This document shows, piece after piece, positions 1 through 64,000 of a stretch of 64,000 nt of DNA. The stretch spans positions 1,725,032 to 1,789,031 of the forward strand of contig CAXXWJ010000001.1 of assembly GCA_963665835.2 (NCBI GenBank), in the 5' to 3' direction. Below the pieces are notes generated by a model. It worked only from the letters and a program-made list of their open reading frames with translations, did no database searches and was not told the origin of the DNA. Origin of the DNA: Syntrophales bacterium. Its GTDB lineage: Bacteria > Desulfobacterota > Syntrophia > Syntrophales > UBA2210. The position numbers were made by a program, and so were the translations under genes. Each line of letters starts with the position of its first letter. Positions within the stretch are counted from its first letter, which is position 1.

Positions 1-81
1 AGTCCATTTCACCTCCATAACCAGCCAATTTCAGGGCAGAGTGTACCGCCCCATGAATGTGAGGGGGTATTCCCCCGTTTC

Positions 82-1140
82 TCATGTCGGCACCACCTTC
101 GTTCCTCTCATGAGATTGAAGGCCATCTGCCGGAACATCGCATCTATGGCATTTTTGGCCAACTTGGGGAATCTGGCCCGAGAAGCGTTATTGTGAAGAT
201 GAGAAATGCCGAAATACTGTTCAACAATATAACGAACTTTCGGGATAGCCTTGTTTCGCTCTTTCTCATAGGTGGTCAGTTTTGCTGTAGTCGTGTTTTT
301 TCTCATGATGCCGTCCGCGATCTTGTTCAGGGCAAGAAATGCCCTGTTCGGTTCACCGAAGTAGCCCTTGTCGGCAAACACCTTTTTGACAGGTTCTTTC
401 GTATGACAACTGCCGGCAACACAGAACGGAAGGTAGGGGCTGTCATGGTGAGAGGCCGGAGTTATCTCCGTAGCAAGGACGAAACCATACCCGGTATCAA
501 CAGAGGCATGTTCTTTCAGACCAAAGTGGGGGACATCGTTTTTAACCGTCCAGTCGGATTCAATATCCCGGGAGTACTTAAGAGGTTTTCCATGTTTATC
601 AAGTTTGCCCTCTGGAGCTTCTCGATTTTGTTTTTCTTTTTTGAGATTCTCTTTAGTTATGGGATGGCTGGCCGACTGAACCAGGCGTGCGTCAATGGCT
701 ATGCCTTCGTTGATTGTTAGGCCCTTGGAGGCGAATTGGTTAAGGAGTTCATTATTGATCAGACGCATGGTATCTTTGGAGACTCTGCTCCTGACCCGGG
801 AAAAAGTAGAATGATCGGGCGAACGGTAATCAAAGGGAATCCCGAGGAACTTCTTGAAGGAGATACGATCATTGATCTGGGTTTCAAGTTCGGGATCGGA
901 ATCGATCTTGAACCACTGCTGAAGAAGAAGGCATTTCAGGAGTATAAGAGTAGAATAGGCGGCATTTCCTTCGGAGCTTTTCCCGACAGGATAGTTTCTC
1001 ATAATCAGGCGTTCAATTTTAGACCAGTCTGTAATAGCATTGATGGCGTCCATTCTTTCAATAGCCCGGTTATGTTCCATGGAAGAAAAGAGAGAGATAT
1101 CAGCGAAAGAGAGATTGTTTTCCAGTTTTTTGAAGCCCAT
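82..1140 (-). CDS. IS5-family (IS4/IS5 superfamily) DDE transposase
   Basis: ORF 82..1200. Start moved to Met21 (ATG at 1140, GGAGG just upstream). InsH-type N-terminus (NAAYSTLILLKCLLLQQWF, SDPELE) and DDE-type C-terminus (IDARLV, FADKGY, YIVEQYFG) as in IS5-group transposases. IS ends not located; the left end is probably outside the window. Confidence 0.85.
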   Translation of the reverse strand: MGFKKLENNLSFADISLFSSMEHNRAIERMDAINAITDWSKIERLIMRNYPVGKSSEGNAAYSTLILLKCLLLQQWFKIDSDPELETQINDRISFKKFLGIPFDYRSPDHSTFSRVRSRVSKDTMRLINNELLNQFASKGLTINEGIAIDARLVQSASHPITKENLKKEKQNREAPEGKLDKHGKPLKYSRDIESDWTVKNDVPHFGLKEHASVDTGYGFVLATEITPASHHDSPYLPFCVAGSCHTKEPVKKVFADKGYFGEPNRAFLALNKIADGIMRKNTTTAKLTTYEKERNKAIPKVRYIVEQYFGISHLHNNASRARFPKLAKNAIDAMFRQMAFNLMRGTKVVPT

Positions 1141-1604
1141 AGTTCCTCCGAGAGAATGTTTTTTAGGAAAAATTATGGCGCAATAGCAGGTAATAGTCAA
1201 GTAATATTAGTGGCATAGCTTTGAATAACGTGTTTTTAAGAAGAGATTCTGACATTACAAAAGAATAAAATTTGGTGGGTTGTGCAAAGGTCTCAAAAAG
1301 TGTTCGTCTGCTCCCGTCTCTCTGTCCAATCATGTACGCTCCCCATGGAGATTGATAGAGAAATCTTACCGCAGATAAACCATATTATCAAGTTATATTA
1401 TATGTTTATATTAAACTATCGCACCGCTTGCGTGATGCATCTCTGTTCAAACGAGATAACCTGTGATAGGATTTCTCAACAGACCCAGTTCCCCTAGATT
1501 TTAAGTTTTTCTTGTAATGTAGTATCAAACATTTTTAACGAGCATTCAACCTTTCAATCCGAAATAAATAACGATCTTTTTTCTGCTATTGGACAAATTA
1601 CCCA

Positions 1605-1620
1605 TAATATACCAACTTGG
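1605..1620. repeat. Left arm of a perfect 16-bp inverted repeat (TAATATACCAACTTGG), partner at 3073..3088
   Basis: Exact reverse complement of 3073..3088, read directly. The two arms bracket the ISNCY insertion plus ~120 bp of non-IS sequence. Confidence 0.9.
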
Positions 1621-1654
1621 CTCAAGTGGAATATTGCCACAAAATGCCAAGTGT

Positions 1655-1671
1655 CAAAAGTTCATTTTGCT
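1655..1671 (+). repeat. Left copy of the 16-17 bp direct repeat (CAAAAGTTCATTTTGC[T]) flanking the ISNCY element; putative target-site duplication
   Basis: Identical 17-mer at 2984..3000. It directly abuts both IS termini. Confidence 0.85.
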
Positions 1672-2983
1672 GTTAGCAACAAATAGATTTGTCCGGTTTT
1701 GTAGCAAATGAATTGTCCGCTTTGTACTGCTCTGAAAAGCTGCGGAAGTTGTAGGCTGGAGCAGCTTTTCAGAGGAAGTGGCGAGCGGCGGACTTACGCT
1801 GCCTTTTCCTTTCTCTTCTTGTTTTCTTTTAATTTTCCCTGTGCATCATAATCAGCCAATTTCCTCGGTCCGTGGAAAACGGACAGGGAGCCGTCTGTGT
1901 ACCGATGAACATGCACCTTTGCTCTGACATAATGGCATCTATAGAGATTTGATGGGATTTGCAGCGTTTTGCCTTCAAAGCTGACACAGTTATCGGCAGT
2001 TACTGTCCTCGGCAGCAGGTTGCATGAACTCAGCGTTGAATGCCGGCCTATAGACCTCAGCCAGATAACGGTTGGCAGCGTCCATTGTAGTGATTTTTTT
2101 CAGGGCCAGTTCTTTGGGAAGTCGACCTTGATGAGTGCTGAAGGGTCGTTCACTCCGTCCCCGTGCTTGAGGAGAGTAGGCAGCTATCATCTCAACCCCT
2201 AAATGCTTCATGGCACGACCAAACTGCGTAAGCTGCCCCTTACTTACTCTTCCACCGGTCTCAGGCGTATACCAGTAATGACTCCCACGATCGGTGTAGA
2301 GTGAACCGAACAGACCCCTTTGAAGAATCGTGTCACGCACCTCCTGAAAGCTGCTGGATGTGCCTTCTTCCTGAACAAAGAACATACTGTAGTGTTCGTT
2401 TGTCGCATCATCCATTGTAACGATCAGATCCCACTTCTTCCCCGGAACCCATTCATGGGTACTGCCGTCCTGATGCAACATCATCCCCGGCAATGGTGAA
2501 GGATCACGGCGTTTCCTGTGTGTGTCTTTCCTGGGAGCCTTGCTAACCAACCCTCTCGACTGTAGCGTGTTCTTGACCCAAGTGTAGCTTCTCCTCCCTC
2601 CGTCACGCTGGTACCATGAATAAAAATGCTTCACGTTCCAGCCCCGATACCGACCTTCATACTGCCGGGCAAGCGCCATAACTTCATCCACTGGTGCTCG
2701 ACGCGACGATGCCTGGGTTAATCGTTTGTCCAGCAATCCCTCCATACCGCTCTCCTCGTACCGATCAATGTAACGCCGGAACGTTCGGTCACATACTCCC
2801 AACATCCGCGCCGCTTCCTCCTGTGTTAATCGACCTTCCGTCCATACACCATAAGCCTCTTTAAATCGCATAATCCGGATCTCCTGTAGTATCTCTGTCC
2901 GTCTCATTGGTCACCTCCCGGTGCCTCATCCTAACCGGACAGATTACGTGCTACAACTCCGGACATATTACTTGCTCCTGACA
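1671..2983 (-). mobile_element. IS1202-like ISNCY-family insertion sequence, ~1.3 kb, internally deleted
   Basis: Imperfect terminal inverted repeats: 1671 TGTTAGCAACAAATAGATTTGTCCGGTTTTGTAGCAAATGAATTGTCCG versus the reverse complement of 2935..2983, TGTCAGGAGCAAGTAATATGTCCGGAGTTGTAGCACGTAATCTGTCCGG. Shared blocks are TGTCCGG..TTGTAGCA..TGTCCG. It encloses an rve-type transposase and is flanked by a 16-17 bp direct repeat. Confidence 0.8.
1794..2907 (-). pseudogene. ISNCY-family (HTH + rve integrase core) transposase, disrupted by an internal deletion/frameshift
   Basis: The 305-aa ORF (1990..2907) has an HTH (LTQEEAARMLGVCDRTFRRYIDRY) and a DDE core (LHQDGSTH, TMDDATN, LYTDRGSHY, ARGRSER). 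It stops at ..QPAAEDSNCR*. The family-typical C-terminus (RTVTADNCVSFEGKTLQIPSNLYRCHYVRAKVHVHRYTDGSLSVFHGPRKL..) continues in another frame down to the stop at 1794-1796. Confidence 0.75.
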
Positions 2984-3000
2984 CAAAAGTTCATTTTGCT
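2984..3000 (+). repeat. Right copy of the 16-17 bp direct repeat flanking the ISNCY element
   Basis: Identical to 1655..1671. Confidence 0.85.
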
Positions 3001-3072
3001 TGACATTTAAGCACTTTTCCCTTTGCATTCTTTTAAAAAAAGCGCGACACTCCCTGAGCAAACCGGAAAAAA

Positions 3073-3088
3073 CCAAGTTGGTATATTA
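3073..3088. repeat. Right arm of the 16-bp inverted repeat (CCAAGTTGGTATATTA)
   Basis: Exact reverse complement of 1605..1620. It is followed 3 nt later by GTTCTGC (3092..3098), then by the PHP-ATPase gene. Confidence 0.9.
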
Positions 3089-3116
3089 ATTGTTCTGCAG
3101 GGCCAAATTTAATTAA

Positions 3117-5261
3117 ATGAAAATCGACATACATTCTCATACCAAGAAATGCAAGTCAGGTGATGCACCCACAAGGGAAATTGCTCCTGATGATTTCTGC
3201 GAAACGCTTCAGTCCACTGAAGTAGGAATCATTGCGATCACCAATCATAATGTTTTCGATTTGGATCAATTTATAGAGATCGTGGACAGAATGGGTGATA
3301 ATGCCCAAGTTTGGCCGGGAGTAGAATTGGATGTCCAAGAGAATGGTGTGCGTGGACATTTGATAGTGATTGTCTCGCCCCAAGTGGCAAAAGAATTTTC
3401 CGAGAGCGTGGCTAAGATAACCGAAGGCTCCACTCCAGATAGCTTTAAGGGCACTATCGAGCAGGTTCTTGAAACATTCGATGAATTCAAGCCACTATAC
3501 GTGACACACTATAAGCAGAAGACGCCTAGCTTGTCTGATAAGGCACTTGAAAAGTTAATATCAGGGTCAGTGAATCCTGGACGAGTGATTAAGGAGGTAT
3601 CTAACGCGATTTCAGCAGGGATATACATTTCGCACGGTTACGCGTCAATCTACGGTTCCGACGTTCACGATTGGTCTACCTACGAAGAGCAAGCCAGTGG
3701 TCTGCCGGATCTCCGGCTTCCTATGGAGAGTTTTGACCATTTCTATTTACTGCTAGAGAAAGACCCAACAACTATTAATACCATATTAGACAAGAAGGTA
3801 GCAGAGGATCTTATTCTCACGCCATTTGAGGATTCCACTTTTTTAAAGCTCAAAGTTTTTAACGAAATCAACATCGTTTTTGGTCCGAAGGGAACAGGCA
3901 AATCCTGCATTCTTATGGCTATCGCAAAACATTATCGGGACTCCGGTATCGACGCAAATGTCTATGAATCGGCGAGCGACCGGCTTGATGAACTCTTTGA
4001 CACAAAAGGCCGAGATCTTTCTCTTAATCTCAATTCGCACGGAATAAATTATTGCAAAGATGAAATAGAAGCAATCAGAGAGGCATCCGAGGTCGGCGTC
4101 ACAAGCTTGTCTAAATACGAGATCTATTTTCGTATAAAATCTACAAATAAAAACGCGAAAAAAATTAAGCTCAAGGATATCGAGCCAGAAGAAGAAGGTG
4201 GCGCTAAGCGCGAATTCTTAGAATTTAATGAAGGTGTGACAAAAACGAGAGCATTCATTGAGTTCCTGCAAGAGCATCCGTCGGTAAAGAAGGAACTTAG
4301 TACGGAGGAAATCGAAGAGGTTACTCGTATTCTCTCAGGACTTCTTGAACGGATGGTTAATAGGGAGTGGGGTGGCTATTCTGGTTGGAAAGAAATCAAT
4401 TTATTGAATTCGGCCATTGAGAAATTTCGCACGGAGGTGGAACGAAAAACCGGATCGCCAGCCAAACCTATTACAACAGGATTTCGTGAGTATGCTCTTA
4501 ATCGGGTACGGATCGAAGCCAATGTCTCCGAAATCATTAAGAGTGTGGATACTAATATTCCAATACTTAAGGAGGCGGTGGGCAGTCTCGGGCCAAATAA
4601 AGGTGAATTGGAGTTACGGACGGAATTCAAATTCCAGGACGGTACAATTTCCGATGGGAGTCTCAATAAACTGAAGAATGTCAATAAAGGTCCGCAGAAA
4701 ACGTTTGCAAAGACAGTTCGGGAAATCCTCAAACATGCATATGAGGATGACCTTTTCCAGCACATAGCTGACCTCAACGTGATAGATGATGTTGAAAAAA
4801 TCGAAACCGTTTACGAACTGTTGCTCTTCAAGCGGTATTTCGCACTTAATGGACTACCTTATTCTCCATCAAGCGGCGAAGCTTCAATGGTTATGTTGCA
4901 AAAGGAACTGGAAACAGACAAGGAGGTTTACATTCTTGATGAACCGGAACGGAGCCTGGGTAACGAGTATATCAACGATGTGATCGTGCCTTTGATTAAG
5001 GAGCGTGCTCGTGCTGGAAAGAAAGTTATCATTTCGACCCATGATGCGAATATTGCAGTGCGTACACTTCCTTACAGCTCAGTATACCGCCTCCACGGAC
5101 CAGCCGGTTACACAACTTATATAGGAAACCCCTTCTCAAACAATCTAGTGAATCCGAATGATGAAGACGACTGGCTTGATTGGAAAAAGGTCAGCATGAA
5201 AACCCTTGAAGGTGGCGAAGAAGCATTTGGAGAGCGAGGAAAAATCTATGGAAACGGTTAA
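3117..5261 (+). CDS. PHP-domain phosphoesterase fused to an SMC/RecF-like ABC ATPase (Ppl-like candidate defence protein)
   Basis: 714 aa. The N-terminus has a full PHP metal-ligand series: DIHSHT, ITNHN, GVELD, RGHLIV, VTHY, GSDVHD. The ATPase part has Walker A GPKGTGKS (3882-3905), a long Lys/Glu-rich helical insert, ABC signature SPSSGEAS (4863-4886), Walker B VYILDEPE (4926-4949) and H-loop ISTHD. Confidence 0.8.
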   Translation: MKIDIHSHTKKCKSGDAPTREIAPDDFCETLQSTEVGIIAITNHNVFDLDQFIEIVDRMGDNAQVWPGVELDVQENGVRGHLIVIVSPQVAKEFSESVAKITEGSTPDSFKGTIEQVLETFDEFKPLYVTHYKQKTPSLSDKALEKLISGSVNPGRVIKEVSNAISAGIYISHGYASIYGSDVHDWSTYEEQASGLPDLRLPMESFDHFYLLLEKDPTTINTILDKKVAEDLILTPFEDSTFLKLKVFNEINIVFGPKGTGKSCILMAIAKHYRDSGIDANVYESASDRLDELFDTKGRDLSLNLNSHGINYCKDEIEAIREASEVGVTSLSKYEIYFRIKSTNKNAKKIKLKDIEPEEEGGAKREFLEFNEGVTKTRAFIEFLQEHPSVKKELSTEEIEEVTRILSGLLERMVNREWGGYSGWKEINLLNSAIEKFRTEVERKTGSPAKPITTGFREYALNRVRIEANVSEIIKSVDTNIPILKEAVGSLGPNKGELELRTEFKFQDGTISDGSLNKLKNVNKGPQKTFAKTVREILKHAYEDDLFQHIADLNVIDDVEKIETVYELLLFKRYFALNGLPYSPSSGEASMVMLQKELETDKEVYILDEPERSLGNEYINDVIVPLIKERARAGKKVIISTHDANIAVRTLPYSSVYRLHGPAGYTTYIGNPFSNNLVNPNDEDDWLDWKKVSMKTLEGGEEAFGERGKIYGNG

Positions 5262-5538
5262 AGCGACAGTTGTGGAGCTTGAAAAAAAACACTTCATCAA
5301 GATCGAATCCGGGGACGAAGAGATTAAGATCCCTATTTCTGAGGACAAACCGAATGAGGTCAAAAGTGCCTTCAATAAGCTGATCGTTAGAATCAAAGAA
5401 GGAGAGTTTGAGATTAAGTTGGAGGATATTGGCCAGGATCTGTTCTCTCAGGTAGCCTCAGAGTATGTCACTCAACTAAACCGTGAAATTCAGGAGGTAC
5501 GTGGCGAAATGGAGGACTATGGCTTGGTGGAAGATTAA
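5248..5538 (+). CDS. Small acidic hypothetical protein (96 aa), translationally coupled to the PHP-ATPase
   Basis: ATG at 5248 is preceded by GGAGAGCGAGGA and lies 14 nt inside the end of the upstream gene. Glu/Asp/Lys-rich, no TM segment, no motif recognised. The longer track ORF starts at 5206. Confidence 0.55.
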   Translation: METVKATVVELEKKHFIKIESGDEEIKIPISEDKPNEVKSAFNKLIVRIKEGEFEIKLEDIGQDLFSQVASEYVTQLNREIQEVRGEMEDYGLVED

Positions 5539-5599
5539 ATCCGCTCTCTAAAATTACTACTAGATACCGCCTGTCAATTAACAAAAATGAACAGCAATT

Positions 5600-5691
5600 G
5601 CAGAAGCAGGCGGTTCACTTGACGCCGTGGAGTGCGGCGGCGCTGACGCGGCAAGGTTTGGTGGCGGCGCAAGTGACTTTGGTCGTTAACC
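5600..5691 (+). repeat. attC-like site A (degenerate R'' box)
   Basis: R''-position box GCAGAAG (5600-5606), then a 6-nt spacer. L'' GTTCACTTGACGC (5613-5625) pairs with L' GCGCAAGTGAC (5667-5677), leaving two extrahelical bases. A 7-nt spacer precedes R' GTTAACC (5685-5691). The conserved AAC reads AAG. Confidence 0.6.
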
Positions 5692-5735
5692 CAATTATGC
5701 CAATTATTAATGAAATTATAAAAACTACTGTTGCT

Positions 5736-6110
5736 ATGAAAAAAAGGCTCTTATCCTGGTGGCTTGCCAACGTGCCTATTAGTTTTATTCTTTATTTTTT
5801 TTCATCAATATTATTTTATGAATTCTATCGGATTGGCATCGTAGCAGACCCGAAAGAGGTAGAAATGTACTATTTCGGCGGCGAAGCAATGATTGGACGT
5901 GGGGGGTGGAAATATGCTTCAGCAGGCGCTTACTCCTTATCTACTTTTGTTGGGTCCTTTTTATATTTATTAGCAGCTACAGGCTTTTTAGTTGCATATA
6001 AAAAACGGTCAAAATTATTTGTTGGCCTTGCAATTAGTATTTTACTAATGTCGTACTGTTCAGAAAAGTTGTTGAACTTGTGGTTCAAATATAAATATGG
6101 CCTTGGTTAA
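5736..6110 (+). CDS. Cassette-encoded small membrane protein (124 aa, ~4 predicted TM helices), unknown function
   Basis: Track ORF 5598..6110 reads through attC A, so the start was moved to MKKRLLSWW (5736; 5697 is also possible). Hydrophobic segments are visible. The stop TAA lies inside R'' GGTTAAC of attC B. Confidence 0.55.
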   Translation: MKKRLLSWWLANVPISFILYFFSSILFYEFYRIGIVADPKEVEMYYFGGEAMIGRGGWKYASAGAYSLSTFVGSFLYLLAATGFLVAYKKRSKLFVGLAISILLMSYCSEKLLNLWFKYKYGLG

Positions 6111-6170
6111 CCCGGCGCTAAAGCTGATAGCAGCCACAGGGGATGCTCCGCCTTAGCTGTAACGTTAGCG
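6105..6170 (+). repeat. attC-like site B (66 bp, canonical layout)
   Basis: Layout in order: R'' GGTTAAC, 5-nt spacer CCGGC, L'' GCTAAAG, central region, L' CTTAGC (one unpaired base relative to L''), 6-nt spacer TGTAAC, R' GTTAGCG (6164-6170). Confidence 0.75.
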
Positions 6171-6193
6171 ATCCAGTATAGGGAGGTGCCAAA

Positions 6194-6460
6194 ATGAAAC
6201 TAAATGTCAGAGCGTTTTCACTTACCTGCGGAATAGTTTGGGGCGTTGTTGTTTTTTTGTTGACCTGGTGGATAATCGCTTTTGATGGAGCAACTGGTGA
6301 TCCTACTTTCATTGGACGTCTGTATCGGGGGTTTACTATATCTCCAGTCGGCAGTTTCATTGGATTTATCTGGGCGTTTGTGGATGGTTTGATAGTAGGG
6401 GCAATTTTCGCTTGGTTCTATAATCTAATATCTAATCGCTTTTGGAAGACAGAATCATAA
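6194..6460 (+). CDS. Cassette-encoded small membrane protein (88 aa, 2 TM), unknown function
   Basis: GGGAGG sits 7 nt before the ATG. Two hydrophobic helices (GIVWGVVVFLLTWWIIAF and FIGFIWAFVDGLIVGAIFAWFY). It lies between attC B and attC C. Confidence 0.65.
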   Translation: MKLNVRAFSLTCGIVWGVVVFLLTWWIIAFDGATGDPTFIGRLYRGFTISPVGSFIGFIWAFVDGLIVGAIFAWFYNLISNRFWKTES

Positions 6461-6469
6461 ATCAGTTTC

Positions 6470-6552
6470 GGCTAACCATCCGGGAGCGGCTTTACGCATA
6501 AGTTTTTGGTTCGCGAACTGCCGAGAGCTGCGCCTCACCCAGAACGTTATGA
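6470..6552 (+). repeat. attC-like site C (83 bp)
   Basis: R'' GGCTAAC (6470-6476), 5-nt spacer, GGGAGCGGC pairing with GCGCCTCACCC (with bulges), then R' GTTATGA (6546-6552). Confidence 0.7.
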
Positions 6553-6568
6553 GCAAGGACGAAAACCA

Positions 6569-6914
6569 ATGGCATTTAGAGATGTTGAACTTCAGAAAGC
6601 AAAAAAGATAGTAGGCAGACTTTGTTAAGAAAAAAACGCCAACCGAACTTAAGGATCAATTGCTGGTTCAATATGAAATAGAAAAGCAAAACATCATTGT
6701 TTATGAGGTGTGTCCTGCTTGGAAAAATCCAACTGAATTCGCCAGAATGCCGTTGGCTAATTTGACTTATGTGAAAAGCTAAAATATATGGAAAATGTAT
6801 TGGAAAAGGGCAAATGGAACATGGGTTATATATGGGCCCAAAGGTACATCGAAGGATTTAGGGATTCTTGTGAAGGAAATTGAAAAATATGCTTATGGCT
6901 GCTTCTTTGGATAA
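6569..6914 (+). pseudogene. DUF3024-like cassette gene, inactivated
   Basis: Reads MAFRDVELQKAKKIVGRLC*, then shifts frame in an A-run to ..KTPTELKDQLLVQYEIEKQNIIVYEVCPAWKNPTEFARMPLANLTYVKS*NIWKMYWKRANGTWVIYGPKG..YAYGCFFG*. The pattern resembles the DUF3024 family common in integron cassettes (from memory). There are two premature stops plus one frameshift. Confidence 0.6.
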
Positions 6915-6921
6915 AATGGAC

Positions 6922-6981
6922 TCATAACACGTCACTAGTGCGGATGCGATATGGCCGCACCGCTTTTCGCTGACGTTGAAC
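6922..6981 (+). repeat. attC-like site D (60 bp)
   Basis: R'' TCATAAC (6922-6928). Stems ACGTCA/TGACGT and GTGCGG/CCGCAC. R' GTTGAAC (6975-6981), which fits GTTRRRY. Confidence 0.7.
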
Positions 6982-7192
6982 AGGAAAATATATGAAAGGT
7001 TGACTTACATCAGGCTGAGATAGTTAATAAATTAGGGTTAATTTTTCGAAACTTGCTAAAGGGCATTTCATTTTTAACGGACATTCTTGCTAAGGGCAAT
7101 AAGACAACCCAACCAGAGAAGTGGCGCGTATTACTCAATGAATGCTGGAAATGCAACGCTTAATCCTTCAAAATAATTTTGGAATCACTGAA

Positions 7193-7756
7193 ATGAAAAG
7201 AAATATACTCAACCGCTATTCACGAACCGCTGGTAATGAAATTATTATAGATATTGCCGCTAGGAGAATTGAGGATTTATTTAGTGATTTTGACAAACAT
7301 GCGCCATATCGGAAAAAAGAGCTGGATCAAGATCTGGTTGATTATCTTATTGACTCTGCCAGTGAAATTGGAACAAACAAATTTGTTATTCAATTTCATT
7401 TCACAAAATTGACGGATGAAAATCTTACCTCTCGTGTAACAGCGAGTGTGCGTAATTATTTTCTATATTTAATAGCTCTTGAGTTTAGGGCTTTGAGAAG
7501 AATGGCTCGTTCTTCTTTGATTCTCTTTGCTATCGGAGTTGTATTCCTTTTCCTGTCGGTATGGGTTAATCAAAAAACTGTAGATAATGGCACCGTTATC
7601 GGCCATGTCTTCGCAGAAGGTCTTACTGTAGCAGCATGGGTTTCTCTGTGGAACGCCATTGCAAACCTCCTTATTGACTGGGCCCCTCGTCGTCGACTAA
7701 TAAAAATGTACAAAAATATTTCCAAAGCCAAGATAATATTCAGTAAGATTGCATAG
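7193..7756 (+). CDS. Hypothetical protein with soluble N-terminal domain and two C-terminal TM helices
   Basis: ORF 7142..7756; an alternative start is MKRNIL at 7193. TM segments SSLILFAIGVVFLFLSVWV and GLTVAAWVSLWNAIANLLI. It is the first ORF after attC D. No family recognised. Confidence 0.55.
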   Translation: MKRNILNRYSRTAGNEIIIDIAARRIEDLFSDFDKHAPYRKKELDQDLVDYLIDSASEIGTNKFVIQFHFTKLTDENLTSRVTASVRNYFLYLIALEFRALRRMARSSLILFAIGVVFLFLSVWVNQKTVDNGTVIGHVFAEGLTVAAWVSLWNAIANLLIDWAPRRRLIKMYKNISKAKIIFSKIA

Positions 7757-7925
7757 TATGTCTGTTGGAAATCGGGGAACGCACATAGCTGTCTTCTTGG
7801 CTTGCTGTCCCGTTAATGAGTACGAAGGAAATCTGGTACCATTACTTCATCCTTGATTTTGTCGACTTCAGCAAGGGACCCTCAGAATCTGTTTTCGTTC
7901 TTTATACCTCTGAATATAGCCAACA

Positions 7926-8555
7926 TTACCTTATAAAGTTCATCATCTCTTTTTCCTCTTTCTCCGGTGGAGGCACCGGTGAGGATTTTTTCATCATCAT
8001 TATCCACGCCATGTTCTTGCCCAGCACTCGCATAATCTGCAACCCCTCGGTGTCCTTCTCTGCTTCACCGGGTGTTCGGCCATGGATGATGTTCCAGTAG
8101 TTGGCTGTAGCTATGATCATTTCAGCATAGTTCAGATAATGGTTAAGCCCGTCTAGCGCGGATGATCCACCGGAGCGGCGCACGGCCACGACAGCTGCGC
8201 CCACCTTGTGGCGGAACCAGTTCCCATTTGCCCCGGATACATAAAAGAGGCGGTCGAGAAAGCTTTTCATTGTGCCTGCAATACCAGAATAGTGAACAGG
8301 TGACCCAAGCACCAGGCCATCAGCAGCCGTTATCTTAGGCAACTGACCGTTGAAATCATCCCCGCTCATGCTGCATTTGCCGTCGCGGCTGGTGTAGCAT
8401 TTGAGGCAGCCCATACAGCCGCGTATGTTCAAATGTCCTATCGGTAATATTTCAAATTCAATATCTGCCGCTTCCAGTTCGTTGCCCAGTACGCTCAATG
8501 CTTTATAGGTATTGCCTTTGCGTTTGGGACTTCCGTTTAAAGCTATCACCTTCAT
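7926..8555 (-). CDS. Flavodoxin-like fold NAD(P)H-dependent FMN reductase / iron-sulfur flavoprotein-like
   Basis: MKVIALNGSPKRKGNT, a Cys cluster CMGCLKC..GKC, and GSPVHYSGIAGTMKSFLDR match the Isf/NADPH-FMN reductase pattern. Confidence 0.8.
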   Translation of the reverse strand: MKVIALNGSPKRKGNTYKALSVLGNELEAADIEFEILPIGHLNIRGCMGCLKCYTSRDGKCSMSGDDFNGQLPKITAADGLVLGSPVHYSGIAGTMKSFLDRLFYVSGANGNWFRHKVGAAVVAVRRSGGSSALDGLNHYLNYAEMIIATANYWNIIHGRTPGEAEKDTEGLQIMRVLGKNMAWIMMMKKSSPVPPPEKEEKEMMNFIR

Positions 8556-8935
8556 TTTATCTGGGCTTCCTTTATTTTTTTTCTATGGCCTGACTACCAC
8601 TGGCCGCACGTTACATTACTTCTGTACCTCCTACATTTGAATATAATTGACAAGACATTTTTTATAGTGCAGTAAATCGGAATCTTTCTATCAAGATCTT
8701 ATAGCCAATAGTCATAACCCCGAAATATATATCTCATTTAAGGATAGTAAGGGGCATGTCCTGGTAAAATCCATAAAGGGCTCTTCGGGAGTGGCTTAAA
8801 CAAAAGGTTCAACCAATTGCCATCGCTCTCGGGAGGAACCATTAAATTTTTCCACTTTCTTTCTTGACCGTCCTGTCTTTACCATGACAATAAGGACGCA
8901 TCCCTAATTAATCCATTCGTTAAAAGGATTTTCGC

Positions 8936-9190
8936 ATGAATTCCGAAAAAAATATATTGGGCACAGCCGTTTATCCCGATTATCACCAGTTGTTGAAGCT
9001 GGTACAGGCAAAGATGCCCTATGGAAAATATGCCGGTCGATATCTTGTGGATCTTCCCGAATCATATGTTGTCTGGTTTTCGCAGAAAGGCTTCCCACAG
9101 GACGAACTGGGTGATATGCTTCGTACGATCTACGAAATAAAAACAAACGGGCTCGAGCATCTTCTGGAACCGTTGAAAGGATCGCGGTAA
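8936..9190 (+). CDS. DUF3820 family protein
   Basis: MPYGKYAGRYLVDLPESYVVWFSQKGFPQDELGDML..IKTNGLEHLL matches the conserved DUF3820 pattern. Confidence 0.75.
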   Translation: MNSEKNILGTAVYPDYHQLLKLVQAKMPYGKYAGRYLVDLPESYVVWFSQKGFPQDELGDMLRTIYEIKTNGLEHLLEPLKGSR

Positions 9191-9195
9191 AAAGC

Positions 9196-9429
9196 ATGGA
9201 AACATTTGAATTCTTCGGTGAATATATTGAGCTGAACAAGCTGCTAAAGGCATCGGGGCTGTGTGAAACGGGGGGCATGGCAAAGATTGAAATTGAGAAC
9301 GGCATGATCAGGGTTGACGGAACAGTCGAATACAGGAAGCGATGCAAGATAAGAGATGGCCAGATGGTTCAGTATGGTGGCCGTAAGATCAAGGTGGTCG
9401 GTCCCGGAACTGAAGGTACGGAATCCTGA
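9196..9429 (+). CDS. S4-domain RNA-binding protein (YbcJ-like)
   Basis: YIELNKLLKASGLCETGGMAKIEIENGMIRVDGTVEYRKRCKIRDGQMV is a typical stand-alone S4 pattern. Confidence 0.75.
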   Translation: METFEFFGEYIELNKLLKASGLCETGGMAKIEIENGMIRVDGTVEYRKRCKIRDGQMVQYGGRKIKVVGPGTEGTES

Positions 9430-9497
9430 AGGTTTTAAGAAACTGCCGGTATGGAATGGCTTCCACCGGGCAAAATTCTGATTAAAGGACCATTTTC

Positions 9498-11276
9498 ATG
9501 TTTCTTCCCACCACGCAAAAGGAGATTAAAGCCCTGGGATGGAAATGGCTCGACGTCATCCTCATAACCGGCGACAGTTATATCGATTCGCCCTTCATCG
9601 GCGTTGCTGTCATCGGGAAAATTCTCCTAAGTGCCGGTTACCGGGTGGGTGTTATTGCCCAGCCCGGAAGGGTCTCTGGTGATGATATCAGCCGGTTGGG
9701 CGAACCTCGTCTGTTCTGGGGAGTCACAGGGGGCTGCATCGATTCGATGGTTGCCAACTATACAGCAGCGGGGCGGAAGCGCAGGAGTGACGATTATACG
9801 CCGGGTGGCTTAAACAACCGCCGCCCCGACAGGGCAACGATAGCCTACAGCAATCTTATAAGAACCCATTTCAAGGGAACAGTCCCCATTGTTCTCGGCG
9901 GTATCGAGGCAAGCCTGAGAAGGATAGCCCATTATGATTTCTGGTCCAATACGATAAGAAGATCAATTCTTTTTGACGCAAAGGCCGATTACCTTCTCTA
10001 TGGAATGGCGGACCGCTCCATAGTCGAGCTGGCTGACTGCCTCAAAGGGGGCGGTGATCCCCGTGCGGTTCGCGGGATCTGCTACGCCTCCCCCGATCTT
10101 GTCGAGGGCTGTCTGGAGCTGCCCGCTTTCGATTATGCGGCGCAAAGCAAAGAGGCCTTCACGGAAATGTTCCGTCTTTTCTATCGAAATAACGATCCAG
10201 TTACGGCCCTGCCGCTTGCGCAGAAGCAGGACAACCGCTATCTAATTCAGACCCCGCCGGCCTACAGCCTCTCCAGCCGGGAGCTGGACGCCGTGCATGA
10301 CCTGGACTATGAGAGGGATCTTCACCCCTATTACCGTGCAGAGGGTGAGGTCAAAGCACTGGATACAATAGGCTTTTCCATCGCAACCCATCGGGGATGC
10401 TACGGAGAGTGTAATTTCTGCGCCATAACGATCCATCAGGGGCGAAAGGTTACGTCCCGCAGCCGGGCTTCAATCCTTGGTGAAGCGGAAGCTTTTACGA
10501 GGCACCCGCGTTTTAAGGGTGTCATACAGGATGTGGGTGGGCCGACTGCCAACATGTACGGCATTGACTGTGACAGAAAAGAAAAACAGGGCGGCTGCCC
10601 GGGCAAGCGATGCCTCTTCCCGAAGATATGTTCCCAGCTCCCCATAGATCACAGGCAGCAAGCCTCTCTGCTTAAGGCGATTCGCGCAGTACAGGGTGTT
10701 AAGAAGGTATTTATCGCCTCGGGCATACGGCATGATCTTATCATGGCGGACAGGAAGAATGGCACGGACTACCTGAAGCAGGTTGTCCGCCATCACCTTT
10801 CGGGACAGATGAAACTGGCACCGGAGCATTCGGAGCCGCAAGTCCTTCAGAAAATGGGGAAATCGGGGAAAGATACGCTGCTCGCCTTCAGAGATCTTTT
10901 TTCAGACATTGCAAGCCGTGGAGAAAAGAAACAGTTCCTGACCTACTATATAATAGCCGCACATCCGGGATGTACAGAAGACGATATGGCAAGGCTCCGG
11001 TCCTTTGCCCTGGGAGAACTGCAATTCCTCCCCGAGCAGGTTCAGGTCTTTACGCCTACGCCTTCTACCTGGTCCACCCTGATGTACTGGACGGAACGTG
11101 ACCCCTTTTCAGGAAAGGCCTGTTTTGTAGAAAAAACATTCCGTGGCCGAGAAAGACAGAAGGAAATCCTGGCAGATCACAGGGCCAATAAGCAGCAACG
11201 GGAGCGATCGAGGTCAAAAAATCAGGGTGCCCATTCCCGTCCTGAAAATTATCGGAAGAAAGGACATCGCAGATGA
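9498..11276 (+). CDS. ygiQ: YgiQ-family radical SAM protein (UPF0313)
   Basis: The N-terminus MFLPTT..E.K..GW..LDVILITGDSYIDSPFIGVAVIGKIL and the CxxxCxxC cluster (CYGECNFCAI) are characteristic of YgiQ. It has a basic C-terminal tail. Confidence 0.9.
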   Translation: MFLPTTQKEIKALGWKWLDVILITGDSYIDSPFIGVAVIGKILLSAGYRVGVIAQPGRVSGDDISRLGEPRLFWGVTGGCIDSMVANYTAAGRKRRSDDYTPGGLNNRRPDRATIAYSNLIRTHFKGTVPIVLGGIEASLRRIAHYDFWSNTIRRSILFDAKADYLLYGMADRSIVELADCLKGGGDPRAVRGICYASPDLVEGCLELPAFDYAAQSKEAFTEMFRLFYRNNDPVTALPLAQKQDNRYLIQTPPAYSLSSRELDAVHDLDYERDLHPYYRAEGEVKALDTIGFSIATHRGCYGECNFCAITIHQGRKVTSRSRASILGEAEAFTRHPRFKGVIQDVGGPTANMYGIDCDRKEKQGGCPGKRCLFPKICSQLPIDHRQQASLLKAIRAVQGVKKVFIASGIRHDLIMADRKNGTDYLKQVVRHHLSGQMKLAPEHSEPQVLQKMGKSGKDTLLAFRDLFSDIASRGEKKQFLTYYIIAAHPGCTEDDMARLRSFALGELQFLPEQVQVFTPTPSTWSTLMYWTERDPFSGKACFVEKTFRGRERQKEILADHRANKQQRERSRSKNQGAHSRPENYRKKGHRR

Positions 11277-11506
11277 ATTCATGCAGGCACCTGAACCTTG
11301 TCCTTTTGGCGGAAAGGAAAAATGTTCTGCGCTGTCGACACTGCCATCTTACTATCAATGCTGACGAACTGTCCGAGCGGTATTGCCCGGAGTGTTTTCA
11401 GGTAAAGGGCAGGAGGAACTATGATTTTGATGAGGTCAAGCGGGAAGACGAGGGGAAAATCCGCTACCGCTGCGAGGATTGCGGTGCCATTATAGAGACC
11501 GAATGA
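11273..11506 (+). CDS. Small zinc-ribbon protein (four CxxC pairs)
   Basis: ATGA start/stop overlap with ygiQ. The Cys pairs are CRHC, CPEC and CEDC, plus N-terminal C/H residues. Confidence 0.6.
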   Translation: MNSCRHLNLVLLAERKNVLRCRHCHLTINADELSERYCPECFQVKGRRNYDFDEVKREDEGKIRYRCEDCGAIIETE

Positions 11507-11637
11507 CCGATGCAATGGCCCGTTGCGTTGCTGTTTTGATCTTATTTTTATATATTGTGGAGTCAGAGACAAACTGATAGAGAGGCTCTCGGCAAAATTT
11601 TGTACCGCCAAAATTTAAAAATCAAGAGGGGTATTTG

Positions 11638-13320
<1,683 letters not shown>

Positions 13321-13362
13321 TCGTAATTGGGGATGGTTCTATTTTTATCCCCGTTTAAGACA

Positions 13363-14730
13363 TCAGTTATGGTGAGGGTGTTCCATCCTCAGCGCCAACA
13401 GTGTAATGTCATCTGCCGGAGGAGACCCGGCGGCGAATTCATGAACCGCCGTCAGGGTTTTCTCCACAATGTCCTTCGCCGATGTGACGTGAGATCCTTG
13501 AAGGACTCTGAGGAAACCTTCGTCGGTAAAAAAGGCCTTTTCTATATTCGTAGCCTCGGTCACGCCGTCGGTGTAGAGCACCAGGGTGTCACCCTTTTCC
13601 AGATGGAGGTGCCCCTCTTCATAGTAGATATCATCCATGGCGCCCATGGGAAGATTCGCAAGTATCTTTAGAAAAGAGGCGCTGCCGTCGGCCTTTACAA
13701 TTGCCGGAGGATTGTGGCCGGCATTTATGTATGTTACTTCGCCGGTCAGAATATCTAGAACGCCGCAGAACATCGTGACAAACATGGCTGCATCGTTTCC
13801 ATCACAGAGCATTTTGTTTACATTGGACACGATCTGCCCCAGCCCGGTCTCAGTTGCCTCCATCTTGGCCTTCATAACCGTTCTGGTTACAGCCATGAAA
13901 AGCGCGGCGGGCACACCTTTACCCGAGACATCGCCTATCATGAAGAAAAACCTGTTTTCTTCCACAAAATAAAAATCAAAGAGATCGCCTCCTACCTCCT
14001 TGGCTGGTTCCAGTGTGGCGTAGAGAGAAAACTCATCCCTGGCGGGGGTGGGGGGGAATGTCTTGGGAACAAGGCTCATCTGGATGTCGCGGGCCACCCG
14101 CAGTTCCCCCTCCATGGTAAGCTTGGCCTTTGCCAGGGAGCGTTCCCTTAGAAGATTGGTCATGATGAATCCGTATATCCCTATCCCTATGGCGTTGGCT
14201 GTTGCCATGGGGATGAAGACGCTTTTCACCAGGGTGAACGCGTGGCTGCGGTCTTCGGCTATGGTAACGACGATGGCCATGTGTATAACCTCTATGGCGA
14301 TCATGAGCAGGACGGCTCGGCTGATATCCAGGAATCTGTCACGCTTGAACTGATATACCAGTCCTCCTATAAGGCCGGCCATAACAGTCGCGATCCCGCA
14401 GCTCTCCGCCGTGAATCCTCCCTGAAAATAGCGGTGAACACCGCCGATTATACCGGCTCCAACTCCTACCAGTGGACCACCCAGCAGCCCTGCGAGGGTC
14501 GGTCCCAGGTCACGTATGCTGGCAATAGCGCCTAGAATTCTGAACCCTGACAATGTGCCGTAAACGGAGAATGTCCCGAAGATGAGGACCATGATCAGCT
14601 TATCCTTCCAGGTCATGCTCCTTTCCAGGACACGGTGAAAGATCTGGCGGCGGGTTAGAAAATAGGCGATGACAACGATCACCGCGACGCTGTTAATCAG
14701 TGCTAAAAGGGTGGGTATAATAGATTGCAT
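13363..14730 (-). CDS. Membrane-bound PP2C/SpoIIE-family serine phosphatase with 5TM-LYT-type sensor domain
   Basis: The N-terminal ~190 aa form multi-TM segments. The C-terminus has the SpoIIE pattern (ARDIQMSL, GGDLFDF, IGDVSGKGVPAALFMA, YINAGHNPP, LVLYTDGVTEA). Confidence 0.85.
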   Translation of the reverse strand: MQSIIPTLLALINSVAVIVVIAYFLTRRQIFHRVLERSMTWKDKLIMVLIFGTFSVYGTLSGFRILGAIASIRDLGPTLAGLLGGPLVGVGAGIIGGVHRYFQGGFTAESCGIATVMAGLIGGLVYQFKRDRFLDISRAVLLMIAIEVIHMAIVVTIAEDRSHAFTLVKSVFIPMATANAIGIGIYGFIMTNLLRERSLAKAKLTMEGELRVARDIQMSLVPKTFPPTPARDEFSLYATLEPAKEVGGDLFDFYFVEENRFFFMIGDVSGKGVPAALFMAVTRTVMKAKMEATETGLGQIVSNVNKMLCDGNDAAMFVTMFCGVLDILTGEVTYINAGHNPPAIVKADGSASFLKILANLPMGAMDDIYYEEGHLHLEKGDTLVLYTDGVTEATNIEKAFFTDEGFLRVLQGSHVTSAKDIVEKTLTAVHEFAAGSPPADDITLLALRMEHPHHN

Positions 14731-14771
14731 AATCCTGTTCTCTTCAGTTAATGGGGGCGGTTCTGTTTATT

Positions 14772-15300
14772 TCACCGATGCCCCTGTCTTTTGATCACCC
14801 CATCAAGGTTATACTGTTCAGGGAATTTCTCAATAAATCCATTGCTGCCGTATATCGTCAGCCGATCTATCTCGCCACGCATCGAACCATGATTTTTCTG
14901 CCTCTGCTTAAAAAAAGAGCGGTATTCCTCCTTACTGGCTGTTTTGTCCGTAGAAAGTTGGGCATAAGTGATATGGTCGTCAATCAGATCATCTTTCTCG
15001 CCAAAAATTACCAGTATGCTTGTACTTTCTCTCGAAATGCTGTGCGCAGGACAAATTGATCCTCTTTATTATACGGGACAGATTTCCCCCGGACTCCGTT
15101 GTTTCAATGACCAGATTCACATGGCTTGTAATTAAAACGTAATCATAGAATCAATATTTGCATCTTACCTTGTACTTAATGAGGATGTCGATATATTTTC
15201 CGAAGTCGTCATCGTCTTTAAAAGTAGTCTCTTTGCTGTTTCCTGTCAGGACATGGAGCAGAAAGGACTTAGGCGTTATTCCTGCTGTTGGAATTTGATA
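14772..15300 (-). pseudogene. Decayed Y1 (IS200/RAYT-like, COG1943-type) transposase
   Basis: The minus-strand reading is ..LLHVLTGNSKETTFKDDDDFGKYIDILIKYKVRCKY*FYDYVLITSHVNLVIETTESGGNLSRIIKRINLSCAQHFERKYKHTGNFW... A frameshift then leads to ..EEYRSFFKQ..RLTIYGSNGFIEKF. The signature YxxxxMxNHxHLxxE survives as YDYVLITSHVNLVIE. There is an in-frame TGA plus a frameshift, and no start codon. Confidence 0.55.
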
Positions 15301-15332
15301 TCCAGAATAGACATAACCGTCCCCTTTGGGAG

Positions 15333-16463
15333 TTATTCAAGGCGGAAGGGATAGGGGAGCAGCGCCGATATCATTTCCGTCTTAAGGCCCTGGGATCCGT
15401 CTTCGAGGACTGCCAGTGTCTCTCTGCCGAATTCATATAGGATCTGCCGTTCATCGGCTGCAGGTACGCCGATCTTGTCTCCGGGAAGATAATTGACCAC
15501 CGCCTTGAAGTGCATTTCCCCTTCAGATACGGCCTTATATATCGCCACCTTCAGGGCGCTTGCAGTGTAGCCGTAGAGAGCGTTTTCCACGTTGCAGCCG
15601 GTGTAGATATTTCCGGACACAGTCAGCACCGCGGCCCCCACCTGATAATTCGAGTATGGTGCGTATGCCCGGAAGGAGGCCTCTCGTCCCGCATTTATCA
15701 TCCGGTCGATCTCATCTTTGGTCAGTTCCGTCACGAACCACTTGCGGTAGATCTTGTCGTAGGTGCCATCGGCGATAACAGCACGCATCCCGTCGTTTAT
15801 AAATGTCAGGAGTTCAGGATCTCCAGCCCTTACTACATAGTAGACCGAGGAGACCCGCAGGGGCGTACTAACGGGGAATATTCCAGAAAGGTTGTGGCTG
15901 GTCATGTTAAAAAATGCTGTCTTTTCCGATCCTGCGAAGGCGTCGGCCTTCCCCTTGGCAAGGGCGATCATTGCATCGGCCTCAGTTTCGTACAGGGAGG
16001 GAGTGATGCCGCGCTCTTCCAGGATTTTCTGATATAGAGAGCCCCGCTGGGTTGCTACGGTCTTTTTCCTGTCTTTTATATCATTAAGTGATCGCACTCC
16101 TCCACGTTTTGTGGAAAAAAGGGTGGTCTTGAAATCGCTCACCGGCAGGTCGGAAAAGGCGTATGTTTTTATCCTTTCCGGTGTCTTCGCCATCCCCGAG
16201 GACATATGGACTGTTCCGGCCTTCAAGGCCTCCTGGGCATCGCCCCACTGCATCGGGCGGTAGACGACCTTGACACCCTTCCCCTTGATGATTGCCTGAA
16301 GAACTTCTATATCAAAGCCTACAGGAACTTCGCCTTTCAGATAGGTGTGGGGGGGATAGTCGGAGTCGAATGCATAGATGATCTCACGGCTTGCCCCTGC
16401 AATATTGGCTAGGCAGAACAGATAAACAAAGACAACAAGAAAAACAAAGGTCAGCTTTTTCAT
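15333..16463 (-). CDS. Secreted fusion: amino-acid-type periplasmic binding domain (SBP_bac_3-like) + catalytically dead cytidine-deaminase-like domain
   Basis: Signal peptide MKKLTFVFLVVFVYLFCLANIAGA, followed by an SBP pattern (DSDYPPH..GFDIEVL..). The C-terminus has a CDA fold pattern (AYAPYSNYQVGAAVLTVSGNIYTGCNVENA). However, CAE is replaced by TAS and PCGxCRQ by PAADERQ. Confidence 0.7.
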   Translation of the reverse strand: MKKLTFVFLVVFVYLFCLANIAGASREIIYAFDSDYPPHTYLKGEVPVGFDIEVLQAIIKGKGVKVVYRPMQWGDAQEALKAGTVHMSSGMAKTPERIKTYAFSDLPVSDFKTTLFSTKRGGVRSLNDIKDRKKTVATQRGSLYQKILEERGITPSLYETEADAMIALAKGKADAFAGSEKTAFFNMTSHNLSGIFPVSTPLRVSSVYYVVRAGDPELLTFINDGMRAVIADGTYDKIYRKWFVTELTKDEIDRMINAGREASFRAYAPYSNYQVGAAVLTVSGNIYTGCNVENALYGYTASALKVAIYKAVSEGEMHFKAVVNYLPGDKIGVPAADERQILYEFGRETLAVLEDGSQGLKTEMISALLPYPFRLE

Positions 16464-16590
16464 AATTCTTCTCCTGCTATCAAATATAGGGTTCTGTAAA
16501 TCTTAAGCCCTTACACCCATAACGGAGCCGACTGCCATGCTGACTGGGCAACTAGAGGGGCAATTGGCAGTACGTCATCCCTGCATGGTT

Positions 16591-17064
16591 CTATTTGTTA
16601 AAGGTCACGTTTTCGATCCTGGCGTTTTTGGCTATCTTGAAGGTCGAATTAAATTCCAGGACTGTTCTGCCTTCTTCGTCGAAAACCAGGGCTTGTCCCT
16701 TGAAAAGGCGATCTTCCCTTCCCGTTACCCTTGCCTTTGCCGTGACGATGCCCTGCTTCAGGGCACGCAGATATCGGGCATCAATATCAATGGTCGCGAA
16801 ATGCGTCTCCGGTTCCAGCAGGCTCTTTATGGCCATTACCACAGCCGTATCGGCCAGTGCCACAAGCGCTCCGCCGTGCATCAGTCCCGCCCCCTGGGCG
16901 TAATCTATCAGAAAGGGCATGGTCAACTTTGCCTGGCCCTCCGATGCCTCCTCAATGGACATATTCAACAATCTTTCAAAGGGTGCGCAGGAGATCCATC
17001 CTGGCATACTGAAACTGTGCGGTCCGTTTTCGCCCTCTGTTAATGGCATGAGATCCTCTTTCAA
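16591..17064 (-). CDS. PaaI-family hotdog-fold thioesterase
   Basis: GLMHGGALVALADTAVVMAI and the overall ~150-aa hotdog pattern. Confidence 0.75.
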   Translation of the reverse strand: MKEDLMPLTEGENGPHSFSMPGWISCAPFERLLNMSIEEASEGQAKLTMPFLIDYAQGAGLMHGGALVALADTAVVMAIKSLLEPETHFATIDIDARYLRALKQGIVTAKARVTGREDRLFKGQALVFDEEGRTVLEFNSTFKIAKNARIENVTFNK

Positions 17065-17363
17065 TGAAAAACCGTGGCCTCTTGATCATTTGAGACCTGC
17101 GGCCGCCACATCTTTGTTCCCGAATAATTACCGTTGGGGATGTACACCTTATGAAAGGAGATGTCAAATCGTGATGTTACTAAGGCTGTTGGAAATTTAC
17201 TTATTGTTATCCAATGTTTATATTTTGGGGACAGCCTTGGAAAGGCAGTGTTTAATATTCCTTGACATGGCAAAATATTGGAGTTAGCGTTCCACCATAT
17301 TACTGTTTTATGACGATTATTTTTTAACGCCATGATGGGAGAGATTGTCAAAGGAGAGGGAAG

Positions 17364-18026
17364 ATGAAAAAAACGATACTGTCCGTGGCTCTTTGTGTTT
17401 TGCTTATAGCCGGTTGTGCGTCAACTCAGACGCAGACGAAGACTCAGCAGGGTGGCCTATATGGTGCGGCCGGTGGTGCCGTGGCCGGGGCTTTACTGGG
17501 ACAGATTATAGGGCGTGATACCAAAGGCACCCTTATAGGGGCCGCCATAGGCGCGGCAGTGGGCGGTGCCGGTGGTGTGGCCGTAGGCAAGATGATGGAC
17601 AATCAGGAACGAGATATGCGTGAAGCCCTTGCTGCTTCTGAAGCTGCCGCAGTCTCAAGGGAAGGCAACCTCCTAGCAGTGACCTTCAAGGGCGATGTTA
17701 CCTTCGATACCGGTTCCGTCACCGTAAGGCCAGGTCTTACAGCTGAAATAGATCGTGTTGCAGGCGTCCTGATCCAGTATCCCCAGACTCTCGTAAGGGT
17801 CGAAGGGCATACCGACAGTGTAGGTACTGAAGAGTACAACCTGGATCTTTCCAATCGCCGGGCTGTTGCTGTCAAGACCTTACTGGTTCAACGTGGAGTT
17901 TCCGAAAGCCGTCTTGAGACATCCGGCTATGGAGAGACCATGCCGGTGGCGACCAACGACACGGAGGCCGGGAGACAGAGGAACAGAAGGGTCGAAATCA
18001 AGATTGCACCGGGAAACCAATATTAG
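17364..18026 (+). CDS. OmpA-family lipoprotein with glycine-zipper region
   Basis: Lipobox LIAGC. Gly-zipper GAAGGAVAGALLG..GAAIGAAVGGAGG. OmpA-like C-terminus (VEGHTDSVGTEEYNLDLSNRRA..NRRVEI). Confidence 0.88.
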   Translation: MKKTILSVALCVLLIAGCASTQTQTKTQQGGLYGAAGGAVAGALLGQIIGRDTKGTLIGAAIGAAVGGAGGVAVGKMMDNQERDMREALAASEAAAVSREGNLLAVTFKGDVTFDTGSVTVRPGLTAEIDRVAGVLIQYPQTLVRVEGHTDSVGTEEYNLDLSNRRAVAVKTLLVQRGVSESRLETSGYGETMPVATNDTEAGRQRNRRVEIKIAPGNQY

Positions 18027-18037
18027 TATTTTCAAAG

Positions 18038-18076
18038 CCCGCCGCAGGCCCTATCCTGCCTGCGGCGGGTATTTTA
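18038..18076 (+). terminator. Intrinsic terminator after the OmpA-family gene
   Basis: An 11-bp GC-rich stem CCCGCCGCAGG/CCTGCGGCGGG followed by TATTTT. Confidence 0.7.
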
Positions 18077-18469
18077 GCAGTTATGTCGGGGTATACAATT
18101 TTAATAGGATTTTCCCGTCGAGACTGGCCCCTTAATTATGGGCGCGTCGCTCACTTTTCTTCCAGCAGAACCACCTGTAATTTCGTCAATTTTGGCATAT
18201 TGACTGCGCTTGCAAAACCTGAAAATTCTTTTAGGAGAAAAACGACCATTACTATTTGGAAGGCTATCCCCTGAAGCCCTTTTTCTAGAGGCTGGAAAGG
18301 GTTTTTAAAGCGTAAAATCCGCATCTTTGGGTTTTGGTATGGGTCAGTATATGGACTCTTATGCAGAAAAAACAATGGCCATATTTGATCCATCTTCTAA
18401 GCGCCATAAATCGCTGCGGCTGCCAGGCCGAGGCGCATAAATGCATGCCGCACAGGGAAGAGCGATTCC

Positions 18470-20251
18470 TTATTGGGTCTTGTGGGGCTTTTGCTTCCCC
18501 GTCTGTCGCGGTATCCCGTTGAATCCCTCCCAGAGCCCAAGCAGAAACTGGGCAGCATTGACGCCCAGTGACCGGGTTCGGTAGCCTCCCTCTTGGACGA
18601 TTATTGTTGGTAGGTTAAGAGAGCCTATGCTGTAGCCGTTCTCGTAGAACTCTCTCGCCGAGAGGTTCCAGGTCCCCGTGGGGTCACCCCGTGAGGTATC
18701 AAGTCCGAAGGCGATAATGAGGAAGCGTGGTTGAAACCGTTCTACCCTCTTTAGGGCCTTGTCGAGCGTCTTTTCATAGGTCGCTCCGCTCACCTTTTCG
18801 GGTAGTGCATAGTTGACGTTGTAGCCCCGCCCCGATCCTTCGCCCCTTTCTTTTGGGAACCCGCTGAAATAGGGGTAGGCGAAATGTGGGTGTCCGTGTA
18901 TCGATATTGTCAGGACGTCGGGCCGCTCGTAGAAGATCTCCTGCGTTCCGTTCCCGTGGTGATAATCGATGTCGAGGATGGCCAGTCTTCCGTAGGTGCT
19001 TAGAAAGTGAGCCGCTACAGCGGCGGAGTTGAAGTAGCAGAACCCCCCAAAGGAGCTACGTTCCGCGTGGTGTCCAGGCGGGCGGACCAGGGCGTAGGCG
19101 AGGCGGTACCCCTCCAGGATAGCCTCGGCCGCCGTCAGTGTACAGTCGACAGCGCGCTTGGCCGCCAGGTAGGCGTTCTTGTTCAGTGGAGTGAAGGTGT
19201 CGATGCAGTAGTACCCGGCCCGCACGGGCATTTCCTTGGGTGGGCGAGCGTTATTGCGGATTGGAAAAACGTAGGGGTATATCGACTTTCCAGCCTTTAG
19301 CAGGGAGCACATCCGCTTGAAGTATTCCACATAGTGGCTGTTGTGAACGGCCTTAATGTGCTTCTCGGGAAAATGGCGGGGCTTCATTGGTTCGAAGAGG
19401 TCAAGGTTTCTGATCCCTTCGAGGATTCGCTCGATCCGAACCGGGGCCTCTACATACCCCCGTTCATGAATGTGGTGAATATCGTGTTTATCGTTGACCA
19501 CCAGGGCGATACGCCTTTCTATTGATCTCGTGGTATGGACAGCGACAGCGGGGTGGCTCCTGGTGTATCTCGGCGGACGGAGCCGGACCGGATCATCTGT
19601 GACAGAGGATAACACCATATCTATATATCCGGGAGGACAGCAAGTACCATACTTTCTCATGAGGATGGCTTGTATAATCCTCCGAAGGAGCTCCGCTGAG
19701 ATGGGTGCTTCCCTTCCCAGTGGGTCGAATACCAGATAGGGAGGGCAGTCGTCTCCCGGCCTGAAGGGGGTCTCGTAGGCGGTGTTGATTACGGGGTAGG
19801 CCCCGTACTGTTCGTAGAACCGCAGTCGTTTTCTACTCTGGGCCAGTTCCTTCTCGTTTTTGCAAAGTCTGGGGTCGTCGGGCAGGCACTCGAAAAAAAG
19901 GCCTGTATTGCTCAGAGCGGACGCTTCTTCCCGAACCCTGTCGTAGAGGGCGCCGCCAACCCCGCGGCCAGGCCGGGTTGCATCGATAGATATATAATCT
20001 AGATAGCAGAACCCCACGTCGGGGGCGTGCTGAAGGAGAGCAAAGCCCTTTACGTCGCCGCGCTGGCCGTCCGCTACGAAGAGGATTGACTTGAAACGGA
20101 ACTTCATCGGATTGCCTAGCTGGAGGGGAAGCTTGGCTATATCCTGCTCGTCGAGGGCGGAAAACTGGCTCCTCAGTATGGCCTGTACTTGGACGACCGC
20201 TTCGCGGTCGCGGGGAAGAGTATCGTCATATATGCGTCTGATACGAAACAC
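18470..20251 (-). CDS. GNAT acetyltransferase fused to histone-deacetylase-family (arginase-fold) deacetylase
   Basis: The N-terminal ~170 aa are GNAT-like (RPGRGVGGALYDRV). The C-terminal ~330 aa carry HDAC motifs (RPPGHHA, GFCYFN, DIDYHHGNGTQ, GLD). Confidence 0.8.
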   Translation of the reverse strand: MFRIRRIYDDTLPRDREAVVQVQAILRSQFSALDEQDIAKLPLQLGNPMKFRFKSILFVADGQRGDVKGFALLQHAPDVGFCYLDYISIDATRPGRGVGGALYDRVREEASALSNTGLFFECLPDDPRLCKNEKELAQSRKRLRFYEQYGAYPVINTAYETPFRPGDDCPPYLVFDPLGREAPISAELLRRIIQAILMRKYGTCCPPGYIDMVLSSVTDDPVRLRPPRYTRSHPAVAVHTTRSIERRIALVVNDKHDIHHIHERGYVEAPVRIERILEGIRNLDLFEPMKPRHFPEKHIKAVHNSHYVEYFKRMCSLLKAGKSIYPYVFPIRNNARPPKEMPVRAGYYCIDTFTPLNKNAYLAAKRAVDCTLTAAEAILEGYRLAYALVRPPGHHAERSSFGGFCYFNSAAVAAHFLSTYGRLAILDIDYHHGNGTQEIFYERPDVLTISIHGHPHFAYPYFSGFPKERGEGSGRGYNVNYALPEKVSGATYEKTLDKALKRVERFQPRFLIIAFGLDTSRGDPTGTWNLSAREFYENGYSIGSLNLPTIIVQEGGYRTRSLGVNAAQFLLGLWEGFNGIPRQTGKQKPHKTQ

Positions 20252-20488
20252 CGGGAGGCACCTCCTGTCTTATATGGCAACTCTGGGATGAATGATATCA
20301 CAATCCCACGGGTGAGCGACACCGTTTGTTTAGAGAGGAAGTATAGGGTGACTTGACTATTTCTTTTGAACCTCTTTAGTTAAGGATTACAAGCGGAAGT
20401 CCATAATTTTTTTCACCCTTGATTTTCTAAACTTTAAGGAAATGTGTCTAAATCCAGTGCCTGTTGACCATGGTTGACAGGCATTTTT

Positions 20489-21571
20489 TTAATTACTTTT
20501 AGATTCCAGAAAATCCCTTACGGCCTTGTAGAACCGGGTGTTTGATTTCTCAAAAAAGATGTAATGTCCACCTTCCGGTATCTCTACATATTTTTTGACT
20601 TTGCTTCCCAACAGCTCTACCAGCTTTTTATTATTCTCCGTCGTTGTCGAAGAATCGCAGCTGGAGCGTATTACCAGAGTCGGAACGGTTATTTTAGAAG
20701 GATCAAACTGAACATCGGCCAGGAAGATGTCCGAGATAGGACCCGTGGGAAACCTGTATTTGCCGCCCAGTTCAGCCGATTTCGGATCTGATGCCAATAT
20801 TGACTCTCGGAACGACTCAAAAGCGCCTGGACGGAGGTTTTCCAACTTTGTGCCTGATCCCGCCCAGCCCTCTGTGGATGGCATGAGGGAAATAGCTTTC
20901 ATCTTCTTCATCGACATGCCTTGCTGCCTGACCTTTTTGTCACGGTCTCCGTACTGTCCTGCAAAGAGAACTAGCTTTCCCACTTTATCAGGATTTTGAA
21001 TCGTGTACGTCGGAGTCACCAGGATAGCCCCAAAAGACCATCCAAATAGATTCACTTTCCTCACCCCCCTAAGATTGCAGATGAAGTCGACAACCCGTGC
21101 CAAATCGCTCACTGCTACGTTCGTAGTTGTAGGTGTTTCCTCCGGATACAGGGATGGATTATCCATGACCGGAGAAAAGGAGGACAAGCCAAAATTCTCA
21201 TAATCCAAAGTGAAGACGTCCCAGCCGGCCTGGGCAAAATAGCGCATCATGGAACAATCCTCGCACCCTCCGTCAAACCCGATGTATCCGGCCGTTGCAG
21301 CACCATGCGCCAGCACCAGAATCTTGTCTTCTGCCGGAGCCGTAAGTTCTTTGCCCTCCATAACTACTTCACGGACATGAATCAGAACAGAGGGATTAAG
21401 ATTTTTAGCTTGATATACAGTCTCAACGCTCTGGTGATTGATAAAATAATTGTTGGTGGACAAGTCCCCGGCAAATGTCTGAGAAAAAGGAATGATAAAA
21501 AATCCTATTGATATTATGATTTTCAACCATCCAAACCGGCCACCCTTTTTTCTGTCTGACTTCTGGACCAT
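20489..21571 (-). CDS. Alpha/beta-fold hydrolase with N-terminal membrane anchor/signal
   Basis: Nucleophile elbow GWSFG, an HGAATAG oxyanion-type segment, C-terminal GGHYIFFE, and an N-terminal hydrophobic helix. Confidence 0.75.
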   Translation of the reverse strand: MVQKSDRKKGGRFGWLKIIISIGFFIIPFSQTFAGDLSTNNYFINHQSVETVYQAKNLNPSVLIHVREVVMEGKELTAPAEDKILVLAHGAATAGYIGFDGGCEDCSMMRYFAQAGWDVFTLDYENFGLSSFSPVMDNPSLYPEETPTTTNVAVSDLARVVDFICNLRGVRKVNLFGWSFGAILVTPTYTIQNPDKVGKLVLFAGQYGDRDKKVRQQGMSMKKMKAISLMPSTEGWAGSGTKLENLRPGAFESFRESILASDPKSAELGGKYRFPTGPISDIFLADVQFDPSKITVPTLVIRSSCDSSTTTENNKKLVELLGSKVKKYVEIPEGGHYIFFEKSNTRFYKAVRDFLESKSN

Positions 21572-22187
21572 GGTATTTACCTGCTTTGCTAAAATAGATT
21601 GATAATCCTTTATTCTGAGATCGGAAACTCTATGGAATGAGAATTGTTATGTCAATAATAATTTATGCGAGGAAAGGGGAGAAAAGGCTTCGCCGTGGGG
21701 GAAGCGGCTTGTATCAATTCTTATTGTTTTTCTTACAGTTGAGAGTGTTATACCGTTGAGTACGGATATCAGCTGGTTTAATTAGTGAGCCGAATGTGAT
21801 TGCTGCGTTGTGACAATATCTATCGGTTCCAGTAGTAGCCGTGGTCTTAATAAAAAGAATCTCTATTCATTTTGTACTGAAACAGAACATCTCTTTGGAA
21901 AATTTCAGATGCTCAATTCATGGAGCAAAGCGGTGCCTAATATTCGGTAAAAAGAAAGGCCTCGCTGATAAAACCGACAGCTTTCCCTGGCATGCGCATA
22001 ATAAAAACTCTATCCATATCTTCAAACATTGTTTTTTCCGTTAGGAACGGGGGAACTAAGATGGCAACTAGCATTGCTATTCAGTCTCATTTGCTGACGC
22101 CGCTTATCCTCAGTTTCTGTCCATAAGGATCCTTTGCTACACAAGATCCGGTTCTACGTAATGCGTTCCTGGTTGGTGAGGCAAAGG

Positions 22188-23792
22188 CTATTCCCCGTTT
22201 ATCGTTGCGGTCTCATCTTCAAGATACTCGTCGAATCCCATCATCCTGTCTATGGCTCCCGAAGGCGTTATCTCAACGACCCTGTTCGCCACCGTTGAGG
22301 CAAACTCGCGATCGCGGGAGGAAAAGAGAATAACCTCCGGGAAGGCGATCAGTCCATTGTTCAATGCTATTATTGATTCCATATCCAGGTGGTCGGTCGG
22401 TTCGTCAAGAATGAGGACGTTGGCGCCGGAGAGCATGGTCTTGGCTAGCATGCAGCGGACACGCTCACCTCCGGACAGGACCGAGATCTTTTTCATCGCC
22501 TCTTCTCCCGAGAATAGCATTTTCCCGAGAAATCCTCTGGCAAAGCTCTCATTCCCGGCCTCTATGGAGAATTGGGCGAGCCATTCCAGGAGGTTCAGGT
22601 CCTTATGGAAGTAGCTGCTGTTATCCTTGGGGAAATAGGAGGCGCTGATGGTAACGCCCCAGAGGACGCTTCCACTGTCCGGTTCAATTTCTCCGGCCAG
22701 GATCTGAAAAAGGGTGGTTTTGGCCAGACTGTCCCCTCCGACAAAGGCAATCTTGTCTCGCTTGTTGACGGTCAGGTTGATGTTGTTCAGGATGGGAGTC
22801 CCGTTTATTTCCTTAGATATTCCCTTTAGTTCCAAGATTATATCACCGCAAGGTCGCTCGGGTTTGAAGACGATGAAGGGGTATTTCCTTGAGGAAATTG
22901 GCATATCATCGATGGTAAGTTTTTCCAGTAGCTTTTTCCTGGACGTTGCCTGCTTCGCCTTCGAGGCATTGGAGCTGAATCGCTGGATGAATTCTTTCAG
23001 CTCGTTGGCCTTGTTGGTTATCTTTTTGTTTTCGTTCTCTCTTTGCTTCAGGTGCAGCTGGCTCGCCTGGTACCAGAAATCGTAGTTGCCAACGTATACC
23101 TGTATAAGTCCGAAATCTATGTCTGCCACATGAGTACAGACCTGGTTTAGAAAGCGACGGTCGTGAGAGACGATGATGACAGTGTTGTCGAAGCGGGATA
23201 GAAACTCCTCAAGCCAGGCTATGGACTTGATGTCCAGATGGTTGGTCGGCTCATCCAGGAGGAGGATGTCCGGGTTGCCAAATAGCGCCTTGGCTAGAAG
23301 GACCCTGACTTTATCGTTTCCATCAAGCTCCTTCATTTTTTTCTCCCGCAGTTCCTCCGGTATGCCGAGGCCGCTTAAAAGTGTCGCTGCCTCAGATTCT
23401 GCCTCATAGCCGTTAAGCTCACCAAATTCACCTTCCAGTTCGGCACAGCGTATGCCGTCTTCCTCTGAAAACTCGGTTTTGGCGTAGATCGCCGTCCGCT
23501 CAACCATTAACTCGTAAAGCCGTTCATGTCCCATTATGACTGTGTTCGATACGGTTTCTTCGTCAAAGGCAAACTGGTTCTGGCTGAGAACTGCAATCCG
23601 TTCCCCTGAACTGACGGAAATAGTGCCGCGGTCCGGCTCGATCTCGCCTGCTAGTATCTTCAGGAAGGTGGACTTACCCGAGCCGTTTGCCCCTATTAAT
23701 CCATAGCAATTTCCGGGGGTGAATTTTATGTTGACGTCTTTGAAGATGACCCTCTTGCCATATGAGAGGGCGATATTGGATGCGTTAATCAT
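22188..23792 (-). CDS. ABC-F family ATPase (YbiT-like)
   Basis: Two ABC cassettes (GANGSGKST..LLLDEPTNHLD; second with LSGGERVR..LILDEPTDHLD) joined by a charged linker. Start set at MINASNIALSYG, because the longer TTG start at 23846 abuts the csp terminator. Confidence 0.88.
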   Translation of the reverse strand: MINASNIALSYGKRVIFKDVNIKFTPGNCYGLIGANGSGKSTFLKILAGEIEPDRGTISVSSGERIAVLSQNQFAFDEETVSNTVIMGHERLYELMVERTAIYAKTEFSEEDGIRCAELEGEFGELNGYEAESEAATLLSGLGIPEELREKKMKELDGNDKVRVLLAKALFGNPDILLLDEPTNHLDIKSIAWLEEFLSRFDNTVIIVSHDRRFLNQVCTHVADIDFGLIQVYVGNYDFWYQASQLHLKQRENENKKITNKANELKEFIQRFSSNASKAKQATSRKKLLEKLTIDDMPISSRKYPFIVFKPERPCGDIILELKGISKEINGTPILNNINLTVNKRDKIAFVGGDSLAKTTLFQILAGEIEPDSGSVLWGVTISASYFPKDNSSYFHKDLNLLEWLAQFSIEAGNESFARGFLGKMLFSGEEAMKKISVLSGGERVRCMLAKTMLSGANVLILDEPTDHLDMESIIALNNGLIAFPEVILFSSRDREFASTVANRVVEITPSGAIDRMMGFDEYLEDETATINGE

Positions 23793-23845
23793 GTTTTGAT
23801 ACCTGCGGTCTGGGTGTTTTTCTTTTTTTATTGCTGTTTTCGGCA

Positions 23846-23876
23846 ATAAAAAAGCCCCCCCTGCAGGGGAGGCTTT
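23846..23876 (-). terminator. Intrinsic terminator downstream of csp
   Basis: On the minus strand, AAGCCTCCCCTGCAGGGGGGCTT is followed by TTTTTATT. Confidence 0.7.
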
Positions 23877-23904
23877 CTTAGTGTCATGGATAATGATTCA
23901 GGTC

Positions 23905-24105
23905 TTACAGCTTGCGAACATTCTCCGCGGCAGGACCTTTGGCGCCGGCAACAACGTCGAAGCTTACCCTCTCACCCTCGGACAGTGATTTGAAACCATC
24001 TGCCTGAATTGCGGAATGATGCACAAAAACATCCTTGCCACCGTCTTGCTCAATAAAGCCAAAACCCTTTGAATCGTTAAACCATTTTACTGTTCCTTCT
24101 GACAT
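23905..24105 (-). CDS. csp: Cold-shock protein (CspA family)
   Basis: [15 protein letters not shown] (RNP1) and VFVHHSAI (RNP2); 66 aa. Confidence 0.95.
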
Positions 24106-24417
24106 CTTTACTACTCCTTTTTACGGGGACCCTTCAAAGTCCCCCTTATAATATTGTCGAACTATTCGACTTGCAGTTTTTTTGCGTATAAACAAAAAAC
24201 CGCACATTCCTTGATCTGGTATGTGCGGTTACTTTTTCGTAATTTGTCAACTACAATATATACTGCACTTATTGGATGCGGACTATAGATGAATCTTTTT
24301 ATGAATGCAAGCTTTATTTTACACCATTATTGAAAAATATGGTTACACTTTGTCTGTTTCGGTGTAGTATGCCCCGATTAACCTTGGTAAAATGGCCTTG
24401 AACAAGGAGCGTTGAAC

Positions 24418-24771
24418 ATGCGCAGAATAAAAACTCTATCTATCTTAGCAGTCGTTTCTATTTTTTTGTCTATTTCCTGTATCTTTTCGGTAGCCTTGGC
24501 GGAGTTGAGAGGAGACTGCCCTAATCTATCTACCCAAGGCAAAGGCATTGAGGTTTATATGAAGGGGGACTCTCCGGATCGTGATACGCGTACGGTGGGC
24601 AGGGTTTCCGCCAGCTCATGCGCTGTGGAAAGCGCAATGGATTTGCTGAAGAATCAGGCAAGAAAACTGGGGGGCGACGCGATAGTCAATGTCCAGACCG
24701 AGTGCAAGTCCAGCCCCGGTAGTTCGCAGGACCTGTATTTTCTCAAGGGTGAAGTGGTTGTGTGGGAGTAG
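24418..24771 (+). CDS. Small secreted hypothetical protein
   Basis: AAGGAG lies 8 nt before the ATG at 24418. It has a signal-like N-terminus. The C-terminal GGDAIVNV segment is reminiscent of YbjQ/DUF74-type domains, but the similarity is weak. Confidence 0.55.
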   Translation: MRRIKTLSILAVVSIFLSISCIFSVALAELRGDCPNLSTQGKGIEVYMKGDSPDRDTRTVGRVSASSCAVESAMDLLKNQARKLGGDAIVNVQTECKSSPGSSQDLYFLKGEVVVWE

Positions 24772-24974
24772 CTTTGATATGGCGGTTATAATTTTTGAGC
24801 AATGTTTAGTTTCGCCAAGAATCAGAAGTAGAAGCCTTTCCGCCCTTCTCGCTTATGCCTGAAAACTTCTTGCCTTTTGCAGGGCGATTTCTGCCCGCAA
24901 GCTTAATTTGACAGTTGCAACTGGTTGTTATAAAAGGGTCCAGTATAACTTGTCCCTGAAGAAGGTGTCCACGG

Positions 24975-27900
24975 GTGACTATCAAAAAGAAGATTGCGGC
25001 CACAGCTTTAATCTCCATAATCACGATCCTGGCGCTTTTTGCGTCTGCCTGGTTTCTGGTTTCCTACAAGCTTTCCCATCTGGATACGTACAAGGAATCC
25101 ATCACAAGAATTATTGGAAAAAGTCTAAACAGGGATATCGATTTTGGAACCTGCGAAGGTACACTGACCTTCCGCAATGGTCTGGCTTTTAATTGCTCAA
25201 ATGTGGTGATTGGAGAAAGTGATGGCTCTTCGGGTTTTCTGAATATTAAGAATCTCTCTTTCGGTGTGAATATTCTTCATCTTCTCATAAATCGTCTTGA
25301 TTTCAGCGAGGTTTTTCTCGATCAGCCCCATTTGTCTTTAAGGCGGGATCGCCAAGGGCTTATGAATATCGGCGATTTCATTGTTAAGAAGGATAAAGAG
25401 ACTGCTGTGGCGGTTCGAGGGATCACAATCGAGGGAGGAGTTGTTACTTTCCTGGACCAGGCCGCAGGCGATAGAGATATCTTAACATCGCTGGATGATA
25501 TCTATTGTATCATCGATTTGCCTTTAGAGGGTAATATCTCCCGCTTCCGTATTAAGGCCAGCATAATCGAAGATAATAATAAAGCGCAGCTTTCGCTCGA
25601 CGGTGTTTTGGGCTTATCCCTTTTACAGCCGCTGCATGAAAGTACCGTTACGGCATCTATAAGGCTGAAAGGCGTTGATATAAATCATTATTATCCATAC
25701 CTTAAAGGTCTGGTATCCATAGAACAGCTGGCGGGAAACATCGATGTGGATGGGACTTTTTCAGGGAAGATTTCGGATTTTACATCGAAAGGAAACTTAA
25801 CAATAAGGAATGGCCAACTCAGTTATTCAAAGGTTTTCAACGGCAACCTCAGCCCTGGGATTGTCGAACTTGCCTGCGAATTAAGACGAGAGCCCAGCAG
25901 TATTAAAATAGATATCAGCCGTGTTGCGGTAGATAGCTTTGAAGCCAACGGGCATTTTGCTATTTATGAAATGGACAAGTCAGATCCTCTGCTGGAGGCA
26001 TCGGCAGTTACCTCGAATTTTTATCTTAGAGAGGTGCGATCCTATGTTCCATGGAAGATAATAGAAGACGATGTGTCTAAATTTATACAGACTTATATCA
26101 AGGACGGTGACCTTAAACTGGTGGAGGGAACGCTGAAGGGAAGATTGAGTCAGATAGCCGACATGAACGGCAGTGGCAACGGCGGGGTTCTTTATATCCG
26201 GGGGGAAGTGAAAGAAGGAATCTTCGATACTGGCAGCTCTGTACCTCTTTTCCATGATTTCTCCGGAATTCTGGAATTGGAAAACAGGAGTTTTTCTCTG
26301 AAACAGATTAAGGGATTTTTTGGCTTTTCCCCCTTTACCATGGAGGGCAGCATCTCCGATTTTGCCCTGCCGGGACCCGTTACCTACACCTCCGAAATGG
26401 AAATCCAGCCTGCCCGCGATGAAATTTTATGGCTTTTGGGAAAAGAAGAGTTCAACAGCCTTGCCTTCGAAGGATCGTCGGTCCTTATTCTGTCAGGAAA
26501 GGGCACAGATGAAGAATTTCAGATAACCGCAGACTGGGATTTGACTCCTGCCAGCTATCTTTATCCCGACGTAATCGAAAAGCCCATTGAAAGAAATAAT
26601 CATATCAGGGCAAAGTTGGTCATAAAAAAAGATGCCATAGATATACCTTCCTTCAATTATGATGTGCCGCCATTGAATTTGAGCGGATTGGCCATTTTTA
26701 GTTTTTCCGGAGAAAAATATTCGTCTTTTACTATCCGTTCAGAGGCCTTCGGTATTCCGGAAGTCCTTCCCCTTTTTCCGGTTATCAGGGCTTTTAATCC
26801 GGAGGGAACCTGTATGCTGGATCTTGCCGGTAAGGGTTATCTAAACAACCCCGATTCAATTAAATTTGAGGGAGGGGTTTCTCTGGAAGGTGTCTCTTTT
26901 CAGCCATCTGGCAAATTAAATTTCGTAAAAGGTTTAAATGGAGAGGTCGTCTTCAAGGGAAGCGGACTTGAGCTCTCTTTATTGAAGGCACAAATAGGAG
27001 AAAGTGACCTTCATGGCTGGCTCGGGATGGCGGATTTCAGAAAACCCGAATTTACCTGTCACTTTAATTCGGCTCTGCTCCGAACTGCGGATCTGGGGTT
27101 TAAAAGCCCGGAAGGCGAGGTCAATCTGCAGGATGTCAATGGCAAAGTCGCCATTGAAGACAAGAAGATTCATGTCGAAGCGCTTTCCTTTGGACTTAAT
27201 AAATCCACCTTCAATCTGTCCGGCGACATGATTGATTCTCCCGAACCTGAAATCACTCTGGAACTGACTTCACCTTATATAAATTCAAGCGATTTCAGTC
27301 GCCTTAAGGCCCTTAGGCTTTCCGAAAAAGAAGGGAAAGATCTCTTTGACGGTATTAAGCTGGAAATGGATTTACGTGTGGATGAGGGTGTTTTTAATGC
27401 CGTAGACCTGGAAAAGCTCAAGGCCAGATTCAAATATGACTCAGGAACGGTATATGTCGAAGGCATTCAAGCCGATTTGCTGGAAGGGACATTGAAGGCA
27501 AAGGGAACAGTGAATATCCATCGCGACGGGCATAACCATTATGAGGGGAATATCTCTGTAGAAGGCATATCGCTTGAACAGCTTCAGGATTATATGGAGA
27601 TGGGAACCCGAGAAATCAGCGGTTACTTATCCTTCGCCGGGGACCTGTCGGCAACGGGTAGCAGTATTGAGGACTGCAAGAAAACAGTGGCCGGGATGTT
27701 TGATATGCGGGCAGAAAAAGGGGTTCTCAAAAGATTCTCAGTCCTTTCCAAGATATTCTCTCTTCTGAATGTTTATCAATTGGTAAAGCTGCAACTGCCA
27801 GACATGGCAAAAGACGGGATGCCCTATGATTCCATAACCGGACAGATATCTGTAGCGAATGGTGTTTTTTCGTCGGAAAAGTTCCTGATAGAAAGCGACG

Positions 27901-28211
27901 CGATGCATATTTCGGGTGTTGGTAAAGCAGATTTTCTCAGAAAGGAGCTTAATTGTATTGTCGGCATACACCCCCTGCAGACAATCGACTTTATAGTATC
28001 AAAAATTCCCATTGCTGGATGGATTGTTACTGACGAGGAAGGAAACTTTATAACTGTCCACGTCAAGGTTGACGGAACATGGGATAATCCCAGTGTTGCC
28101 CCGATTACGGTCCAGTCGATCGGCAAAGGAACCCTGGATATATTCCGCCGCGTTTTTCAGTTGCCGGAAAAAATTATAACCGACCCCGGAAAGGTTATAT
28201 TGGGGCACTGA
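24975..28211 (+). CDS. AsmA/YhdP-family large envelope protein
   Basis: 1078 aa with an N-terminal TM anchor, long beta-rich repeats, and the conserved YhdP/AsmA-like C-terminus (GVLKRFSVLSKIFSLLNV...DGMPYDSITG...VDGTWDNP). GTG start. Confidence 0.75.
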   Translation: MTIKKKIAATALISIITILALFASAWFLVSYKLSHLDTYKESITRIIGKSLNRDIDFGTCEGTLTFRNGLAFNCSNVVIGESDGSSGFLNIKNLSFGVNILHLLINRLDFSEVFLDQPHLSLRRDRQGLMNIGDFIVKKDKETAVAVRGITIEGGVVTFLDQAAGDRDILTSLDDIYCIIDLPLEGNISRFRIKASIIEDNNKAQLSLDGVLGLSLLQPLHESTVTASIRLKGVDINHYYPYLKGLVSIEQLAGNIDVDGTFSGKISDFTSKGNLTIRNGQLSYSKVFNGNLSPGIVELACELRREPSSIKIDISRVAVDSFEANGHFAIYEMDKSDPLLEASAVTSNFYLREVRSYVPWKIIEDDVSKFIQTYIKDGDLKLVEGTLKGRLSQIADMNGSGNGGVLYIRGEVKEGIFDTGSSVPLFHDFSGILELENRSFSLKQIKGFFGFSPFTMEGSISDFALPGPVTYTSEMEIQPARDEILWLLGKEEFNSLAFEGSSVLILSGKGTDEEFQITADWDLTPASYLYPDVIEKPIERNNHIRAKLVIKKDAIDIPSFNYDVPPLNLSGLAIFSFSGEKYSSFTIRSEAFGIPEVLPLFPVIRAFNPEGTCMLDLAGKGYLNNPDSIKFEGGVSLEGVSFQPSGKLNFVKGLNGEVVFKGSGLELSLLKAQIGESDLHGWLGMADFRKPEFTCHFNSALLRTADLGFKSPEGEVNLQDVNGKVAIEDKKIHVEALSFGLNKSTFNLSGDMIDSPEPEITLELTSPYINSSDFSRLKALRLSEKEGKDLFDGIKLEMDLRVDEGVFNAVDLEKLKARFKYDSGTVYVEGIQADLLEGTLKAKGTVNIHRDGHNHYEGNISVEGISLEQLQDYMEMGTREISGYLSFAGDLSATGSSIEDCKKTVAGMFDMRAEKGVLKRFSVLSKIFSLLNVYQLVKLQLPDMAKDGMPYDSITGQISVANGVFSSEKFLIESDAMHISGVGKADFLRKELNCIVGIHPLQTIDFIVSKIPIAGWIVTDEEGNFITVHVKVDGTWDNPSVAPITVQSIGKGTLDIFRRVFQLPEKIITDPGKVILGH

Positions 28212-28282
28212 AAAGTATGCCTTCATAGATAGCTGCGGATATCTTGGTTTTTAAAACTTAAACAACTGGAAGTCACCTGCCC

Positions 28283-30391
28283 CTACCGGTCTAATTCATT
28301 CCTTACAGCACTGCCGATCTGCTCAAGGACAAAGGGCTTTCGGATATATCCCCCCGCGCCCAGGCTCTGGGCCTCTTTGACGCGACTTGTCTCGGCAAAT
28401 CCGCTGATAATAAGGGCCTTCTGGCCGGGGTGTAATTCCAGAATCTTCCTGTATGTTTCAAGGCCGTCCATATCGGGTTCCATTATCATGTCCAGAAGTA
28501 CAATGTCGGCGCTATGGTCTGACAGATATTCTACCGCCTTCTTCCCGCTTGAGGCGGAGGAAACTACATATCCCAGATTGCAAAGTATTTTGGAGATTAT
28601 CTCCCGCTGCTCCTCCATGTCATCGACGACCAGTACGGTTTCATTGCGTCCACGGTATTGCTCCATGGGCACGTCCACCTTATTCTTTTTTATCCCCTTC
28701 CTGGTTATTGGGAAGTAGATCTTGATGGTGGTCCCCTGTCCCTCGGTGCTTTGTATATCGATATATCCGCTGTGGTCCTTGACCGTGCCCCAGACAACCG
28801 CCATCCCCAGGCCCGTTCCACTTCTGCCCATTACCTTCTTTGTATAGAATGGCTCGAAGACCCGTTTTTTGTCCTCTTCCGTCATCCCCACGCCTTGATC
28901 GGCAACCGTGAGAATCACATATTCCCCATCCTTTACAGTATCATACCCATCTATCGGCACATCGATATACCGGTTTTCTGTTGATACGGTAACCGTTCCC
29001 CCGGAGGGCATCGCCTCCGAGGCGTTTGAGAGCAGATTCATGATTGTTTTGGACAGGTGAACCGGCGAGCCAAGAATGTCAGGAAGGTTCTCTTCTAGGT
29101 GGGCCTCAAACCTGACGTCGGGCTGGAATGCAACCAGCTTCTCGTGTTCGGGCGTATTAAAATGTTCCGATATTATTTCATTCACATTGACTACTTCCTC
29201 TACGGAAACGCCTCTCCTGGCAAGAGTCAGAAGGTCCTGTACAATGGCCGCCGCCTTTTTCCCCGATTTCTGGATGGTAAGGATGGATTTTCTCAGGGGG
29301 CTATTCTGTGGTATCTGCATAAGAAGCAGGTCGGGGTAACTTACCAGGCCTCCCAGTACGTTATTCAGGTCATGGGCCACCCCTCCGGCGAGGGCACCAA
29401 TGGCCTCCATTTTCTGGGCCAGCCTCAGTTCCGCTTCCAGCCTCTTTTTTTCCTCATAGGCCTTGTTTCGCTGGGAGAGATCGCGATTGTAGATGACGTA
29501 GCCGACGAGATTCTCTCCTTCATCGTAGATAGCGCTCCCCTTTTTCCATACAGGGATGACATCTCCGGACTTATTTACAAGTTCCACCTCCACCTCGCCG
29601 AATCCGACCTCCCTCAGGCTGCGCATCATCTTATCAATGACTTTCTGTGCGTCATTTCTGAAGAAGTGCGTGGTATGTCGACCGATCATTTCATGGTGGC
29701 TGAATCCGAGCAGCATCTCCTGTGCCCTGTTGCAGTCTACAATATGGCCACGGGCGTCGAGCACCTCCACTCCGTCAGGTGCTGCCTGGAACAGCATCTT
29801 ATAGCTTTTCTTTTTTCTGATGCTTTTATCGATCTTGCGCATCATGTTGTACAGCTCGCGGCTTTCCAATGCGTTGGAGCTGTTCAGCAAAATAATGGAA
29901 AGCATGGAAAGGGAGGCGTCAGGGATGCAGGCATCACTCTTCAGCAATCCTACAAACATCCCCCTGATCCGCGAGCTGGTCGCCATGACATGGAAGATGA
30001 ACTGACGATCATGGGCTCTTGACGAGACTATGACGGGCCTTTTCTCTCTCAATGCCCAGGCGAAGATTCCGTCCTCAATAAATAGATCGACTTCCTCTTC
30101 TATATAATCTCCGTAATCCACTGGCTCTACCTTGGAAATGACAAATTCATTACTGTTTTCGTCAACCAGGAAGAAGGTTGTGGCCTCTAGAGGTATAAGA
30201 TTGCCTATCCGGGATTCCGTCTCGCTCAGGATAGAGGATAGATCCTGCAACTTGCTTACGCTGGGCTGAAAATCTCCGAGGGAGACTGCCATTTCTAGCG
30301 CATCCAGCGTAAACCGGTTTACGTCTTCCAGATATTGGACACGTTTTTCCAGGTATACTGGGTTTGGAGTTACTATTTCTTTAGTACTCAT
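28283..30391 (-). CDS. Hybrid sensor histidine kinase/response regulator (GAF-like, PAS, HisKA, HATPase_c, REC)
   Basis: H-box GGVAHDLNNVL, N/G boxes (LLSNASEAM, DQGVGM, GTGLGMA), and C-terminal REC (VLVVDD..DIVLLDMIMP). Start set at MSTKEI (30391), overlapping the upstream gene by 11 nt. Confidence 0.88.
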   Translation of the reverse strand: MSTKEIVTPNPVYLEKRVQYLEDVNRFTLDALEMAVSLGDFQPSVSKLQDLSSILSETESRIGNLIPLEATTFFLVDENSNEFVISKVEPVDYGDYIEEEVDLFIEDGIFAWALREKRPVIVSSRAHDRQFIFHVMATSSRIRGMFVGLLKSDACIPDASLSMLSIILLNSSNALESRELYNMMRKIDKSIRKKKSYKMLFQAAPDGVEVLDARGHIVDCNRAQEMLLGFSHHEMIGRHTTHFFRNDAQKVIDKMMRSLREVGFGEVEVELVNKSGDVIPVWKKGSAIYDEGENLVGYVIYNRDLSQRNKAYEEKKRLEAELRLAQKMEAIGALAGGVAHDLNNVLGGLVSYPDLLLMQIPQNSPLRKSILTIQKSGKKAAAIVQDLLTLARRGVSVEEVVNVNEIISEHFNTPEHEKLVAFQPDVRFEAHLEENLPDILGSPVHLSKTIMNLLSNASEAMPSGGTVTVSTENRYIDVPIDGYDTVKDGEYVILTVADQGVGMTEEDKKRVFEPFYTKKVMGRSGTGLGMAVVWGTVKDHSGYIDIQSTEGQGTTIKIYFPITRKGIKKNKVDVPMEQYRGRNETVLVVDDMEEQREIISKILCNLGYVVSSASSGKKAVEYLSDHSADIVLLDMIMEPDMDGLETYRKILELHPGQKALIISGFAETSRVKEAQSLGAGGYIRKPFVLEQIGSAVRNELDR

Positions 30392-31637
30392 CAGAATTCT
30401 CGCATCCGCCAGAACAGAAAAATTCAAATATTTCATTGATTTGGCGATCTGCCTGCCTGATTATCGACTCTAGGGCATTTACCGATATCCCCATTCCCTC
30501 CCAGGCGTAATGATCGAGGGGCGGAACGAATCGCTCGCCGCTGGAACCTATGGCCATGGCATGGGTCATGATATCCGCCATATGCAGGATAGATGGTTCC
30601 AGGGGATAGGGGGCTTCCTGTGGGGTATGATGATACCGGACGGCATGCTCTATCAGGACGGGTAATTTCCATCGCTTCAACAGCATCCCTCCTGTCTCTG
30701 CATGATCAAAACCAAGTTCCTCGCACTCTACCTCACGGACTGCGCTGTCTATGCGTCTCGCTTTTACTATGGCGTAGCGGGCAGGCCGAGGCTCGTAGCT
30801 GTACAGAATGAGGCGACCGATGTCGTGCAGCAGACCGGAGAGGAAGAGGCGTTCGGTGTTCTGTATGCCGTGATAACTGGCTATGATCCTAGCATGTACA
30901 CCACAGCCTATGCTGTGCCTCCAGAATGAATCCATATCCATCATATCAGAGGGGATGTCTCTGAACATCCTGACCACAGAAATGCCGGAAGCCAGCATAC
31001 TCAGCTGTCGGGTGCCGATGATGGCCACCGCCCGTGAAACGCTGTCGATCCTGGAAGGAAATCCGTAGAAAGCGCTGTTGACTATTCTCAAGATACGGGC
31101 CGTTAGAGCTGTGTCTTTACTGATTACTGCGGCTATATCATTTGCAGAACTGGTAGGTTTGGCCATAATCTCATTTATGCGGAAAAGTAGCATCGGAAGC
31201 GTGGGGAGCTCCAGGAGATGGCGCCGAGTTAATCTTTGGAAATCGATTGGATCTATAGACTCTTCCGGCATCTCGCCTGAATCTGGCTTGTCTGTTCTTC
31301 TGCCTGGGCGGCGCTGCATATCAACCGCCTCCTTCAAGGCGGCGATGCGTAAAAGTTCACGGTTGACGGCGTTATCGGTGCCTGCATGTAGGAAACGAGG
31401 GATAATCTGTTTTTCTGCTCTATCGAGTATAAGGGGGTCTGGCTCGGATGGGGGGGGCATGGACTCTTTGACGCTTCCTTTTACATTAGCCTCTATAATT
31501 CCCCACATCTTGAGAACCTTGATGTGTTTTTCGGTCAGGGCCGCCCCGCCGGGCATGAGAAACCGCCCTCTGGCATCTCTGAGGTCTTCGGCCAATGTCA
31601 TTCCGGGGTATATTTGATTAATCTTCACAAGGCCCAT
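30381..31637 (-). CDS. HDOD-domain signalling protein
   Basis: The central and C-terminal part has the HDOD pattern (LPTLPMLLFRINEIM..IAAVISKDTALTARILRIVNSAFYGF..LLHDIG). The N-terminal ~120 aa domain is unassigned. Confidence 0.8.
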   Translation of the reverse strand: MGLVKINQIYPGMTLAEDLRDARGRFLMPGGAALTEKHIKVLKMWGIIEANVKGSVKESMPPPSEPDPLILDRAEKQIIPRFLHAGTDNAVNRELLRIAALKEAVDMQRRPGRRTDKPDSGEMPEESIDPIDFQRLTRRHLLELPTLPMLLFRINEIMAKPTSSANDIAAVISKDTALTARILRIVNSAFYGFPSRIDSVSRAVAIIGTRQLSMLASGISVVRMFRDIPSDMMDMDSFWRHSIGCGVHARIIASYHGIQNTERLFLSGLLHDIGRLILYSYEPRPARYAIVKARRIDSAVREVECEELGFDHAETGGMLLKRWKLPVLIEHAVRYHHTPQEAPYPLEPSILHMADIMTHAMAIGSSGERFVPPLDHYAWEGMGISVNALESIIRQADRQINEIFEFFCSGGCENSDEY

Positions 31638-31869
31638 CGTTTTGCGTTAATCTCCTTACGCTATGCCTTACGAAAAAAACTTGTTCATGATCGCTATTTA
31701 ACATTTGTCTTATCGGCATTTTACCCAGAAGCTTGAGGACATTTTTTCCTCAAGATAAAAAATATGAAGTATATGCAATAAATTACCGATTTTTATGTTG
31801 TTAAAGATTTGTTTTATGCCTTTTATTTAAGGAAGTTCTGCCTTTATGGGCTTTTGTCTCTGCTATGCA

Positions 31870-32219
31870 GTGCAGGCTTCCCCCTATATTCCTGCGGAGA
31901 TTAAAGGGTAGGTCTTTGTCGGTAATGCTTGAAGATGCGGAGCGGTGGTTTTTGCTGAGGCCTCCGGCAGCCCTTTAGGGTGCGCTTTATAATCGCCCGG
32001 CAGGGTGAGTGTTTGCCGCTTCCATGCCGGGCCGCTTGACATAGGACTTCATATATTCAAGCAACTATGAAAGAGGGAGAATAATCCTGGTCTTGTCCAG
32101 TTCTGATTTGTCGTTGATATGAGCATCAAGCATGAAGACCCTTTCTTTTTCATCTTACCTTACAAATAAGCGTTTACCTTGTTGTGGATGTCCAGCCCGA
32201 TATAGTGCAGCCCGTCCAT
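31870..32219 (-). pseudogene. Heavily decayed IS110-family transposase remnant (N-terminal part only)
   Basis: The minus strand reads MDGLHYIGLDIHNKVNAYL*, then shifts frame to DEKERVFMLDAHINDKSELDKTRIILP and further ..RPGMEAANTH... This resembles the IS110 N-terminal pattern (Y.GlDvHk...y.v.d..G.......i.a....L..w; aMEAtg). There are multiple stops and frameshifts. Confidence 0.4.
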
Positions 32220-32350
32220 GGAAACATCCTGGTGGTTTATTCCTGGGCGAGTTCTTCTCCACCCAGCAGCTCATTAAATCATTGTGAACTGCCGGAAGGT
32301 TTCCTGCAATCTGTGTCACTTATGCATTCAAACACTTAGGGGGATGGATC

Positions 32351-32378
32351 CGAAGCGCCTGTATCGCTTCGTTTTTTT
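32351..32378 (+). terminator. Orphan intrinsic terminator-like hairpin
   Basis: Stem CGAAGCG, 7-nt loop, stem CGCTTCG, followed by TTTTTTT. No plus-strand gene lies upstream. Confidence 0.5.
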
Positions 32379-32749
32379 ATCAATACCCCCTTATTCACTT
32401 GTTGACTTTCTATGTAGGTAGGTATAAAAATAACCACTATCTTTGGTGCATTGTTTTTGCTGCCGGCTTTGATTGTTTCCGGGCATGCATTTTATCTTTT
32501 GTTCAATCCACCGTGCGAGTTGAATGAAATGTTAAATGCTGGCTCTATATTTTAGCCCCGCCTCAGCCTATGGGACGAGCCATATGTTTCAATGATACTG
32601 TTGGCTTGGCGTAAATAAGGGACAGAGGGTCTGCGTGGCATGTCTATTGCACACCCAATGAGCAGTTTCAATAAGAGCCATGCTATGAGAAACTTTTGTG
32701 CAGTCGGTACAATAAAATTAGAGGTATAGAAGAGGAAAGGAGAAAGAAG

Positions 32750-33127
32750 ATGTTAAGAAGTACAGTGAAATGGTTTTCAGCTATGTTGATGGTGACGGCG
32801 GGTCTGTTGTTGTCTTCGCCGATGGTTTTTGCATCTGAGGCCCTTCCGGAAGAAGGGGGATCTCTCATAAAGGTTATCTTTGCCGTTGGTGCCATGCTTG
32901 GTTCCGGTCTTGCTATCGGGCTTGGTGCAATTGGGGCTGGTGCCGGTATCGGTAATGCGGCTAATGGTGCTTGTAGCGCGGTTGGAAGGAACCCTGGCGT
33001 TCAGGGTAAAATTATGATGACAATGCTGGTTGGTATGGCCATGGCAGAATCCATCGCTATTTACGCCCTTGTTGTTTCGTTGGTTCTTCTCTATGCAAAC
33101 CCTTACACAAGTTTCCTTTGGGGTTAA
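32750..33127 (+). CDS. atpE: F-type ATP synthase c-subunit-like proteolipid with N-terminal signal-like extension
   Basis: GAGIGNAANGACSAVGRNPG..MAMAESIAIYALVVSLVLLYANP is a c-ring hairpin with the carboxylate Glu. It is preceded by a ~35-aa hydrophobic extension ending in VFASEA. AGGAAAGGAG lies upstream of the ATG at 32750. No other atp genes are adjacent. Confidence 0.8.
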   Translation: MLRSTVKWFSAMLMVTAGLLLSSPMVFASEALPEEGGSLIKVIFAVGAMLGSGLAIGLGAIGAGAGIGNAANGACSAVGRNPGVQGKIMMTMLVGMAMAESIAIYALVVSLVLLYANPYTSFLWG

Positions 33128-33178
33128 TCGGGTCTAAGCAACTAACTTCAAATTTAACAAGAGTTAGGGGGAGAAAAA

Positions 33179-34477
33179 ATGTCAGAAACTAAAAAGGGTA
33201 AGCAGTTTTTTACTGTATCGAGAGTGTTTTTTCTGCTTATCGTAATCCCCTTATTACTGACGGCCTTTTTGATAGCCAATGGTATCTTTCAATTAGGGGA
33301 CACATCGAAGAAGGGGGCGGCGGCTGTTCTTGACAAAAAGGCGCAGGAAGAAATCGTTGCGCGCACCGCTTCCATAGCAGAGAATGTTGCCTCTTTTATG
33401 CAGGGATGTCAAAAGGATGTGCTCGTGGCGACCATTCTGCCGGTAAGCGCCGAAACGTACCAAGAGTTCGTCCTAAATAGCAGGCAGTCTATCTGGGTTA
33501 GAAAAGGTGGGAGGATTGTAAAGTCTCCGGAACTTATGTACACCGAAATGGCCATGGTAGACAAGGCGGGTAATGAGGTTGTCAAGATAGTCAATGGTGA
33601 GATCGCACCTGAATCCAAACTGGTAAATGTAAGCAATCCCGAAAATACGACCTATAAGTCGGAAGTTTACTTTGAAAGAGCAAAAAATCTTGAAAAGGGG
33701 AGGGTTTATATATCGGAGGTCACCGGCTGGTATGTAACGAAGGGCGATTTTAAGAATGGTAAACGGTTCGAAGGCATAATTCGCATTGCAACCCCGCTTT
33801 TCGATAAGCAGGGATTTGCAGGCGTTGTTGTGCTTTCTCTTGATATGCGGCATATAGCCAAGTTTACGGATAATGTCCTGCCGACCGAGTCAATTCAGGT
33901 TCTGGAATCCGATTCGGCGACGGGTAGCTACGCATATATGGTTGATAATAGAGGATATATAGTATCGCATCCTGATGACTTCCATATAGAGGGGCTATAT
34001 CCTGATGGCAAGCCGGTTCCTTACCTTACCAAAGAGAACCAAAAGGATATGGTTCAGAAAGGTGAGGAGGTTCTGAACGCCTTCTATATGGATTTTATGG
34101 AGCCAACCCTTGCCGCGATTGCTACGGATGCATCACAGGGCAATTCGGGGAACAGGGTATACGAATATGGGGGACGTAATAAGTTTGTAGCCTATGCGCC
34201 GATTCCCTTCTATTCAACAAATTATCCCGAACCGGCTGGTTTTGGATGGATTGCAATGGGGTTGGACGTCGACAGGTTTAATGACATGGCCTTTGCTGCA
34301 TCGAAAAAGATAGAGCAGGAGACGCAGGCCTGGTTGACTACGATTGTTGTCATTCTAATAATAGCGGTATTTATCCTCTTCCTGATCTCTGCTATACTTT
34401 CGAAGGGTATCGCCCGTTCGATATCTGCAGAGGTTCCGGAGGGTGCAGTGCCTCACTATTACGATGATGAAGATTGA
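33179..34477 (+). CDS. Cache-like extracytoplasmic sensor-domain membrane protein without output domain
   Basis: A TM helix at each end flanks a ~340-aa periplasmic region with a Cache-like pattern (YISEVTGWYV..IRIATPLFDKQGFAGVVVLSLDMRHI, AYMVDNRGYIVSHPD). The acidic cytoplasmic tail is only ~20 aa. Confidence 0.65.
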   Translation: MSETKKGKQFFTVSRVFFLLIVIPLLLTAFLIANGIFQLGDTSKKGAAAVLDKKAQEEIVARTASIAENVASFMQGCQKDVLVATILPVSAETYQEFVLNSRQSIWVRKGGRIVKSPELMYTEMAMVDKAGNEVVKIVNGEIAPESKLVNVSNPENTTYKSEVYFERAKNLEKGRVYISEVTGWYVTKGDFKNGKRFEGIIRIATPLFDKQGFAGVVVLSLDMRHIAKFTDNVLPTESIQVLESDSATGSYAYMVDNRGYIVSHPDDFHIEGLYPDGKPVPYLTKENQKDMVQKGEEVLNAFYMDFMEPTLAAIATDASQGNSGNRVYEYGGRNKFVAYAPIPFYSTNYPEPAGFGWIAMGLDVDRFNDMAFAASKKIEQETQAWLTTIVVILIIAVFILFLISAILSKGIARSISAEVPEGAVPHYYDDED

Positions 34478-34570
34478 TTCAAAAAGGATAGGCAATACTA
34501 AGAAAAGTTTTTAGCCTTTATTTTAATCTTTTACATAATGGCACCTTTTCTTGGGCGGTTTGATAGCGAA

Positions 34571-34600
34571 GGCCGGGGGTATAAGCTCCCGGCCTTTCTA
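34571..34600 (+). terminator. Putative intrinsic terminator
   Basis: Stem GGCCGGG, 10-nt loop, stem CCCGGCC, followed by TTTCT. Confidence 0.45.
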
Positions 34601-34745
34601 TATTATGTTGCCTCTTTAATATTTACGGCAAAATTCTTGAAGTGTTTCTGTGTGTGTGGTAGTTGTACCGTCTATTGTCCCGATTTTTGGAAAGTATTCC
34701 AAGGCTAAAAGAAAGGATAAAATCAGACGGCCGGGAGGTTGCTCT

Positions 34746-34973
34746 ATGGACGAAAATACGAAGACGTTGGCGGAGGGTGATAAGGTATTCGATCTCGTGG
34801 ATGTGATCGAAGAGGGTCCCGCAAGATTTCTGCCTACCGGTTTATCGGAAAATGATATTGAGGGGATTGTTTCAAAAGTTGCGGAGAAGATTGCCCGGGA
34901 AATGTTTCCTCCTATAGCCGAGAGGATCATACGGGAGGAGATTGCCATATTGAAGGAGAGTGCGGGCAAGTAA
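34746..34973 (+). CDS. Small acidic hypothetical protein (75 aa)
   Basis: Internal Met with GGGAGG upstream. Its stop abuts the start of the next gene. Confidence 0.5.
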   Translation: MDENTKTLAEGDKVFDLVDVIEEGPARFLPTGLSENDIEGIVSKVAEKIAREMFPPIAERIIREEIAILKESAGK

Positions 34974-35696
34974 ATGGTAGGTCAGGATGATATAAGGAAG
35001 TTATTTTTGAAAAAAATGTTCTGTAATATCCTTTCGGCGCTCTTTTTTTTGTTTCTTTTCTATCCCTTGATTGTGTATGGCGCAACGGGGGCTGTCGAGG
35101 TTGTTGAAACCGAGGGAATCTGTTCTGTCTATGGTACGGACACTACGCCTGCTAGGGGTAGTGCGATATCTCTCGCGATGATAAAGGCTGTGAAGCGTAT
35201 TGTCGAGGGGATTGCTTCTGAAGCGGTTGTGAATGAAAACGCCGGTACCCTTGAGAAAAATCTTTATCCAAAGTACAAAGACTATATCCGTGATTACAGG
35301 ATACTGGAGGAAGGGGTTCAGGGTGGAGTTTTCCATGTTAAAATCCGGGCCACCCTTTCCGTGCATGAAATAAGGCGTAATCTTGAGATGTCAGGAATTA
35401 TAACGGATGTCTGGCACCCGCAGGATACGTCTCTGGTTGTAGAGGTAGTATTGAATGGTATTGATGAATACCGCTATTTCAAGGCCTTCATGGATATGCT
35501 GGGAAAAAATGTCCAGGGGGTCGATTCCGTAAGCCTTATTCATATGGGCTCTGGTGTGGCGGTTGCGGAGGTTGAGATGCAGGGAAATGCCTATACGCTT
35601 GCCAACGAGCTACAGTTTAAAAAATTCGAGAAATTTTCGCTTTCTGTGGTTGCGGTTACCGGTGATAAGATAGAACTTAATATGGTAAAGGAGTAA
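34974..35696 (+). CDS. Secreted hypothetical protein
   Basis: N-terminal hydrophobic signal/anchor (ILSALFFLFLFYPLIVYGA). Tightly packed with the flanking genes. Confidence 0.55.
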   Translation: MVGQDDIRKLFLKKMFCNILSALFFLFLFYPLIVYGATGAVEVVETEGICSVYGTDTTPARGSAISLAMIKAVKRIVEGIASEAVVNENAGTLEKNLYPKYKDYIRDYRILEEGVQGGVFHVKIRATLSVHEIRRNLEMSGIITDVWHPQDTSLVVEVVLNGIDEYRYFKAFMDMLGKNVQGVDSVSLIHMGSGVAVAEVEMQGNAYTLANELQFKKFEKFSLSVVAVTGDKIELNMVKE

Positions 35697-35700
35697 GTAA

Positions 35701-36339
35701 TTGATCTATAAGCTAAAGGCAGTTATTGTTCTGTGTCTTGTGACCTTTGTCCTGTCGGGGTGTGCGCACCTGGTTTCCGATGAAGATGCTGCGACCGGTT
35801 ATGCTGACAGGGGAATACGTCTGATAGCGCTGGCGCCTGTTGACAATAAGACAGGAGATGCGCAGGCGGCGGCCATACTTAGGGAGAATCTTCTGGATGC
35901 CCTTTACTCAAAGGGTTACCCAAGAATACCCATAAATATCGTTGACGATAAGCTGGCTGCTGAGTATAGTCGCAGCGAGAAGGAGCCTAAGGACGATGCT
36001 GCCCTTGGGGTTCTTGGGAAAACGCTTGGTGTCGATGCTGTTATGTTTTCCAGCCTTCTTAAATGGGAAACGTCTTACGTGGGTATATATGCTGTCTCAA
36101 GGGTATCCGTATCCTTGGAATTGAAAGATGCAAAGACAGGGAAAAGTCTGTGGAGCTCGGTACAGCGTGTGACCGACAGGCACTATAACATCACAAGAAA
36201 GAGGCTTGAATTGGAGGCCTGTCAATCTTATGAACCTGCAATACTGGAGATTATTGAAAAAGCGTTCGGCAGTTTTCCTAATGGACCTGATTTTGTCGGA
36301 AAAGCATCTCCCGAGGAGGGTTTCTGGAAAATCTGGTAA
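35701..36339 (+). CDS. GNA1162/DUF799-family lipoprotein
   Basis: Lipobox LSGC. APVDNKTGD, GVDAVMFSSLLKWE and VSVSLELKDAKTGKSLW match the DUF799 pattern. TTG start. Confidence 0.7.
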   Translation: MIYKLKAVIVLCLVTFVLSGCAHLVSDEDAATGYADRGIRLIALAPVDNKTGDAQAAAILRENLLDALYSKGYPRIPINIVDDKLAAEYSRSEKEPKDDAALGVLGKTLGVDAVMFSSLLKWETSYVGIYAVSRVSVSLELKDAKTGKSLWSSVQRVTDRHYNITRKRLELEACQSYEPAILEIIEKAFGSFPNGPDFVGKASPEEGFWKIW

Positions 36340-36352
36340 TAGTGTGGAATAA

Positions 36353-36889
36353 ATGAACATTCCGAATCTGCTTACCCTAATTCGGATAATACTGGTTCCG
36401 ATCTTTGTTATCCTTGTGATGCACGCTTCCTTTGTTGCTGCGCTTGCGGTCTTTGTAATTGCAGGTATAACAGACGGTTTGGACGGTTTCCTGGCGAGGA
36501 TCCTGGGACAGCAGACGGTCCTGGGTTCCTATATGGACCCCTTGGCTGACAAGGCATTAATAATATCATCTTTCGTTATTCTCTCGGTCCTCAAGATTAT
36601 CCCGGGATGGCTTGCTGTGGTTGTTATAAGCCGTGATTGCATAATCCTCTTTGGTATATCTGTCCTCTTCTTAATGTCTGTTTCTTTCGAGATTCGACCA
36701 ATCTACATCAGTAAGGCCACAACTGTGTTGCAGCTGATGACCGTATTGTTGGTTCTTATACATAAGTGTCTGCCCGTATATGACAATCACACAATTATAG
36801 TGACATTATTCGGGGTGACGGCCTTTTTTACTGTGGTCTCCGGCTTTTATTACATATTCAAAGGAATCAAATTCATAAATAACTCATAG
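36353..36889 (+). CDS. pgsA: CDP-diacylglycerol--glycerol-3-phosphate 3-phosphatidyltransferase
   Basis: NIPNLLTLIRIILVP and the CDP-alcohol transferase motif DGxxDGxxARxxxxxxxxGxxxDPxxD (ITDGLDGFLARILGQQTVLGSYMDPLAD). Confidence 0.88.
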   Translation: MNIPNLLTLIRIILVPIFVILVMHASFVAALAVFVIAGITDGLDGFLARILGQQTVLGSYMDPLADKALIISSFVILSVLKIIPGWLAVVVISRDCIILFGISVLFLMSVSFEIRPIYISKATTVLQLMTVLLVLIHKCLPVYDNHTIIVTLFGVTAFFTVVSGFYYIFKGIKFINNS

Positions 36890-36957
36890 GTTTTTTGTAT
36901 AATAGTTCTTGACAGGGGAGTGTTTTGTTGTTAGGTAACTTAGCCTTTTCAGGCTAT

Positions 36958-37032
36958 AGGCACGTAGCTCAGGGGGAGAGCATCACCTTGACACGGTGGG
37001 GGTCCAGGGTTCAAATCCCTGCGTGCCTACCA
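36958..37032 (+). tRNA. tRNA-Val (anticodon GAC)
   Basis: Manual cloverleaf. Acceptor AGGCACG/CGTGCCT, D arm GCTC-AGGGGGA-GAGC, anticodon arm TCACC-TTGACAC-GGTGG, variable loop GGGTC, T arm CAGGG-TTCAAAT-CCCTG, then A and an encoded CCA. Confidence 0.92.
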
Positions 37033-37158
37033 TTTTAATACAAGTGCGAGGGCATCGGTAGTTGAGGTGCCCTTTCTTTAGGGGATAGAGGGTAATTCCC
37101 CTCTGATCCTTGGATGGTATTGTTGTATCGCTGACATTTCTGGAGGGTTATACCAGGG

Positions 37159-39036
37159 ATGCTTCGGTATGGGGCAACGGTTATGGAGATAGTTTCTTCA
37201 AAATACGGGGACGCGGCTGCATCGGCTGTGGCGGCTCGTGTCAACGGGGAAATGGTAGACTTGAGCCACCCGGTTGATGAGGGTGCCTCAGTAGAGCTTG
37301 TGGATATATCGTCTATAGATGGGCTTGGTGTTTTGCGGCATAGCATATCGCACATTATGGCCCAGGCGGTTCAGGACATCTTCGATGGGGTAAAGGTTAC
37401 AATAGGGCCCTCCATAGAGGATGGTTTCTATTATGATTTCGAATATTCAGGTACCTTCACCCCGGAGGACCTCGAAAAGATAGAAAAAAGGATGAGAGAG
37501 ATTGTTTCTGCCAACCATCCCTTTGTGCGCAAGGAGATGTCGCGGCAGGATGCTGTTTCGTTTTTTGAAGAGAAGGGCGAGCCATATAAGGTGGAGTTGA
37601 TCAACGATCTGCCCGAGGACCTTACGCACGTAAGCCTCTATAGTCAGGGCGGGTTTTTCGATTTGTGCCGTGGGCCGCATATCCCTGCAACTGGCATGGT
37701 GAAGGCCTTCAAGCTTCTTAGTGTGGCGGGGGCGTACTGGCGCGGTGATGAAAAAAACAAGATGCTTCAGCGTATCTATGGTACAGGTTTTGCCACGCAG
37801 GAGGAACTGGACGAATATCTCAGGATTATAGAAGAGGCCAAGAAGAGAGACCACCGAAAGCTTGGGAAAGAACTTGATCTCTTCCAGATGAATGACGAAG
37901 CAGGTCCTGGGTTGATCATATTTCATCCGAAGGGCGCTCTCCTCAGAACTATCATTGAGGATTGGGAGAAAAAGGAGCACCTGAAACGCGGTTACGATAT
38001 AGTGATGGGACCTCAGATTCTGAAGGTTGATCTGTGGAAGAAATCCGGCCATTTTGATCATTACCGGGATAATATGTATTTTACAGAGGTGGATGAGCAG
38101 ATGTACGGAATAAAACCGATGAACTGCTTGTCGCACATGCTTATATACAAGTCGAAGATACGCAGCTACCGTGATCTGCCTCTCAGATATTTTGAACTCG
38201 GGACAGTACACAGACATGAGAAGACAGGGGTCCTCCATGGACTTATGCGGGCGCGTCAGTTTACTCAGGATGATGCCCATATACTTTGCACGCCCGATCA
38301 ACTTAACTCGGAGATCAGGGCCATTGCAGACATGGTGGATTATGCCATGGGTGTATTCGGGTTTTCCTACGAGGTGGAGCTCAGTACCCGACCTGAAAGT
38401 TCGATCGGATCTGATGCGGACTGGGAGCTGGCGACTTCCGCCCTGAAGCTGGCACTTGAGGACAACTCCATAGCATACGATATAAATGAAGGTGATGGTG
38501 CATTCTACGGTCCCAAGATAGATTTCAAGCTCAAGGATGCCTTGGGTAGGAAATGGCAGTGTGCTACCATACAGTGTGATTTTACGCTTCCTGAAAGGTT
38601 TGATCTGTCATATATAGGAGCGGACGGAGAGAAACACCGACCTGTTATGCTCCACAGGGTTATCTTGGGGGCCATTGAGCGTTTTATGGGTGTTCTGATC
38701 GAACATTATGCCGGGGCTTTCCCTGTCTGGCTTTCGCCCGTTCAGGCTACGATCCTTACTGTGACCGATAAGCATATTCCATACGGGGAAGAGGTTTTTA
38801 GGCGCCTTTTAACTGCCGGGGTGCGTTGCGAAAGAAATTTTAGAAATGAAAAGCTTGGATACAAAATACGCGAAGGTCAGATGCAAAAGGTTCCTTATAT
38901 GCTTGTAATCGGTGACCGTGAAATGGAATCTGAAACGGTATCACCGCGGCAGAGGGACGGAGGACAGAATCTAGGGTCTATGGGGGTCGATGATTTTGTT
39001 GCTGTCGTGCGTGAAAAGTGTGACATATATCAGTAA
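37159..39036 (+). CDS. thrS: Threonine--tRNA ligase
   Basis: TGS-like N-terminus ([11 protein letters not shown]), editing-domain [10 protein letters not shown], class II motifs (FRDEL-type region [12 protein letters not shown], ..GAFYGPKID), and an anticodon-binding C-terminus. The start is uncertain: the N-terminus is ~13 aa shorter than usual. Confidence 0.9.
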
Positions 39037-39083
39037 AAGTGTGATATAAGGCAGACTTTCTGCCATGTCTCAGGAGGTGACAC

Positions 39084-39596
39084 ATAACTAAGAATTCCAG
39101 AATCAATAAGGAAATCAGGGTTGACAAAGTTCGTGTTGTTGGCGCTGATGGGCAGCAGCTGGGGATACTGACCATTGCTGAAGCCTTGGCGGAAGCTGAG
39201 AAGGTGGATCTCGACCTTGTTGAGGTGGCTCCGGGTTCTGCGCCGCCAGTGTGCCGTATCATGGATTACGGAAAACACATGTATCAGCAGAGCAAGAAGA
39301 CGCACATTGCTAAGAAGAGCCAGAGTCTTGTTCAGATGAAGGAGATTCGGCTCCGGCCAAAGACAGAGGAACATGATCTTCAAGTAAAGCTTCGCCATAT
39401 TACGCGTTTTCTCGAGCAGAACAACAAGGTAAAGGTAACCATGATGTTCAGGGGGCGCGAGATAGTGTACGCCGACCAGGGGAGACGCATAATGGAAGAT
39501 ATGAAAAACAGGCTTGGGGATTTATGCATAGTTGATCAGTTTCCCAAACGGGAGGGGCGAAATATGATTATGGTCTTGGCTCCCCCGAAAAAGTAG
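39084..39596 (+). CDS. infC: Translation initiation factor IF-3, non-canonical AUA start
   Basis: In-frame reading from ATA 39084 gives ITKNSRINKEIRVDKVRVVGADGQQLGILTIAEAL.., a canonical IF-3 N-terminus. AGGAGG (39072-39077) sits 6 nt upstream, and an in-frame TGA lies at 39078-39080. The track ORF begins only at TTG 39186. Confidence 0.85.
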   Translation: MTKNSRINKEIRVDKVRVVGADGQQLGILTIAEALAEAEKVDLDLVEVAPGSAPPVCRIMDYGKHMYQQSKKTHIAKKSQSLVQMKEIRLRPKTEEHDLQVKLRHITRFLEQNNKVKVTMMFRGREIVYADQGRRIMEDMKNRLGDLCIVDQFPKREGRNMIMVLAPPKK

Positions 39597-39625
39597 TTAT
39601 CCAATAATGAAATCGGAGTAAGATG

Positions 39626-39823
39626 ATGCCAAAGATTAAGACACACAGAGGGGCAGCCAAGAGGTTCAGCCTTACCGCGACGGGGAAGGTCAAGAGAAGC
39701 AAGGCCTATTCCAGCCACATCCTGACAAAGAAGACGACAAAAAGAAAGAGAAACCTGAGGAAGTCAGGGGTTCTCAATAAGAGGGATGAGCGCGGGATCA
39801 AAAAACTGATTCCTTACATGTAA
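39626..39823 (+). CDS. rpmI: 50S ribosomal protein L35
   Basis: [14 protein letters not shown]... Confidence 0.95.
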
Positions 39824-39845
39824 TGTAGGTTCGAGGGAGATATAT

Positions 39846-40196
39846 ATGCCAAGGGTAAAGAGAAGTATACACGCAAGAAAAAAGAGAAGAGGGATACTCA
39901 AGCTCGCTAAGGGGTATTTTGGTGCGAGAAGCCGGTTGTACCGGACAGCTACCGAGGCTGTTGAGAGGGCAATGAAATACTCATACCGGGATCGGAAGGT
40001 ACGTAAGCGCGATTTCCGGAAGCTGTGGATAGCAAGAATAAACGCAGCAGCCCGTATTAATGGGATCACTTACAGCAGGCTGATCTGTGGAATAAAGGAT
40101 GCAGGGGTGGACCTGGACAGAAAGATATTGGCGGAGCTTGCCGTTAATGATCCAGGAGCCTTTTCAAAGATTGTCGGTATCGCGAAAGGTGAGTAA
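39846..40196 (+). CDS. rplT: 50S ribosomal protein L20
   Basis: [29 protein letters not shown]... Confidence 0.95.
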
Positions 40197-40201
40197 TTTC
40201 C

Positions 40202-41218
40202 GTGAAAGAAGCCCTCGAAGATTTACGGAAAAAGGCTGAATTAGAAATATCTTCAGCCAGTACCCGGGAGGAGTTTCTTGATATAAAGACCAGATACCTC
40301 GGCAGGAAGGGTGTCCTTACCGATTTCCTCCGGGGGTTGAAGGATGTTCCGCCAGAAGAGAAACCCCTTCTCGGGAAGCTTTCCAATGATATCAAAAGCT
40401 CGTTGCTGGAAAAGATAGAAAGTGCTTTGGAGGACGTGGAAGCGCGTGAGAAGGTCAATGCGCTAAGCAAGGATCGCATCGATGTCACACTCCCGGGAAG
40501 AGGAGTTAAGTATGGTCGGCTCCATCCCGTGACGCGTGTCCAGACTGAGATATGCGATATCTTTGCAACCCTGGGGTTCTCAGTTGTTGAGGGTCCCGAG
40601 GTCGAACTGACCTATTATAATTTTGAGGCACTCAATATACCAGAAGGGCATCCAGCGCGGGATACTCACGATACTTTTTACGTAGCCAGTGACGTTGTTC
40701 TGCGTACCCATACCTCTCCTGTCCAGGTCAGGACTATGGAGAAACAATCTCCCCCGGTAAGGATTCTCTCTCCAGGCAAGGTTTACCGGCCTGACTCAGA
40801 CATATCTCACACACCGATGTTTCATCAGGTTGAGGGCCTTCTGGTTGACAAGGGCATCACCTTTGGTGATCTTAAGGGTGTGCTTACCTTTTTTCTTCGG
40901 CAGATGTTCGGTAGCGATACAAACCTGAGATTTCGTCCAAGCTTTTTTCCCTTTACGGAACCCAGTGCGGAGGTGGACATACAGTGTGTCATGTGCAAAG
41001 GCGCTGGCTGCCGGGTTTGCGGGCACACGGGGTGGATAGAGATCCTTGGAAGCGGCATGGTTGATCCCGAGGTTTTCAAGAACGTGCACTATGATGCCGA
41101 AGAAATATCGGGCTTTGCCTTCGGTCTCGGTGTTGAGAGGATCGCTATGCTCAAATACGGCATATCTGATATACGTCTGTTTTTCGAAAACGACCGAAGA
41201 TTCCTGGAACAGTTTTAG
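40202..41218 (+). CDS. pheS: Phenylalanine--tRNA ligase alpha subunit
   Basis: HPARDTHDTFY, LRTHTSPVQVR and FRPSFFPFTEPSAEVD motifs. GTG start. Confidence 0.95.
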   Translation: MKEALEDLRKKAELEISSASTREEFLDIKTRYLGRKGVLTDFLRGLKDVPPEEKPLLGKLSNDIKSSLLEKIESALEDVEAREKVNALSKDRIDVTLPGRGVKYGRLHPVTRVQTEICDIFATLGFSVVEGPEVELTYYNFEALNIPEGHPARDTHDTFYVASDVVLRTHTSPVQVRTMEKQSPPVRILSPGKVYRPDSDISHTPMFHQVEGLLVDKGITFGDLKGVLTFFLRQMFGSDTNLRFRPSFFPFTEPSAEVDIQCVMCKGAGCRVCGHTGWIEILGSGMVDPEVFKNVHYDAEEISGFAFGLGVERIAMLKYGISDIRLFFENDRRFLEQF

Positions 41219-41249
41219 TCTGTTCATCCTTCAGGAGTGGTGACTATAT

Positions 41250-43670
41250 ATGTTAGTAAGTCTCAAGTGGCTTAAAGATTATGTGGATGTGGATCTTACC
41301 CCAGAGGAGATAGCCGATAAACTTACCATGGCTGGTCTGGAGGTTGATGCCATAGCAAGTGTAAAGCCTGGGTTCTCAGGGGTAGTGGTATCAAAGATAC
41401 TCTCCGTTAAACCCCATCCGAATGCGGATAAGCTTTCCCTCTGTGATGTATCCACGGGCGATAAGACCTTTCCCGTGGTGTGCGGTGCGAAGAACATAAA
41501 AGCAGGCGATCTGGTCCCGCTTGCAATGGTAGGCGCTACAATCCCTGGTGGGTACACGATAAAGAGTTCACGTCTTCGTGGAGAGCTATCCGAGGGGATG
41601 CTCTGCTCCGAGGAAGAACTGGGTATCGGAGATGATGCATCGGGAATCATGATGCTCTCAGGTGATCTTGTTCTTGGTGAAGATCTGGCCGTAGCCCTTG
41701 AGCTTGAGGATGTCACCCTTGAGGTGTCAATCACGCCTAACCGGTCCGATTGTCTCAGCATGGTAGGAATAGCTAGAGAGATTGCCGCCATCACTGGTGC
41801 AGAGGTAAAATACCCTTCCATAGACTTCGAGGAAAAGGGAGAACAGATCGAAAAGCTTACATCGGTTAAGATACTTGCCCCCGATCTCTGTCCCAGGTAT
41901 ACAGCCAGGCTGATAAAGGATGTTGAAATCCGACCGTCTCCTTCATGGATGCGGATGAGGCTAGAGTCAGTAGGTCTGCGCGCTATTAATAATGTTGTTG
42001 ATGTTACGAATTTCGTCATGCTCGAATTTGGCCAACCCCTGCACGCCTTCAATTTTCAGTCTCTACGTGAGGGGAGAATTGTTGTTAGGGGGGCCGAGGA
42101 GGGCGAGGAGTTCCTTTCTCTGGATGAAAAGCCACGTAAGCTTGGTGCCGAGACCCTGATGATCTGTGATGGGGTGGGGCCGGTTGCGATTGCGGGTATA
42201 ATGGGAGGTCTCAATTCAGAGGTAGAGGCCGACACGACAGAGATCCTTCTCGAGAGCGCCTATTTCAATCCTTCTTCCATAAGGAAATCATCGAGAACCC
42301 TTGGAATGGGTACGGATGCAGCTTTTCGCTTTGAACGAGGCATAGACCCAGATGGCGTCGTACGGGCCCTGGACAGGGCAGCACAACTCATATCGGATCT
42401 TTCTGGCGGTTCAATATGCATGGGCTATGTAGATGAGTATCCCAGAAAAATAGAAACCGTGAAAGATGTCCCCCTCAACCCCAATCGGGTTAATTGTCTG
42501 CTGGGTACAAAAATTGAAGCTAGAGAGATGAGGCAGATTCTCGAAGGGCTGGAGATGAAGGTGGTTGAAACGGGAAAGGACGGGTATCTTGTTACCCCCC
42601 CTGCATTCAGGGTGGACATATCGCGTGAGGTTGACCTTATTGAGGAGATTGCGCGAATTCACGGATACGAAGGTATAGTTACATCGCTGCCACAGTTGGC
42701 GCCGAAGGCGGTGGTAAAAGGCGGTAGTAAAATACTGCAGAGCAGAATTCAGACCATATTGAACGGCTATGGATACTATCAGGTTATCAACTACAGTTTT
42801 GTCCCCCCTGCTTCTGCGGATCTCCTAGGTCTTGGCGATGAGGATGAAGGGCGAAGGTTCATAAGGCTTCAAGATCCACTTGGTGAAGACATGTCGGTTA
42901 TGAGGACGACTTTAGTATACGGTCTTCTGTCTACAATGAGAAAGAATGTGGTTGCCGGAAATCATGACCTTCGAATATTCGAGACAGGAAAAGTGTTTAA
43001 AGATTTTGGACAGAAACTTCCCCAGGAGAATGAAAGATTAGGGGCTCTTATCTGTGGTGCTCGTCACGACAGACTTTGGCACTTCGATGAAGATGTTCAT
43101 GTAGATTTTTATGATCTGAAGGGGTGTCTGCAAAACCTCTTGCATGCGCTTGGCATAGCAGATGTCAGATTTATATCCGGTTGTGAATGTCCCTTCCTGC
43201 ATCCGGGAAGATCCTGCCGCGTCATATCGGGCGGCGAAGATATAGGTTTTTTGGGCGATGTACATCTTGATGTTCTCGAAAGGATGGACATAAGAGGGAA
43301 GGCCGTAGTCTTTGATATCGATCTTGATTCTATAGTTTCCCGTTTACGTGAAGATTTTCTCTACCGTGACATACCGAAGCTCCCGTCCACATCAAGGGAT
43401 GTTGCTTTTGTTGTAGCTGAGCAGGTGGAATCGAAGATTCTGCTTGATATTGCTCTAGAAAAAAATGAGAATTTACTTGAGAGTATTGACATATTTGATG
43501 TATACAGCGGAAAAGGAATTCCGGACGGTATGAAGAGCTTGGCAGTGAGGTTTACGTATCGTTCGGCCACAAAGACCCTTACTGACGTTGAGGTGGCATC
43601 GGTTCATGATAGGCTGGTGGATGCCATAGTCAAAAGTACCGGTGCGAAGATCAGAGGGCTGGAGATTTAA
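41250..43670 (+). CDS. pheT: Phenylalanine--tRNA ligase beta subunit
   Basis: N-terminus MLVSLKWLKDYV, tRNA-binding domain, B3/4, B5 and FDX-ACB C-terminus; 806 aa. Confidence 0.95.
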   Translation: MLVSLKWLKDYVDVDLTPEEIADKLTMAGLEVDAIASVKPGFSGVVVSKILSVKPHPNADKLSLCDVSTGDKTFPVVCGAKNIKAGDLVPLAMVGATIPGGYTIKSSRLRGELSEGMLCSEEELGIGDDASGIMMLSGDLVLGEDLAVALELEDVTLEVSITPNRSDCLSMVGIAREIAAITGAEVKYPSIDFEEKGEQIEKLTSVKILAPDLCPRYTARLIKDVEIRPSPSWMRMRLESVGLRAINNVVDVTNFVMLEFGQPLHAFNFQSLREGRIVVRGAEEGEEFLSLDEKPRKLGAETLMICDGVGPVAIAGIMGGLNSEVEADTTEILLESAYFNPSSIRKSSRTLGMGTDAAFRFERGIDPDGVVRALDRAAQLISDLSGGSICMGYVDEYPRKIETVKDVPLNPNRVNCLLGTKIEAREMRQILEGLEMKVVETGKDGYLVTPPAFRVDISREVDLIEEIARIHGYEGIVTSLPQLAPKAVVKGGSKILQSRIQTILNGYGYYQVINYSFVPPASADLLGLGDEDEGRRFIRLQDPLGEDMSVMRTTLVYGLLSTMRKNVVAGNHDLRIFETGKVFKDFGQKLPQENERLGALICGARHDRLWHFDEDVHVDFYDLKGCLQNLLHALGIADVRFISGCECPFLHPGRSCRVISGGEDIGFLGDVHLDVLERMDIRGKAVVFDIDLDSIVSRLREDFLYRDIPKLPSTSRDVAFVVAEQVESKILLDIALEKNENLLESIDIFDVYSGKGIPDGMKSLAVRFTYRSATKTLTDVEVASVHDRLVDAIVKSTGAKIRGLEI

Positions 43671-43693
43671 ATATAATAAAGAGGGAGGTCGGG

Positions 43694-43969
43694 ATGACAA
43701 AAGCTGATATCATAAGGAATGTTCATGAGAAGATAGGTGTCTCGAAGAGCGATGCGGCACGCTATGTAGAGTCGGTGTTTGACATCATCAAGGATACCCT
43801 TGCTGGAGGCGAGGATGTAAAGATCTCCGGATTTGGCAAGTTGAGCATAAGAGACAAGACCGCCCGCAGAGGAAGAAATCCTCAGACAGGGAAAGAGATC
43901 GAGATATCGGCGAGAAAGGTTTTGACCTTTAAATCAAGCCAGGTGCTGAAGAAGGCCCTGAACGGCTAG
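43694..43969 (+). CDS. ihfA: Integration host factor subunit alpha (HU/IHF family)
   Basis: The GFGKLSIRDKTARRGRNPQTGKEIEISARKVLTFK beta-arm pattern. Its position after pheT is typical. Confidence 0.88.
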   Translation: MTKADIIRNVHEKIGVSKSDAARYVESVFDIIKDTLAGGEDVKISGFGKLSIRDKTARRGRNPQTGKEIEISARKVLTFKSSQVLKKALNG

Positions 43970-44014
43970 TAATCTATATCTTCGTCTTGTCTCGGCTTTT
44001 GCAGGTCTACTATT

Positions 44015-44347
44015 ATGGTTATCCCTGACAAGAATTATTTCCGTATCGGTGAGGTCGGCAGTATACTTGGCGTTGAGCCTTACGTAGTCAGGTACTGGGA
44101 GTCGGAATTCAAGACCGTAAAGCCCTTGAGGACTAGATCGGATCAGCGCCTTTATCATAAAAAGGATGTTGAGCAGCTCTTGACGATCAAGGCTTTATTG
44201 TACGATGAGATGTTTACCATAGCCGGAGCGAAAAAACGCTTGGCCAGTATCAATAAGGGCGATGCCAACAGGCAGTCTTCTGAGGACAATTGCAAATTGG
44301 CTGAAATTAAAAAAGGACTCAAGGATATAAAAGAGATTATAAGTTAA
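44015..44347 (+). CDS. MerR-family transcriptional regulator
   Basis: N-terminal HTH YFRIGEVGSILGVEPYVVRYWESEF..RTRSDQRLY. Confidence 0.85.
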   Translation: MVIPDKNYFRIGEVGSILGVEPYVVRYWESEFKTVKPLRTRSDQRLYHKKDVEQLLTIKALLYDEMFTIAGAKKRLASINKGDANRQSSEDNCKLAEIKKGLKDIKEIIS

Positions 44348-44383
44348 GCTAGTGCTTACTTGGGTAAACAAAAGGTAAAATAA

Positions 44384-44411
44384 AAAGCCGGTTTTTAAAC
44401 CGGCTTTTTTG
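44384..44411. terminator. Bidirectional intrinsic terminator
   Basis: AAAAAGCCGGTTTTTAAACCGGCTTTTTT lies between convergent genes. Confidence 0.8.
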
Positions 44412-44438
44412 TGTCTTACAGCGCTACTGAATAACAAA

Positions 44439-44729
44439 TTATTTTTTCTTGGACTTTGATGCTCTTTTTGACGCCTTCAGCGGATTAATCTTCTGAACCT
44501 GTTCCTTGGCCGCCCGCTCTATGTGTGTTGCCGATGGACAGCCCCCCATAGCCCATTTCGCATTGGGATCCGGATAGACGATGCAATATTTCATGGAAGA
44601 GTATTCAATGCACCTGTCACACCCTTCGCATTTTTCAATGATCGGGTGGCAGCTGCCTCCAACGAAACTGCACCCTTTCTTGGTCATGAAGGCACATTCA
44701 AGATCTTTTTTGACGGTTTGACAAAGCAT
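44439..44729 (-). CDS. PxxKW-family cysteine-rich small protein
   Basis: Start moved to MLCQTVKK (44729). Multiple Cys residues (CxxC, CEGCDRC), YPDPNAKW, and a basic C-terminal tail. Confidence 0.6.
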   Translation of the reverse strand: MLCQTVKKDLECAFMTKKGCSFVGGSCHPIIEKCEGCDRCIEYSSMKYCIVYPDPNAKWAMGGCPSATHIERAAKEQVQKINPLKASKRASKSKKK

Positions 44730-45120
44730 GGGAACTTTCCCCCCCCTTTTGTGAGTTGACTTTCTACAGGACAAAAAAAATCGGGCCGCACACTGCCCGA
44801 TCGTTGCAGATGCCCCGAATAGACTGGCGCGCTTCGTAACAAATAAAAATTGCTGTGTCAATAGAAAAATGTGGACACGCATAGATTGCAAAATATTTTC
44901 AGGCTTTAGCCCTTTTTCATTCTAACTATAAACTGATGCAGGCAGTAATATATGACCGATGCCATCATTTATAACACCAGCTAGATGTCCCCCAAATCAA
45001 TTCTTGCCTCCTGTAAGGCAAATTTTTTAAAAAGGTTGGGGTGCCCATAGATCTCAAAAACAAAAACGATATCTCGCTGTACTTTTTTTTGTGAGCATGT
45101 AAATTGTGCAATTGGCAATC

Positions 45121-45162
45121 TTTGTCTATTACGACTTGGTATTTGTCTATTACGACCTGGTA
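45121..45162 (+). repeat. Tandem 21-bp direct repeat (TTTGTCTATTACGACYTGGTA x2)
   Basis: Two adjacent copies with one T/C difference, in the divergent intergenic region between 44729 and 45524. Confidence 0.9.
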
Positions 45163-45523
45163 AAGGGAGGGTGCGAAGACAAGCCCAACCAGCCCGTAAT
45201 GAACACACCGGGCAGGCTTGATCATTTTAAAAGCCTTATTTATAATAGTTACTTGATTTAGGCCTTCTTTAAGTATAACTAACGGTTACCGGTGTTTTGG
45301 CACCCTGAATTTTATCTACCGAACCTTGTTGTTTTGATTGCCTGGTTGTGGCTGTTTTGCAAAGGTCATGGGTTACCTCCTCGTGCACCACCCAATTCTT
45401 GGTAATCTTCTTTTATCAGGGATATTCCCCAACTTACGGTTCGAATCATGATATAAGCAGTAAAAACTTTTACCTTTAACAATTATAGTTACATCAGGGC
45501 CATCAGCCCAAGCATTTTATTTT

Positions 45524-47077
45524 GTGAGGATTCAAGTGTACTTCGAAAACATGACAGCACAGGAGTTGGTAGATCTGGTTCTACTTCTGCAGGATAAATT
45601 AAAAGCACAAACTCGTCCTCAGCTTGATGAATCATCAGAAGAGGGACTATATAAAGTATTGGCCCACAGTTCGCAGGTGGGTTTTTATCTAACCCAGAAT
45701 AAACGGTTTGTTTTTGTAAACCGTCACTTTCAGGAGTATGCCGGGTACGGTGAAGCCGAGATGCTCGCTATGGACCCGGCTATTATGATCCATCCCGAAG
45801 ACAGAGACGAGGCTACAAAGAACACAATAAGCATGCTTAAGGGGCAGCGTTTTTCGCCTTATGAATTCAGGATTATAACGGGTGATGGTCGTATTAAATG
45901 GGTTATGGAGACAGTCATATCGGTCATGTTTAAAGGTCAAAGGGCCATACTTGGCAATCTAATGGACCTTACAGAACGGAAGGAGGCGGGGAAAAGGCTT
46001 GAAGAATTGGAGGCCCTTGAGGCATCCATTCTGGATGCCATTCCTCAGGCTGTAATGGTTTTGCACCAGCGTCGTATTAAATTTTCAAATAATGCTGTGC
46101 AAACCATATTCGGTTGGCATCAGGAGGATTTGATCGGTAAGAGTATAAAGGTTATATACCGTAACGATGAAGAGGCCAACATAATCGCTGAACGCCTTTA
46201 TTTGGCCCTGGAAAAGAATAGGACCTTCATGACCGAATATCCCTGCTGTCGTAAGGATGGACGTGAAATCCTCTGTGTTATGAGGGCCTCCAGGGTTGGA
46301 AATAAGCTAAGGGATCGTGATATTGTTGTCACTTACGAGGATATTACGGAACAGAAAGAGGCCGAGAAGGAACTCAAAAAGTCACGTAGAGACTTGAGAA
46401 ATCTTTCCGCTCACCTCCAGTCTGTTCGTGAGGAGGAGAGTTCAAGGATAGCCCGCGAGATCCATGATGAATTGGGACAGGCCCTGACGGCTCTTCAGAT
46501 GGATTTGTCGTGGTTGCAGAATCGTATACCCAAGGAGGAGGAATTGTTTCGGGACAAGACAGCTAGGATGTCCCAACTCCTTGACTCCACGGTCGAAAGT
46601 GTTCATAGAATAATGAGGGAACTGCGGCCAAGTGTGCTTGATGATCTGGGGCTGTCGGCCGCTATTGAATGGCAGATTAATGATTTTCAGGAAAGATCGG
46701 GGATTCAATCAGAAGTACTTTTATGCTGCAGCGAGGCCGATATAGATAAAGAACTGGCTACTACTGTTTTCCGGATTTTCCAGGAAGCGTTAACCAATAT
46801 AGCCCGTCATTCCAAGGCGACGCGATTTTTTGTCAGCCTGACTGAGGATGTCGGTGGATTATGCCTTGAAGTTAAAGATAACGGAGTTGGAATTACTCAG
46901 GAGCAGGTTAATAATCAACAGTCCTTCGGTATACTGGGAATGCGCGAGCGTGCCCACCTATGGGGTGGAAGCATTGGTGTTGTTCAGGTGCACCCCCAAG
47001 GTACTAAGGTGACATTGACCATACCGTTCGATAGGGGAGTGAATAAAAGAGATGATACGGATACTGGTTGCGGATGA
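45524..47077 (+). CDS. PAS-domain sensor histidine kinase (HisKA_3/NarX-type)
   Basis: Two PAS-like segments. H-box REIHDELGQALTAL, then HATPase_c (EALTNIARHS, DNGVGI, GILGMRER). The start is uncertain (GTG 45524 or ATG 45551). Confidence 0.85.
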   Translation: MRIQVYFENMTAQELVDLVLLLQDKLKAQTRPQLDESSEEGLYKVLAHSSQVGFYLTQNKRFVFVNRHFQEYAGYGEAEMLAMDPAIMIHPEDRDEATKNTISMLKGQRFSPYEFRIITGDGRIKWVMETVISVMFKGQRAILGNLMDLTERKEAGKRLEELEALEASILDAIPQAVMVLHQRRIKFSNNAVQTIFGWHQEDLIGKSIKVIYRNDEEANIIAERLYLALEKNRTFMTEYPCCRKDGREILCVMRASRVGNKLRDRDIVVTYEDITEQKEAEKELKKSRRDLRNLSAHLQSVREEESSRIAREIHDELGQALTALQMDLSWLQNRIPKEEELFRDKTARMSQLLDSTVESVHRIMRELRPSVLDDLGLSAAIEWQINDFQERSGIQSEVLLCCSEADIDKELATTVFRIFQEALTNIARHSKATRFFVSLTEDVGGLCLEVKDNGVGITQEQVNNQQSFGILGMRERAHLWGGSIGVVQVHPQGTKVTLTIPFDRGVNKRDDTDTGCG

Positions 47078-47684
47078 TCATGCTGTAGTAAGGGAAGGTG
47101 TTAAGCAGATACTGGCAGATGAGAGAGATATGGTGGTTAAGGGAGAGGCCGATGACGGACCGGAGACCCTTAAGAAGATTGGTCAGGAAGATTATGACGT
47201 GGTTCTTCTGGATATCTCTATGCCAGGAAGGAGTGGGCTTGAAATTCTGGAGGAGATAAAGGGGAAACACCTACATCTCCCGGTTCTTATTTTGAGTATG
47301 CATCCGGAAGAGCAGTACGCTGTTAGGGCCCTACGGGCAGGGGCTTCGGGATATCTTACAAAGGCAAGTGCCCCTAAAGAGCTTATCGGCGCTATCAGAA
47401 AGGTATCTAGTGGTGGGAAGTACGTCACGGCATCCCTGGCAGAAAAACTGGCATTGGAACTCTATACGGACGCGGGGAAAATGCCTCACGAAAGACTTTC
47501 AAACCGCGAATATCAGGTGATGCTGATGCTTGCAGAGGGCAAGTCTGTCTCCGAGATTGCCGATAGTATCTTTCTTAGTGTTAAAACAATAAGTACCTAT
47601 AGATCAAGGATCTTGGAAAAAATGGGAATGAAAAAAAATGCTGAACTTACGCTTTACGCCATCCACAACGGGCTTATGGAATAG
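47052..47684 (+). CDS. NarL/LuxR-family response regulator
   Basis: REC domain (ILVADDH..VVLLDISMPG..LSMH) plus a LuxR HTH (LSNREYQVMLMLAEGKSVSEIADSIFLSVKTISTYRSRIL). It overlaps the kinase gene by 26 nt. Confidence 0.92.
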   Translation: MIRILVADDHAVVREGVKQILADERDMVVKGEADDGPETLKKIGQEDYDVVLLDISMPGRSGLEILEEIKGKHLHLPVLILSMHPEEQYAVRALRAGASGYLTKASAPKELIGAIRKVSSGGKYVTASLAEKLALELYTDAGKMPHERLSNREYQVMLMLAEGKSVSEIADSIFLSVKTISTYRSRILEKMGMKKNAELTLYAIHNGLME

Positions 47685-48252
47685 GCGAGCACTGTTTGGG
47701 AGCTCTCAAATGTGATTATGTAATGTTGATACTTACCTAGGTAACTATGTTGTCGCTAATGGTGGTTGCCGGGTTTCATCCATAGCACATCCGCATGGCC
47801 ACTCCCTATAGGACAAAACCTGTCAAGACATTGGGTCTGTTGATGACAGATCAAAGGGGTTTTCTCCTTATAGGCGCATCAGGTAAACATCTTACAGGAC
47901 AACTGGATATATCCCCGATAAAAATAAGGGAAGCTGTGCTGACAAAGAAAAGAGATATCAGCCGATATTACTTTCTCTGTTAAGGTATATTATCTACTCA
48001 ACTTATGTTCGACACCTTTCGAAATATGCAAGATCAATCGGCGGCCATAAGAAGAGCAAGGAGTCATTATAGATCAAGAATGTTCCAGGAACAATGTTTC
48101 AGCCGGCAAAAGGTATTATGATGTGAATTCTGGTTATAGTGAAGGTTGTCCGGTGATTTTGGTAGATTAATCACGAACATTAGAGGGGTCCCAAGAGCAA
48201 GGTGACCGGTGGGAAATGAAAGGTGTATTATAAATATTGGGAGGATCGCAGT

Positions 48253-48915
48253 TTGGAAAAAGTAATCAGTCTTGAAGAAGCTGTAGATAAGGTCGAGGAT
48301 GGGATGACTATTATGGTCGGGGGGTTCCTGGCCGTGGGAACCCCACCCAACCTGGTAGATGCATTGGTAAAAAAAGGTGTGCGTGACCTGACTGTAATAG
48401 CCAACGATACATGTTACCCAGGCGTAGGTCTTGGTAAACTTCTTATCAATCGGCAGATAAAAAAGCTAATAGCATCTCACATCGGTACGAACCCGGATAA
48501 TGAAAGGTTGATGAACGCCGGGGAGATGGAGATAGAGCTGGTTCCCCAGGGTACATTGGCAGAGCGCATCAGGTGTGGTGGCTATGGCCTGGGAGGTTTT
48601 CTTACCCCAACTGGAGTTGGAACCATAGTTGCTGATGGTAAGCAGGAAATGGTAGTTAATGGAAGAACTTATCTTTTGGAGATGCCTCTCCACGCAGATG
48701 TGGCACTCTTGGGCGCCCATAGGGCTGACAAATACGGTAACTTAACTTTCTGGCGCGCCAGCCGTAATTTCAACACCGTTATGGCCTTTGCTGCCGATGT
48801 TGTGATTGCCGAAGCTCCTACTCTGGTCGAGACCGGTGAAATAAGTCCTGAGGAGGTTATTGTTACGGGAGTCGTTGTAGACCATGTTGTGCATGCTAAT
48901 GGAGGGTGTTGCTAA
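48253..48915 (+). CDS. 3-oxoacid/acetate CoA-transferase subunit A
   Basis: (L)EKVISLEEAVDKVEDGMTIMVGGF..PQGTLAERIR. TTG at 48253 has GGGAGG 7 nt upstream. The track start 48223 is less likely. Confidence 0.85.
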   Translation: MEKVISLEEAVDKVEDGMTIMVGGFLAVGTPPNLVDALVKKGVRDLTVIANDTCYPGVGLGKLLINRQIKKLIASHIGTNPDNERLMNAGEMEIELVPQGTLAERIRCGGYGLGGFLTPTGVGTIVADGKQEMVVNGRTYLLEMPLHADVALLGAHRADKYGNLTFWRASRNFNTVMAFAADVVIAEAPTLVETGEISPEEVIVTGVVVDHVVHANGGCC

Positions 48916-49568
48916 TGGAAACAAAAGAAATAATTGCCAGAAGGATAGCTTTGGAGTTCAAGAATGGCGATATCGTAAATCTTGGTATTGGGCTCCCAAC
49001 CATGGTTTCGGAATATCTTCCCCCGGACGTCAATCTTATACTGCAATCGGAGAACGGTTTTGTTGGACTTACTACTGTTGATGAGGTGGATCCCAGTTTG
49101 ATCAATGCTGGAGGAAAGCATGTCGGTATTATTCCTGGTGCAGCGATGTTCGACAGTGCCACATCTTTCGGGATAATGCGTGGTGGCCATGTTGATGCCA
49201 CCGTGCTGGGCGGGCTACAGGTTGACTCAAAGGGAAGCCTTGCCAATTGGATGGTCCCGGGAAAGCGTGTGCCTGGCATGGGTGGTGCCATGGATTTAGT
49301 TTCGGGAGCGAAAAAAGTTATCATCGGCATGGAGCATGCCTCTAAGGACGGTGAGTCTAAGATTGTTGAATTGTGTGACCTGCCCCTTACAGGTAAGGAG
49401 GTGGTGGATTTGATTGTTACTGAGCTTGCCGTAATAAATGTAACAGATGAAGGATTGGTTTTAACTGAAATCGCCCCCGGTGTTACTGTAGAAGATGTCG
49501 TGGCAAAAACCGGGGCAAAGTTAATAATCAGCCCTGATTTAACAACGATGAAGGGTATTGAAAATTAA
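48915..49568 (+). CDS. 3-oxoacid/acetate CoA-transferase subunit B
   Basis: IARRIALEFKNGDIVNLGIGLPT..SENG (catalytic Glu motif)..GMGGAMDL. TAATG overlap with subunit A. Confidence 0.88.
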   Translation: METKEIIARRIALEFKNGDIVNLGIGLPTMVSEYLPPDVNLILQSENGFVGLTTVDEVDPSLINAGGKHVGIIPGAAMFDSATSFGIMRGGHVDATVLGGLQVDSKGSLANWMVPGKRVPGMGGAMDLVSGAKKVIIGMEHASKDGESKIVELCDLPLTGKEVVDLIVTELAVINVTDEGLVLTEIAPGVTVEDVVAKTGAKLIISPDLTTMKGIEN

Positions 49569-49880
49569 ATTAAAGGCAAAAAGAGCTTTATGATTTTTTG
49601 AAGCAATTCCCAGGGTCCGCTTTCTTTATCGAGTTGGCCCTGGGATGGGCTATCAGTAACCAGATTACTGATTCGCTTGTTTTTTAAATAGTACAAAGGT
49701 TTGTCCCCGTCCCTTGGAGCGTTCGCCGCTTTAATAGATATTCCGCTACATTCGGCGGGGTAGTTCATTGTTAAAATCCTTTAAAGAAGACTTGGAAGAT
49801 TGTTCACATAAGCTTTGCTGTTGGCACTATGAAGCTTATTAACTTAATATAAATAATATGATTTTAGAGGGAGTATTGTT

Positions 49881-51029
49881 ATGAATCTTGGATTAACAGA
49901 AGATCAGATGGCCGTAAGAGATATGGTCCGGAAGTTTGCAGAAAAGGAAATCAAGCCAGTCGCTGCAGAGTTGGATGAAACGCACAGACACCCTGAAGAG
50001 ATATGCCGTAAGCTGGGCGAAATGGGGATTATGGGAGTTGCTATTCCTACTGAATATGGCGGTGCCGGAATGGATGCCGTAACCTACGTTTTGTGCATGA
50101 TCGAGATCTCAAAAGCCTGCGCAAGTTGTGGTTGTATAACCACTGTGAATAATACGTTATATGGGTACCCTGTGCTGAAATTTGGTACTGAGGAGCAAAA
50201 GCACAAGTTCCTGGAACCTGTAGCCGGTGGCAAGGTAGAGGGTTGCTATGGTTTAACGGAAGCGGGTGCAGGTTCCGATGCCGGCTCCCTGAAGTGCCGG
50301 GCCGAGCTGAAAGGCGACAAGTATGTAGTAAACGGCGCAAAGCTGTTCATCACGAATGGTAACGTCGCACAGTACTGTGTCTTGGCAGTTACAACCGATC
50401 CGTCTAAGGGGTATAAGGGTGTGATAAACTTGGTTGTTGATTTGAAAAACACCCCCGGGTTCAAGGTTGGCAAGATCGAAGATAAACTGGGAATTCATGC
50501 TACGGGAACGGCTGAACTTGTTTTTGAGGATGCAGAGGTCCCGGTAGAAAATCTCCTTGGTAAACCCGGTGAGGGCTTCAAGCAGATGCTCCATGGTCTT
50601 GATGCGGGCAGGATAGGTGTAGGTGCCCAGGCCTGTGGTATCGGTAGAGCTGCACTGGAGGATGCATTGGCCTATTCAAAGGAAAGGATGCAGTTCGGTA
50701 ATTCAATCTCTACCTTCCAGGCTACCCAGTTCAAATTGGCCGAAATGGCCACGGAGCTTGATGCCGCCGAGTTGCTGCTCTTGCGTGCCGCCTGGAGAGA
50801 GGATAATGGCCTTGATTTTGAAAAGGAAGCGGCTATGGCAAAATATTATGCTTCCGATGTTGCCATGAGGGCTGCCATCGAGGGTGTTCAGATATTCGGA
50901 GGCTACGGATATATTAAGGAATATCCGGCCGAACGTCATATGCGCGATGCCAAGATCTGCCAGATATATGAAGGAACCAATGAAATTCAGAGGATGGTGA
51001 TTGCCAGAAAACTCCTGGAAATGAGGTAA
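49881..51029 (+). CDS. Acyl-CoA dehydrogenase (short/butyryl-chain type)
   Basis: GLTEAGAGSDAGS, ITNG and YEGTNEIQRMVIAR patterns; 382 aa. Confidence 0.9.
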   Translation: MNLGLTEDQMAVRDMVRKFAEKEIKPVAAELDETHRHPEEICRKLGEMGIMGVAIPTEYGGAGMDAVTYVLCMIEISKACASCGCITTVNNTLYGYPVLKFGTEEQKHKFLEPVAGGKVEGCYGLTEAGAGSDAGSLKCRAELKGDKYVVNGAKLFITNGNVAQYCVLAVTTDPSKGYKGVINLVVDLKNTPGFKVGKIEDKLGIHATGTAELVFEDAEVPVENLLGKPGEGFKQMLHGLDAGRIGVGAQACGIGRAALEDALAYSKERMQFGNSISTFQATQFKLAEMATELDAAELLLLRAAWREDNGLDFEKEAAMAKYYASDVAMRAAIEGVQIFGGYGYIKEYPAERHMRDAKICQIYEGTNEIQRMVIARKLLEMR

Positions 51030-51672
51030 GCCTGGTAGCCGTCATTTCAGGTTTTTAGTGTTGTTGGTTAGATTCCTGAATTTATGGATTTTCGCTTTAT
51101 ATTTGAAGCTCTTTAACAGCATTTTATAGATATCGGTGTTACGTCTGTCGATCCTGAATTCACATGTTTAAATTCTAAAATGTGCTTATGGCTTGCATGC
51201 CAATGTGAAATTCAACGATCTTTTGCACTGCAAGAGATAGGGAGGGCTGTATTTACGGATATAGTCCTCTCTAATGATTCTTTTCACGGTGAATGGTATT
51301 CGGGATAGACGCTGAACCTTTACCGAGTCCCGGATTTTTTCCCTGCACTGCAACCCTGTTCTCCATAGACCCTAAGTAAAAGTAATTAGCTGTGGGTTCA
51401 TCATGAGGGGAGGTTTTCTCTGTGCCATTTTTCCAAGGGTGATGTGAATATCCCGATTCACCGTGTTGATCTTTGTTTTTGTTAAAAGGGCAAGGGTCCG
51501 TTTGTAAGGACGGGAGGCGGAGCTTTGGCTTTGTCTCCAACGGGGAAGCTGATTCTGCGGAATGCGGAAGGAAAGAAAAAAGAAAACCCCTGCGTATTTT
51601 TCTAGGATGTTAAGCCTTGGAGAACCGCAGTAATAGAAGTTCTGTCGTAGATTGGAAAGGGAGGAGGTAATC

Positions 51673-51969
51673 ATGCCTTGTGATATAGAATATGTTCCTG
51701 GGACTTTCTGTAAAAAGATTAATTGTTCCTACCATAAGATCTTGGAGCAATCGAGCAACGGAGATTATGTCAGAAACAAAAAGATCCTTTGTGATGATTG
51801 CTATGCCTGGCAATTTTGTAACTGGTTAAAGGAAAATGATTGGAAGGTAATGAAGTCGCTAAAAGAAATACCTCGGATGTCAGGTAAGGAGCTGGCGCTC
51901 CATATTAAGGGAATAGTTGATACTGACATTGCGGAAGATCTTTCTTTGGATGATGTTCTTTGCCTGTAA
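51673..51969 (+). CDS. Cysteine-rich small hypothetical protein
   Basis: GGGAGGAGG lies before the ATG at 51673. The Cys pattern is C..C....C and CDDC....C. No family recognised. Confidence 0.45.
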   Translation: MPCDIEYVPGTFCKKINCSYHKILEQSSNGDYVRNKKILCDDCYAWQFCNWLKENDWKVMKSLKEIPRMSGKELALHIKGIVDTDIAEDLSLDDVLCL

Positions 51970-52418
51970 ACGAGAAGAGCCTCTGGTAAATTCAAAAGTT
52001 TTGTTTTTGTAAAATCCCTTGGTAAGATCCCTTGCTCCTTGCCAGGGGGTGTAAGGGGGGAAAGGACGGGGGGCGGTTTGCCCCCCTGATCCTCCCAAGC
52101 AGAAAAGATGGTTTGATCATCCGAAATGCAAGATAACTATCCCAAATTATCCTGAAATCCCTTTTTATAAACTTCCGCTACCACAGCCTTTCCCAGTTGC
52201 CTTTTGGGGTGGCCCCCTGTGTTGTACCCTAAAAAGCTTAGCAAATGTTTTGAAACTTCCCAGGTGCTGTCCTAAATGACTTAAATATGGCATGTGTGAT
52301 TGACTCCATATAATATTGACCTAATATGATAAAAATGTTACTTGAATTTCACTCCAAGGGGGGGTATCGGTTGGACCTTTAAAAACCTCAAGGATAAAAA
52401 TCCTCAAGGTATAAAAGA

Positions 52419-53165
52419 GTGTTATTTGGTATGAAGAAGAGTGTTTTGGCAGGAATTTTCTTTAGATCTTTATCCATGCAGTCTTCGTGGAATTTCCGTA
52501 GTATGCAGAACCTGGGTTTTGCCTATTGTCTTATTCCCCTGGCGAAATGCGGGATAAACAAAAAGTGGGTCTGTGGGATGCTGACACGTCACCTGCGCCC
52601 GTTCAGCTCTAATCCCTATCTTACAGGGGCTATAATTGCTTCTGTTGCCAGGCTCGAAGAGGAATCTTTTGGGGGCAGCGACTGTCCAAGGGCCGTTATT
52701 CTTAAAGAAGCGCTGATGGCTCCATACGCCGCGGCAGGTGACCCTTTCTTCTGGGGAGGCCTAAGGCTATTTTCTTCGGTGGCTGGTGTTATCCTTGCTT
52801 TTGAGGAGTTTCTTTTTGCCCCCCTGTTTCTACTTCTCATATATAATTCGATTCATATCTGGATACGGCTGAAAGGTTTTGTAGAGGGATATAGAGATGC
52901 AAAAGGTGGAATAGCTTTTATGGGAAAGATGGCTCTGCCCCATAAGACAAAAATTCTCAAGTGGTCTGCTGCGGTTTTTATTGCGATTTTGGGGGCTTGT
53001 TTGATGGATCTTTCTTTTCCCATTCTTGGTTTTTCCTGGCCCTTGGCTCTTGCGGGAACTCTTGTAATCATCCTTTTATCCTATTATCTGATTAGCAGGG
53101 GGGTGTCCTCTATCGCATTACTTTACGGAGGAGCTTTCTTTTCTTTGGCGTTGGCATGGGTATGA
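52419..53165 (+). CDS. PTS mannose-family EIID-like membrane component
   Basis: FFRSLSMQSSWNFRSMQNLGFAYCLIP matches the IID signature region; multi-TM. The start could be the Met at 52431. Confidence 0.7.
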   Translation: MLFGMKKSVLAGIFFRSLSMQSSWNFRSMQNLGFAYCLIPLAKCGINKKWVCGMLTRHLRPFSSNPYLTGAIIASVARLEEESFGGSDCPRAVILKEALMAPYAAAGDPFFWGGLRLFSSVAGVILAFEEFLFAPLFLLLIYNSIHIWIRLKGFVEGYRDAKGGIAFMGKMALPHKTKILKWSAAVFIAILGACLMDLSFPILGFSWPLALAGTLVIILLSYYLISRGVSSIALLYGGAFFSLALAWV

Positions 53166-53431
53166 AGAGGATAAAAACGTTCACCTTGAAAAACAAACTG
53201 GGGCTTCATGCAAGGGCAGCTGCAAAGATAGTCAATGCATCGGGGAAGTATGATGCTAAGGTGTTTCTTTCAAAAGACAGGGGAAAGGTTGATGGGAAGA
53301 GCATACTTGACATACTGACGCTTGCCTGTCCCATGGGTGGCCAGGTTACCGTTGAGGCCGTGGGGCCTGATGCCGAGGGTGCCATCCAGGAGATTGAACA
53401 GATAATAGAAAGTAAATTTGGAGAAGAATAA
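53162..53431 (+). CDS. ptsH: HPr-family phosphocarrier protein
   Basis: LGLHARAAAKIV (His-15 region) and GKSILDILTL (Ser-46 region). ATGA overlap with the IID-like gene. Confidence 0.88.
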   Translation: MKRIKTFTLKNKLGLHARAAAKIVNASGKYDAKVFLSKDRGKVDGKSILDILTLACPMGGQVTVEAVGPDAEGAIQEIEQIIESKFGEE

Positions 53432-53452
53432 TTGGGCGAGAATGAACTCAAG

Positions 53453-55216
53453 ATGACAGCTGCTCTGAAAGGTATCGGGGTGTCGCCGGGTATTGTTATA
53501 GGTCGCGCCTATGCCCTGAATCACCACGATGTCAAGGAATCTCTTTATAAACTGGAGGATGATAGTTTCATATCGAGAGAGGTTAAGCGGTTCAAGAAAG
53601 CCCTTAAGGATTCGAAAAAGGAGTTGATTGATATAAAGAAGGAGATAGGCGATCACAAGGGTATCGGCCCGCTGCTTATCGATGTCTATATCATGATACT
53701 GGAAGATAAAACCCTTGTTGAGAACACCATAAAAAACATTGAGTATAATTGTATAAATGCCGAGTGGGCCTTGACGATGATGATCTCCAGCCACAAGAAG
53801 ATCTTCGATGCCATGGAGGACGGGTATCTAAGGGAGCGTATCAAAGATCTGGAGTATGTGGGGCAGAGGGTACTAAGAAATCTATCCGGCAAGAGACATG
53901 AAAAGATATCCGACATAGAAGCAGAGGTTGTGGTTGTTGCCAGGGATCTCTCACCTGCGGATACGGTTCAGATGGCGACGAGGAAAATATTGGGATTTGC
54001 CACTGATATGGGAGGGAAGACCTCGCATACCGCGATCGTCGCCAAATCTCTGGAGATCCCGGCGGTTGTAGGTTTGGAGAGAATTACTTCCGAAGTAAGT
54101 ACCGGGGACCTTATTATTGTCGACGGTACAGCTGGATTCGTTATTGTCAATCCCGATCCTGAGGTAATAAAGAGGTATGAGGATAAAAAACGGCATTACC
54201 TCGCCATGGAAAAGGATATGCTAAAGGATGCTCACCTTCCTGCCATGACGACCGATGGCCACGGTGTTGGTGTCGGAGCAAACATAGAGTTTGTTGAAGA
54301 GATACCCTCGGCCACCTTTCACGGGGCAAACGGTGTTGGCCTGTACCGCACTGAATTCATATATATAAACAGGAAAGAACTGCCTACCGAGGAAGAGCAT
54401 TTTCAAAACTACAAGACCGTTGTAGAGGGGGAAGGAATCAAGTGGGCCACCATACGGACCTTTGACCTTGGGGGTGACAAGTTTATCTCCGATGCGGGCC
54501 TGGCTGAAGAGATGAACCCTGTTATGGGCCTTAGGGCAATACGTTTCTGTCTACAGGAGGTTGAACTCTTCAAGGTTCAGCTGCGTGCAATCCTTCGTGC
54601 CAGCGCCTACGGGAACACCGGTATTTTGCTGCCCATGATATCTGGAGTCAAGGAGATCATGGATGCCAGGAAGATAATCGACGCGGTAAAAGAGGAGCTA
54701 TTGTCGGAAGGTACGCCTATTAATGAGCATATAAAGATAGGAGCTATGATAGAGGTGCCCTCTGCGGTAATAATGGCGAAGGAACTGGCCCAGAAGGTGG
54801 ATTTTTTCAGTATCGGGACCAATGATCTTATACAGTATGCTCTTGCTATAGACAGGGTTAATGAACGAGTAACATATCTTTATGAGCCCCTTCATCCGGC
54901 CATATTACGGATGCTCAGACAGGTAGTAGATGCCGGGCATGGTGAGGGCATAAAGGTTGCGATGTGTGGTGAAATGGCTGGTGATCCCCTTTGTACGCCC
55001 ATTCTTTTAGGTCTTGAACTGGATGGCCTCAGTATGACACCTCTGGCCATCCCCCGTGTGAAAAAAATAATAAGGAAATCGACGGTCAGAGAATCAAAGG
55101 AGTTATTGGAAAAGGTGATGACCTTTTCAACGGCCCCCGAGATTGAGGAATATGTAAAAGAGTATATGATTCGAAGATTTCCGGAGTGCTGTCCTGTTGA
55201 CTGGCAGGTGGGCTAA
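53453..55216 (+). CDS. ptsI: Phosphoenolpyruvate--protein phosphotransferase (Enzyme I)
   Basis: GIGVSPGIVIGRA, GGKTSHTAIVA (active-site His), GLYRTEF and IGTNDLIQY motifs. Confidence 0.92.
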   Translation: MTAALKGIGVSPGIVIGRAYALNHHDVKESLYKLEDDSFISREVKRFKKALKDSKKELIDIKKEIGDHKGIGPLLIDVYIMILEDKTLVENTIKNIEYNCINAEWALTMMISSHKKIFDAMEDGYLRERIKDLEYVGQRVLRNLSGKRHEKISDIEAEVVVVARDLSPADTVQMATRKILGFATDMGGKTSHTAIVAKSLEIPAVVGLERITSEVSTGDLIIVDGTAGFVIVNPDPEVIKRYEDKKRHYLAMEKDMLKDAHLPAMTTDGHGVGVGANIEFVEEIPSATFHGANGVGLYRTEFIYINRKELPTEEEHFQNYKTVVEGEGIKWATIRTFDLGGDKFISDAGLAEEMNPVMGLRAIRFCLQEVELFKVQLRAILRASAYGNTGILLPMISGVKEIMDARKIIDAVKEELLSEGTPINEHIKIGAMIEVPSAVIMAKELAQKVDFFSIGTNDLIQYALAIDRVNERVTYLYEPLHPAILRMLRQVVDAGHGEGIKVAMCGEMAGDPLCTPILLGLELDGLSMTPLAIPRVKKIIRKSTVRESKELLEKVMTFSTAPEIEEYVKEYMIRRFPECCPVDWQVG

Positions 55217-55247
55217 AGCGCAAGGCCTCCAGATAAAAAGAAGACCT

Positions 55248-57848
55248 ATGGTAACCAGATCAAAATTGATACGTTTTGGAAGGTGGGTAGGTGAGTCTTA
55301 CAGCGGGCTCCTCTATGAAGAAAAAACTTCTCCCCTTTCCCGGTTTCTGAGCAAGACGTTTTCCCGGGTAAAGGCGGACGATCAGGATCTGCAGAAACTC
55401 AAAGACCTCTCAAAAAAAGGGATTGTCGTACATGCCCTGAAGAATCAAAGCCAGCTGAATTGCCTTATACTCAGGAATGTCTTGTCCCGGGGGTGCGTTC
55501 CGAGGCCCTTGTATTGCCACGACGTTAACATGATCATATGGCAACCCTTTATGGATGCCTTCAGGACTATTATTTCACGGTGGTTTCATAACCCTTTCAG
55601 GGATAAGTTTCTGAAAAAAATAACGAAGAATGGGGAGAGTTCCATTGTATATCTGCGCGGATCAAAGTTTATAGGGGAACGTAGTGAGAAGGACCCTCTG
55701 ATCCAGCTGATTGATGCGCAGGGGGAAATTGATCTACCTGTCTTTTTGGTCCCACATCTTATTGCCTATGGGCGCAGACGGGAAAAAAAAGACAAGAGTA
55801 TTGCGGACCTGTTGTTTGGTCAAACTGAGAATCCCGGGATGCTGAGGAGGTTTGTAACCTTCTGTCGCTATTATCAAAAGGCCTTTATAATATCATGTGA
55901 GCCTGTAAATCTATCAGAATTTCTTAAAAAAAACAGTGGAGAATCGAGAGAAACGATAATCTATCTTTTGCGGCGTGAAATCATAGACCGTATAGATGCG
56001 GAGAAAAGAGCCACTGTTGGGCCTGTTCTGAAATCAAGGGAAGAAATCGTGGAAATGGCCCTTAGGGACCCGGAACTGGTTAGCTTCATGGAGGAGATGG
56101 CATCTACCGGGGACGAGGGCTACGAAACCATAGAAAACAAGGCAAAGGGATATCTGCTAGAGATAGCAGCCGGGTATAACGAGACTTACTTGGGATTCAT
56201 GGACAGGATACTCACCTGGCTTTGGGATAATATATATGATGGCGTCGTTGTAGAAAAGGAGGGCCTGGTAAAGATGAGAGAGCTTTCCAAGAAGATGCCC
56301 TTTGTTGTTATACCATGCCATCGCAGCCATGTGGACTATCTCCTGATCAACTATGTCTTCTACTACCACAATATACAGATTCCTTTTGTTGCAGCAGGTG
56401 CAAACCTGAGTTTCTGGCCCCTTGGTTACTTTTTCAGAAGCTTGGGAGCTTTTTTTATACGAAGGAAAATAGGTGACAATACCCTGTACCGTGAAGCCCT
56501 TTCAAAGTACATCAAAACTCTCCTGAAAGAGGGCCTTCCCGTAGAATTTTTTATCGAAGGAGGGCGCAGCCGTACCGGGAAGATGGTGATGCCCAAATAC
56601 GGACTACTTTCAATGATAATGCAGGCATACAGCGAATCAAACTTCGATGATCTGGCCATTATCCCTGTATTTGTAGGCTATGACAGGGTGGTGGAGGAAC
56701 GATCCTATCTTAAGGAGTTGGGGGGCGGCAGTAAAGAGACGGAAAAGATATCTTCTCTTCTCAAGAGTATCAACGTTGTCAAGAGGCGTTATGGAAGGGT
56801 GTACATGAATGTCGGAAAGCCTATGCTGCTCAAGTCTTACCTGGCCTCTCAGGAAAGCCCGATATCAGAAATGACATTGGATGACAGGAGACGCCTTTAC
56901 AGACGTCTGGGATACGAGGTTGTAAATGAGATAAACAAGGTATCAGTAGTAACGCCATCCTCCCTGGTTGCTGCAGGGCTGCTGTCATATTATCGCAGAG
57001 GGATATCGCACGATGACCTTATGGCCATTCTCAAGGAATTTTACGATTACCTGGAGCACCGGGGTGTGGGCTTTTCTTCAACTTTTGAGAATAAGGAAAG
57101 AACTATCAACGATACCTTGGGTGTCTTTGAAGCATCTGGTTTTATATCCAAGCTGGGCCCGGAGGAGGAAGAGGATGATGAATTTGCCGAGACAATATAC
57201 TCCGTGGATGAAAATAAGCGATTGAATCTAGAATACTACAAGAATAACCTGCTCCATTCCTTTGTATCTTTGGCCTTTGTCTCTCTTTCTATCCTTTCAG
57301 GGGTTAGAACCAGGGTGCCTATGTCGGACATAGTGGAGGATTACTCTTTTTTCAAAGCATTGTTCGTAGACGAGTTTATCTATGACAATAATGTGGATGA
57401 TGGTGAAGAAATTCGTAAGGTCTTATCCTATGCGCAAGGCAGGGGAATGGTTTTTATAGATAAAAAGATTGAAGATTTGGAGTCTGTTGAAGTGACCGGA
57501 AAGGGGCGCGCTTACCTCCACGCCTTTGCAGGGCTCATCCAGAATTATATCGAATCGTACTGGATTGCATCCAGGGGTTGTGCATATCTTAAAGGCAAGG
57601 ATAGAACCGAAAAAGATCTTATTAGGAAAATCAACAAGCTGGGGGTCAAGATGTACAAAAAGGGGGAGATATCCAAGGCAGAGGCACTTTCTCAGTCAAA
57701 TTACAAGAACGCACTCAAGTTTCTTGCTGGGGATGGTGTGATATCAATTTCCAGCGAAGAAGAGGGGGAAGGTGTAAAAACATTATCTATTGTTGAGAAG
57801 GGGGAACTGGAGTCTCTAAGGCGAAAGCTTTTCAGGTTTATGCATTGA
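55248..57848 (+). CDS. plsB: Glycerol-3-phosphate acyltransferase PlsB-like
   Basis: Acyltransferase blocks CHRSHVDYLL, GAFFIRR, FFIEGGRSRTGK and IIPVFVGYD; ~866 aa. Start set at MVTRSK (55248). Confidence 0.82.
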   Translation: MVTRSKLIRFGRWVGESYSGLLYEEKTSPLSRFLSKTFSRVKADDQDLQKLKDLSKKGIVVHALKNQSQLNCLILRNVLSRGCVPRPLYCHDVNMIIWQPFMDAFRTIISRWFHNPFRDKFLKKITKNGESSIVYLRGSKFIGERSEKDPLIQLIDAQGEIDLPVFLVPHLIAYGRRREKKDKSIADLLFGQTENPGMLRRFVTFCRYYQKAFIISCEPVNLSEFLKKNSGESRETIIYLLRREIIDRIDAEKRATVGPVLKSREEIVEMALRDPELVSFMEEMASTGDEGYETIENKAKGYLLEIAAGYNETYLGFMDRILTWLWDNIYDGVVVEKEGLVKMRELSKKMPFVVIPCHRSHVDYLLINYVFYYHNIQIPFVAAGANLSFWPLGYFFRSLGAFFIRRKIGDNTLYREALSKYIKTLLKEGLPVEFFIEGGRSRTGKMVMPKYGLLSMIMQAYSESNFDDLAIIPVFVGYDRVVEERSYLKELGGGSKETEKISSLLKSINVVKRRYGRVYMNVGKPMLLKSYLASQESPISEMTLDDRRRLYRRLGYEVVNEINKVSVVTPSSLVAAGLLSYYRRGISHDDLMAILKEFYDYLEHRGVGFSSTFENKERTINDTLGVFEASGFISKLGPEEEEDDEFAETIYSVDENKRLNLEYYKNNLLHSFVSLAFVSLSILSGVRTRVPMSDIVEDYSFFKALFVDEFIYDNNVDDGEEIRKVLSYAQGRGMVFIDKKIEDLESVEVTGKGRAYLHAFAGLIQNYIESYWIASRGCAYLKGKDRTEKDLIRKINKLGVKMYKKGEISKAEALSQSNYKNALKFLAGDGVISISSEEEGEGVKTLSIVEKGELESLRRKLFRFMH

Positions 57849-57898
57849 TTTTAGCAAGGAGCCCCAGGTTATGTGCCCGGGACCCCTTGTCTGGGTTT

Positions 57899-59212
<1,314 letters not shown>

Positions 59213-59386
59213 CTAAAAGGTTTTCACTTACTGTGGATATCTCTATTATACTGACGCGGATGGATTTTCAAGGCAAGAAACTATAATGAAGGAAAATTTA
59301 GGCGTGGACAAGAGCAGAAGCCAATATGCGTGGTAAATAAAAAGGTGCCGGGGACCCGTAACGAATACGGCTACCCGGCAAGTTAT

Positions 59387-59701
59387 TTACGCCACTATCC
59401 CTTTGACCTGCTTAGCGATTGATGCTGAGAAATCTTCTATAGCAGAAGAAGACGATGATCGAATTCCGGCGGACGCCTTTCGAGCTTCTCCTATCTTTTT
59501 CTGAGCCTCATCATTTGCCCTGGAGACTATCTCATCGCGTTCTTTTTTGAACGTCTCCACCAGCAGCTCTTCTGATAACAACTCTCTAGCTTTCTTGTTG
59601 GCATCTTCCAGGATGCCACGCGCCTCCGAACGAGCCGTATCTATCAACTTCTCAGCTGCCTGTTCTATCTCTCTTATCGTGTCGCGTATTTCTTCTGGCA
59701 T
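59387..59701 (-). CDS. V/A-type ATPase subunit H/G-like coiled-coil protein
   Basis: 104-aa all-helical Glu/Lys/Ala-rich protein (IREIEQAAEKLIDTARSEARGILEDANKKARELL), typical of the peripheral-stalk H/G subunit. It lies at the distal end of the ATPase operon. Confidence 0.55.
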   Translation of the reverse strand: MPEEIRDTIREIEQAAEKLIDTARSEARGILEDANKKARELLSEELLVETFKKERDEIVSRANDEAQKKIGEARKASAGIRSSSSSAIEDFSASIAKQVKGIVA

Positions 59702-59706
59702 GACGC

Positions 59707-60153
59707 TTATCCTTTCTCGACAAGCTCACAATACCTCTGGGTTATTATGTAGATACCATGGTCGAACATGCGTATCGTCTTGTTTATTGTCTCCACCGCC
59801 TGCCTGTGATCCATGGCGCTCAAAAACGGAGCCTGAAAGTCCGCGTAAAGCCACAGGTGTCTCCTCATCATAATGAGCGCGTACAGGGCCTCATGCAGAG
59901 GGATCTTGTACTTAAAGCTTACTTCCGCATACTCTGAAAAATATTTGCGCAACTCCGTGTAGGGCTTTTCACTGTGATACATAGTGTGAAGATTTTTGTA
60001 AAAGAACCCTGCCCTCCTAAGGAGTTCATCCTCCGGGAAGTTGTTAAATGTTGGTGTCCGGGGATTTTGTCTCACAGCATTGGACCACTGCGCTGCAATT
60101 TCCTTTCTGTGCGTTTCCAAAACGTTCATAAGTCTATCAGCGAATACTTTCAT
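59707..60153 (-). CDS. Stand-alone helical sensor-like domain protein (RsbRD N-terminal/globin-like pattern, tentative)
   Basis: 148 aa. EIAAQWSNAVRQN...HEALYALIMMRRHLW resembles N-terminal domains of RsbR-type proteins. The assignment is from memory only. Confidence 0.35.
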   Translation of the reverse strand: MKVFADRLMNVLETHRKEIAAQWSNAVRQNPRTPTFNNFPEDELLRRAGFFYKNLHTMYHSEKPYTELRKYFSEYAEVSFKYKIPLHEALYALIMMRRHLWLYADFQAPFLSAMDHRQAVETINKTIRMFDHGIYIITQRYCELVEKG

Positions 60154-60192
60154 GGCGAGTCTCCTTTCCGTATCAGTCTATTGCCGTATTCA

Positions 60193-60618
60193 TCACGTCC
60201 CGAAGACATACTGCGTGGTTGTCTTCAAAAACCTTCTGATTATCTGTAATTGAGGCCTAAAAATTGTTACTGTTTCACTTTTCCATGGTATCGGCATGTC
60301 CAGTATCACTGAAAATATCCTGGCCTCTATACCGCTCTTGGATTTTACCACCATTCGACCTTCTTGAGATCCTACCTCTATCATGATCGGAAGGGGTAAT
60401 ATGCTACTTTCTTCATTGTCTAACATCTCTGCCATATACTCAAGCTCTTTTTTCTTAAAAAAGTGTTTACTTCCGTCCCCGCACTCAACATGGGGGTGAA
60501 TCTCTCCCATTAGTTCACTCAATGTCTTTCGCCTTCTTGGCAGGTAGGCATTAAGAAGTTTTGTGTCGCTCTTGAGGCATGCTTCAAATATCATGTCTGG
60601 TCCGGGTTCAATAGGCAT
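60193..60618 (-). CDS. DUF61/UPF0216-like protein (family otherwise typical of archaea)
   Basis: LNAYLPRRRKTLSELMGEIHPHVECGDGSKHFFKKKELEYMAEMLD..LPLPIMIEV matches the remembered UPF0216 pattern (P..r.sL.eLL....P.v...dG..h.f...EL..l...l......LrLPI.le). It overlaps ntpD by 11 nt. Confidence 0.5.
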   Translation of the reverse strand: MPIEPGPDMIFEACLKSDTKLLNAYLPRRRKTLSELMGEIHPHVECGDGSKHFFKKKELEYMAEMLDNEESSILPLPIMIEVGSQEGRMVVKSKSGIEARIFSVILDMPIPWKSETVTIFRPQLQIIRRFLKTTTQYVFGT

Positions 60619-61258
60619 AGGCCTCTCTCTGTTCGATCAGCATTTTTACATATTTTAAGCGTGCAGTCTCTTCGCGGTCCCGTTCTTCAAATTTCATTGT
60701 CAGGTATTTTATGGTGGCTTCCAGGCCTGGAATAACAATATATTCCAAGGCGTTGTTGATCCTTTTTACCTTATTTATCTCTGCCCCAAGAAGCTCCAGC
60801 GAGTTCTGAAGTTCTGCTAGCTCGATGGAGGTTTGCAGGCATTTTCGCGAGAGGATGGTGCTGTTGTCTATCAATGCCGATGTGTCGGAAGTGTTCCTGA
60901 CTGAAGATCCCGGTGTTGCGAGATCCTCTATTTCAAAGGCCGGGAGCCTTACACCGGCGATATTCCTGATTGATGTAGAGATCTTAAGGGTCATGGGGGA
61001 TGCAAGGAGCTCCTTCTCCAGTGACGCATAGCCATGGTATCCCGTAGTAACTGACAGCGCCCGATATCCCTCCTTGAATTCTACCAGCAGTCTTTCCTTT
61101 ACCAAGGAGCACTCCTTGACGGCTCCGAGGAATTCCATGATCAGGATGGAAAGTCTATCCTTGACGATCTTTTGTATCCTCGTGGCTAGCTTAAGACGAC
61201 GTTTCAGGCGCGCAAGCTCAATCTTTGTCGGTCGTGTTACCTGTACCTTAGTTGACAT
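60608..61258 (-). CDS. ntpD: V/A-type ATP synthase subunit D
   Basis: PTKIELARLKRRLKLATRIQKIVKDRL.. and a C-terminal coiled coil; 216 aa. Confidence 0.88.
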   Translation of the reverse strand: MSTKVQVTRPTKIELARLKRRLKLATRIQKIVKDRLSILIMEFLGAVKECSLVKERLLVEFKEGYRALSVTTGYHGYASLEKELLASPMTLKISTSIRNIAGVRLPAFEIEDLATPGSSVRNTSDTSALIDNSTILSRKCLQTSIELAELQNSLELLGAEINKVKRINNALEYIVIPGLEATIKYLTMKFEERDREETARLKYVKMLIEQREAYAY

Positions 61259-61270
61259 GGCATCACTCTT

Positions 61271-62692
61271 TTAAATGGTTTCATCTCCATCCCCGACCTT
61301 TACGGACTTGGGGAGATATTTGTCTATGTATTCTTCACGGATAAGTTTCAGGTCCTCTTTAGGTAGCATGGAGAAGATGTTCCATGCACGTCCAAGTGTT
61401 TCCTCAACGGTTCTACGTTCCTTTTCATCCTGCGATATGAATTCTTCTTCGAAACGATCTGAGGCGGAGAGGTAGAGGCGGTCCCTGTCGCTGAGGGCCT
61501 CCGATCCTATAACGGTCGATATTTCTCTCAGATAGTTTCCCTCGGCATATACGGCATACGACTGCATGAAGGCGTTGTTGTGGTCTTCCCTGGTATTTCC
61601 TTCTCCGATTCCCTCCTTCATCATTCTCGATAGTGAAAGAAAGACATCTATGGGTGGATATATTCTTTTCCTTTCCAGGGCCCGTGAAAGAACGATTTGT
61701 CCCTCCGTGATATAACCGGTAAGATCCGCGATCGGATGTGTGATGTCGTCATCAGGCATTGTCAGGATTGGTATGATGGTCACCGATCCCTCCTTGCCGC
61801 TTATCCTGCCGGCCCGTTCGTACAGGGAAGCAAGGTCCGTATACATGTACCCCGGATATCCCCTCCTGCTGGGTATCTCGCCCCTCATAGCGGCCAGTTC
61901 GCGGAGAGCGTCGCAGTAATTGGTTATATCCGTCAGTATTACAAGGACATGCATGTTGTGCTCCCAGGCCAGGTATTCCGCCGCCGTAAGCGCCAGACGA
62001 GGCGTCGACAGTCTCTCGATAACAGGTGATGACGCAGTATTGATGAATGCAACGGTGCGGCTGAGGGCACCGGTTTCTTCGAGGTTCGATATGAAGTAAC
62101 CCGCATCATCGTAGCTGACACCGATTGCACCGAAAACAATCGCGAATTCTTCCGATTTTCCCTTCAGTGAAGCCTGCCGCAGTATCTGCGCGGCAATCTT
62201 GTTGTGCGGAAGGCCCGACCCGCTGAAGATGGGCAGTTTTTGTCCGCGGACAAGGACGTTCAACCCGTCTATGGCGGATATCCCGGTCTCGATGAATTCC
62301 GCCGGGGGCATGCGAGATGCGGGGTTTGCAGGGACACCGTTGATGTCAAGGTAGGTATCGGCGACGATAGGGGGGCCGCCGTCTATGGGATTTCCGCTCC
62401 CGTCAAAGATTCTACCCATGATGTCTCCAGATACGGGAAGTTTCAAGGTTTCCCCTTTGTATTTGACCTTGCTGTTCAGAAGGTCAACCTCGCTGACGCC
62501 CCCGAAGACCTGGACCACGGTGGTTTCCTTTCCCACCTCTATGACCTGCCCGATACGTATCTCTCCGGTGCCGAGCTGGACTTCCACTATCTCGTTGTAT
62601 CTGATACCGGGGATGCTCTCGATGACCAGGAGCGACCTCCTTGCTGTACTTATTGCCTTTGTCTGTCTGGTAAATAACTGTAGAGAATCCAT
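61271..62692 (-). CDS. ntpB: V/A-type ATP synthase subunit B
   Basis: GQKLPIFSGSGLPHN, PGRRGYPGYMYTDLA and SITQIPILTMP-type segments; 473 aa. Confidence 0.93.
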   Translation of the reverse strand: MDSLQLFTRQTKAISTARRSLLVIESIPGIRYNEIVEVQLGTGEIRIGQVIEVGKETTVVQVFGGVSEVDLLNSKVKYKGETLKLPVSGDIMGRIFDGSGNPIDGGPPIVADTYLDINGVPANPASRMPPAEFIETGISAIDGLNVLVRGQKLPIFSGSGLPHNKIAAQILRQASLKGKSEEFAIVFGAIGVSYDDAGYFISNLEETGALSRTVAFINTASSPVIERLSTPRLALTAAEYLAWEHNMHVLVILTDITNYCDALRELAAMRGEIPSRRGYPGYMYTDLASLYERAGRISGKEGSVTIIPILTMPDDDITHPIADLTGYITEGQIVLSRALERKRIYPPIDVFLSLSRMMKEGIGEGNTREDHNNAFMQSYAVYAEGNYLREISTVIGSEALSDRDRLYLSASDRFEEEFISQDEKERRTVEETLGRAWNIFSMLPKEDLKLIREEYIDKYLPKSVKVGDGDETI

Positions 62693-62703
62693 GAAGCTCC
62701 TCC

Positions 62704-63999
62704 TTACACAAAGGGGTTCTTGTCCATATCAGACCATAAATTTTTCATATATGTATTGAATTCCTCGTTCGGTATATCTTTCATCCTAGATATGCGGGGC
62801 AGTATTTTTGAAGATGCTATCTCGCTTATCAGCATACCTGATTCCGTCGCCTCCTTCGCCAGGTCGTAGAATTTCATGATGGCGCTGATCATGGCATGCG
62901 CCCTTGCGGGCTCTGTGTATGTGTCGACAGGATGATAGGCGCTCTGCATCAGGAAGTCTTCTCTGATCATGCGTGCCGCAAGAAGCACCAGCTTGTCATC
63001 TTCGGGGAGCGCTTCGGGTCCTACGAGGCGGACTATTTCCTCCAGTTCTGCTTCGTGCTGAAGTGTGATCAGCGCCTTGTTTCTTATATCACTGTAATCG
63101 GGGCTGATCTTGCTCCACCAGGCGTCCACCGAATCGGTGTAGAGACTGTAGCTCTGGAGCCAGTTGATGGTCGGAAAGTGTCTTTTGTTGGCGAGGGCAA
63201 CGTCCAGCGAGTAGAGGACGTCGACAATCCTAAGTGTTGCCTGAGTTACCGGTTCGCTGAAGTCTGCACCCGGAGGGCTGACGGAGCCTATAACAGTGGC
63301 GGAACCTTCCCGCTCCGGGCTCCCTAAGCATTTGATCCTCCCGGACCTTTCATAGAAGGCCGAGAGTCGAGATCCCAGATAGGTGGGAAACCCCTCTTCT
63401 CCAGGTGTTTCCTCGAGCCTGGCACCGATTTCTCTCATAGCCTCGGCCCAACGGGATGTAGAGTCCGCCACGAGTAGTACATCATATCCCATATCCCTGA
63501 AATATTCAGCCATGGTAATGCCGATAAAGATACTGATCTCCCTCGCAACAACGGGCATATTTGATGTGTTGGCAATAAAGATCTCTTTTTCCTGCAGGAG
63601 TCTGTCTGTTGCAGGATCTTTCAGCTTTTTGAAGCTGTGTAGAACGTCTGCCATTTCGTTGCCACGTTCACCACATCCGACATAGATGTTCAACTGTGTC
63701 TGAGACCACCTAGCCATCTGCTGCAGGGTGACGGTCTTACCGGTTCCGAATCCTCCAGGGATGGCGGCCTTCCCTCCCAGTGCAAGGGGGAAGAGATAAT
63801 CTATAATTCTCGTACCGGTCACCAGAAGGTCTTCAGGGTTGAATCTCTGTTTGTATATTCTAGGTTTTCTTGCTGGCCACTTCTGCATGAGAGTCAGGGG
63901 TTTTTTCACCCCTCCATGCTCCAGGAGTGCAACAGTCTCTTCTATTGTGAAGTCCCCTTCAGATATTTCCAGAATGGTGCCCTGTGTTCCTATGGGCAC
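62704..63999 (-). CDS. ntpA: V/A-type ATP synthase catalytic subunit A (5' end outside window)
   Basis: Walker A GGFGTGKTV, GERGNEM, LVADSTSRWAEA and PPGADFSEPVTQ. The ORF is open to the window edge. Confidence 0.93.
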   Translation of the reverse strand: MPIGTQGTILEISEGDFTIEETVALLEHGGVKKPLTLMQKWPARKPRIYKQRFNPEDLLVTGTRIIDYLFPLALGGKAAIPGGFGTGKTVTLQQMARWSQTQLNIYVGCGERGNEMADVLHSFKKLKDPATDRLLQEKEIFIANTSNMPVVAREISIFIGITMAEYFRDMGYDVLLVADSTSRWAEAMREIGARLEETPGEEGFPTYLGSRLSAFYERSGRIKCLGSPEREGSATVIGSVSPPGADFSEPVTQATLRIVDVLYSLDVALANKRHFPTINWLQSYSLYTDSVDAWWSKISPDYSDIRNKALITLQHEAELEEIVRLVGPEALPEDDKLVLLAARMIREDFLMQSAYHPVDTYTEPARAHAMISAIMKFYDLAKEATESGMLISEIASSKILPRISRMKDIPNEEFNTYMKNLWSDMDKNPFV

Positions 64000-64000
64000 C

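Follow-up and report, generated by a model that had tools for sequence, protein, structure and literature searches.

The DNA analysed here, a stretch of 64 kb that we call the window, belongs to a Syntrophales-like chromosome and contains an array of four integron gene cassettes. The first of these, in its integrated linear form, measures 2,593 bp on the + strand (3093..5685), from the TT of its start box to the G of G|TTAACC, and consists of a short promoterless leader, a gene for a fusion protein of 714 aa, an overlapping gene for a protein of 96 aa and a 92-nt attC. Gene 1 (3117..5261, +) joins an N-terminal PHP-type metal phosphoesterase domain to an AriA-like ABC ATPase with a long helical insert. 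Gene 2 (5248..5538, +), the start of which overlaps the stop of gene 1, encodes the 96-aa protein with weak similarity to LmuC and adjoins gene 1 in all relatives. A preliminary description of the locus had spoken of a PHP-ATPase pair in an unusually large cassette. Two genes are indeed present, but PHP and ATPase form a single open reading frame of 714 aa and the second gene is the 96-aa partner. To call the cassette large is fair given that its neighbours measure 479, 382 and 429 bp. The size is not unique, as a 2.5-kb two-gene R-M cassette adjoins the cassette in the related locus L012. Two-gene cassettes of 2.5-2.6 kb are hence in circulation, above the ~2 kb quoted in 2016 for the largest cassettes known (Cury et al. 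2016, PMC4889954).

Both genes are intact and under purifying selection, with dN/dS values of 0.07-0.13 for gene 1 and 0.04-0.10 for gene 2. Among 81 family members, D4, H6, H8, N43, H44, E70 and D182 of the PHP part are invariant and H131 is kept in at least 90%. The ATPase part shows the same degree of conservation at G256 and K262 (Walker A), S585 and G587 (signature), D608 and E609 (Walker B) and H642, all invariant in the 81 members.

The cassette begins at the R' start box G|TTCTGC (3092..3098, +), 19 nt 5' of the ATG at 3117. Of this box, the G ended the upstream site, now lost, and TTCTGC provides the first six bases of the cassette. Towards the other end, the box GCAGAAG (5600-5606) shares six of its seven bases with the reverse complement of the start box. 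The preliminary description had drawn attention to both boxes, and their coordinates as well as the 6/7 match are borne out. GTTCTGC occurs 16 times on the two strands of the window where 6.15 copies are expected, and the chance of encountering one + strand copy in the 210-nt gap upstream of the gene is roughly 1-3%. The folding energy of the attC (z -0.9 and -1.1 relative to shuffled sequences) is not significant either. The window alone would leave room for a chance origin of the boxes, in which case boxes and hairpin would be coincidental and the unit would be ordinary chromosomal DNA beside a three-cassette array. The comparative evidence removes this doubt. Because identical boundaries recur in at least nine independent contexts and the attC helix contains compensatory changes, we consider coincidence ruled out for practical purposes and extremely improbable as an explanation.

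In other genomes and metagenomes, a unit that likewise begins at G|TTCTGC occurs in at least seven loci with different flanks, where the proteins are 82-92% identical; GTTCTAC and GTTCCGC are variants of the box among the relatives. Start box and leader are kept next to unrelated upstream DNA in L001, L002, L011/12, L013, L014, L015, L016, L022 and L023-26. On either side, the similarity between the window and its relatives breaks off at the G|TT crossover. Over the loci L001, L002, L011-16 and L022-26, the neighbours of the unit are of at least seven unrelated kinds upstream and at least six kinds downstream. The attC of another cassette is clearly visible upstream of the unit in L011, L013 and L016; in L014, L015 and L022 the upstream attC candidates are weaker or were read by eye. 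At the downstream junction, similarity ends at GTCG|TT and is followed by TTAACC, TTAGCC, TTCTCT, TTAGGG, TTCGGT, TTGAAT or TTAGGT. The cassette end of the relatives is an attC with the R'' box GCAGAAC, replaced by AGCGAAC in L023-L026; L014 forms an exception, having the start box and no AAC at the expected place of R''. Start box and own R'' are reverse complements at 7/7 positions in L001, L002, L011-13, L016 and L022 compared to 6/7 in the window. Homologous loci and the conservation of this match had been named beforehand as checks on the cassette reading. The GTT/AAC boxes are present in close relatives and the match is conserved, being complete in most of them; relatives of 76% identity or less do not have the boxes. 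Together with the G|TT limits that the relatives share amid unrelated flanks, this strongly supports the proposed cassette status of the defence-like module. Since the unit turns up in various arrays as well as in an ICE and plasmid-like DNA, each time with its ends at the identical G|TT points, integron recombination has moved it many times. Relatives at 70-91% identity belong to Desulfobacterota, Verrucomicrobiota, Planctomycetota and Gammaproteobacteria, and the whole family comprises more than 1,300 clusters at 90% identity.

The bottom strand of an attC folds into a hairpin, which the integron integrase recognises by its R box, L box and two extrahelical bases. The attC of the cassette, attC A (5600..5691, +), is composed of R'' (5600-5606), a 5' spacer (5607-5612), L'' (5613-5627), L' (5665-5677), a 3' spacer (5678-5684) and R' (5685-5691), and its last six bases belong to the next cassette. 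L'' GTTCACTTGACGCCG (5613-5627) lies 6 nt after R'' and pairs with L' CGGCGCAAGTGAC (5665-5677) in a 13-bp helix that leaves T5615 (or T5614) and A5622 unpaired on L''. The R' box GTTAACC (5685-5691) follows 7 nt past L' and provides the GTT. Thus GCAGAAG does occupy the R'' position, 6 nt before an L'' arm whose pairing leaves two bulged bases, as proposed earlier. Extrahelical L'' bases mark the recombining bottom strand of attC. In the three attC versions that occur on this cassette they are found at the same places, 6 bp apart.

An alignment of the three versions (A2) offers the more telling evidence for the fold. The L helix is paired in 96% of the cells, five of ten pairs are changed on both sides, and none of 500 shuffles reached the observed covariation score. 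The expectation that attC A folds as an attC was therefore confirmed as regards a helix with compensatory changes in relatives, but not as regards a folding energy better than that of shuffled sequences. The three versions on one cassette provide a clean natural example of a structure, rather than a sequence, being conserved. With L002 and L013, attC A shares ~90% identity, whereas the spacer next to it reaches 68-69% and third codon positions 69-72%. A strict descriptor (13-bp stem, two single bulges on the 5' arm, GTT within 3-8 nt) selected three loci in the window versus seven raw matches over 20 shuffles, confined to 3 of the 20. A model, R1, built from the relatives' sites of this cassette found attC A with 66 bits (E 5e-16), a score that tests homology and not membership in the attC class; R1 is homology-specific since it finds attC A and none of attC B-D. 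An Rfam search returned no hit. Several further approaches were set aside. Energy-based attC scans of the window were non-specific, with many coding regions scoring as high as real sites. A scan with a structural filter was useful in related loci and missed sites A, C and D of the window. For a general attC model, 10 heterogeneous sites were aligned with MAFFT (A1), but the 3' arms came out misaligned and the model was abandoned. AATTAAC (5576-5582), considered as an alternative R'', turned out to be conserved cassette sequence that, in relatives, precedes the actual R'' by 18 nt.

Three shorter cassettes follow. attC B (6105..6170, +; R'' GGTTAAC, R' GTTAGCG) closes the 479-bp cassette with an ORF of 123 aa (5739-6110), attC C (6470..6552, +; R'' GGCTAAC, R' GTTATGA) closes the 382-bp cassette encoding an 88-aa holin_4-family protein (6194-6460), and attC D (6922..6981, +; R'' TCATAAC, R' GTTGAAC), the last site of the array, belongs to the 429-bp cassette, in which only a decayed ORF is left. 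The chained relationship described for these cassettes is found throughout: R' of attC A (GTTAACC) is complementary to R'' of attC B at 7/7 positions, R' of B to R'' of C at 6/7 and R' of C to R'' of D at 7/7. Downstream of attC D, neither an R'' of the GTTCAAC type nor a further attC was detected. A tblastn search with IntI1 revealed no IntI-like sequence in the 64-kb window or in any of the fetched relative loci. Since no intI lies beside the array, and thus not the combination of intI, attI and Pc of a complete integron, the array is a four-cassette CALIN. [quoted passage not shown] 2016) and differs from it in nothing essential, the first site having a non-canonical R''.

The IS at the edge is an ISNCY-family insertion sequence (1605..3088, -) bounded by perfect terminal inverted repeats of 16 nt (1605-1620 / 3073-3088); its transposase ORF (1990-2907, -; NCBIfam 3.4e-83, profile positions 6-290 of 368) is truncated at the C-terminus. 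The right end of the element is located 3 nt from the crossover of the cassette, upstream of the cassette start, and the upstream partner site is therefore gone. No target-site duplication was seen around the element, and a straightforward insertion into a previously intact attC or attI therefore cannot be demonstrated. The array has two IS elements on its upstream side, and the proteins recorded in the window include an IS5-like transposase.

The integrase cleaves the AAC of the bottom strand between A and C (G|TT on the top strand), and one strand is exchanged with attI or another attC. In the window copy, the last base of R'' is G (5606, +) in place of the C found in every relative with a recognisable R'' box. 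The single mismatch noticed earlier does turn the invariant AAC into AAG, and this change occurs in the window only. Judged from these relatives, the ancestral cassette had an R'' with AAC from which the window copy departs. In alignment A2, pair 7-118 is the sole unpaired cell of the R box and is unpaired only in the window; the R1 alignment flags the same pair. The bottom strand thus has an internal C.C mismatch in which a C faces that of the cleaved AA|C. With AAG in R'', the invading C of a partner would have to dock on a bottom-strand C. The first position of the GTT/AAC triplet serves only the docking of the exchanged strand and must pair with the invading C of the partner; a first-position mismatch in one partner lowered IntI1 recombination 10^3-10^4-fold, and a non-complementary cleavage site caused a ~370-fold loss (Frumerie et al. 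2010, PMC2811028). The window site resembles these mutants as a natural change at the first triplet position. It differs from them in that only the uncleaved side is altered (bottom-strand G to C), whereas both complementary positions of attCaadA7 had been changed and assayed with IntI1. By extrapolation from class 1 IntI1 and double mutants, G5606 is predicted to cut recombination ~1000-fold. The base could also be an assembly or sequencing error.

According to these observations, the module very probably entered as an integron cassette. It is now the first of four in an array devoid of an integrase, and the ISNCY element has left it without an upstream partner site. Immobilisation by the R'' mutation, as suggested in the preliminary description, is plausible given the mutant data. 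Two independent causes had been missed there, namely the ISNCY element cutting off the partner site and the absence of intI from the window. Considering the AAG in R'', the removal of the upstream site by ISNCY and the lack of intI within 64 kb, the window copy is probably unable to move. It seems unlikely that the cassette, while genuine, has remained mobile, with the AAG tolerated or a sequencing error and an integrase encoded elsewhere excising it alone or together with cassette B via another site. Mobilisation of CALIN cassettes in trans is possible in principle (PMC4889954), non-canonical genomic sites are also among the substrates of integrases (10.1101/2022.09.11.507474), and the window covers 64 kb of a contig of ~1.8 Mb so that an intI may exist elsewhere in the genome. 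Frumerie et al. moreover describe mutations at the second or third triplet position in one partner as tolerated (PMC2811028). The base changed here, however, is at the first position, the sole one where pairing with the partner is required, and AAC has been kept by all relatives whose R'' box can be recognised. In addition, the cut-off of the upstream site by ISNCY leaves no left-hand site for excising this cassette alone. We therefore favour a stranded copy. As a natural first-position attC mutant beside an IS-truncated partner site, it represents a ready-made test of cassette fixation.

What the two genes do can be approached by comparison with known families. The PADLOC model PDC-M49A matches the product of gene 1 with 2.2e-37, covering residues 2-156 and 577-711 only, and 30 of 33 family members match this model. 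No M49B-type match was found for the 96-aa partner, and a literature search for PDC-M49 returned nothing. A family profile aligns to AriA in the PDB with E 1.7e-12 at positions 230-643 (~414 positions). The PHP Pfam model matches 8 of 33 family members. The Ppl HMM recognises 3 of 33 (3.2e-11), the window protein being unmatched at E up to 1e-5, and the LmuB HMM recognises one of 33. Matches of LmuC HMMs to the 96-aa protein are weak (11 of 17 homologues, best E 1.2e-4), and a PDB profile search with this protein gave no match. A tblastn search of a phage collection gave no match either. From an alignment of 34 sequences of at least 70% identity, AlphaFold2 produced a poor model (pLDDT 54.6, pTM 0.31). 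The best NCBIfam match is a TrlF-family AAA-like ATPase (1.8e-25), limited to the N-terminal part and below the family cut-off; TrlF appears in the literature only with a Photorhabdus temperature-restriction operon.

On the basis of these similarities, the module is most likely an ATP-dependent nuclease-type system directed against phages or other mobile genetic elements and related to PARIS AriA, Ppl and the PADLOC candidate PDC-M49. The PHP domain might be the effector of such a system, with the ABC ATPase fused to it serving as sensor or scaffold. The genes could alternatively have no anti-phage function and take part in DNA repair or recombination, form an addiction-type module that stabilises the array, or resemble TrlF in Photorhabdus temperature restriction. 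The NCBIfam result and the one operon from which TrlF is known would agree with this, as would the fact that PHP domains also act in DNA proofreading and repair; PDC-M49 is itself only a candidate system, matched in part. We nevertheless consider a non-defence function doubtful, if somewhat conceivable, since the ATPase resembles the defence ATPases of the AriA, PtuA and GajA type, homologues reside on plasmids and ICEs, an enrichment of defence systems among integron cassettes is known, and most of the genes that accompany the module in other arrays and islands are defence genes. Among these companions in the relatives are an XhoI-type R-M cassette, a two-gene cassette with a methyltransferase (probable R-M), PDC-S54, GmrSD, SLATT, AbiEii and a Gabija-like pair. 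Returning to the defence reading, we are confident of its joint form, in which 3093-5685 is a true integron cassette, the window holds a stranded copy in a CALIN and the genes most likely constitute an anti-phage or anti-mobile element module. The chances are about even for a wider proposal, namely that the PHP/AriA-like ATPase and its LmuC-like partner of 96 aa constitute a new compact anti-phage/anti-plasmid system spread across phyla by integrons, ICEs and plasmids, of which the window shows a cassette fixed in the chromosome by loss of the recombination site and IS insertion.

The module shares with AriA of PARIS, Ppl and PDC-M49A an AAA_15/AAA_21-type ABC ATPase in which a large insert separates Walker A from the signature motif. 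Compared to AriA, its nuclease-type domain is a PHP domain fused to the N-terminus, and it falls outside PARIS as the AriA-like ATPase is present and the AriB partner (Toprim/DUF4435) is absent. Ppl has been described as a defence protein with PHP and ABC ATPase, hence with the same domain make-up, whereas a conserved second gene is found here. Relative to Lamassu, with the SMC-like ATPase LmuB, LmuC and the effector LmuA, the partner is only weakly LmuC-like.

The statement in the preliminary description that phage-defence cassettes had been reported in integrons is correct, as these have been published for mobile integrons, where they are termed BRiCs (Kieffer et al. 2025), and for sedentary chromosomal integrons (Darracq et al. 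2025). Those of mobile integrons include a homologue of AriAB (PARIS) and a two-gene Lamassu-like cassette. The cassette reported here is a clear example of this already known kind of element: it is an attC-bounded, promoterless, compact defence-type module of no more than two genes, and the arrays with this cassette also hold other defence cassettes. It differs in its host, which is anaerobic and Syntrophales-like (Desulfobacterota) rather than Vibrio or a clinical plasmid, in being part of a CALIN without integrase and in its 2.6 kb, which exceed the streamlined norm. Its cargo, the PHP-ABC ATPase with its 96-aa partner, is a candidate defence module that is not among the families in the preprints of Kieffer et al. 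2025 and Darracq et al. 2025. Defence-carrying integron cassettes would thereby extend from Vibrio and clinical plasmids to anaerobic sediment lineages, and a defined, widespread candidate defence module becomes available with exact boundaries for cloning.

The preliminary description took positions 3092-5691 for an unusually large integron cassette with a PHP-ATPase gene pair, and the boxes it named are all in place. The start box GTTCTGC lies at 3092-3098, and attC A consists of R'' (GCAGAAG, 5600-5606), L'' (GTTCACTTGACGCCG, 5613-5627), L' (CGGCGCAAGTGAC, 5665-5677) and R' (GTTAACC, 5685-5691), with L'' and L' pairing to leave one T and A5622 unpaired. The described chaining with attC B (6105-6170), attC C (6470-6552) and attC D (6922-6981) also holds, the end box of each attC being the reverse complement of the first box of the next (7/7, 6/7 and 7/7). 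Two genes are indeed present, but region 3092-5691 contains one long ORF (3117-5261, 714 aa), in which PHP and ATPase are fused, and a 96-aa ORF (5248-5538) whose ATG overlaps the first gene's stop codon, so that the pair is a fusion protein with a small partner. Since tblastn with IntI1 as probe found an integron integrase neither in the window nor in any fetched locus, and no attC was found downstream of site D in the window, the array is a four-cassette CALIN, i.e. an attC cluster without integrase, a class already known (PMC4889954). The 88-aa product of cassette C (6194-6460, + strand) scored 85.7 bits (cut-off 70) against holin_4, a 'bacteriophage holin' family of NCBIfam, making a holin-like membrane protein integron cassette cargo. 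In cassette D (6553-6981) the sole long reading frame is interrupted by in-frame stops and the gene has apparently decayed, despite which its attC still chains properly (TCATAAC vs GTTATGA).

Judged from the window alone, these features do not exceed chance level. GTTCTGC occurs 16 times in the 64-kb window, the hairpin energy of attC A falls inside the range of shuffled sequences (z about -1), while a strict attC descriptor (13-bp stem, 5' arm with two single bulges, GTT within 8 nt) is rare, matching 3 loci in the window compared with 7 raw matches summed over 20 shuffles, all from 3 of them. From the relatives, attC A is a real, constrained structure. In our attC alignment, 96% of cells are paired, both sides have changed in 5 of 10 L-helix pairs, none of 500 shuffles reached the observed covariation, and shifting the partner by 1-3 columns destroys the pairing; among the R-box cells, G7.G118 of the window alone is unpaired. 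Identity of attC A to two related loci (L002 and L013) is about 90%, compared with 68-69% in the adjoining non-coding spacer and 69-72% at third codon positions. A covariance model trained on the relatives' sites with the window excluded gave attC A a score of 66 bits (E 5e-16), again with G7.G118 marked as non-standard; attC B-D escaped this model, which therefore gauges homology and not general attC membership.

With E up to 1e-5 as the limit, the 714-aa protein has more than 1,300 relatives, of which nearly all have this same length, and 26 loci were fetched for comparison. In every close relative (at least 84% identity with flanks present: L001, L002, L011/12, L013, L014, L015, L016, L022 and L023-26) we found the start box GTTCTGC, or the variants GTTCTAC (L014) and GTTCCGC (L015), and after it a shared AGG...ATG leader, while the DNA ahead of its G is unrelated. 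The attC 3' of the small gene starts with GCAGAAC (AGCGAAC in L023-26) and ends with GTCG|TT, where similarity halts and seven different sequences follow; the exceptions are L014, which has no AAC, and L016, whose attC 3' end is unclear. Fixed ends combined with varied flanks are the signature of a cassette repeatedly excised and inserted. The integron origin proposed for the PHP unit is supported by these shared G|TT ends, and the expected copies with different surroundings exist. Conservation of the boxes holds for relatives of at least 84% identity and not for those of 67-76% (L003/17, L004, L006-9, L018, L019), which lack them; therefore, the gene pair occurs outside integrons too.

Another cassette's attC plainly precedes the PHP cassette in L011/12, L013 and L016, and weaker or eye-read candidates do so in L014, L015 and L022. 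None was found ahead of it in L001 and L002, which may be explained by insertion at non-att genomic sites, a process already known (10.1101/2022.09.11.507474). L002 carries directly ahead of the cassette a perfect 7-nt inverted pair, GCAGAAC-N13-GTTCTGC (5947-5982), identical to the R''/R' boxes of the cassette itself but set almost back to back. A tandem copy since lost may have left it behind as a collapsed attC, or it may mark a junction at a secondary site. The attC preceding the cassette in L016 (58-180) is the exact reverse complement of L020 2263-2385, about 0.8 kb downstream of a PHP cassette, which suggests an inversion or rearrangement inside an array. In the 76% relatives L003 (8470-8500 and 5968-5975) and, likewise, L017, which adjoin an ordinary tyrosine recombinase, GTTCTCC before the gene pair and GAAGAAC-TGGCC-GTTGTCC after it look like an attC minus both L arms, i.e. 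a putative fossil cassette.

The cassette's own attC exists in three versions: 58 nt (L015, e.g. 3874-3931, L022 and L023), 91-92 nt (the window, L002, e.g. 8484-8574, and L013) and 124 nt (L001, e.g. 8484-8607, and L011). All share R'', the GTCGTT end and two extrahelical L''-arm bases with a 6-bp helix between them. What varies is the terminal loop and the sequence of this helix (CAGTGG, CACTTG or CACCTG), where L' has undergone compensatory changes to match.

Both cargo genes have dN/dS values of 0.04-0.13. The PHP metal ligands D4, H6, H8, N43, H44, E70 and D182 do not vary among 81 diverse family members (H131 is kept in at least 90%), and neither do Walker A G256/K262, signature S585/G587, Walker B D608/E609 and H642 of the ABC ATPase. 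A PHP Pfam match was obtained for 8 and a Ppl match in PADLOC for 3 of 33 members, and the NCBIfam TrlF family matched under its cut-off. The family profile aligns with PARIS AriA over positions 230-643 (E 1.7e-12); PADLOC ranked PDC-M49A best (2.2e-37, partial), followed by AriA, HEC-02A, PtuA and GajA. The gene of the 96-aa partner stays next to the large gene in relatives outside integrons as well, and its product matches LmuC models weakly. Structure predictions of the cargo were discarded because of their poor quality.

Directly upstream of the PHP cassette, the L012 array holds a second large two-gene defence cassette (197-2726, 2.5 kb) with an XhoI-type restriction enzyme and its methyltransferase, bounded by the attCs TCGCAAC...GTTGTGT and ACACAAC...GTTCTGC. 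Other defence-gene neighbours include PDC-S54 (L013), a probable REase and a Dam-type methylase (L002), and GmrSD and SLATT (L023). In L022 (1-22145), an 85% relative of the cassette and one preceding small cassette lie inside an ICE transfer-gene region, between a DtrJ-like and a RAQPRD gene. Upstream on this contig is a gene for AbiEii, and past the transfer genes a Gabija-like pair that encodes an ATPase and a UvrD helicase. Homologues also occur on plasmids of Photobacterium, Clostridium and Staphylococcus. From these neighbour associations and the domain logic, a defence role of the two-gene cargo is likely.

Integron-cassette defence systems are already published (Darracq et al., Kieffer et al.); those of mobile integrons include an AriAB homologue and a Lamassu-like cassette of two genes. 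The emphasis in these studies is on systems that are small and streamlined, with no more than two components. Recombination correlates negatively with cassette size, and a 4-kb cassette was immobile. With 2,593 bp, compared with 479, 382 and 429 bp for the following three cassettes and about 2 kb for the largest known in 2016 (Cury et al. 2016, PMC4889954), the PHP cassette is rightly called unusually large, yet its distribution clearly indicates that it has moved many times.

The window copy is a different matter. An ISNCY-family element with a C-terminally truncated transposase, delimited by inverted repeats of 16 nt that match perfectly (1605-1620 and 3073-3088), has its right end 3 nt short of the first base of G|TTCTGC, so the upstream attC or attI was severed within its 3' spacer. 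This IS-truncated site, the fused gene with its small partner and the integrase-less array are three corrections to the preliminary description. The element also carries a perfect 17-nt repeat, CAAAAGTTCATTTTGCT, at 1655-1671 and 2984-3000, 50 nt from its left and about 89 nt from its right end, in direct and not inverted orientation; a second transposase gene, of DDE type, lies at 82-1200.

In addition, AAG in R'' is found in the window copy only. With IntI1, docking of the exchanged strand is the only role of the first GTT/AAC triplet position, at which partners must pair; a change there in one partner lowers recombination 10^3-10^4-fold and a non-complementary cleavage site about 370-fold (Frumerie et al. 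2010, PMC2811028). The bottom strand of attC A has CTT in place of the required GTT, facing an unaltered AA|C. The cleavage site therefore has an internal C.C mismatch, and the partner's C finds no G to dock on, from which we infer a strong recombination defect. In combination with the IS and the lack of an intI, the change has very probably fixed the window copy in place. If dead, attC A would also functionally fuse cassette B to the PHP cassette. The locus offers a well-delimited candidate defence module and a natural cleavage-triplet mutant. L014 may be another copy whose R'' has degenerated: where this box is expected, its attC (about 5025-5110; L'' GCACTTGGACC, L' GGTCAAGTGC, R' GTTCGTC) reads GTAATGT or TAATGTC and thus lacks AAC, though its start box is GTTCTAC.

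The host ThrRS is 89% identical to that of Syntrophales MAGs, which places the genome near this order. An Rfam cspA thermoregulator (RF01766) was matched at 23847-24174 (- strand; 97 bits, gathering score 78), directly upstream of a 552-aa ORF (22188-23846, - strand). As this family is familiar from enterobacterial cspA leaders, both its host and the downstream gene are unexpected.

Follow-up and report, generated by a model that had tools for sequence, protein, structure and literature searches.

Ppl (PplA) of E. coli, in which a PHP phosphoesterase domain and an NTPase share one polypeptide, is reportedly a single-gene anti-phage system that goes back to work by Gao and colleagues in 2020. 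Biochemically, E. coli Ppl is an anti-phage exonuclease that degrades single-stranded DNA in the 3′-5′ direction and is inhibited by NTPs (PMC12904381). A two-gene variation on this theme is offered by PDC-M49, a computational candidate from PADLOC: its large protein (~675-715 aa) joins an N-terminal PHP domain to an ABC ATPase that contains a helical insert, and an acidic ORF of ~97 aa overlaps the end of the large gene. An SMC/Rad50-class ATPase, a nuclease and a small accessory subunit are likewise combined in Lamassu (LmuA/LmuB/LmuC, i.e. DdmABC) and in SbcCD/Mre11-Rad50, which we take to be the ancestor of Lamassu. Of the Lamassu subunits, LmuC binds both the coiled coil and DNA (PMC12663957). 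PARIS, too, is a two-gene system of an ATPase (AriA) and a nuclease, here the TOPRIM protein AriB. Literature searches found no paper describing a PHP-ATPase together with a small partner protein, and searches for PDC-M49 and TrlF found nothing relevant.

Here, we describe a gene pair in a 64-kb stretch of DNA from a Syntrophales bacterium (hereafter, the window) that has the same layout as PDC-M49, its nearest described kind (Table 1). Judged by its sequence, the pair is most likely a candidate anti-phage or anti-plasmid system that is just distantly related to Ppl.

Table 1. Features of the PHP-ATPase gene cassette and its flanks (window coordinates)
Feature	Position	Strand	Details or basis
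Insertion sequence	1605..3088	-	HTH-type transposase ORF 1990-2907; perfect 16-nt terminal inverted repeats
Whole integron-type gene cassette carrying both genes, 2593 bp	3093..5685	+	Homology boundaries
Large gene, PHP-nuclease/ABC-ATPase fusion, 714 aa	3117..5261	+	ORF, profile, alignment, AlphaFold2 model
PHP domain, aa 1 to ~225	3117..3791	+	Pfam, family conservation, Foldseek
ABC ATPase N-lobe	3834..4151	+	Walker A GPKGTGKS, aa 256-263, nt 3882-3905
Helical, short coiled-coil-like insert, aa ~346-480	4152..4556	+	AlphaFold2 secondary structure
ABC ATPase C-lobe	4557..5258	+	SSGE nt 4869-4880; Walker B YILDEPE nt 4926-4946; H-loop H642 nt 5040-5042
Shine-Dalgarno-like GGAGAGCGAGG, within the 3' end of the large gene and 8 nt ahead of the small-ORF ATG	5229..5239	+	Sequence
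Small gene, acidic partner, 96 aa	5248..5538	+	ATG 5248; 14-nt overlap with large gene (5248-5261)
attC of the cassette	5600..5691	+	R'' GCAGAAG 5600-5606; imperfect inverted repeat, bulged base, variable loop; R' GTTAACC 5685-5691
Three further cassettes of the same array (5686-6164, 6165-6546, 6547-6975)	5686..6975	+	R''/5'-end complementarity

An earlier note on this DNA had proposed a fusion of a PHP domain and an ABC/SMC-type ATPase, and motifs, an AlphaFold2 model (pLDDT 86.8) and Foldseek searches all bear this out, with the Pfam PHP profile (PF02811) giving a borderline match to the N-terminus (E 2.7e-5; 25.0 bits vs a cut-off of 26.4). The modelled N-terminus finds the PHP domain of RNase AM/TrpH in the PDB (7ug9, E 1.5e-6, TM 0.62 over the target), followed by matches to 9etk (also RNase AM/TrpH), BAD_1165 (3e0f) and Cv1693 (2yb1). 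In a 55-sequence family alignment, H6 and H8 of the HxH motif, H44, E70 and D182 are invariant, and H81 and H131 are conserved in ~85% of the family. Of the 'DxH' motif, listed in the earlier note among the intact metal-ligand motifs, D182 alone is conserved, most members of the family having K or Q at position 184. The PHP superfamily is characterised by conserved His/Asp/Glu metal ligands on a (beta/alpha)7 barrel; with these ligands and fold matches, the large protein is predicted to be a metal-dependent phosphoesterase whose PHP domain is structurally of the RNase AM/TrpH kind. RNase AM/TrpH (YciV) is the best structural match of this domain and shares its metal-ligand motifs, yet these relatives are stand-alone housekeeping enzymes that have no ATPase, are 14-21% identical to the window protein and differ from its family in the last His of DxH.

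The C-terminal part of the protein carries the motifs of both ABC lobes plus a D-loop and has a helical insertion between the lobes, which is the organisation of the SMC/RecN/Rad50 class; its model matches the heads of RecN, JetC, cohesin, AriA and Rad50. The signature SSGE (585-588), the Walker B DEPE (608-611) and the H-loop (H642) were all recovered as first described, and so was the position of Walker A, although its lysine is K262 rather than K261. Invariant in the family alignment are G256, G261, K262, S585, G587, E588, D608, E609 and H642, and the C-lobe ends in a conserved tail (W689, E698, G699, R707, Y711). What had been taken for a charged helical insert of ~320 aa resolves in the model into the N-lobe, a hairpin of ~120-135 aa (helices 361-386, 388-393, 396-445 and 456-477) and then strands of the C-lobe. 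No CxxC zinc hook is present in the sequence of the large protein. From motifs and model, this part of the protein is predicted to be an ABC ATPase of the SMC/RecN/Rad50/AriA class that is catalytically intact and whose helical hairpin is short.

The small ORF starts within the end of the large gene, behind ribosome-site motifs (GGAG at 5229-5232 and GAGG at 5236-5239), an arrangement already recognised in the earlier note. Its product is acidic (pI 4.5; 24 acidic vs 13 basic residues) and is modelled with high confidence (pLDDT 90.4) as a beta-beta-beta-alpha-beta-alpha fold, with the motif L..V..EYI..LN.EI..V conserved in the C-terminal helix across the small-partner family. Homology searches returned 732 homologues and confirmed that the two genes travel together: the small gene lies downstream of the large one in 79/79 evaluable species-level loci, it also occurs beside large-gene homologues that are just 22-35% identical, being present in all distant loci inspected, and it is small and acidic across the whole family. 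The small acidic protein is an obligate partner that is never missing and is predicted to be translationally coupled to the large one. It has no sequence match in the PDB and no Foldseek match in the PDB (best E 0.018) or BFVD (best E 0.009). A weak PADLOC match to LmuC (E 1.2e-4; the 36 residues 50-85) was absent from the profile search with three distant partners and from the structure search; since this match was not reproduced and PDB sequence and Foldseek searches found nothing, an identity as LmuC, kleisin or DNA mimic received no support from these searches. The earlier note had proposed an inhibitor or antitoxin, a DNA mimic or an adaptor as candidate roles.

How close, then, are the known systems? 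In PADLOC, the large protein matches PDC-M49A best (2.2e-37), and the large proteins of the two groups are collinear homologues, as in the relative P0441 (residues 2-707 on profile positions 3-671); true PDC-M49 loci consist of a 674-aa PHP-ATPase with an overlapping acidic ORF of ~98 aa. Both groups also occur in defence-type neighbourhoods. The window protein scores 127 bits in two stretches against PDC-M49A, vs 854 and 650 bits for members from Rhizobium and Enterococcus, respectively, which makes it a homologue that lies well beyond the core of that family. Among PADLOC profiles, PDC-M49B matched neither the window partner (E<=10) nor four other partners of the family, three distant and one from Photobacterium (E<=0.001), and hhalign was likewise negative (probability 0.6%), leading us to reject the small protein as PDC-M49B. 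As the PDC-M49B profiles miss every small partner tested, the family is best placed as a sister group of PDC-M49. Against the TrlF family (NCBIfam NF045780), the large protein reaches 89.8 bits in four stretches (best, residues 2-103), below the curated cut-off of 350.

The earlier suggestion of a Ppl-like system fared less well. Ppl and the window protein each unite a PHP phosphoesterase with an ABC-type P-loop ATPase in one polypeptide and may, by analogy, both rely on a nucleotide-binding domain to gate the nuclease (PMC12904381, PMC11482910). However, Ppl is a single-gene system, whereas the 714-aa protein comes with an obligate second gene. The Ppl profile (PADLOC PDLC02208, 894 positions) does not rank in the top 25 families for the large protein as a whole and has no match to its PHP domain (residues 1-240) at E<=10; in the distant relatives P0441 and P0424 it covers ~90 C-lobe residues only (E 1.4e-6 and 3.4e-6). 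Membership of Ppl is not supported. From Lamassu and SbcCD, where the effector is a separate protein (Cap4, Mre11 or other), the window system differs in having its PHP nuclease fused in cis and in its much shorter helical insert. LmuA and LmuB gave no profile matches, and the pair has neither the long coiled coil and CxxC hook nor the separate calcineurin-type nuclease of SbcCD/Mre11-Rad50. By sequence profile, no protein of solved structure is closer to the ATPase than AriA of PARIS (E 1.4e-13; weak in PADLOC, ~1e-6), itself among the Foldseek matches, but in place of AriB there is a fused PHP domain plus a 96-aa non-enzymatic partner, and the cassette contains no TOPRIM gene.

The pair had been described as lying between insertion sequences and a cassette array. 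Two IS-type ORFs do lie upstream and an array downstream, but the pair itself forms one integron gene cassette, which has an attC of its own and heads an array of at least four. Homology at the DNA level to the closest relatives (L018, L019/L004, L005-7, L008 and L020) begins at ~3084-3092 and stops at 5605-5691. With a slash marking the cassette edge, the left boundary conserved among relatives reads G/TTCTGCAGG and the right one GTCG/TT, beyond which the sequences diverge. In the relatives, R'' is GCAGAAC, the reverse complement of the cassette 5' end GTTCTGC, and in the window it is GCAGAAG. The following cassettes pair in the same manner: GGTTAAC at 6105-6111 vs GTTAACC (7/7) in the first, GGCTAAC at 6470-6476 vs the expected CGCTAAC (6/7) in the second and TCATAAC at 6922-6928 vs GTTATGA (7/7) in the third. 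The cassette call is based on homology boundaries and R''/R' complementarity rather than folding energy, thermodynamic support for the attC hairpins being weak (z-scores +0.6 to -2.2). The 3' hairpin was also considered as a terminator, which was rejected as there is no terminator-like site there. A fifth cassette after 6976 was discarded for lack of a convincing attC; GTTCAAC at 8806-8812 has no paired GTT end and is probably a chance occurrence.

A crude motif scan of the 64-kb window found no IntI-like ORF, and the upstream side of the array is occupied by IS elements. In the relative L061, a divergent gene ~200 bp upstream of the pair encodes a 320-aa IntI, whose best PDB match is IntI4 (2A3V; E 7e-77, vs ~1e-28 for XerC-like proteins), and the cassette ends there are fully complementary (GTTAGAT/ATCTAAC, 7/7). 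In the window, the IS abuts the 5' edge of the cassette, ending 4 nt from the crossover between G and TT. Since the cassette is promoterless, with a 5' leader of 27 nt, and the IS lies between it and any upstream promoter, the pair may not be expressed at this site.

Beyond the window, at least 553 species-level genomes carry the pair, as do clinical S. aureus and Enterococcus plasmids. The mobile accessory context inferred in the earlier note holds for the family at large: homologues reside in cassettes, on plasmids, and on ICEs and conjugative elements, including within the conjugation gene clusters of one of each, and many copies are chromosomal, beside anti-phage systems. Closer relatives of the large protein retain 70-91% amino-acid identity and a fixed length of 714 aa across phyla, and this near-identity points to horizontal transfer. 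No match was found by tblastn in 50,697 phage records. Neighbourhoods of individual homologues contain Vsr/Dcm/Eco47II with SIR2; TIR, AbiEi/AbiEii and YobI; Gabija, a MutH-type RM system and helicases; Eco57I/PstI RM; or AbiH and DUF4238. The copies in S. aureus and P. damselae are surrounded by Fst and Hok toxins. In an uncontrolled tally of 130 immediate neighbours from 22 genomes, there were strong matches to QatB/C/D, a CBASS cyclase, Drt8, AbiEii, NERD+UvrD and HNH proteins. These neighbours fall into 145 Pfam families, each found in at most two of them, and include no conserved third gene; in the closer clade they are very heterogeneous and extend to housekeeping genes such as PEPCK and enolase.

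Taken together, architecture and motifs, the PDC-M49-like layout, the obligate partner, the defence neighbourhoods, mobile carriage and the Ppl precedent argue for an immune reading. In our estimate, with a probability of roughly 60%, the pair is an autonomous mobile module with a regulatory small subunit that most likely protects its host or carrier against invading phage or plasmid nucleic acid. ABC ATPases with an intact signature motif all dimerise head-to-head on ATP, and two large subunits would be expected to pair in this way upon ATP binding. The ATPase may act as a sensor or switch for DNA ends, DNA structures or nucleotide state, for which LmuB of Lamassu, SbcC/Rad50 and Ppl provide precedents by analogy, and would gate a PHP domain that degrades nucleic acid exonucleolytically. 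The small acidic subunit could dock on the ATPase via its conserved C-terminal helix, the hairpin or the conserved C-terminal tail being the probable docking site, and might keep the nuclease inactive or determine what it cleaves. The invading nucleic acid would thereby be destroyed, or infection would be abortive.

Studies cited in a recent preprint document integrons as reservoirs of defence systems (Kieffer 2025, Darracq 2025, Getz 2025, cited in bioRxiv 10.64898/2026.03.17.712381). Counting against immunity, a study that picked eight PADLOC candidates at random saw protection of E. coli by only 4/8 (PMC12881386). The conservation across phyla noted above is also unusually strict for a gene engaged in an arms race, neighbours are heterogeneous and partly housekeeping, the promoterless cassette behind an IS may lack expression in the window, and the PHP fold matches are RNA- and nucleotide-processing enzymes.

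Some of the same observations fit other roles. Tight translational coupling, strict co-occurrence and a partner that is small and acidic family-wide are what a toxin-antitoxin or addiction module would display, with the PHP-ATPase as toxic nuclease and the acidic protein as antitoxin, stabilising the array, ICE or plasmid that carries it without sensing phages. TA cassettes are common on plasmids, ICEs and integron arrays, all of which harbour the pair, and the Fst and Hok toxins around the S. aureus and P. damselae copies are in keeping with such a role. We nevertheless regard it as unlikely: a 714-aa, ATP-driven 'toxin' with an SMC-like head would exceed typical TA toxins by far in size and complexity, structure searches revealed no DNA-binding or known antitoxin fold in the partner, and the cassette lacks the promoter that TA cassettes usually bring along. 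Addiction and abortive-infection defence are, moreover, not mutually exclusive. If instead the target were plasmids or integrative elements rather than phages, as with Wadjet or DdmABC, the beneficiary would be the carrier ICE or plasmid, which would agree with the location within conjugation clusters and on plasmids, the absence from 50,697 phage genomes and an ATPase head resembling JetC, RecN and Rad50. Such inter-element competition seems quite improbable to us, as the short insert provides no loop-extruding SMC arm, kleisin/KITE or JetA/B-type partners are missing and many copies sit in chromosomes beside anti-phage systems.

A role outside conflict altogether, as an accessory SbcCD-like processor of ends and hairpins or an RNase AM-like maturation nuclease, could be read from the structural proximity of the PHP domain to RNase AM/TrpH and a pAp phosphatase, that of the ATPase fold to RecN and Rad50, and some housekeeping neighbours. 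It is very hard to reconcile with a sporadic, patchy distribution that lacks conserved neighbours, with carriage on mobile cassettes and other elements, with near-identity across phyla indicative of horizontal transfer, and with the absence of a zinc hook and an Mre11-type partner; we give it little credence.

The immune reading also has a bolder form, which we put forward tentatively and consider doubtful: a minimal machine sensing DNA ends or structures, i.e. a one-polypeptide equivalent of SbcCD/Lamassu, in which a 96-aa gate of new fold would replace the LmuC/kleisin-type subunit and which would have passed through at least 10 phyla as an almost unchanged promoterless cassette.

If active, the pair would be a compact, 2.6-kb two-gene member of the PHP-nuclease/ATPase immune class, of which single-gene Ppl alone has been studied. 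Set against Ppl, its obligate small partner would provide a natural test case for the way in which an SMC/Rad50-like ATPase controls a nuclease fused to it. The cassette represents a multi-gene, defence-type unit that moves among environmental Desulfobacterota, Gamma- and Betaproteobacteria, Verrucomicrobiota, Planctomycetota and others, and this cross-phylum traffic would extend the picture of integrons as defence biobanks past Vibrio and clinical class 1 integrons.

The pair formed by the 714-aa PHP-ATPase gene and its small acidic partner is, judging from its edges, a discrete integron gene cassette with promoterless packaging. When the window was compared by blastn with all fetched loci, DNA homology with the nearest relatives started at 3084-3092 and ended at 5605-5691, and these limits were the same whether the flanks were a conjugative element, an ICE or an integrase island. 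The aligned left edges share a G followed, across the boundary, by TTCTGCAGG, 27 nt ahead of the ATG, and the sequence upstream is unrelated. At the aligned right edges, a conserved spacer of ~60 nt leads to GCAGAAC, the exact reverse complement of GTTCTGC, then to two inverted, imperfectly matching repeat arms that carry a bulged base and enclose a variable-length loop, and finally to ...GTCG followed by TT, beyond which all sequences diverge. Read from sequence, the order of these parts is that of an attC site (R'' - L'' - variable loop - L' - R'), with the crossover between G and TT. The three units after the pair follow the same R''/R' rule (see table); two 7/7 and two 6/7 matches within the ~100 nt that follow each ORF would arise by chance with a probability of the order of 1e-6. 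By itself, attC hairpin folding energy is not significant. The earlier note had placed the pair in a mobile context beside a cassette array: the context is borne out, but the homology limits and the R''/R' rule make the pair itself the first cassette.

A simple motif scan of the window found no IntI. A pair 50% identical to that of the window lies on the chromosome of a Gammaproteobacteria MAG (locus L061, OZ242267.1), ~200 bp downstream of a divergent ORF of 320 aa (8836-9798) which, among PDB entries, matches the integron integrase IntI4 best (2A3V; E 7e-77, full length), with XerC-like matches at ~1e-28; we read this ORF as a bona fide integron integrase. The L061 pair spans 9942-12426, from a 5' GTTAGAT (9942-9948) to the matching ATCTAAC (12420-12426) 4 nt past the partner's stop, and is the first cassette there, an independent confirmation of the cassette reading.

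Features of the cassette array and its left flank in the window
Feature	Position	Strand	Details
IS5-type transposase	82-1200		
IS next to the pair	1605-3088		perfect 16-nt terminal inverted repeats, 1605-1620 and 3073-3088 (TAATATACCAACTTGG / CCAAGTTGGTATATTA)
17-nt direct repeat inside this IS	1655-1671 and 2984-3000		
HTH-type transposase ORF of this IS	1990-2907	-	
Cassette 1 (the pair)	3093-5685		
Large ORF	3117-5261	+	ATG start; 714 aa
GGAG and GAGG motifs	5229-5239		8 nt ahead of the small ORF's ATG
Small ORF	5248-5538	+	conserved ATG at 5248; 96 aa; begins 14 nt inside the large ORF's end
Second cassette	5686-6164		starts TTAACC; R'' GGTTAAC at 6105-6111; 7/7 vs expected complement
ORF of second cassette	5737-6110		ATG start; membrane protein, ~124 aa
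Third cassette	6165-6546		starts TTAGCG; R'' GGCTAAC at 6470-6476; 6/7 vs expected complement
ORF of third cassette	6194-6460		membrane protein, 88 aa
Fourth cassette	6547-6975		starts TTATGA; R'' TCATAAC at 6922-6928; 7/7 vs expected complement

Because the adjacent IS stops just 4 nt short of the crossover of cassette 1, it would occupy the expected preceding attC or attI site. As to the other cassettes, the membrane protein of the second has no Pfam, NCBIfam or PADLOC match, and a TTG start listed for its ORF at 5598 is probably spurious, being inside the attC of cassette 1. The protein encoded by the third scores 85.7 bits against the NCBIfam 'bacteriophage holin' model (holin_4), above its cut-off of 70 (E 2.2e-24). 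The fourth has a perfect R''/R' pair and no ORF of at least 50 aa, and looks degraded or non-coding.

The small ORF encodes a genuine, obligate partner, an acidic subunit strictly coupled to the large gene; the earlier note had taken the two to be co-translated. At all loci inspected, i.e. eight of the close clade, five of a 33-35% identical clade (gut Firmicutes and others), a Photobacterium plasmid (51% identity) and S. aureus plasmids (27% identity), it lies directly downstream of the large gene and overlaps it. A pattern scan (at least 553 confirmed relatives) was used to fetch 80 species-representative genomes, and a partner HMM found it downstream in 79 of them, the remaining locus being cut by a contig end. 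There are 732 homologues of the small protein (E<=1e-3), and the 120 listed are 70-100% identical across 97-100% of the query. Partners in distant clades have only ~22-25% identity and keep the C-terminal helix motif L..V..EYI..LN.EI..V; acidity is also kept (median pI 4.6, net charge never positive). The AlphaFold2 model is confident (pLDDT 90.4), with a beta-beta-beta-alpha-beta-alpha fold for which no likeness was found among solved structures or predicted viral structures, nor was there a sequence match in the PDB.

For the large protein, Pfam returned only weak ABC_tran, AAA_21 and AAA_15 matches and a borderline PHP match to residues 4-100 (E 2.7e-5, 25.0 bits vs a cut-off of 26.4); family data make the assignment of PHP and ATPase domains firm. 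Across an alignment of 55 members with 23-49% identity to the query, H6, H8, R20, T42-N43-H44, G68, E70 and D182 are invariant on the PHP side, as are G256, G261, K262, S585, G587, E588, D608, E609 and H642 on the ATPase side. In Foldseek searches with an AlphaFold2 model built on 81 sequences (mean pLDDT 86.8), the N-terminal 225 residues resemble RNase AM/TrpH-type PHP enzymes (7ug9, E 1.5e-6; 9etk, 3e0f, 2yb1) and the remainder the heads of RecN, JetC, cohesin SMC, AriA, Rad50 and PtuA. By sequence profile, the nearest solved protein is AriA of PARIS (E 1.4e-13). Profile, alignment and model agree on the PHP/ABC-ATPase fusion first recognised from the sequence alone, with some details amended: the Walker A lysine is K262, not K261; of the 'DxH' motif D182 is invariant, but H184 is K or Q in most relatives; and the helical insert, put at ~320 residues, is ~120-135 residues proper (helices 361-477). 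Motifs and model together show a predicted metal-dependent PHP phosphoesterase with its two-metal ligand set intact, joined to a predicted ABC ATPase with a short helical hairpin. Each catalytic motif of the latter is invariant, which would imply ATP-driven head dimerisation.

The whole family comprises ~200 clusters at 50% identity (E<1e-30). Its close clade (70-91% identity, nearly all members exactly 714 aa long) is found in Desulfobacterota, Gamma-, Beta- and Alphaproteobacteria, Verrucomicrobiota, Planctomycetota, Zixibacteria, Nitrospirota and Nitrospinota as well as in Bacteroidota and Firmicutes MAGs, and includes isolates such as Paracidovorax avenae, Variovorax paradoxus, Vibrio albus and Shewanella gaetbuli. 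A TrwC/T4CP conjugative element and an ICEclc-type ICE also carry the pair as cargo; it is absent from 50,697 phage genomes. In Coraliomargarita, it lies within a ~16-kb island between rpsJ (S10) and rplC (L3) (locus L001, 1391-17675), and in a gut Firmicutes genome an island that carries the pair together with an Eco47II RM system begins directly after fusA-tuf (L009/L010, 1-9422); the str/S10 operon boundary may be a recurrent insertion hotspot. The clinical S. aureus plasmid pCOL52-A5 and four similar plasmids carry a full-length, 27% identical homologue with an overlapping 100-aa partner (L015, 5001-7407), annotated as hypothetical proteins only and adjoining IS257 and Fst toxins. In several other S. 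aureus plasmids no more than the final ~130 residues are present, apparently as remnants of truncation.

With regard to known systems, the best PADLOC match of the large protein is PDC-M49A, in two stretches (2.2e-37, 127 bits). True PDC-M49 loci on Rhizobium and Enterococcus plasmids score 854 and 650 bits; they encode a 674-aa PHP-ATPase and a ~98-aa acidic ORF matching PDC-M49B at 1e-30, which overlaps the large gene in the intact Rhizobium locus. The gene layout is identical to that of the window pair, whereas gene A of the window family falls far outside the PDC-M49A profiles and its gene B is undetectable by those of PDC-M49B. By these profile comparisons, the window pair belongs to a large sister family of PDC-M49. 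The latter is itself a computational 'guilt-by-embedding' candidate for which no published test was found in the literature; of other PADLOC candidates, four of eight protected E. coli in one study (PMC12881386). On the E. faecalis plasmid p1_EfsC23_rep9a (L017, 4995-7319), the PDC-M49A homologue has only 558 aa, is truncated at the C-lobe and lies ~350 bp away from the accompanying PDC-M49B gene, apparently a decayed copy that is widespread in ~29 Enterococcus plasmids.

The name Ppl would be wrong for the pair, which the earlier note had read as Ppl-like or related: the Ppl profile of PADLOC does not match the PHP domain and covers ~90 C-lobe residues in relatives and nothing else, and NCBIfam TrlF scores 90 bits vs a cut-off of 350. 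Ppl is reported to act on ssDNA as a 3'-5' exonuclease, to sense 3'-OH ends and to be inhibited by NTPs (PMC12904381), and by analogy a Ppl-like mode of working is plausible. Lamassu, SbcCD and PARIS share with the pair the logic of an SMC/Rad50-class ATPase, a nuclease and a small subunit; the pair falls short of the features that define each.

The reading as a defence candidate fared better than that as Ppl, given defence-gene neighbourhoods and the PDC-M49A match, and we put the probability of an immune function against phage or plasmid at roughly 0.6. Among 130 immediate neighbours in 22 genomes there is no conserved third gene (145 Pfam families, each found at most twice). Many of them are bona fide defence genes, including QatB/C/D, a CBASS cyclase, Drt8, AbiEii, NERD+UvrD and HNH, and some are housekeeping genes. 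Separate loci show Vsr/Dcm/Eco47II with SIR2, TIR and AbiE with YobI, or Gabija with a MutH-type RM system; defence-island enrichment is nonetheless a qualitative statement only. On plasmids, the neighbours are RM systems and AbiH/DUF4238. A role in repair or processing is very improbable, a specifically anti-plasmid role between elements is unlikely, and a toxin-antitoxin or addiction role, though slightly better placed, is doubtful as well. Were the pair immune in function, the ATPase would sense DNA ends or structures, or nucleotide state, and license the PHP exonuclease, while the small subunit might dock via its conserved C-terminal helix and gate or direct the enzyme.

Overall, the features first noticed, i.e. 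the ORFs, the domain motifs and the partner, are confirmed and sharpened. The chief additions are that the pair appears to be a discrete integron cassette with cross-phylum spread and that, by profile comparison, it belongs to a large sister family of the PADLOC candidate PDC-M49.

Follow-up and report, generated by a model that had tools for sequence, protein, structure and literature searches.

In the established integron mechanism, a gene cassette is handled as a circle by the integrase IntI, which exchanges the bottom strand at R'. Clusters of attC sites with no integron integrase within 4 kb are classed by IntegronFinder as CALINs, of which 38% have neighbouring insertion sequences (IS) and 83% hold fewer than six attC sites (PMC4889954). 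In the current study, we examine a 64-kb stretch of DNA (hereafter, the window) and report that the + strand between positions 3092 and 6981 is, in our firm opinion, an integron-type array of four gene cassettes, each ending in its own attC (A–D), with no integron integrase nearby. The four sites lie between 5600 and 6981 on the + strand, no integrase is found within 4 kb (were the limit set at 10 kb, only part of the left side would be in view), and by the 4 kb rule of IntegronFinder the array is an ordinary member of the CALINs, a common and well described class. The original prediction of a CALIN-like array without an integrase is thus upheld by comparative junctions at G|TT, save for its extent, as the true start lies 2.5 kb further left, at 3092.

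The array was first recognised from chained complementarity between the R' box of one site and the R'' box of the next. The boxes stand where they had been reported: GTTAACC (5685–5691) is complementary to GGTTAAC (6105–6111) at 7/7 positions, GTTAGCG (6164–6170) to GGCTAAC (6470–6476) at 6/7, and GTTATGA (6546–6552) to TCATAAC (6922–6928) at 7/7, while element D terminates in the box GTTGAAC (6975–6981). The first 6 nt of each of these cassettes are accordingly complementary to the cassette's own R'' (7/7, 6/7, and 7/7 in the window). Such pairing is above chance: when 219 other ORFs of the window (at least 60 aa, both strands) were scored by pairing a GTTNNNN from the 100 nt preceding the start with an NNNNAAC from the interval −7 to +30 nt around the stop, no ORF reached 7/7 and three reached 6/7, against scores of 7, 6, and 7 for the three cassettes. 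The elements measure 92, 66, 83, and 60 nt (A–D), within the approximate 55–140 nt span of attC sites, and have a GC content of 53–64%, in line with the GC-rich elements of 60–92 bp that had been described; the cassette bodies are at 35–43% and the whole window at 47%, so that short, co-oriented, AT-rich ORFs are set between GC-rich sites. One detail fails, namely that all four elements begin with xxxxAAC, because element A starts with GCAGAAG (5600–5606).

It is the comparison with other assemblies that settles the integron-type interpretation. Cassette shuffling with breakpoints exactly at G|TT, which had been proposed as a check, is seen at three of the five boundaries (3092, 5685, and 6164); those at 6546 and 6975 are placed by box pairing, not by junction comparison. 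At 3092, a 2.5 kb unit with 86–91% identity recurs in five contigs (L003, L004, L005, L006, and L008), always starting at G|TTCTGC and showing four different left flanks. At 5685, L008 has the same attC followed by a different cassette and L021 has the same cassette preceded by a different attC, and at 6164 the same cassette is preceded in L017–L019 by the attC of a methyltransferase cassette. The chain rule is symmetric and therefore unable by itself to orient the array; the orientation is fixed by L003 and L004/L006, which have a gene and its attC in common and diverge immediately after GGTC-GTT, so that attC travels with the gene on its left. This bears out the proposed direction, with an integrase expected to the left. 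Box complementarity also recurs in other arrays, in the pairs GTTGTGT/ACACAAC, GTTAGCC/GGCTAAC (in L008), and GTTCTGC/GCAGAAC. Three further cassettes in L003, L004, and L008 show 7/7 chain complementarity, one of them predicted beforehand: the R'' ACACAAC of an XhoI restriction-modification cassette called for an upstream GTTGTGT, which was then found at 190–196 of L004. Taken across contigs, these comparisons show that the units move independently of one another and are joined precisely at G|TT. Read from raw sequence, chained R'/R'' complementarity is able to reveal a genuine cassette array even where no integrase is visible.

On the integron-type reading, each cassette would once have been a circle made up of an ORF and its attC. 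The paired R''/R' and L''/L' boxes of the folded attC bottom strand would have served as the binding site of a tyrosine recombinase, IntI, and one strand would have been exchanged between the G and the TT of R' with attI, another attC, or a genomic site. Exchange at G|TT would account for the first 6 nt of every cassette, which are the tail of a box that pairs with the cassette's own R''. No intI was found beside the related arrays among the contigs fetched, so that dependence on IntI is deduced from the footprint only.

The side on which an integrase would be expected is occupied by two IS elements, as the original prediction had it and as Pfam matches, inverted repeats, and tblastn confirm. 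The outer one, an IS5-family-like insertion sequence (1–1290, − strand, left end possibly outside the window), has a transposase ORF at 82–1200 with matches to Pfam DUF772 (E = 5e-19) and DDE_Tnp_1 (E = 1e-14), and no second copy of this element was detected within the window. The inner one (1605–3088, − strand) carries terminal inverted repeats of 16 bp (TAATATACCAACTTGG) and has its insertion point 3 bp to the left of where the first cassette starts; it is assigned to the ISNCY family from a 90% cluster whose members include proteins named 'ISNCY family transposase' (391 aa). Its transposase is frameshifted, with aa 1–300 in frame −2 and aa 318–389 in frame −3 (tblastn). The statement that no intI is in view also stands: the best tblastn match of IntI1 across the 64 kb has E = 6.6, with a query that detects a 23%-identical recombinase in L009, and Pfam annotation of the larger window ORFs contains no PF00589, that is, no tyrosine recombinase is encoded in the window. 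The recombinase of L009 was itself rejected as an integron integrase, as it sits among unrelated genes including one for an HU-like DNA-binding protein, and L009 was rejected as an integron, there being no attC downstream of its cassette 0 homolog. A complete integron would have intI, attI, and Pc upstream, where this window has no intI and two IS elements; an attI is not recognisable from its sequence alone.

How the array came to stand without an integrase can be read in more than one way. Possibly, although we would not call it probable, no local integrase ever existed, and the first cassette was inserted at an attG site (5'-GWT-3') by an integrase acting in trans, with later cassettes entering at the resident attC. 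The entry of cassettes outside att sites is established experimentally, and small CALINs have been proposed to derive in this way (bioRxiv 10.1101/2022.09.11.507474). In L003 and L008, the first cassette adjoins AT-rich, hairpin-free, non-attC DNA with no integrase nearby (in L008, beside the conjugation genes TrwC and TrwB), and the right end of the array in the window meets ordinary chromosomal genes directly after G|TTGAAC. Such AT-rich left flanks are, however, equally compatible with unrecognised attI sites, and in the window the original left junction is masked by the ISNCY element. Somewhat unlikely, in our judgement, is an array that forms the distal part of a complete or recently IS-split integron, with intI and attI just beyond the left edge of the window or elsewhere in the genome that carries the array, and with cassettes that could be mobilised in trans. 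The attC orientation does put intI to the left, where the two IS elements now lie, the ISNCY element 3 bp from the first G|TT; just ~3.1 kb is visible left of the first cassette; and half of the CALINs occur in IntI-encoding genomes, IS-mediated splitting being a recognised route to them (PMC4889954). Against this, no intI fragment was found in 1–3100 or in the rest of the window, the 310 nt between the IS elements are AT-rich with no integrase-like ORF, and attC A, a 5' box, and the DUF3024 gene have all decayed, which points to a prolonged lack of selection for mobility; the 4 kb rule scores the locus as a CALIN regardless.

Whichever way the integron-type array arose, it is probably inert and decaying. 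We infer this from the lack of an integrase in 64 kb, the two IS elements on the attI/intI/Pc side, the loss from attC A of the conserved C of the R'' AAC, the point mismatch in the 5' box of cassette 2, and the pseudogene in cassette 3. The locus thus combines several independent signs of decay, among them an R'' point mutation, a pseudogene, and an IS insertion at a boundary.

The attC sites were delineated from sequence and constrained folds. attC A (5600–5691, + strand, 92 nt) comprises the mutated R'' GCAGAAG (AAC in its ortholog), the 5-nt spacer CAGGC, an L'' of GGTTCACTTG[A]CGCCG, an L' of CGGCGCAAGTGACT (5665–5678), the 6-nt spacer TTGGTC, and the R' GTTAACC (5685–5691); its ortholog at 12484–12574 of L008 is identical at 84/92 positions, retains an intact R'' (GCAGAAC), and is followed by a different cassette. 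attC B (6105–6170, + strand, 66 nt) has the layout that had been claimed for it (R'' GGTTAAC, 5 nt, L'' GCTAAAG, L' CTTAGC, 6 nt, and R' GTTAGCG), a single A in L'' being left unpaired, and an attC of the same family is found on a different cassette at 625–689 of L021. attC C (6470–6552, + strand, 83 nt) runs from R'' GGCTAAC through a 5-nt spacer, a nine-position L stem, and another 5-nt spacer to R' GTTATGA. Pairing with bulged bases, as proposed for A and C, describes A, which has one unpaired A, but not C, which has mismatches instead (7/9 L pairs). attC D (6922–6981, + strand, 60 nt), the last site of the array, has R'' TCATAAC, the paired spacers ACGTC/GACGT, a GTGCGG/CCGCAC stem, and R' GTTGAAC; in the constrained fold its L-box position is atypical, with a displaced stem and a 2-nt asymmetry. 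The AAC...GTT triplets are thus present outright in three of the four sites (B, C, and D), A being a point mutant with AAG...GTT, and spacers of 5/6 nt with clear L''/L' stems in A and B are matched by 5/5 nt in C and by paired spacers in D. In attC sites, extrahelical bases of the '' arm mark the bottom strand as the recombinogenic one. The unpaired base is a top-strand A in the L'' of both A and B (a T on the bottom strand), with none in C, while related attC sites outside the window have an unpaired C, G, or A. In the best-studied attC sites the extrahelical base of the L box is a G, from which the bottom-strand T of A and B differs.

Bottom-strand folding of A–D, suggested as a check, gives unexceptional minimum free energies (z = −0.69, +0.21, +0.73, and −2.07): folding energy alone is at chance level for A–C and marginal for D. 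It was dropped as evidence because the unconstrained folds of both strands are insignificant except for this marginal D. A structure-only scan of the window, in which every AAC...GTT pair 50–135 nt apart was folded under constraint, passed through a hairpin-symmetry filter, and compared with reversed-sequence decoys, showed no excess of AAC...GTT hairpins, did not separate the four sites from decoys, and is therefore unsuited to finding further sites, and a search of Rfam with elements A–D matched no family. The elements resemble neither one another nor any other sequence in the window, and contain no T-runs. That they are plain intergenic hairpins (terminators, REP-like repeats, or MITE remnants) with coincidental box matches is barely credible and is effectively refuted by the comparative junctions: folding is no better than shuffles for three of the four elements and AAC...GTT hairpins of similar quality are equally common in decoys, yet none of the 219 control ORFs scores 7/7, junctions vary exactly at G|TT in several independent contigs, one box was predicted and then found, and neither T-runs nor mutual likeness mark the elements as terminators or repeats.

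The cargo of the window array and of related arrays is typical of cassettes and includes DUF3024, toxin-antitoxin, restriction-modification, and defence genes. Cassette 0 (3093–5685, + strand, 2593 bp, 86–91% identical to five contigs) begins at the R'-type box GTTCTGC (3092–3098, + strand), at whose G|TT crossover homology with those contigs starts and which is complementary to the R'' GCAGAAC of cassette 0 orthologs in relatives. It consists of two genes plus attC A and, at 2.6 kb, is larger than the ~2 kb given as the upper size of known cassettes (PMC4889954). The first gene (3117–5261, + strand) encodes a 714-aa PHP/ABC-type ATPase that matches PADLOC PDC-M49A (E = 2.2e-37) and, in its N-terminal part and below cutoff, an NCBIfam TrlF-family ATPase; the second (5248–5538, + strand) encodes 96 aa and overlaps it. 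Cassette 0 thus carries a candidate anti-phage system, which by sequence resembles the PADLOC defence candidate PDC-M49. In related contigs, the cassette 0-type unit adjoins the XhoI restriction-modification cassette, and a PDC-M49-like cassette beside restriction-modification cassettes accords with recent work that regards integron cassettes as a reservoir of anti-phage systems. As a compact and naturally mobile version of a PDC-M49-like system, cassette 0 is open to assay.

The three remaining cassettes are small. Cassette 1 (5686–6164, + strand, 479 bp) combines attC B with a 137-aa predicted membrane protein of unknown function (CDS 5697–6110, + strand), whose stop codon lies within R'' and whose homologs are all environmental (17/17); its ortholog in L021 (91% aa identity) has the same G|TTAACCCAATTATGCC start and a different attC before it. 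Cassette 2 (6165–6546, + strand, 382 bp) combines attC C with an 88-aa membrane protein of the holin_4 family (CDS 6194–6460; NCBIfam NF037947, 85.7 bits against a cutoff of 70). Its orthologs in L017–L019 (88% aa identity) start at G|TTAGCC, after the attC of the methyltransferase cassette, and in L035 and L036 the gene has other neighbours upstream. Cassette 3 (6547–6975, + strand, 429 bp), whose boundaries come from the 7/7 box pair only, holds attC D and a DUF3024 pseudogene (6569–6914) with a frameshift at an A-run near 6620–6630 and an in-frame TAA at 6780–6782. With the lesions bridged, it matches PF11225 (E = 2.4e-27); a homolog search with the repaired protein gave zero matches, and the DUF3024 gene of L022 is too divergent to align with it. 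The original statement of one short co-oriented ORF per unit, with its stop in or within 10 nt of R'', holds for the stop positions, but this third small unit has a pseudogene in place of an intact ORF. The right flank (6982–7925, + strand) marks the end of the array and contains a 204-aa membrane-protein ORF (7142–7756), which was rejected as a further cassette since its twelve metagenome homologs stand in unrelated, non-cassette contexts without attC-like flanks; no attC was found in 7757–7925. A fifth attC sought by the chain rule was likewise rejected, as GTTCAAC occurs once, at 8807, with no hairpin after it, and one chance match is expected per ~5 kb.

A separate observation is that orthologous cassettes carry non-orthologous attC bodies, the switch falling at R'' or directly behind it. 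In the PDC-M49-like cassette, the ORFs are 90.9% identical between the window and L003 and 86.9% between the window and L008, yet attC body A is common to the window and L008; in L003, L004, and L006 the same cassette bears a 124-nt attC body similar to the attC on the XhoI cassette beside it. Cassettes 1 and 2 show a switch of this kind after R'' as well. Classical bottom-strand recombination exchanges at R' only. The footprint would fit a deletion produced when adjacent attC sites recombine through the top strand, at AA|C in R'', or another process of attC replacement, a suggestion we offer as quite improbable. Were it general, it would provide a natural route for re-fitting ORFs with the attC type of the current host. 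Replacement of attC bodies at R'' would bear on the open question of how cassettes acquire attC, and is a small, testable lead on their turnover.

Set against known systems, the array is closest to the CALINs (PMC4889954), with four attC-type sites that share a strand and are spaced by no more than 420 nt, no integrase within 4 kb, a small size, an adjacent IS, and cassettes of unknown or non-resistance function; it differs in how its sites were identified, from box chaining and comparative junctions instead of a covariance model, and in that one R'' triplet is mutated. The CALINs gain a member from a lineage that lacks close relatives in the protein collection. As in SALIN/attG insertion (bioRxiv 10.1101/2022.09.11.507474), the first cassette in two relatives meets AT-rich non-attC DNA at G|TT, whereas the window has a four-cassette cluster, not a single site, and its left junction is IS-masked. 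Like the anti-phage cassettes of integrons (bioRxiv 10.1101/2024.07.02.601686, 10.1101/2024.07.02.601719), cassette 0 is a compact two-gene system, matching PDC-M49A; unlike them, both PDC-M49 and cassette 0 are candidates for a role in defence. With sedentary chromosomal integrons, such as the Vibrio superintegron and the Deltaproteobacteria arrays modelled by Ghaly et al. 2021 (PMC8352920), the locus shares a chromosomal location, ORFs that are short, AT-rich, and co-oriented, and a cargo of DUF3024, toxin-antitoxin, and defence genes, and the related arrays L004–L006 share homogeneous 124-nt attC sites. The window itself departs from them in the absence of intI and attI and in four attC sites that are unrelated in sequence and length, a heterogeneous set closer to that of mobile integrons and CALINs than to a large array of uniform sites.

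On sequence evidence, it is comparison with other public contigs that settles the interpretation of this region as a cassette array. The 714-aa gene (3117–5261) and its partner (5248–5538), which form cassette 0, recur at 86–91% DNA identity in five other contigs (L003, equivalent to L007, as well as L004, L005, L006, and L008), and in all five the homology starts 0–2 nt upstream of GTTCTGC at window position 3092. The flank to the left of this point varies: the window has the ISNCY element, L003 has AT-rich DNA that forms no hairpin, L008 has AT-rich DNA unlike that of L003, and L004–L006 have the attC of an XhoI restriction-modification cassette. L003, L004, and L006 have in common the gene and a 124-nt attC, whose R'' box (GCAGAAC) is the exact complement of GTTCTGC, and they part ways directly after ...GGTC-GTT; thus, the attC moves with the gene to its left, with crossover at G|TT. 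Divergence right after GTT also fixes the orientation of the array, which the chain rule alone—that is, complementarity between the 5' box of a cassette and its own R''—cannot do because it is symmetric under strand reversal. In L008, element A is 84/92 identical with R'' GCAGAAC intact, and beyond GTTA comes another cassette, made up of a 379-aa ORF and a Dam-family methyltransferase, which itself obeys the chain rule with GTTAGCC at its start and GGCTAAC at its attC.

The other units behave similarly. An ortholog of cassette 1 in L021 (91% aa identity) starts at the same G|TTAACCCAATTATGCC, preceded by the attC of a different cassette, and orthologs of cassette 2 in L017–L019 (88% aa identity) start with G|TTAGCC after the attC of a methyltransferase cassette; further cassette 2 relatives are preceded by other genes, in arrays rich in toxin-antitoxin systems. 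From R'' of the XhoI cassette (ACACAAC), the chain rule predicts GTTGTGT at the cassette start, and this was found at L004 190–196, directly 3' of another attC-like hairpin. For six cassettes from the window, L003, L004, and L008, at least one copy shows complementarity at 23 of the 24 variable box positions, while a more distant cassette 1 homolog in L022 gives a weaker match (5/7). Junctions at G|TT between cassettes and differing neighbours, as expected from the original prediction, were seen in L003–L006, L008, L017–L019, and L021. Judged from these alignments, the units are shown to be independently mobile, to join at G|TT, and to carry an attC that belongs to the ORF on its left.

Within the window, direct reading of the region bore out the predicted box coordinates: GTTAACC (5685–5691) and GGTTAAC (6105–6111) are complementary at 7/7 positions, GTTAGCG (6164–6170) and GGCTAAC (6470–6476) at 6/7, and GTTATGA (6546–6552) and TCATAAC (6922–6928) at 7/7, with GTTGAAC (6975–6981) at the 3' end of element D. 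Elements A (5600–5691), B (6105–6170), C (6470–6552), and D (6922–6981) measure 92, 66, 83, and 60 nt, and their GC content is 53–64%, compared to 35–43% in the flanking cassette bodies and 47% in the window. Site B indeed has the textbook layout (R'' GGTTAAC, 5 nt, L'' GCTAAAG, L' CTTAGC, 6 nt, R' GTTAGCG), with one unpaired A in L''; A and B share canonical spacers of 5 and 6 nt and a single unpaired base in L'', and the architecture of C and D is less regular. An xxxxAAC start, originally ascribed to all four elements, holds for B, C, and D, but A begins with GCAGAAG (5600–5606), so the AAC triplet is missing from A in this genome. Box chaining exceeds chance: when GTTNNNN up to 100 nt upstream was compared with NNNNAAC at the stop for 219 further ORFs (60 aa or longer, both strands), none matched at 7/7 and three at 6/7, against 7, 6, and 7 for the three cassettes. 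Together with the comparative junctions, this supports the proposed integron-type array. The folding energies of the single-stranded bottom strands of A–D are no more than chance relative to dinucleotide shuffles (z = -0.69, +0.21, +0.73, and -2.07, respectively), and a window-wide scan that folded every AAC...GTT pair 50–135 nt apart, with the triplets forced to pair, yielded no more good or symmetric hairpins in the real strands than in reversed-sequence decoys.

Sites A–D lie where predicted, but the array extends 2.5 kb further left than supposed, running from 3092 to 6981 on the forward strand, on which all four cassettes lie. Cassette 0 (3093–5685) comprises the 714-aa gene, its 96-aa partner, and attC A. 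The larger gene encodes a 714-aa protein that PADLOC assigns to the defence candidate PDC-M49A (E = 2.2e-37) and that combines a PHP-like N-terminus, common to TrlF-family ATPases, with an ABC/AAA_15-21-type ATPase. Outside the window, only contigs L003–L008, from deltaproteobacterial MAGs and metagenomes, have this gene pair as a cassette; homologs at 65–76% DNA identity (L009–L015) come from Desulfocapsa, Verrucomicrobiales, Filomicrobium, Gallionella, and Granulosicoccaceae MAGs and have no recognisable attC flanks, so the system also spreads by other routes. A complete XhoI-type restriction-modification pair (a 256-aa endonuclease and a 544-aa Eco57I-like methylase) forms a cassette of ~2.5 kb with its own 124-nt attC (L004 283–2684; also L005 and L006), directly upstream of the PDC-M49-like cassette, thus placing two defence cassettes in tandem.

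Cassette 1 (5686–6164) encodes a 137-aa predicted membrane protein, with 17 homologs, all environmental, and ends in attC B. Cassette 2 (6165–6546, with attC C) encodes an 88-aa holin_4-family protein (NF037947, 85.7 bits, cutoff 70), whose family numbers more than 1000 homologs, some in ordinary chromosomal contexts. One such gene in a Deltaproteobacteria MAG (L002 5986–6285, aligning with window 6179–6478) lies 30 nt downstream of a 300-aa membrane-protein gene, close to rnpA/yidC; its ribosome-binding region is the same as in the window and the homology extends ~18 nt beyond the stop, over the R'' position, making it a non-cassette relative or else a cassette that has decayed completely. 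Cassette 3 (6547–6975, with attC D) holds a DUF3024 pseudogene whose reading frame is shifted at an A-run and interrupted by an in-frame TAA; bridging both lesions gives a PF11225 match across the whole profile (E = 2.4e-27). Related metagenome contigs (L022, L035, and L036–L038) are cassette arrays of the typical kind: they carry toxin-antitoxin pairs (HigB/HTH_3, PemK/MazE, and PIN), of which some are inverted, several of their R'' boxes are degraded from AAC to AGC or ACC, and none of the contigs has an integrase.

As established for integrons, IntI binds the attC bottom strand, in its folded form, through the R and L boxes and swaps a single strand at the R' triplet; the intermediate is resolved by replication, and circular cassettes insert at attI or other attC sites. 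One pattern departs from this scheme. The cassette 0 ORFs of the window are more similar to those of L003 (90.9%) than to those of L008 (86.9%), yet the 92-nt body A is common to the window and L008 (12484–12574), whereas L003 (8749–8872), L004, and L006 carry the 124-nt body, 80/124 identical to the attC of the neighbouring XhoI cassette (0/500 shuffles score as well). The distribution of attC bodies is at odds with the ORF tree, the switch point lying at or just after R'', and cassettes 1 and 2 exhibit similar switches after R''. Bottom-strand recombination cannot produce such a switch; a candidate process that would is a deletion in which adjacent attC sites exchange their top strands.

As predicted, the 64 kb contain no integrase: tblastn with an IntI1 sequence, sensitive enough to detect a 23%-identical recombinase in L009, gave a best E of 6.6, and Pfam annotation found no tyrosine recombinase among the larger ORFs. 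The two IS elements reported left of the array are present. An ISNCY-family element (1605–3088) with 16-bp inverted repeats, a frameshifted transposase (aa 1–300 in one frame, aa 318–389 in another), and no clear target-site duplication stops 3 bp short of the first G|TT; to its left, an IS5-like element reaches the window edge, and the 310 nt between them are AT-rich and hold no integrase-like ORF. The array is probably inert and decaying now, given the AAC-to-AAG change in R'' of A, the mismatched 5' box of cassette 2 (GTTAGCC in the L017 ortholog), the DUF3024 pseudogene, and the IS elements at the expected attI/Pc place with no integrase.

As to origin, it is plausible that a trans-acting integrase inserted cassettes at a genomic site: cassettes also insert at genomic GWT sites (bioRxiv 10.1101/2022.09.11.507474), the left flanks of cassette 0 in L003 and L008 are not attC, and the L008 flank adjoins conjugation genes. 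These encode a TrwC relaxase and a TrwB coupling protein (L008 1329–9538), a neighbourhood that suggests a conjugative element. At the left junction in L008 (9960–9990), the boxes of the cassette itself form a perfect 7-bp inverted repeat, GCAGAAC-N13-GTTCTGC. The array could also be what is left of an integron that IS elements split or eroded. Some other type of repeat or signal is rejected for A–D, which have no copies elsewhere in the window, no mutual resemblance, no T-run after any of the four (0/4), and no Rfam family. The sole Rfam match in 1–9500, fluoride-riboswitch-like and inside the 714-aa CDS (3150–3206), reached 18.7 bits (E = 0.18), where the gathering score is 34, and is almost certainly due to chance.

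No further attC was found downstream of D, and the homologs of the next gene, which encodes a 204-aa membrane protein, all lie in unrelated contexts outside cassettes; thus, the array ends at D. This gene, though not recognisable as a cassette, may also be foreign, since GC is low (35–43%) across 3090–7925, a stretch that begins with the first cassette and takes in the 204-aa ORF, versus 48% in the remaining window. Beyond lie ordinary chromosomal genes (FMN reductase and YgiQ, then PheS, enolase, and V-type ATPase). The core proteins of the source genome are singletons at 90% identity clustering.

Under the IntegronFinder rule, which asks for two or more attC sites within 4 kb and for no integrase over the same distance, the locus is a CALIN, a class in which 38% of members have neighbouring IS (PMC4889954). 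Defence systems in integron cassettes are an established theme (bioRxiv 10.1101/2024.07.02.601686; bioRxiv 10.1101/2024.07.02.601719). All features of the locus fit both the CALIN class and the cassette arrays modelled for Deltaproteobacteria (PMC8352920), and it is an ordinary representative of an already known class.
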